Source of the DNA: a virus
Taxonomy: Duplodnaviria; Heunggongvirae; Uroviricota; Caudoviricetes
Length of the DNA: 13,194 bases
Virus record (IMG/VR): IMGVR_UViG_2740892230_000011
Direction: 5' to 3' (one strand)
How positions within the stretch are numbered: position 1 is the first letter of the stretch; every line of letters starts with the position of its first letter. A program made the translations under genes and the position numbers. Below the pieces are notes generated by a model. It saw only the letters and a program-made list of their open reading frames with translations. It had not been told where the DNA came from and searched no databases. Below, piece by piece: positions 1 to 13,194 of this stretch.

Positions 1-71
1 GTTACCGGGTACACATATTTCATCATGCCAGCGAGTCCGGTTCTGGCACGGAAGAAACCGGACGTTATGAT

Positions 72-482
72 TTAGTGCGGAAATATTTGTGTAGTGTTCT
101 GAATGTTCTCAGTAAAGAGTAATGAATTATCAAAGGTATAGTAATACCTTTTGTTTTCGTGGATATTTGTAATCCATCTGAAAACCCCTGCTGTAGCAAG
201 ATTTTTCCTGTATTCGTAAAATGATAACTCTCCTGATTTGAATCCTTTTAAGGTGGCTTCTATAAGGCATTTATTTTTTGAAAATCTTACATTTACAACC
301 TTACCCTGTCCTTTTATTAAAACCGTATTATCGTTTTCAAGAACAAGATGAATATTCTCTGTAGCTAAATAGTAAATGTAATGTGAGACATTGTGACGTT
401 TTAGTTCAGAATAAAACCAGTGATAGTTTAAATTATTTCGCACTTTATCGAATATTTGTTTAAAAATGGCAACCTGAGCCAT
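72..482 (-). CDS. Hypothetical protein, about 136 aa; possibly DUF1398 family (YbcV/YdfO-like) prophage accessory protein
   Basis: Minus-strand ORF with stop at 72-74. I prefer the ATG at 482-480 (MAQVAIFKQ...) over the track start at 497 because GGAAGG sits 7 nt upstream of it. GC content is visibly lower than the head genes. Family assignment rests only on recalled synteny (DUF1398 and DUF3950 genes lie beside nohD/nohA in DLP12 and Qin) and on size. Confidence 0.6.
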
Positions 483-538
483 TGTAGTACCTTCCATGTG
501 ATATGAGGGGCGTAGTCTGCACGATTATCTAAATTGCT

Positions 539-772
539 TCAATCTGGTCTGATCTGTTTTCTGAGCAATTCAGTAATGTCACTCTTTTCTTTGTTTGCTT
601 CAGGAGAAACTCTTTTTTCTGAGCACAGTCTCCGGCGGCAGGCTTCAATGACCCAGGCTGAGAAATTCCCGGACCCTTTTTGATCAAGAGCGATGTTAAT
701 TTGTTCAATCATTTGGTTAGGAAAGCGGATGTTGCGGATTGTTGTTCTGCGGGTTCTGTTCTTTGATGACAT
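539..772 (-). CDS. Small 77-aa protein with ribbon-helix-helix-like N-terminal region; possibly DUF3950 family (YlcI/YnfO-like)
   Basis: Minus-strand ORF starting at ATG 772-770 (MSSKNRTRR...). The stretch RNIRFPNQMIEQINIALDQKGSGNFSAWVIEACRRRL fits a basic strand followed by two helices, typical of small RHH DNA binders. Sits 41 bp upstream of the 136-aa ORF on the same strand, so likely co-transcribed. Position immediately before cos/Nu1 matches ylcI-nohD and ynfO-nohA synteny as I recall it. Confidence 0.6.
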   Translation of the reverse strand: MSSKNRTRRTTIRNIRFPNQMIEQINIALDQKGSGNFSAWVIEACRRRLCSEKRVSPEANKEKSDITELLRKQIRPD

Positions 773-836
773 AATGTTGCCCCGTATTCAGTGTTGCTGA
801 TTTGTATTATCTGAAGTTGCTTTTACGCTAATTTGA

Positions 837-981
837 TGCAGATCAATTAATACGATACCTGCGTAATAATTGATTATTTCTCGTGGTTTGATGGCGTACA
901 CACATGTCGTGATAAACCTTATGTAGATGATAATTATTATCATTTTCGTGGGTCCTTTCCGGCGATCCGACAGGTTACGGG
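837..981. repeat. Diverged first copy of the cos-upstream flank (lambda right-end-like), truncated by an N-run before cosN
   Basis: tgcagatcaattaatacgatacctgcg...cctttccggcgatccgacaggttacggg is repeated with roughly 10% substitutions at 992-1130; this copy runs into the N-run 982-991. Confidence 0.65.
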
Positions 982-991
982 NNNNNNNNNN

Positions 992-1171
992 TGCAGATCA
1001 ATTAATATGATACCTGCGTCATAATTGATTATTTGACGTGGTTTGATGGCGTAGATGCACGTTGTGACATGTAGATGATAATTATTATCATTTTGCGGGT
1101 CCTTTCCGGCGATCCGACAGGTTACGGGGCGGCGACCTCGCGGGTTTTCGCTATTTATGAAAATTTTCCGG
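992..1171 (+). other. cos site: lambda right-end flank, cosN cohesive-end sequence (1127-1138), and first ~30 bp of the lambda left end
   Basis: Matches the lambda genome termini as I recall them: right end ...cctttccgg(c/t)gatccgacaggttacg, then the 12-nt cohesive end gggcggcgacct, then cgcgggttttcgctatttatgaaaattttccgg. A perfect 8-1-8 palindrome atgataat-t-attatcat lies at 1072-1088. Confidence 0.85.
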
Positions 1172-1487
1172 GATCCATGTCCGGTTTCTCTTCAAGTTAA
1201 CTATATGAAAAATATAAAAACAGGTCTTCTGTGAACCGGACATGAACAAAAAACAGACATGTAAACCGGACATGACCGGTTTTGTTGTGATTGTGAGGTG
1301 AGAGTTTTTGCGAGGTGAGGAGTGGCTACGCAGANNNNNNNNNNGCAAGTTAACTATATGAAAAATATAAAAACAGGCTGTCCGTGAACCGGACATGTGC
1401 AAAAAACGGACATGTAAACCGGACATGACCGGTTTTGTGCTGATTGTGAGGTAAGAGTTTTTGCGAGGTGAGGAGTGGCTACGCAGA
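1172..1487. repeat. Non-lambda insert: two diverged tandem units (1172-1334 and 1345-1487, split by an N-run) carrying a CCGGACATG repeat array and paired GAGGTGAG repeats
   Basis: Lambda identity ends after ...aaattttccgg at 1171. Motif copies: inverted catgtccgg 1176-1184; direct ccggacatg 1236-1244 and 1266-1274, with degenerate cagacatg 1254-1261; unit B direct copies 1389-1397, 1407-1414 (cggacatg), 1419-1427. Near-palindrome aaaccggacatgaccggttt around 1263-1282. No convincing ORF. Confidence 0.6.
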
Positions 1488-1497
1488 NNNNNNNNNN

Positions 1498-1611
1498 CCG
1501 TAACCTAATGTTTTTATTTAAAACACCCCCTGAAAAGAAAGGAAACGACAGGTGCTGAAAACGGGCTTTTTGGCCTTTGTCGTTTCCTTTCTCTGTTTTT
1601 GTCCGTGGAAT
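1498..1611 (+). promoter_or_regulatory. cosB-like terminase binding region, copy 1 (lambda-type R2 and R1 elements)
   Basis: ccgtaacctaatgtttttatttaaaacaccccctgaaaagaaaggaaacgacagg...cgtttcctttctctgtttttgtccgtggaat matches the lambda cosB region, including gaaaggaaacga (R2) and cgtttcctttct (R1). Bounded by N-runs on both sides. Confidence 0.7.
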
Positions 1612-1621
1612 NNNNNNNNNN

Positions 1622-2262
1622 CTGAAGTTGCCAGGCATTTAAGTCTGACCGATCGCCAGCTTCGCAGATTGCAGAAATTGCCGGGTGCCCCGATATCGAA
1701 TAAGCGAGGGCAACTGGATCTGGATGCCTGGCGCGATTTTTACATATCGTATCTGAGGAGAAGTAAAAACGATGTGCCTGATGGCGATAGCGAAGACGAC
1801 TATGAGGAGAAATTGCTTATTGCCAGATGGGAACTGACAGCAGAACAGGCTGTTACACAGCAGTTAAAAAATGAGGTGTCAAAAGGAAAACTTATTGACA
1901 CCGGGTTCTGTATTTTTGCCCTCAGTAAGCTGGCAATGGNNNNNNNNNNAGAAAAGTTACTCATTGCCAGATGGAAGTTGATCGAAGAACAGGCAATCGC
2001 CCAGCAATTAAAAAATCAGGCGTCCGAAGGAAAGCTTATTGACACCGGATTCTGTATTTTTGCCCTCAGTAAGCTGGCAATGGCGTTATCCAGTACGCTT
2101 GATTCCATCCCTTTATCCATGCAGCGACAGTTTCCTGATTTAACACCGCGCCATCTTGACCATCTGAAAACCCTTATTGCTAAGGGGGCAAATCAGTGTG
2201 CGCGGGCAGGGGATAAATTACCGGATTTACTCGATGAATATATCAGAGCAACAACTGAATAA
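1622..2262 (+). CDS. Terminase small subunit, divergent Nu1 homologue; start codon masked by N-run, internal N-run with diverged duplication
   Basis: C-terminal half aligns with lambda Nu1 (TGFCIFALSKLAMALSSTLDSIPLSMQRQFPDL vs ETAFCTFVLSRIAGEIASILDGLPLSVQRRFPEL; ending LLDEYIRATTE vs LLSEYIEQSG). N-terminal region (EVARHLSLTDRQLRRLQKLPG...) is not lambda-like. The track start at 1552 is cosB sequence read in frame and is spurious. True length is about 185-190 aa once the duplicated segment across 1940-1949 is removed. Confidence 0.8.
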
Positions 2263-3474
2263 TATGATGGCTGCCGTTTCGGTTGCGCTGCAGCCTCTGG
2301 TCAGGGTTGTACCAATGACGGCAGTTGAATGGGCTGATCAAAATTATTATCTGCCTAAAGAATCCTCATACGGTGAGGGCGAATGGAAAACGCTGCCATT
2401 CCAGATCGCCATTATGAACTGTATGGGTAACGACCAGGTTCGCACGGTTAACCTGATTAAATCTGCCCGTGTTGGTTATACAAAGATGTTGCTGGGGGTG
2501 GTCGGGTATTTTATTGAGCATAAATCCCGAAACAGTCTGCTTTTTCAGCCCACGGATTCTGCCGCTGAAGATTTTATGAAGTCTCACGTGGAGGCGACGA
2601 TTCGGAACGTGCCATGCCTGAAAGACCTTTCCCCATGGCTGGGTCGTAAACATCGTGACAATACTCTCACGCTGAAACGCTTTTCATCGGGCGTCGGTTT
2701 CTGGTGCCTGGGCGGCGCTGCCGCCAAAAACTACCGTGAAAAATCCGTGGACGTGGTCTGCTATGACGAACTTTCCTCGTTCGAGCCGGATGTCGAAAAA
2801 GAGGGCTCGCCAACCCTGCTGGGGGATAAGCGTATTGAGGGGTCGGTGTGGCCAAAATCCATTCGCGGCTCGACGCCTAAAATCAAAGGCTCCTGCCAGA
2901 TCGAAAAAGCCGCTAACGAGTCGGCACACTTCATGCGTTTTTATGTGCCCTGTCCGCACTGTGGGGAGGAGCAGTATCTGAAATTTGGCGATGAGTCCAC
3001 GCCTTTTGGGCTTAAATGGGAGAAGGACAGCCCTGAAAGTGTTTTCTACCTCTGTGAACATCATGGCTGCGTGATCCATCAGTCTGAACTGGACCAGAGC
3101 AACGGGCGGTGGATCTGTGAAAACACGGGCATGTGGACCCGTGACGGTCTGACGTTTTTCAGCGCTGCGGGTAATGAAATTCCGCCGCCGCGCTCCATCA
3201 CTTTCCATATCTGGACGGCGTACAGTCCGTTCACCANNNNNNNNNNCCGGGGTGATGAAATTCCGCCGCCGCGCTCCATCACGTTCCATATCTGGACGGC
3301 GTACAGTCCGTTCACCACCTGGGTACAGATTGTCTATGACTGGCTGGATGCACTGAAAGATCCCAACGGCCTGAAAACCTTTGTGAACACCACGCTGGGC
3401 GAGACCTGGGAAGAGGCTGTGGGCGAAAAACTCGATCACCAGATACTGATGGATAAGGTTGTGCGTTACACGGC
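2234..3474 (+). CDS. Terminase large subunit homologue (gpA-like), N-terminal ~410 codons; 3' end cut by N-run, internal N-run at 3237-3246
   Basis: Starts MNISEQQLNNMM... at ATG 2234, overlapping the small-subunit stop as in lambda Nu1/A. Colinear with lambda gpA (TAVEWADQNYYLPKES, FWCLGG, KNYREKSVDV, LGDKRIEGSVWPKSIRGSTPK, CPHCGEEQYLKFGD, FHIWTAYSPFTTWVQIV, FVNTTLGETWE) but clearly diverged, most strongly in the first ~35 residues. The track start at 2177 is an upstream extension. Confidence 0.85.
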
Positions 3475-3484
3475 NNNNNNNNNN

Positions 3485-3603
3485 TCATAACTTAATGTTT
3501 TTATTTAAAATACCCTCTGAAAAGAAAGGAAGCGACAGGTGCTGAAAGCGAGCTTTTTGGCCTCTGTCGTTTCCTTTCTCTGTTTTTGTCCGTGGAATGA
3601 ACA
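3485..3603 (+). promoter_or_regulatory. cosB (lambda-type) terminase binding region upstream of Nu1; cosN is absent on this side of the N-run
   Basis: tcataacttaatgtttttatttaaaataccctctgaaaagaaaggaagcgacagg... matches the lambda left end from about 35 bp past cosN. R2-like gaaaggaagcga at 3524-3535 and R1 cgtttcctttct at 3568-3579. Confidence 0.85.
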
Positions 3604-4123
3604 ATGGAAGTCAACAAAAAGCAGCTGGCTGACATTTTCGGTGCGAGTATCCGTACCATTCAGAACTGGCAGGAACAGGGAATGCCCGTTCTGCGAGGCG
3701 GTGGCAAGGGTAATGAGGTGCTTTATGACTCTGCCGCCGTCATAAAATGGTATGCCGAAAGGGATGCTGAAATTGAGAACGAAAAGCTGCGCCGGGAAGT
3801 TGAAGAACTGCGGCAGGCCAGCGAGACAGATCTCCAGCCAGGGACTATTGAGTACGAACGCCATCGACTTACGCGTGCGCAGGCCGACGCACAGGAACTG
3901 AAGAATGCCAGAGACTCCGCTGAAGTGGTGGAAACCGCATTCTGTACTTTCGTGTTGTCGCGGATCGCAGGTGAAATTGCCAGTATTCTCGACGGGCTCC
4001 CCCTGTCGGTGCAGCGGCGTTTTCCGGAACTGGAAAACCGACATGTTGATTTCCTGAAACGGGATATCATCAAAGCCATGAACAAAGCAGCCGCGCTGGA
4101 TGAACTGATACCGGGGTTGCTGA

Positions 4124-4149
<26 letters not shown>
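3604..4149 (+). CDS. nu1: Terminase small subunit Nu1 (181 aa)
   Basis: MEVNKKQLADIFGASIRTIQNWQEQGMPVLRGGGKGNEVLYDSAAVIKWYAERDAEIENEKLRRE... is essentially the lambda Nu1 sequence as I recall it; the 3' end overlaps the A start. Confidence 0.97.
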
Positions 4150-7830
<3,681 letters not shown>

Positions 7831-7850
<20 letters not shown>

Positions 7851-9150
7851 TCTCCCGCATATTGCCAGTATGGCCTTTAATGAGCCGCTGATGCTTGAAC
7901 CCGCCTATGCGCGGGTTTTCTTTTGTGCGCTTGCAGGCCAGCTTGGGATCAGCCGCCTGACGGATGCGGTGTCCGGCGACAGCCTGACTGCCGGAGAGGC
8001 ACCCGCGGCGCTGGCGTTATCCGTTGATGATGACGGACCACGACAGGCCCGCAGTTATCAGGTCATGAACGGCATCGCCGTGCTGCCGGTGTCCGGCACG
8101 CTGGTCAGCCGGACGCGGGCGCTGCAGCCGTATTCGGGGATGACCGGTTACAACGGCATTATCGCCCGTCTGCAACAGGCTGCCAGCGATCCGATTGTGG
8201 ACGGCATTCTGCTGGATATGGACACACCGGGCGGGATGGTGGCGGGAGCATTTGACTGTGCTGACATCATCGCCCGTGTGCGAGACATAAAACCGGTATG
8301 GGCGCTGGCCAACGACATGAACTGCAGTGCAGGTCAGCTGCTTGCCAGCGCCGCCTCCCGGCGTCTGGTCACGCAGACCGCCCGGACAGGCTCCATCGGC
8401 GTCATGATGGCTCACAGTAATTACGGTGCTGCGCTGGAGAAACAGGGCGTGGAAATCACGCTGATTTACAGCGGCAGCCATAAGGTGGATGGCAACCCCT
8501 ACAGCCATCTACCGGATGATGTCCGGGAAACACTGCAGTCCCGGATGGATGCAACCCGCCGGATGTTTGCACAGAAGGTGTCGGCATATACCGGCCTGTC
8601 CGTGCAGGCTGTGCTGGATACCGAGGCTGCAGTGTACAGCGGTCAGGAGGCCATTGATGCCGGACTGGCTGATGAACTTGTGAACAGTACCGATGCGATC
8701 ACCGTCATGCGTGATGCACTGGATGCACGTAAATCCCGTCTCTCAGGAGGGCGAATGACCAAAGAGACTCAATCAACAACTGTTTCAGCCACTGCTTCGC
8801 AGGCTGACGTTACTGGCGTGGTGCAAGCGACGGAGGGCGAGAACGCCAGCGCTGCGCAGCCGGACGTGAACGCGCAGATCACCGCAGCGGTTGCGGCAGA
8901 AAACAGTCGCATTATGGGGATCCTCAACTGTGAGGAGGCTCACGGACGCGAAGAACAGGCATGCGTGCTGGCCGAAACCCCCGGTATGACCGTGGAAACG
9001 GCCCGCCGTATTCTGGCCGCAGCACCACAGAGTGCACAGGCGCGCAGTGACACTGCGCTGGATCGTCTGATGCAGGGGGCACCGGCACCGCTGGCTGCAG
9101 GTAACCCGGCATCTGATGCCGTTAACGATTTGCTGAACACACCAGTGTAA
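7831..9150 (+). CDS. C: Head assembly protease / minor capsid protein C (439 aa), GTG start
   Basis: GTG at 7831 preceded by gaggagaaga; translation (M)TAELRNLPHIASMAFNEPLMLEPAYARVFF... through ...NDLLNTPV matches lambda gpC. The track ORF from 7696 is an in-frame upstream extension inside B. Confidence 0.93.
8755..9150 (+). CDS. nu3: Scaffolding protein Nu3, in-frame internal start within C (131 aa)
   Basis: ATG at 8755 in the C frame, preceded by aggagggcga; MTKETQSTTVSATASQADV... Nested C/Nu3 arrangement is established lambda biology. Confidence 0.8.
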   Translation: MTKETQSTTVSATASQADVTGVVQATEGENASAAQPDVNAQITAAVAAENSRIMGILNCEEAHGREEQACVLAETPGMTVETARRILAAAPQSAQARSDTALDRLMQGAPAPLAAGNPASDAVNDLLNTPV

Positions 9151-9159
9151 GGGATGTTT

Positions 9160-9492
9160 ATGACGAGCAAAGAAACCTTTACCCATTACCAGCCGCTGGG
9201 CAACAGTGACCCGGCTCATACCGCAACCGCGCCCGGCGGATTGAGTGCGAAAGCGCCTGCAATGACCCCGCTGATGCTGGACACCTCCACCCGTAAGCTG
9301 GTTGCGTGGGATGGCACCACCGACGGTGCTGCCGTTGGCATTCTTGCAGTTGCTGCTGACCAGACCAGCACCACACTGACGTTCTACAAGTCCGGCACGT
9401 TCCGTTATGAGGATGTGCTCTGGCCGGAGGCTGCCAGCGACGAGACGAAAAAACGGACCGCGTTTGCCGGAACGGCAATCAGCATCGTTTAA
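9160..9492 (+). CDS. D: Head decoration protein D (110 aa)
   Basis: [43 protein letters not shown]...[11 protein letters not shown] matches lambda gpD; the track start at 9154 adds two residues and is less likely. Confidence 0.95.
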
Positions 9493-9510
9493 CCTGACCC
9501 TTCATCACTA

Positions 9511-9534
9511 AAGGCCGCCTGTGCGGCTTTTTTT
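9511..9534 (+). terminator. GC stem-loop followed by a T-run between D and E (terminator-like or RNA-stability hairpin)
   Basis: aag gccgc ctgt gcggc ttttttt: 5-bp GC stem 9514-9518 / 9523-9527, 4-nt loop, then seven T at 9528-9534, on the coding strand. Confidence 0.4.
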
Positions 9535-9547
9535 ACGGGATTTTTTT

Positions 9548-10822
9548 ATGTCGATGTACACAACCGCCCAGCTGCTGGCGGCAAATGAGCAGAAATTTAA
9601 GTTTGATCCGCTGTTTCTGCGTCTCTTTTTCCGTGAGAGCTATCCCTTCACCACGGAGAAAGTCTATCTCTCACAAATTCCTGGACTGGTAAACATGGCG
9701 CTGTACGTTTCGCCAATTGTTTCCGGTGAGGTTATCCGTTCCCGTGGCGGCTCCACCTCTGAATTTACGCCGGGATATGTCAAACCCAAGCATGAAGTGA
9801 ATCCGCAGATGACCCTGCGTCGCCTGCCGGNNNNNNNNNNTTATGTCAAGCCGAAGCATGAGGTGAATCCGCAGATGACCCTGCGTCGCCTGCCGGATGA
9901 AGATCCGCAGAATCTGGCGGACCCGGCTTACCGCCGCCGTCGCATCATCCTGCAGAACATGCGTGACGAAGAGCTGGCCATTGCTCAGGTCGAAGAGATG
10001 CAGGCAGTTTCTGCCGTGCTCAAGGGCAAATACACCATGACCGGTGAAGCCTTCGATCCGGTTGAGGTGGATATGGGCCGCAGTGCGACGAACAACATCA
10101 CGCAGTCCGGCGGCACGGAGTGGAGCAAGCGTGACAAGTCCACGTATGACCCGACCGACGATATCGAAGCCTACGCGCTGAACGCCAGCGGCGTGGTGAA
10201 TATCATCGTGTTTGATCCGAAAGGCTGGGCGCTGTTCCGTTCCTTCAAAGCCGTCAAGGAGAAGCTGGATACCCGTCGCGGCTCTAATTCCGAGCTGGAG
10301 ACAGCGGTAAAAGACCTGGGCGAAGCGGTGTCCTATAAGGGGATGTATGGCGATACGGCGATCGTCGTGTATTCCGGACAGTACGTGGAAAACGACGTCA
10401 AAAAGAACTTCCTGCCGGACAACACGATGNNNNNNNNNNGGGAGAAGCTGGATACCCGTCGCGGCTCTCATTCCGAACTGGAGACAGCGGTAAAAGACCT
10501 GGGCAAAGCGGTGTCTTATAAGGGAATGTATGGCGATGTGGCCATCGTCGTGTATTCCGGACAGTACGTGGAAAACGGCGTCAAAAAGAACTTCCTGCCG
10601 GACAACACGATGGTGCTGGGGAACACTCAGGCACGCGGTCTGCGCACCTATGGCTGCATTCAGGATGCGGACGCACAGCGCGAAGGTATTAACGCCTCTG
10701 CCCGCTACCCGAAAAACTGGGTGACCACCGGCGATCCGGCGCGTGAGTTCACCATGATTCAGTCAGCACCGCTGATGCTGCTGGCTGACCCTGATGCGTT
10801 CGTGTCCGTACAACTGGCGTAA
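9548..10822 (+). CDS. E: Major capsid protein E; length inflated by two N-runs with duplicated flanks
   Basis: MSMYTTAQLLAANEQKFKFDPLFLRLFFRESYPFTTEKVYLSQIPGLVNMALYVSPIVSGEV... through ...LLADPDAFVSVQLA matches lambda gpE. Segments YVKPKHEVNPQMTLRRLP and EKLDTRRGS...FLPDNTM each appear twice across N-runs 9831-9840 and 10430-10439; removing them gives about 341 aa. Confidence 0.93.
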   Translation: MSMYTTAQLLAANEQKFKFDPLFLRLFFRESYPFTTEKVYLSQIPGLVNMALYVSPIVSGEVIRSRGGSTSEFTPGYVKPKHEVNPQMTLRRLPXXXXYVKPKHEVNPQMTLRRLPDEDPQNLADPAYRRRRIILQNMRDEELAIAQVEEMQAVSAVLKGKYTMTGEAFDPVEVDMGRSATNNITQSGGTEWSKRDKSTYDPTDDIEAYALNASGVVNIIVFDPKGWALFRSFKAVKEKLDTRRGSNSELETAVKDLGEAVSYKGMYGDTAIVVYSGQYVENDVKKNFLPDNTMXXXXEKLDTRRGSHSELETAVKDLGKAVSYKGMYGDVAIVVYSGQYVENGVKKNFLPDNTMVLGNTQARGLRTYGCIQDADAQREGINASARYPKNWVTTGDPAREFTMIQSAPLMLLADPDAFVSVQLA

Positions 10823-10824
10823 TC

Positions 10825-10842
10825 ATGGCCCTTCGGGGCCAT
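10825..10842 (+). other. Perfect 7-bp stem-loop with UUCG tetraloop in the E-FI intergenic region
   Basis: atggccc ttcg gggccat, 3 nt after the E stop, followed by tgtttctctg. Candidate RNA processing or stability element, or weak terminator. Confidence 0.35.
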
Positions 10843-10863
10843 TGTTTCTCTGTGGATGAGTCC

Positions 10864-10942
10864 ATGACGAAAGATGAACTGATTGCCCGTCTCCGCTCGC
10901 TGGGTGAACAACTGAACCGTGATGTCAGCCTGACGGGGACGA
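10864..10942 (+). CDS. Fi: FI 5' fragment (first ~26 codons), cut by N-run; redundant diverged copy of the FI start
   Basis: atgacgaaagatgaactgattgcccgtctccgctcgctgggtgaacaactgaaccgtgatgtcagcctgacggggacga then N-run; the same start recurs at 11117 with a few substitutions. Confidence 0.6.
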
Positions 10943-10952
10943 NNNNNNNNNN

Positions 10953-11086
10953 TACCTATGGCTGTATTCAGGATGCGGACGCACAGCGCGAAGGCATTAA
11001 CGCCTCTGCCCGTTACCCGAAAAACTGGGTGACTACCGGCGATCCGGCGCGAGAGTTCACCATGATTCAGTCAGCACCGCTGATGC
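10953..11086 (+). repeat. Second diverged copy of the E 3' coding end (matches about 10637-10770), bounded by N-runs
   Basis: tacctatggctgtattcaggatgcggacgcacagcgcgaaggcattaacgcctctgcccgttacccgaaaaactgggtgac... repeats the upstream E sequence with a few synonymous differences. Confidence 0.7.
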
Positions 11087-11116
11087 NNNNNNNNNNTTCT
11101 CTCTGTGGAGGAGTCT

Positions 11117-11650
11117 ATGACGAAAGATGAACTGATTGCCCGTCTTCAGGTGCTGGGTGAGCAACTGAACCGTGATGTCAGCCTGACGGGGACGAAAGAA
11201 GAACTGGTGCTCCGTGTGGCAGAGCTGGAAGAGGAGCTTGATGACACGGATGACGCTGCCGGTCAGGACACATCTGTCAGCCCGGAAAATGCGCTGACCG
11301 GACATGAAAATGAGGTGGTATCAGCACAGACGGATACCGTGACTGATACGGCTGCTCTGGTCACGGTTGTGGCACTGGTGACGCTGCATACCGATGCACT
11401 TCACGCCACGCGGGATGAACCTGTGGCATTTGTGCTGCCGGGAACGGCGTTTCNNNNNNNNNNGCAGCCGGATACCGTGATTGATACGGCTGCTCTGGTC
11501 ACGGTCGTGGCACTGGTGACGCTGCATACTGATGCACTTCACGCCACGCGGGATGAGCCTGTGGCATTTGTGCTGCCGGGAACGGCGTTTCGTGTCTCTG
11601 CCGGTGTGGCAGCCGAAATGACAGAACATGGCCTGGCCAGAATGCAATAA
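11117..11650 (+). CDS. Fi: DNA packaging protein FI; length inflated by one N-run with duplicated flanks
   Basis: ATG at 11117 preceded by ggagga; MTKDELIARLQVLGEQLNRDVSLTGTKEELVLRVAELEEELDD... ending ...AEMTEHGLARMQ matches lambda gpFI. An ~40-aa segment is duplicated across N-run 11454-11463; true length about 132 aa. Confidence 0.9.
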   Translation: MTKDELIARLQVLGEQLNRDVSLTGTKEELVLRVAELEEELDDTDDAAGQDTSVSPENALTGHENEVVSAQTDTVTDTAALVTVVALVTLHTDALHATRDEPVAFVLPGTAFXXXXQPDTVIDTAALVTVVALVTLHTDALHATRDEPVAFVLPGTAFRVSAGVAAEMTEHGLARMQ

Positions 11651-11661
11651 CGGGAGGCGCT

Positions 11662-12015
11662 GTGGCTGATTCCGATAACCTGTTCGATGCTGCCATTGCC
11701 CGCGCCGATGAAACGATACGCGGGTACATGGGAACGTCAGCCACCATGACATCCGGTGAGCAGTCCGGCGCAGTAATACGTGGTGTTTTTGATGACCCTG
11801 AAAATATCAGCTATGCCGGACAGGGGGTGCGCGTTGAAGGCTCCAGCCCGTCCCTGTTTGTCCGGACTGATGATGTGCGGCAGCTGCGGCGTGGAGACAC
11901 ACTGACCATCGGCGAGGAAAACTTCTGGGTGGACCGGATTTCGCCGGATGATGGCGGAAGCTGTCATCTCTGGCTTGGGCGTGGCGTGCCGCCTGCCGTT
12001 AACCGTCGCCGCTGA
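11662..12015 (+). CDS. Fii: Head completion protein FII (117 aa), GTG start
   Basis: GTG at 11662 preceded by gggagg; (M)ADSDNLFDAAIARADETIRGYMGTSATMTSGEQSGAVIRGVFDDPENISYAGQGVRVEG... matches lambda gpFII. Confidence 0.95.
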   Translation: MADSDNLFDAAIARADETIRGYMGTSATMTSGEQSGAVIRGVFDDPENISYAGQGVRVEGSSPSLFVRTDDVRQLRRGDTLTIGEENFWVDRISPDDGGSCHLWLGRGVPPAVNRRR

Positions 12016-12026
12016 AAGGGGGATGT

Positions 12027-12683
12027 ATGGCCATAAAAGGTCTTGAGCAGGCCGTTGAAAACCTCAGCCGTATCAGCAAAACGGCGGTGCCTGGTGCCGC
12101 CGCAATGGCCATTAACCGCGTTGCGTCATCCGCGATATCGCAGTCTGCGTCACAGGTTGNNNNNNNNNNCGGTGCGTCAGCAATGGCCATTAACCGCGTT
12201 GCTTCATCCGCGATATCGCAGTCTGCGTCACAGGTTGCCCGTGAGACAAAGGTACGCCGGAAACTGGTAAAGGAAAGGGCCAGGCTGAAAAGGGCCACGG
12301 TCAAAAATCCGCAGGCCAGAATCAGGGTTAACCGGGGGGATTTGCCCGTAATCAAGCTGGGTAACGCGCGGGTTGTCCTTTCCCGCCGCAGACGTCGTAA
12401 AAAGGGGCAGCGTTCATCCCTGAAAGGTGGCGGCAGCGTGCTTGTGGTGGGAAACCGTCGTATTCCCGGCGCGTTTATTCAGCAACTGAAAAATGGCCGG
12501 TGGCATGTCATGCAGCGTGTGGCCGGGAAAAACCGTTACCCCATTGATGTGGTGAAAATCCCGATGGCGGCCCCACTGAAACAGGCATTTGATGAGAATG
12601 TTGACCGTATCCGGCGTGAACGCCTGCCTAAAGAACTGGCATACGCGCTGAAACAACAACTGAGGATTGCAATAAAACGATGA
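12027..12683 (+). CDS. Z: Tail completion protein Z; length inflated by one N-run with duplicated flanks
   Basis: MAIKGLEQAVENLSRISKTAVPGAAAMAINRVASSAISQSASQVARETKVRRKLVKERARLKR... matches lambda gpZ. Segment AMAINRVASSAISQSASQV is duplicated across N-run 12160-12169; true length about 192 aa. SD agggggg upstream. Confidence 0.93.
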   Translation: MAIKGLEQAVENLSRISKTAVPGAAAMAINRVASSAISQSASQVXXXXGASAMAINRVASSAISQSASQVARETKVRRKLVKERARLKRATVKNPQARIRVNRGDLPVIKLGNARVVLSRRRRRKKGQRSSLKGGGSVLVVGNRRIPGAFIQQLKNGRWHVMQRVAGKNRYPIDVVKIPMAAPLKQAFDENVDRIRRERLPKELAYALKQQLRIAIKR

Positions 12684-13075
12684 AACACACTGACATTCGT
12701 GCCGCAGTGCTGGATGCACTCGAGCAGCATGAACACGGGGCGACGCTGTTTGATGGTCGCCCCGTTGTTTTTGACGAAGAGGATTTTCCTGCGATCGCGG
12801 TTTATCTGACGGATGCAGAGTATACCGGTGAAGAGCTGGATGCAGATACCTGGCGGGCCACGCTGCATATTGAGGTGTTTTTACCGGCACAGGTACCGGA
12901 TTCAGAGCTTGAACAGTGGATGGAAAGCCGGATTTACCCGGCGATGACCGCGATCCCGGCACTGGCAGGACTGATTACCACGATGGTTACGCAGGGCTAT
13001 GAGTATCGTCGTGATGACGATATGGCGTTATGGAGTTCTGCAGATCTGACTTATTCCATTACATACGAGATGTGA
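12680..13075 (+). CDS. U: Tail terminator protein U (131 aa)
   Basis: [87 protein letters not shown]... is lambda gpU-like; ATGA overlap with the Z stop. Confidence 0.95.
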
Positions 13076-13082
13076 GGACGAT

Positions 13083-13194
13083 ATGGCAACACCAAATCCC
13101 CTTGAGCCGGTAAAAGGTGCCGGTACCACTCTGTGGGTTTACAACGGCAAGGGTGATGCTTATGCAAACCCGTTGTCAGACGATGACTGGCAGC
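13083..13194 (+). CDS. V: Major tail protein V, 5' end only (runs off the window)
   Basis: ATG at 13083 preceded by gagga; [37 protein letters not shown] resembles the lambda gpV N-terminus. Confidence 0.9.

Follow-up and report, generated by a model that had tools for sequence, protein, structure and literature searches.

The two small genes just before cos in a lambda-family phage sequence of 13,194 nucleotides (the window) are real phage genes that have been catalogued previously, the homologues of K-12 ynfO and ydfO, and they are separable modules. A toxin-antitoxin relationship between them is not supported, because they are found separately no less often than as a pair. On balance we think it probable, with some reserve, that the locus carries two independent accessory genes, one encoding an RHH-type regulator and the other a partner-binding DUF1398 protein, downstream of an FNR-type leftward promoter. 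The pair is among the most widespread uncharacterised E. coli prophage genes, and phage lambda carries both. Since the genes are separable, the toxin-antitoxin reading is removed and each protein is to be studied on its own. Re-reading the published FNR and Fur sites offers an inexpensive and specific way to test under which conditions the two genes are expressed.

Gene calls and genomic setting

Both minus-strand ORFs that the initial annotation placed just before cos are present (Table 1). On sequence grounds they are genuine genes and not chance ORFs, since they match Pfam families with E-values of 3e-43 and 5e-21 and dN/dS is low in both; judged from codon comparisons, purifying selection acts on both. 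The earlier description had combined a 41-bp gap with a 136-aa product. Each figure is real, but they do not belong together: an alternative in-frame ATG at 497 in the ORF listing gives 141 aa (ORF 72-497) and the 41-bp gap, whereas ATG 482 gives 136 aa and a gap of 56 bp. ATG 482 is the better start, because GGAAGG sits 7 nt before it and RefSeq annotates the same 411-nt CDS. The AT-richness attributed to the distal gene was confirmed: its GC content (72-482) is 0.311, as against 0.432 in 539-772 and 0.559 across the terminase and head region.

Table 1. Genes and predicted sites in the cos-proximal part of the window
Feature	Position	Strand	Details
DUF1398 (YbcV/YdfO family) gene	72..482	minus	136 aa, 411 nt, 31% GC; ORF, Pfam and RefSeq call
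Intergenic spacer, 77-aa to 136-aa gene	483..538	minus	56 nt; terminator scan negative
Shine-Dalgarno-like GGAAGG	490..495	minus	7 nt 5' of ATG 482; read from sequence
DUF3950 (YlcI/YnfO family) gene	539..772	minus	77 aa; ORF, Pfam and NCBIfam
-10 hexamer GATAAT, predicted	806..811	minus	Leftward promoter of 77-aa gene; predicted TSS near 798-800
FNR/CRP-type palindrome TTGATGCAGATCAA, perfect	833..846		Centre 67 nt upstream of ATG 772
Fur 7-1-7 box TGATAATTATTATCA, perfect	928..942		Between cosQ and 77-aa gene
Left part of cos: cosQ and approach to cosN nick	950..981	plus	Sequence and alignment; 90% identical to lambda right end

Gene order in the window is lysis genes, pair, cos, Nu1 and A, with the pair seated between the lysis cassette and cos and transcribed against the late operon. 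We take GGGTCCT (950-956) to be cosQ and GTTACG/GG (974-981, the slash marking the nick) to be the cosN nick, by the lambda sequences. The ATG at 772 is ~207 bp from this lambda-type nick, and both are inside contig 1 (1-981), which stops at 981 in the approach to the nick. The window is built of 14 short contigs joined through 10-N spacers, so contig 1 is not physically proven to connect with the Nu1/A genes on its right; the order pair-cos-Nu1/A is universal in complete genomes. The location had been described as a prophage end. On the virion map it is the right end, and in a lambda-type prophage that end is internal. An Rfam search of 1-1700 gave nothing credible.

Known relatives of the locus

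The closest arrangement in K-12 is ynfO-ydfO of Qin (b4533-b1549), which has the same two families in the same order, on the same strand and with the same sizes (77 and 136 aa), adjoins the Nu1 homologue nohA at the position seen in the window, and carries the same upstream FNR and Fur boxes. DNA identity is 87% over 950 bp, and the spacer is 57 nt in Qin against 56 nt in the window. The two loci differ in that the window DUF1398 gene departs from YdfO at ~34 of 136 codons, the window ORFs are offset from each other by 1 nt in reading frame whereas those of Qin share a frame, and the -10-like hexamer GATAAT of the window is GACAAT in Qin.

Both families are also found at the right end of lambda, as lambdap78 and an unannotated 64-aa ORF at 48109-48303, and in DLP12, as ybcV-ybcW-ylcI beside the Nu1 homologue nohD; here too they are on the minus strand between bor/Rz and cos. 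The initial annotation was right that these families sit beside Nu1 homologues in DLP12 and Qin. The lambda/DLP12 DNA is 83% and 90% identical to the window in two flanking blocks, and in place of window positions 556-609 it holds ~610 bp, which supply a plus-strand gene (lambdap79/ybcW) and a different 14-aa tail on the DUF3950 protein. Because the plus-strand gene intervenes, the two genes are separate transcription units in lambda and DLP12.

Locus DNA was matched in 3798 of 5426 complete E. coli genomes (~70%), with the genes in up to 11 places per genome. Phages ev099, Kati and PhiR49_1 encode a DUF1398 protein 100% identical to the one in the window. E. coli ycgX, located beside bluR, is a DUF1398 gene whose product is 44-48% identical to the window protein, and it is likewise AT-rich; unlike the window gene, it is a stand-alone chromosomal gene with no DUF3950 partner, cos or terminase nearby.

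The 77-aa DUF3950 protein

The family memberships proposed in the initial annotation were borne out by the Pfam search and, in addition, by NCBIfam. The 77-aa protein scored 74.7 bits against PF13132 (cutoff 25) and 35.7 bits against NCBIfam YlcI_YnfO_N (NF041551; cutoff 30). No established function for either DUF3950 or DUF1398 was found in the searched literature, in line with the initial annotation. Residues 1-50 align as a conserved domain with an arginine-rich N-terminal arm, followed by a variable C-terminal tail. Relative to the Stx-phage copies, dN/dS over codons 1-50 is 0.03-0.13, and DNA homology to these copies runs exactly from the ATG through codon 47.

An RHH fold is plausible for this protein on the basis of modelling. 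The AF2 model, a weak one (pLDDT 61), has helices at 19-32 and 37-54 that flank a GSG turn; they follow an extended RNIRFP segment, and no beta strand is assigned in the monomer. For the RHH-like layout suggested previously, the fold and profile comparisons give no statistical support: the top Foldseek PDB matches, Arc (1par) and ParD2 (7r5a), are non-significant at E 5-8, and hhalign places RNIRFP on FNLRWP of Arc, the correct register, with a probability of 1.5%. BFVD matches include proteins named RHH, CopG and NikA, non-significant at E >1. A profile search of PDB sequences with the 77-aa family returned no matches, and none of the RHH Pfam families was matched at E up to 10 in a scan of 18 family members.

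The protein resembles the minimal RHH repressors (P22 Arc/Mnt, CopG, the ParD N-domain) in the size of its conserved domain (~50 aa), in an N-x-R-aromatic-P strand motif (RNIRFP, against FNLRWP in Arc) and in a Gly-containing turn predicted between the two helices, yet no sequence or structure match to them is statistically significant. Arc and Mnt are encoded in a phage late region, antisense to the late genes beside them, as is the 77-aa protein. Unlike the Arc/Mnt system, lambda-type phages have no ant-type target gene beside the 77-aa gene. An operator was sought, and the lambda-type and Stx-type upstream regions share no 8-10-mer. The conserved palindrome near cos, which is the Fur box and is missing from Stx-type loci, was rejected as an operator for the 77-aa protein.

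The 136-aa DUF1398 protein

The 136-aa protein matched Pfam PF07166 at 147 bits (cutoff 22) over profile positions 1-119 of 119, and PDB 2HH8 at a phmmer E of 1.4e-69 over residues 1-140. The latter is the NMR structure of the K-12 family member YdfO, a small soluble protein, and no signal peptide or membrane segment was found in the 136-aa sequence. Predicted secondary structure is alpha2-beta3, twice; the structure model of DUF1398 has a pLDDT of 51 and is too poor for fold comparison. Among homologues of 21-88% identity, L27 and T41 are the only invariant positions; Y35, N43, G84 and G99 come close to invariance. The gene has a dN/dS of 0.18-0.30, higher than that of its 77-aa neighbor, and is AT-richer than its flanks in all contexts sampled. 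The hairpin 3' of the stop codon is not significant (z -1.04).

The lambda copy was knocked down by CRISPRi without effect and is dispensable (PMC10695390). The ydfO gene is strongly induced by an ionic liquid and was scored 'essential only by TraDIS' in K-12, and ybcV mRNA is ~10-fold lower in a pdhR mutant. Overexpression of YdfO has been cited as a benefit under oxidative stress and not as toxic.

Occurrence of the two genes together and apart

The phage collection contains DUF3950 in 154 records versus DUF1398 in 43. In Stx phages DUF3950 occurs without DUF1398, between Rz and an unrelated HNH-TerS-TerL module. DUF1398 is found alone in Kluyvera, Salmonella and Raoultella. A scan with a four-sequence subset of an alignment of distant homologues covered 24 species-representative loci, and in all 24 YlcI was absent at distances up to 4 kb from DUF1398. 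As ycgX, a solitary DUF1398 gene occurs in 5067 of 5426 E. coli genomes (~93%). No significant match to PADLOC-DB 2.0 was obtained, the best E being 0.025 for both proteins and to unrelated models, and neither protein matched a toxin family; in Pfam the 136-aa protein is DUF1398 only. With record counts this unequal, each family found alone elsewhere and no toxin or defence match, the antitoxin-toxin or regulator-effector pair put forward in the initial annotation was not upheld.

Apparent DUF3950-DUF1398 fusion proteins (P0014, at 233 aa, and P0010) were rejected as gene-calling artefacts in which a TGA stop is read as Trp. When translated with table 11, none of the 6 contigs gives the fusion query protein.

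Regulatory sites upstream of the 77-aa gene

Class II FNR promoters were defined by TTGAT-N4-ATCAA ~41.5 bp 5' of the TSS and a -10 element ~30 nt from the site centre. On the minus strand, GATAAT in the window and the FNR-box centre are 29-34 nt apart, which is class II geometry, and we regard a leftward class II FNR-type promoter for the 77-aa gene as a candidate on that geometry. This candidate supersedes the earlier statement that no promoter could be identified in 773-836. A generic consensus sigma-70 scan gave no minus-strand promoter. The Fur box was defined as a 7-1-7 inverted repeat, TGATAATnATTATCA, and is matched perfectly at 928-942 and, in a second copy on an alternative contig, at 1076-1090. 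By chance, 0.02 matches to the FNR box and 0 to the Fur box are expected.

The FNR box is invariant in lambda, DLP12, Qin, ev099 and 78 of 78 viral loci, and the Fur box is found in 72 of the 78, each at fixed spacing; these loci come from IMG/VR scans that yielded only near-identical loci and were used just for spacing statistics. The counterpart of the -10 hexamer is GACAAT in lambda, DLP12 and the 78 viral loci as well. ATG-to-ATG spacing of the pair varies over 290-293 nt in the 78 loci, and the frame of one gene relative to the other therefore varies as well. Because no terminator was detected between the two genes, nor elsewhere on the minus strand, their co-transcription in the Qin-type arrangement is likely.

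Both boxes have been encountered experimentally in K-12. The K-12 copy of the FNR site is bound by FNR in ChIP-chip and EMSA (PMC1802558) and lies under a ChIP-seq peak (PMC3688515), while Fur shifted the Qin copy of the Fur box in gels and that copy was also recovered by in vivo selection for Fur-binding fragments (PMC2189734). The published studies assigned the FNR- and Fur-bound sites to nohA. A lacZ fusion directed toward nohA was weak and barely FNR-dependent, and only this rightward direction was assayed (Grainger et al., PMC1802558); Myers et al. (PMC3688515) reported no FNR-dependent expression change at the peak, which they attributed to nohA. It is possible, if doubtful, that the sites assigned to the packaging-gene remnants nohA and nohB control the divergent ynfO/ylcI, which were then unannotated, and in Qin-type phages ydfO in addition.

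Discussion

In the window, Qin and ev099 the 77-aa gene immediately precedes DUF1398 on one strand, the two being 56-57 nt apart with no terminator between them, and such an arrangement is what one might expect of a type II toxin-antitoxin-like or obligate regulator-effector pair in which the RHH protein neutralises and/or represses DUF1398. RHH antitoxins often have variable C-terminal tails, and the tail of the 77-aa protein is variable too; the ParD2 antitoxin is among its top fold matches, at non-significant scores. We nevertheless consider such a pair very improbable, given that the two genes are apart as often as together, that an opposite-strand gene intervenes in lambda and DLP12, where ybcV has its own regulatory region, that no toxin or defence family is matched, that ycgX stands alone in most E. 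coli genomes, that the lambda knockdown had no effect, and that the apparent fusions are artefacts; the benefit reported for YdfO overexpression also speaks against toxicity. Hardly credible at all is a virion structural role for DUF1398, which derives from database labels ('head protein' for PHROG 413, 'head protein' and 'putative envelope protein' in RefSeq/GenBank). The gene is oriented opposite to the late operon and lies before cos, is dispensable in lambda and exists as a stand-alone chromosomal gene, while its product lacks a signal peptide or membrane segment and has a small soluble homologue solved by NMR. This suggests that the labels are unfounded.

The 77-aa protein might instead be a packaging or late-operon accessory that binds cos-proximal DNA or the late transcripts running on from the lysis genes to the packaging genes, with DUF1398 as unrelated cargo. 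Its gene keeps the same place (after Rz, before the packaging genes, antisense) with lambda Nu1/A and with HNH-TerS-TerL, a member of the family has been reported in capsid-forming PICIs carrying TerS/TerL (PMC13612085), and the N-terminal arm is rich in arginine. We find this improbable, as the HNH gene separates the 77-aa gene from the likely cos in Stx phages, the upstream regions of the two contexts have no common motif, and the cryptic prophages DLP12 and Qin keep an intact copy though packaging nothing. DUF1398 as a stress-expressed lysogenic-conversion or superinfection-exclusion effector, binding a host or incoming-phage protein, is unlikely. Its orientation against the late operon, like that of bor, its AT-richness relative to the flanks in each sampled context, a dN/dS above its neighbor's, the ionic-liquid induction of ydfO, the stress resistance cited for it and the fall of ybcV mRNA in the pdhR mutant all fit such a role; the lack of a PADLOC match, the stand-alone chromosomal homologues in non-phage contexts and the failure to find a phage-resistance phenotype in the searched literature do not.

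The explanation we prefer is two independent lambda-family accessory genes in a Qin-type layout, rather than a dedicated pair. Residues ~1-50 of the 77-aa protein would most likely form a minimal Arc/Mnt-like RHH dimer, a small transcription factor that may contact DNA through the RNIRFP strand and the basic N-terminal arm, and the variable tail would be whatever sequence comes after the mosaic joint. The 136-aa protein is probably cytoplasmic, with an internally duplicated alpha2-beta3 unit, and most likely works by partner binding and not as an enzyme, because it has no invariant catalytic-type residues. Both genes probably share a transcript from a leftward promoter just inside cos, putatively composed of the FNR box at 833-846 and the -10 at 811-806, with the Fur box at 928-942 farther upstream. 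Expression in the lysogen would then answer to oxygen, and perhaps to iron.

Should the sites assigned to nohA and nohB indeed control ynfO/ylcI, which is possible but doubtful, lambda-family prophages, lambda included, would carry an oxygen/iron-responsive, lysogen-expressed unit that starts ~180 bp inside cos. Its first product would be an Arc-like repressor, retained where the lysis and packaging genes meet in phages whose terminases are unrelated. The position at this junction would hint at control of late-operon read-through, packaging or host genes in gut-like (anaerobic, iron-limited) conditions. In published expression data, ybcV and ybcW were up by log2 1.7 in microaerobic growth.

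Results

Identity and distribution of the two genes

Both genes of the first contig are uncharacterised, though already known and widespread. Over its full length the 136-aa protein matches DUF1398 (PF07166, E 3e-43), and E. coli YdfO, whose NMR structure is 2HH8, is a further match (E 1.4e-69). The 77-aa protein belongs to DUF3950 (PF13132, E 5e-21) and to NCBIfam YlcI_YnfO_N. These HMM matches confirm the families DUF3950 (YlcI/YnfO) and DUF1398 (YbcV/YdfO) that the initial annotation had named, and K-12 annotation bears out the place it gave them beside Nu1 homologues in the DLP12 and Qin prophages. The order is ybcV(-), ybcW(+), ylcI(-), nohD(+) in DLP12 and nohA, ynfO, ydfO in Qin, where ynfO and ydfO are 57 nt apart. 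The window has the Qin-type layout and is 87% identical to Qin at the DNA level over 950 bp. The two-gene DNA is contained in 3798 of 5426 complete E. coli genomes, at up to 11 places per genome, and the sequenced phages ev099, Kati, Chlobot and PhiR49_1 encode a DUF1398 protein 100% identical to that of the window.

Phage lambda likewise carries both genes, but has ~610 bp with plus-strand lambdap79/ybcW in place of window 556-609. Its YlcI/YnfO homologue is a 64-aa ORF at 48109-48303 (-) (2637-2831 of L001, the lambda J02459 locus) that is absent from the J02459 annotation. The lambda DUF1398 gene, lambdap78 (1570-2103 of L001), is annotated as a 177-aa ORF, 'putative envelope protein' ('head protein' in RefSeq). 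This ORF is probably annotated too long at the N-terminus, beginning 41 codons ahead of the conserved start MAQV.

Gene structure and position relative to cos

The window consists of 14 short contigs with 10-N spacers between them (982-991 and 12 further runs), and both genes are confined to the first (1-981). Adjacent contigs are diverged duplicates of one another, so that cos and gpA each occur twice (for example, 838-981 pairs with 992-1140, and 2177-3490 with 4124-6049); these look like alleles of several lambdoid prophages, collapsed or alternative, in one draft assembly.

Coordinates of features of the two-gene region
Feature	Position	Strand or direction	Basis or remark
77-aa ORF	539-772	-	ORF search
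141-aa ORF	72-497	-	ORF search; internal ATG at 482 gives 136 aa
Shine-Dalgarno GGAAGG	495-490	-	read from sequence, 7 nt before ATG 482
FNR/CRP-type palindrome TTGATGCAGATCAA	833-846		exact match; centre 67 nt from ATG 772
-10-like GATAAT (GACAAT elsewhere)	29-34 nt from TTGATGCAGATCAA centre	toward 77-aa gene
Fur 7-1-7 box TGATAATTATTATCA	928-942		perfect match; second copy at 1076-1090

The two minus-strand ORFs were recovered as initially described, although the 41-bp spacing given for them fits the 141-aa ORF. Because of the Shine-Dalgarno sequence before the internal ATG and the 411-nt form annotated by RefSeq in the closest genome, we place the DUF1398 gene at 72-482, and its 136-aa form leaves a spacer of 56 nt. 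The AT-richness noted for this distal gene was borne out, with a GC content of 0.311 versus 0.559 in the terminase and head region (0.432 for 539-772).

The description of the genes as immediately upstream of cos also holds, since the same contig extends across a lambda-type cosQ (GGGTCCT, 950-956) and ends 2 nt beyond the cosN nick (GTTACG/GG, 974-981). Their supposed location at the prophage end does not, as the gene region is internal in a lambda-type prophage. The full cohesive-end sequence lies at 1127-1138 on the following contigs, which carry genes with matches to Phage_Nu1, GpA and lambda portal. Downstream of cosN, 1200-1334 and 1345-1487 are two diverged copies of one segment with several CCGGACATG-like repeats, such as gaaccggacatgaac and gtaaaccggacatgaccgg; in this cos variant, these could be where the small terminase binds (cosB R-type sites).

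Selection and protein features

Both ORFs are real genes. Codons 1-50 of the 77-aa gene gave dN/dS of 0.03-0.13 against Stx-phage copies (dS 0.7-1.7), and the DUF1398 gene gave 0.18-0.30. The alignment shows free variation of the 77-aa protein past residue ~50, and DNA homology to the Stx-phage copies covers precisely the stretch from the ATG to codon 47, so selection acts on a domain of ~50 residues.

This domain has a basic arm at the N-terminus (MSSKNRTRRTT), an RNIRFP segment in extended form and two predicted helices (19-32 and 37-54) separated by a GSG turn, a layout resembling minimal Arc/Mnt-type ribbon-helix-helix (RHH) repressors. The features fit the RHH-like N-terminus first proposed, but no match to a known RHH protein was statistically significant: hhalign aligned RNIRFP with FNLRWP of Arc, and Arc, ParD2, CopG-like proteins and NikA were among the top fold matches, all below significance; nothing was retrieved by a profile search against PDB sequences. 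RHH is nonetheless the most likely fold, and quite probably the right one.

The DUF1398 protein has no signal peptide and a predicted alpha2-beta3 arrangement occurring twice (the structural model was of too low quality for folds to be compared), with a DN(T/S)(V/L)L motif common to both halves. Homologues of 21-88% identity share almost no invariant polar residues, so a binding protein would fit better than an enzyme. Nothing supports calling it a 'head protein' (PHROG 413, RefSeq) or an 'envelope protein'; silencing of the lambda gene was without effect (PMC10695390).

Discussion

Are the two genes a dedicated pair?

An antitoxin-toxin-like or regulator-effector pair had been proposed. Both genes are present in the window, Qin and lambda, but they often occur apart. 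By tblastn against the phage collection, 154 records contain the 77-aa protein and just 43 contain DUF1398; every record named as a Stx-converting phage has the former, and none has the latter. In Stx phages a lone DUF3950 gene, oriented against the late genes, is flanked by Rz and an HNH-TerS-TerL-capsid module whose terminase system is unrelated to lambda Nu1/A, and a DUF3950 gene is reported in capsid-forming PICIs (PMC13612085). Conversely, ycgX beside bluR is a stand-alone DUF1398 gene in 5067 of 5426 E. coli genomes, and a YlcI-like sequence was found within 4 kb of DUF1398 at none of 24 species-representative loci (Kluyvera, Pseudocitrobacter, Salmonella diarizonae, Raoultella, Escherichia). 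Neither protein matched defence-system or toxin models. Apparent DUF3950-DUF1398 fusion proteins in the database (P0014 and P0010, loci L190-L195) are artefacts of gene calls in which short metagenome contigs were translated with an alternative genetic code, so that a TGA stop was read as Trp. The ATG-to-ATG distance is 290-293 nt, and the relative frame differs between loci. YdfO overexpression is cited as protective rather than toxic. Given this separate occurrence, the lack of toxin or defence matches, the artefactual fusions, the varying frame, and the harmless silencing and protective overexpression, a toxin-antitoxin or obligate regulator-effector reading is not supported.

Proposed re-assignment of the FNR and Fur sites

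A generic sigma-70 scan found no minus-strand promoter, in agreement with the initial annotation, but an exact FNR-type palindrome and a GATAAT hexamer lie upstream of the 77-aa gene. Their spacing is that of a class II activator site and predicts a start near 798-800 and a leader of ~26 nt. The 200-bp stretch that separates the 77-aa gene from cos shows 92% identity across the window, lambda, DLP12, Qin and ev099, and the FNR palindrome and Fur box are kept in these four relatives; the TTGATGCAGATCAA site and its spacing are unchanged in 78 of 78 viral loci, and the TGATAATTATTATCA box is present in 72.

FNR binding to the K-12 copies is documented by ChIP-chip and EMSA (PMC1802558) and by ChIP-seq (PMC3688515). 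For Fur, there is a gel shift of the Qin copy and a fragment selected in vivo as Fur-binding (PMC2189734). In all of this work the sites were attributed to nohA/nohB. The sole reporter fusion, judged by its primer sequences, points to nohA, and was weak and barely FNR-dependent (PMC1802558). From the geometry, we infer that the FNR site would instead serve a leftward promoter of the divergent ynfO/ylcI gene. With the genes arranged as in Qin, the DUF1398 gene would be driven from it too, because the scan found no terminator between the two genes. Up-regulation of ybcV and ybcW in microaerobic growth lends weak support to a leftward FNR promoter; ybcV/ybcW expression is also PdhR-dependent, and ydfO is induced by ionic liquid. 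Attributing these published sites to the 77-aa gene, as proposed here, is the only point that is new, and modestly so.

Minor observations

At L162 (4001-4174; phage or PICI-like vB_KppS-Ant, a 16.5-kb induced element), tblastn gives a weak match to YlcI (38% identity, E 6e-5) on the strand opposite an annotated 975-nt ORF; the match is either chance or an unannotated small gene. K-12 ydfO is listed in the literature as 'essential only by TraDIS' despite belonging to a cryptic prophage; the entry may be an artefact of mapping or of AT-richness. Stand-alone DUF1398 paralogues lie near c-di-GMP-related or low-temperature genes: ycgX (L184 4001-4381) near bluR/bluF in E. coli, and the Kluyvera copy (L173 4001-4396), in a non-phage context, flanked by genes for a MASE4-GGDEF and a cold-shock-domain protein. 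Qin ydfO is followed by gnsB, ynfN and cspI, and the neighbours in E. coli, Kluyvera and Qin may hint at a common physiological context.

Follow-up and report, generated by a model that had tools for sequence, protein, structure and literature searches.

A repeat array between a lambda-like cosN and terS in Escherichia coli prophages is a candidate cosB for a terminase small subunit with a diverged DNA-binding domain

Organization of the cos region

The window analyzed here, the whole 13,194-nt stretch of viral record IMGVR_UViG_2740892230_000011, contains a lambdoid packaging region in which a predicted cohesive-end sequence is followed by a repeat array and by the gene for the terminase small subunit TerS. 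Identity with phage lambda spans the cohesive end at 1127 to ...aaattttccgg at 1171 (lambda bp 45), which confirms the endpoint given in the initial annotation of this DNA; lambda numbering is used for the array below, with bp 1 set at window position 1127. The order found in finished genomes and in phage PhiR12_1 is cosN, 163 bp, and the start of terS, with nothing else between them; genes for TerL, the head-tail joining protein (W), and the portal protein come after terS.

The repeat copies lie where the initial annotation had placed them, with CATGTCCGG at 1176–1184, CCGGACATG at 1236 and 1266, a degenerate copy (CAGACATG) at 1254, and GAGGTGAG at 1295 and 1312, while the initial values of 18 and 12 bp for the spacings between the direct copies are corrected to 17 and 13 bp. 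When the 163 bp was shuffled 20,000 times with its dinucleotides preserved, a 9-mer present at least three times on either strand arose in just 16 shuffles, homopolymer runs included, so the repetition is above chance. The repeat unit extends to 11–12 bp, CATGTCCGGTT(T), and the R2-equivalent site is an exact inverted copy of the 11-mer positioned 58 bp, center to center, from the R3-equivalent site. At +95 a copy in R3 orientation overlaps the exact inverted copy at +88, generating a palindromic site that can be read in two ways, and past this offset no copy with two or fewer mismatches was found in the E. coli element. The candidate IHF site in the spacer agrees with 11 of 13 consensus positions and mismatches two of the nine specified ones, a quality of match that is common in AT-rich DNA. 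The features of the region are listed here, with offsets relative to the R3-equivalent site.

1127 to 1138, plus strand: predicted cosN cohesive-end sequence GGGCGGCGACCT, its 12 bases identical to lambda bp 1–12
1176 to 1187 (lambda bp 50–61), plus strand: R3-equivalent site CATGTCCGGTTT, containing the TCCGGTT core; offset 0
1188 to 1232, no strand: AT-rich spacer, A+T content 73%, containing a candidate IHF site
1198 to 1210, minus strand: candidate IHF site TTTCATATAGTTA, two mismatches to the consensus WATCAANNNNTTR
1233 to 1244 (lambda bp 107–118), minus strand: R2-equivalent site GAACCGGACATG, opposite in orientation to the R3-equivalent; offset +58
1250 to 1261 (lambda bp 124–135), minus strand: degenerate middle copy AAAACAGACATG, inverted; offset +75
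1263 to 1281, no strand: composite palindromic site AAACCGGACATGACCGGTT, an inverted copy overlapping an R3-orientation copy; candidate R1-equivalent
1263 to 1274 (lambda bp 137–148), minus strand: inverted third copy AAACCGGACATG; offset +88
1271 to 1281 (lambda bp 145–155), plus strand: R3-orientation copy CATGACCGGTT, 10/11 match; offset +95
1295 to 1302, plus strand: first copy of GAGGTGAG, variable (GAAGTGAG, GAGGTAAG), with its equivalent at window 1448–1455
1312 to 1319, plus strand: second copy of GAGGTGAG, the Shine-Dalgarno sequence of terS, ahead of the GTG start codon at 1322–1324
1322 to 2262, plus strand: terS, 169 aa in finished genomes, here split into 1322–1334, 1622–1939, and 2084–2262
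1345 to 1487, plus strand: alternative allele of 1193–1334 from another prophage copy, with at most three mismatches to the alleles in L013, L061, L065, and L099
1498 to 1611, plus strand: lambda-type cosB fragment I1-R2-R1, a 114-bp contig 100% identical to L172 901–1014
3485 to 4149, plus strand: second packaging module, lambda-type, with cosB I1-R2-R1 at 3485–3603 and Nu1 at 3604–4149

The window contains 13 gaps of exactly 10 N each, and near-duplicate pieces flank these gaps. By BLAST against a finished O157:H7 genome (L001), window 992–1334 corresponds to L001 2821–3163 at 99.4% identity and 1622–1939 to L001 3164–3481 at 99.7%, the second being the direct continuation of the first; finished genomes likewise join 1334 straight to 1622. 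L001 3022–3163 is covered twice, by 992–1334 and again by 1345–1487 at 93.7%, and L001 from 3352 onward is covered again by 1950–3236. The 1345–1487 piece diverges from the first unit by about 6–8%, and none of 170 related loci has two repeat units. The unit that the initial annotation described as repeated across the N-run is thus a second allele placed there by the scaffold, not a tandem repeat.

The lambda-type R2 and R1 sites that had been noted downstream at 1498–1611 have a similar origin. In the finished genome L172 the same 114-bp stretch is preceded by cosN and lambda R3 and followed by a lambda-type Nu1 gene; 1498–1611 is thus a misplaced piece of a separate lambda-type cos/Nu1 module. 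The window carries another allele of this stretch at 3485–3603, next to a Nu1 gene essentially identical to that of lambda, and the lambda R2 block was found in none of the 143 loci (59 alleles) that encode the 169-aa TerS. Both the second repeat unit and the downstream lambda R2/R1 block are assembly artefacts that stem from a source genome with several lambdoid prophages; genomes carrying the 163-bp segment have a median of two copies and a maximum of four. As a practical matter, short contigs of multi-prophage genomes that have been joined by 10 N can mimic tandem repeats and hybrid sites.

The terS gene and conservation of the array

The terS gene begins at the GTG codon at 1322–1324 (lambda-numbering bp 196), directly downstream of an in-frame TGA and at the position where the RefSeq CDS WP_000235436.1 starts in L001, and not at 1622 as had been annotated. 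Three alternative-allele contigs (1345–1487, 1498–1611, and 1950–2083) were inserted within the gene by the scaffolder. Of the two GAGGTGAG copies, the second is the ribosome-binding site of terS and the first is variable. Two minus-strand reading frames were rejected, one over window 1151–1426, which spans an N-run, and a 40-aa 'hypothetical protein' of PhiR12_1, for which annotation is the sole support. An actual IS disruption of the terS gene is seen in L004 and L005.

The two halves of TerS differ in their relation to lambda Nu1. Pfam Phage_Nu1 (PF07471) matches TerS with 67.9 bits (cutoff 30) over residues 49–150 only, corresponding to profile positions 62–163, and BLASTP aligns residues 73–164, the oligomerization and TerL-binding half, with Nu1 at 46% identity. 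The first 70 residues gave no Pfam, BLAST, or PDB sequence match. By hhalign, a profile built from the domain family described below aligns with the Nu1 DNA-binding domain at a probability of 87.8% and an E of 3.3e-6; in this alignment DRQLRRLQ falls on the Nu1 recognition helix and the next loop on the Nu1 wing. Most positions differ between DRQLRRLQ and the IRTIQNWQ of Nu1. The same profile gave no alignment with the N15 domain. A single-sequence AlphaFold model has a pLDDT of about 80 over residues 1–50 and a strand-helix-helix-wing-helix topology. Foldseek with this model returned no significant match (best E 0.12) and a list composed mostly of MerR-type winged-helix proteins, with the non-significant entries 6hn7_B and 6hlk among them. 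Because the profile alignment and the modeled topology are compatible, the TerS DNA-binding domain is predicted to be a remote homologue of that of Nu1 and not an unrelated fold.

Of 5,426 complete E. coli genomes, 1,158 carry the 163-bp segment, and hundreds of finished genomes have it without interruption and at 100% identity. A survey of 50,697 phage records located the segment only in five complete PhiR12 genomes; these phages were grown on K-12 and E. coli C, which indicates that the cassette works in a viable phage. Strains carrying the cassette include O157, O26, O103, O111, and O145, often with two to four copies, and it coexists with lambda-type modules in single genomes, the source of the window included. 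The initial annotation had made its proposal depend on finding the array in other genomes with the same small-subunit allele, and the array does lie upstream of the 169-aa TerS in all 143 loci and all 59 alleles. It had also allowed that the insert might be an IS end; this is excluded, as the segment is constant between cosN and terS at every locus and a transposase is absent.

Comparison of the 59 alleles distinguishes the repeat copies from one another. None of the 12 columns of the R3-equivalent site is variable, compared with two of 12 in the R2-equivalent (first inverted) copy and three of 12 in the third copy, of which the core CCGGACAT is invariant. The middle copy, with seven of 12 variable columns, is no better conserved than the spacer and reads TAGACACT, TGGGCATG, or TGTACAAA in other alleles, so this degenerate copy is probably not a constrained site. 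Taken together, the three core copies vary in 5 of their 36 columns, compared with 27 of the 92 columns outside them (p=0.038 by Mann-Whitney and 0.075 by Fisher), footprint statistics that are modest within E. coli because the whole region is conserved. In one allele (u35) the interval from the first to the third inverted copy is shorter by 30 bp, which shows that not all copies are needed in nature, and in four alleles the sequence after the third copy differs while its core is kept. The first GAGGTGAG copy varies among alleles (u1, u19) and is deleted in one; being dispensable in natural alleles, it is probably not functional.

Relatives in other genera and comparison with known cos systems

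An exhaustive HMMER search and a tblastn search identified a family of relatives of the TerS DNA-binding domain, of which 35 non-redundant members from viral contigs were compared. The relatives derive from Aeromonas, Pseudomonas, enteric, and metagenomic phages, have DNA-binding domain identities of 44–71%, and are characterized by an N-terminal domain of the form MATQxEVAxHLxLxDRQ...PGxP...RG..D.D..R..YI.YLR; the C-terminal halves are Nu1-type in some members and have no Pfam match in others. The contig of P0028 begins at the gene itself, leaving no DNA ahead of it, and the multi-stretch matches P0041 and P0051 were dropped as low-complexity repeat translations. In a word-indexed protein search almost all matches were fragments of the same TerS allele, and species-representative genomes gave four related loci, none of them of array type with an intact upstream region; two of the four proved to be of N15/Monarch type and provided a control.

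In 32 of the 35 family members the 100 nt preceding terS contain TCCGGTT, which is present in none of 309 background windows. An inverted 11-mer with at most one mismatch accompanies it in 13 of these 32 relatives, and in 12 of the 13 it lies at 198–204 bp, matching the geometry of R3 and rR2 in N15. The phiARM81ld record opens with GGGCGTTAGACC, which resembles the lambda cohesive-end sequence, and continues with CATTTCCGGTTCCGGTT at bp 52–68, the terS start at bp 79, and AACCGGAAATG about 200 bp on, inside the gene; 705R4 and LPPA33 follow the same pattern with TATTTCCGG... and CGTTTCCGG..., respectively. A complex cosB is found in L258, L270, L272, and L008. The distance from the R3-type site to its inverted partner is 57–58 bp in the first three of these, a perfect IHF consensus (AATCAATTGGTTA) is present in L270, L272, and L008 where the E. 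coli element has its weaker match, by homology of position, and L258 has one further R3-orientation copy. The four 5′ bases of the site vary (CATG, CATT, CGTT, CGCT, CACT), in parallel with variation in the wing and at the C-terminal end of the recognition helix. This covariation fits the docking orientation proposed for lambda, though no recognition code was derived from it. The co-occurrence of site and domain across genera is the strongest evidence that the array would serve as the TerS recognition site.

In lambda, R3 occupies bp 50–65 (bp 48–60 in N15), and R2 is opposite in orientation to R3 and R1 (PMC9026076), where the initial annotation had taken R2 and R1 both to be direct. In the lambda sequence the sites were located at 53–64 (R3), at +57 in inverted orientation (R2), and at +102 in R3 orientation (R1), with the Nu1 start at bp 191. 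The element matches this plan closely: cosN and the flanking 45 bp are identical, the first site is at the R3 position in both (bp 50–61 in the element), the inverted partner follows at 58 bp across a spacer of 73% A+T (56–57 bp and 74% in lambda), and terS starts at bp 196. The R3-orientation copy at +95, with its ambiguous reading, may correspond to lambda R1 at +102. The non-lambda spacing of the direct copies and the lambda-type R2/R1 block downstream, both counted in the initial annotation as weaknesses of its proposal, come from a misreading: the block is a scaffold artefact, and the functionally comparable spacing is the 58 bp separating the site at the R3 position and the inverted copy, which is lambda-like. 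The two systems differ in the site itself (CGTTTCCGTTC in lambda versus CATGTCCGGTT here, with 7 of 11 positions in common), in the IHF consensus match (one mismatch in lambda, two in the element), and in the element's inverted copies at +75 (degenerate) and +88, which have no counterpart in lambda. The Nu1 DNA-binding domain can be related to that of the element by profile comparison only. The site of the Pseudomonas-type relatives has 9 of 11 positions in common with lambda R3.

N15 has a simple cosB, with R3 and a remote inverted rR2 (PMC4669245) and with neither an IHF site nor R2 or R1, and many relatives in the family (phiARM81ld, LPPA33, and others) likewise have an upstream site and an inverted copy within the gene. 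The E. coli element does not have this arrangement of R3 with rR2 about 200 bp off inside terS; it has, as do L258 and L270, a complex lambda-style cosB of the kind found in Monarch. The R site of N15 and Monarch (GGTTGTTGTTT) and their DNA-binding domain (MAVLLNKSDMASS...) are unrelated to those of the element. Two loci retrieved by their C-terminal halves, L006 and L007, encode another N-terminal domain and carry the repeat GGTTGTTGT, which starts at bp 51 and 188 in direct and at bp 110 in inverted orientation. Comparison with the N15 sequence identified this repeat as N15 R3 and the domain as the N15 TerS domain, so L006 and L007 are N15-specificity prophages with a complex cosB, corresponding to Feiss's Monarch group (PMC4669245). 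The blind recovery of the published N15/Monarch R sites in these loci provides a positive control for the repeat-geometry analysis.

Two further systems combine a lambda-like cosN with a different cosB. The DNA-binding domain of phage 21 gp1 aligns readily with that of Nu1, and the R sites of phage 21 depart from those of lambda at a few positions, the element's type being far more diverged. Phage 21 has cosQ and cosN in common with lambda and differs in cosB and in the TerS recognition helix, which gives it a separate specificity (PMC4669245). The PICI EcCICFT073 likewise combines lambda-like cosQ and cosN with a wholly different cosB and a winged-helix gene (PMC6739421, PMC9026076), but the gene there is the satellite's rpp, whereas the gene here encodes a complete TerS and is part of a phage operon with a full set of head genes. 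The features of a PICI cos/rpp module (an rpp product of 135–153 aa, no TerL-binding domain, no head genes) are absent from this locus, and the Rpp chains in the PDB have no sequence similarity to its TerS.

Interpretation of the array

The anatomy of the array, its conservation, its co-occurrence with one domain family, its lambda-like geometry, and the remote homology of that domain with Nu1 are observed features of the locus. From them we estimate a probability of roughly 0.8 that 1172–1321 is the cosB of a lambda-like cos site, matched to a TerS with a diverged DNA-binding domain. The 143 loci, the TCCGGTT-bearing relatives, and the lambda geometry lend strong comparative support to the initial proposal, in which the divergent small subunit recognizes this array. 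The initial description of the array as a replacement for R3 between cosN and cosB was too narrow, the comparisons indicating that the entire cosB has been replaced together with the DNA-binding domain of TerS.

TerS binding, bending, and specificity at the array are what we infer from this comparison. A TerS winged helix-turn-helix dimer is predicted to bind the R3-equivalent CATGTCCGGTT (lambda bp 50–60) and the inverted partner 58 bp away, and a bend in the AT-rich spacer, either IHF-assisted or intrinsic, would bring these two sites together. TerS positioned on both sites would anchor TerL, which would then nick the unchanged cosN. The composite site at 1263–1281 may contribute as an accessory R1-like site, while the middle degenerate copy and the first GAGGTGAG copy are expected to be unconstrained. 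The cosB and the TerS N-terminal domain would have been swapped as one cassette, with cosQ, cosN, and the TerL-binding half staying lambda-like, and exchange of this cassette could give co-resident lambdoid prophages different packaging specificities.

Several other explanations were weighed against recognition by TerS. That the array is purely an assembly artefact, its repeats having no biological counterpart, is a negligible prospect: the window does consist of overlapping alternative contigs, and this accounts for 1345–1487 and 1498–1611 only, being refuted for the core array by the intact 163 bp in finished genomes, in the 1,158 E. coli genomes, and in the five complete phage genomes. A role in RNA, with the copies forming a stem-loop, a terminator, or a translational control element for terS within the late transcript, is improbable. 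Two weak terminator-like hairpins, at the R3-equivalent and at the third copy (composite site), are compatible with such a role, as are the pairing of the R3-equivalent with the first inverted copy in the minimum-free-energy fold (z = −2.0) and the four D1 variants, all of which are transitions that would keep G-U pairs. However, 8 of 200 shuffles fold equally well, none of the Rfam families scores above its threshold, and four transitions out of four are not significant, with a chance of about 0.12 given the D1 base composition. Four alleles keep the CCGGACAT core although their hairpin is without its second CCGG arm, the simple-cosB relatives have the partner about 200 bp off within the coding region, like N15 rR2, and it is the distance to cosN, not that to terS, which is conserved across lambda, N15, and the element's type.

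Use of the repeats as operators by a protein other than TerS, such as a phage regulator or an Rpp-like hijacker from a satellite or PICI, is a remote prospect. It has a precedent in the PICI cosB, which lies beside a lambda-like cosN and is read by an Rpp-TerS heterodimer (PMC6739421, PMC9026076), and the chains 6hlk and 6hn7 appear in the non-significant fold list. Set against this, the downstream gene encodes a full TerS whose TerL-binding half is of Nu1 type, and the genes after it are those for TerL, W, and the portal protein. Across genera the motif varies together with the family of the TerS DNA-binding domain, and the PDB Rpp chains are not similar to this protein in sequence. A different reading accepts the array as cosB and denies it a separate specificity, with lambda-type and element-type terminases cross-packaging through the TTCCG core that their sites have in common. 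The 7 of 11 site positions in common with lambda R3 (9 of 11 in the Pseudomonas-type relatives) and the remote homology of the domain with Nu1 favor cross-packaging, as does the packaging of lambda DNA by N15 despite its divergent system (PMC4669245). We nevertheless regard it as unlikely, given that lambda and 21 discriminate more than 1,000-fold on much smaller differences in helix and site (PMC4669245), that DRQLRRLQ departs from the Nu1 helix at most positions, and that both types coexist in single genomes, the source of the window among them.

Feiss and colleagues noted that only three packaging specificities, those of lambda, 21, and N15, had been recorded for lambda-like phages, although diversity should benefit such prophages when a cell contains several of them (PMC4669245). 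With somewhat better than even confidence, we propose that the element represents a fourth, defined by a TerS family that reads YRYKTCCGGTT, that occurs with both simple and complex cosB in Enterobacteria, Aeromonas, and Pseudomonas, and that would insulate co-resident prophages with identical cosN in pathogenic E. coli. No description of the array site or the domain family was found in the searchable literature; searches with TTCCGGTTCCGG and the 9-mer returned only unrelated papers (e.g., on p53 sites or primers), those with WP_000235436.1 and PhiR12 returned nothing, and those on cosB with Shiga and O157 returned only noise. The array looks like an undescribed but conventional packaging specificity, with an architecture and mechanism of known kind.

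If the specificity is distinct, it would bear on cross-packaging and on the mobilization of prophages and satellites in Shiga-toxin-producing strains, would offer a natural and highly diverged test case of site reading by a winged-helix TerS, and would supply a defined motif by which cos sites could be annotated throughout a wide phage family. The cassette is probably of biological relevance in multi-prophage pathogenic E. coli, though not surprising to a specialist, and it is common, with roughly one in five complete E. coli genomes carrying it.

Scaffold gaps and the second packaging module

The window is interrupted by 13 gaps, each of exactly 10 N, and at the gaps checked the flanking pieces mutually overlap and represent alternative alleles from different prophage copies. 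Tandem repeats or hybrid genes that span a gap in the window are not to be trusted. The two pieces at 837-981 and 992-1128 are alleles of the sequence upstream of cosN (88-95% identical) whose serial placement is the scaffold's doing; the end of the 837-981 allele coincides exactly with the cohesive-end boundary (…aggttacggg).

Gaps and second packaging module in the window
982-991, 1335-1344, 1488-1497, 1612-1621, 1940-1949, 3237-3246, 3475-3484: first seven 10-N gaps
9831-9840, 10430-10439, 10943-10952, 11087-11096, 11454-11463, 12160-12169: last six 10-N gaps
3485-4149: second packaging module, of lambda type, with cosB (I1-R2-R1) and Nu1, followed by gpA

The Nu1 encoded by the 3485-4149 module is essentially identical to lambda Nu1. 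With this lambda-type module in the window, both cosB types therefore lie behind the same cosN in the source genome.

The probable E. coli cosB: natural variants and overlying ORFs

In the alignment of E. coli alleles, u35 has lost 30 bp that otherwise separate inverted copies 1 and 3; a deletion in allele u19 takes out the first GAGGTGAG. Alleles u21, u22, u46 and u52 form a lineage in which the third copy is followed by other, longer sequence (CCGGACATATGCGTGCG...).

ORFs overlying cosB, annotated or mechanical
L002 (a related locus) 3077-3199, minus strand
Window 1151-1426, minus strand

Both ORFs are probably spurious; the one in the window runs through an N-run.

TerS-domain relatives and their cosB sites

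Six small terminases (P0042, P0044, P0045, P0048, P0050 and P0053) have the N-terminal domain in common and carry C-terminal halves without any Pfam match; the domain is evidently joined to at least two unrelated TerL-binding halves.

N15-type TerS domain with N15-type R sites (GGTTGTTGT), in E. albertii and Escherichia sp. prophages
L006 1640-1900
L007 1690-1950

The GGTTGTTGT sites of these two loci start at bp 51, 110 (inverted) and 188, an IHF-like site is also present, and the arrangement is a Monarch-type complex cosB.

A clean lambda-style order (R3, AT-rich stretch, inverted R2, direct R1) is observed in the related locus L258 (IMGVR_UViG_2806310672_000003), where the R sites are all CATTTCCGGTT-type and span about 215-316 of the 333-nt stretch upstream. 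This cosB would make a good model system for this TerS-domain family.

Locus L008 (1810-2320) is a diverged, decaying relative with its cohesive-end sequence changed to GGGTGACGACTT; R3 is CATTTCCGGTTT, the partner site is degenerate (ATGGAAATA) and the IHF consensus is perfect. Its terS is internally deleted and ends early at a premature stop codon, and transposase genes adjoin. In loci L004 and L005 (1400-2000), an insertion sequence cuts a terS with the C-terminal type of the window's TerS at about residue 68, with a transposase ORF terminating just upstream; this is a decayed prophage, found in Shigella flexneri and E. coli.
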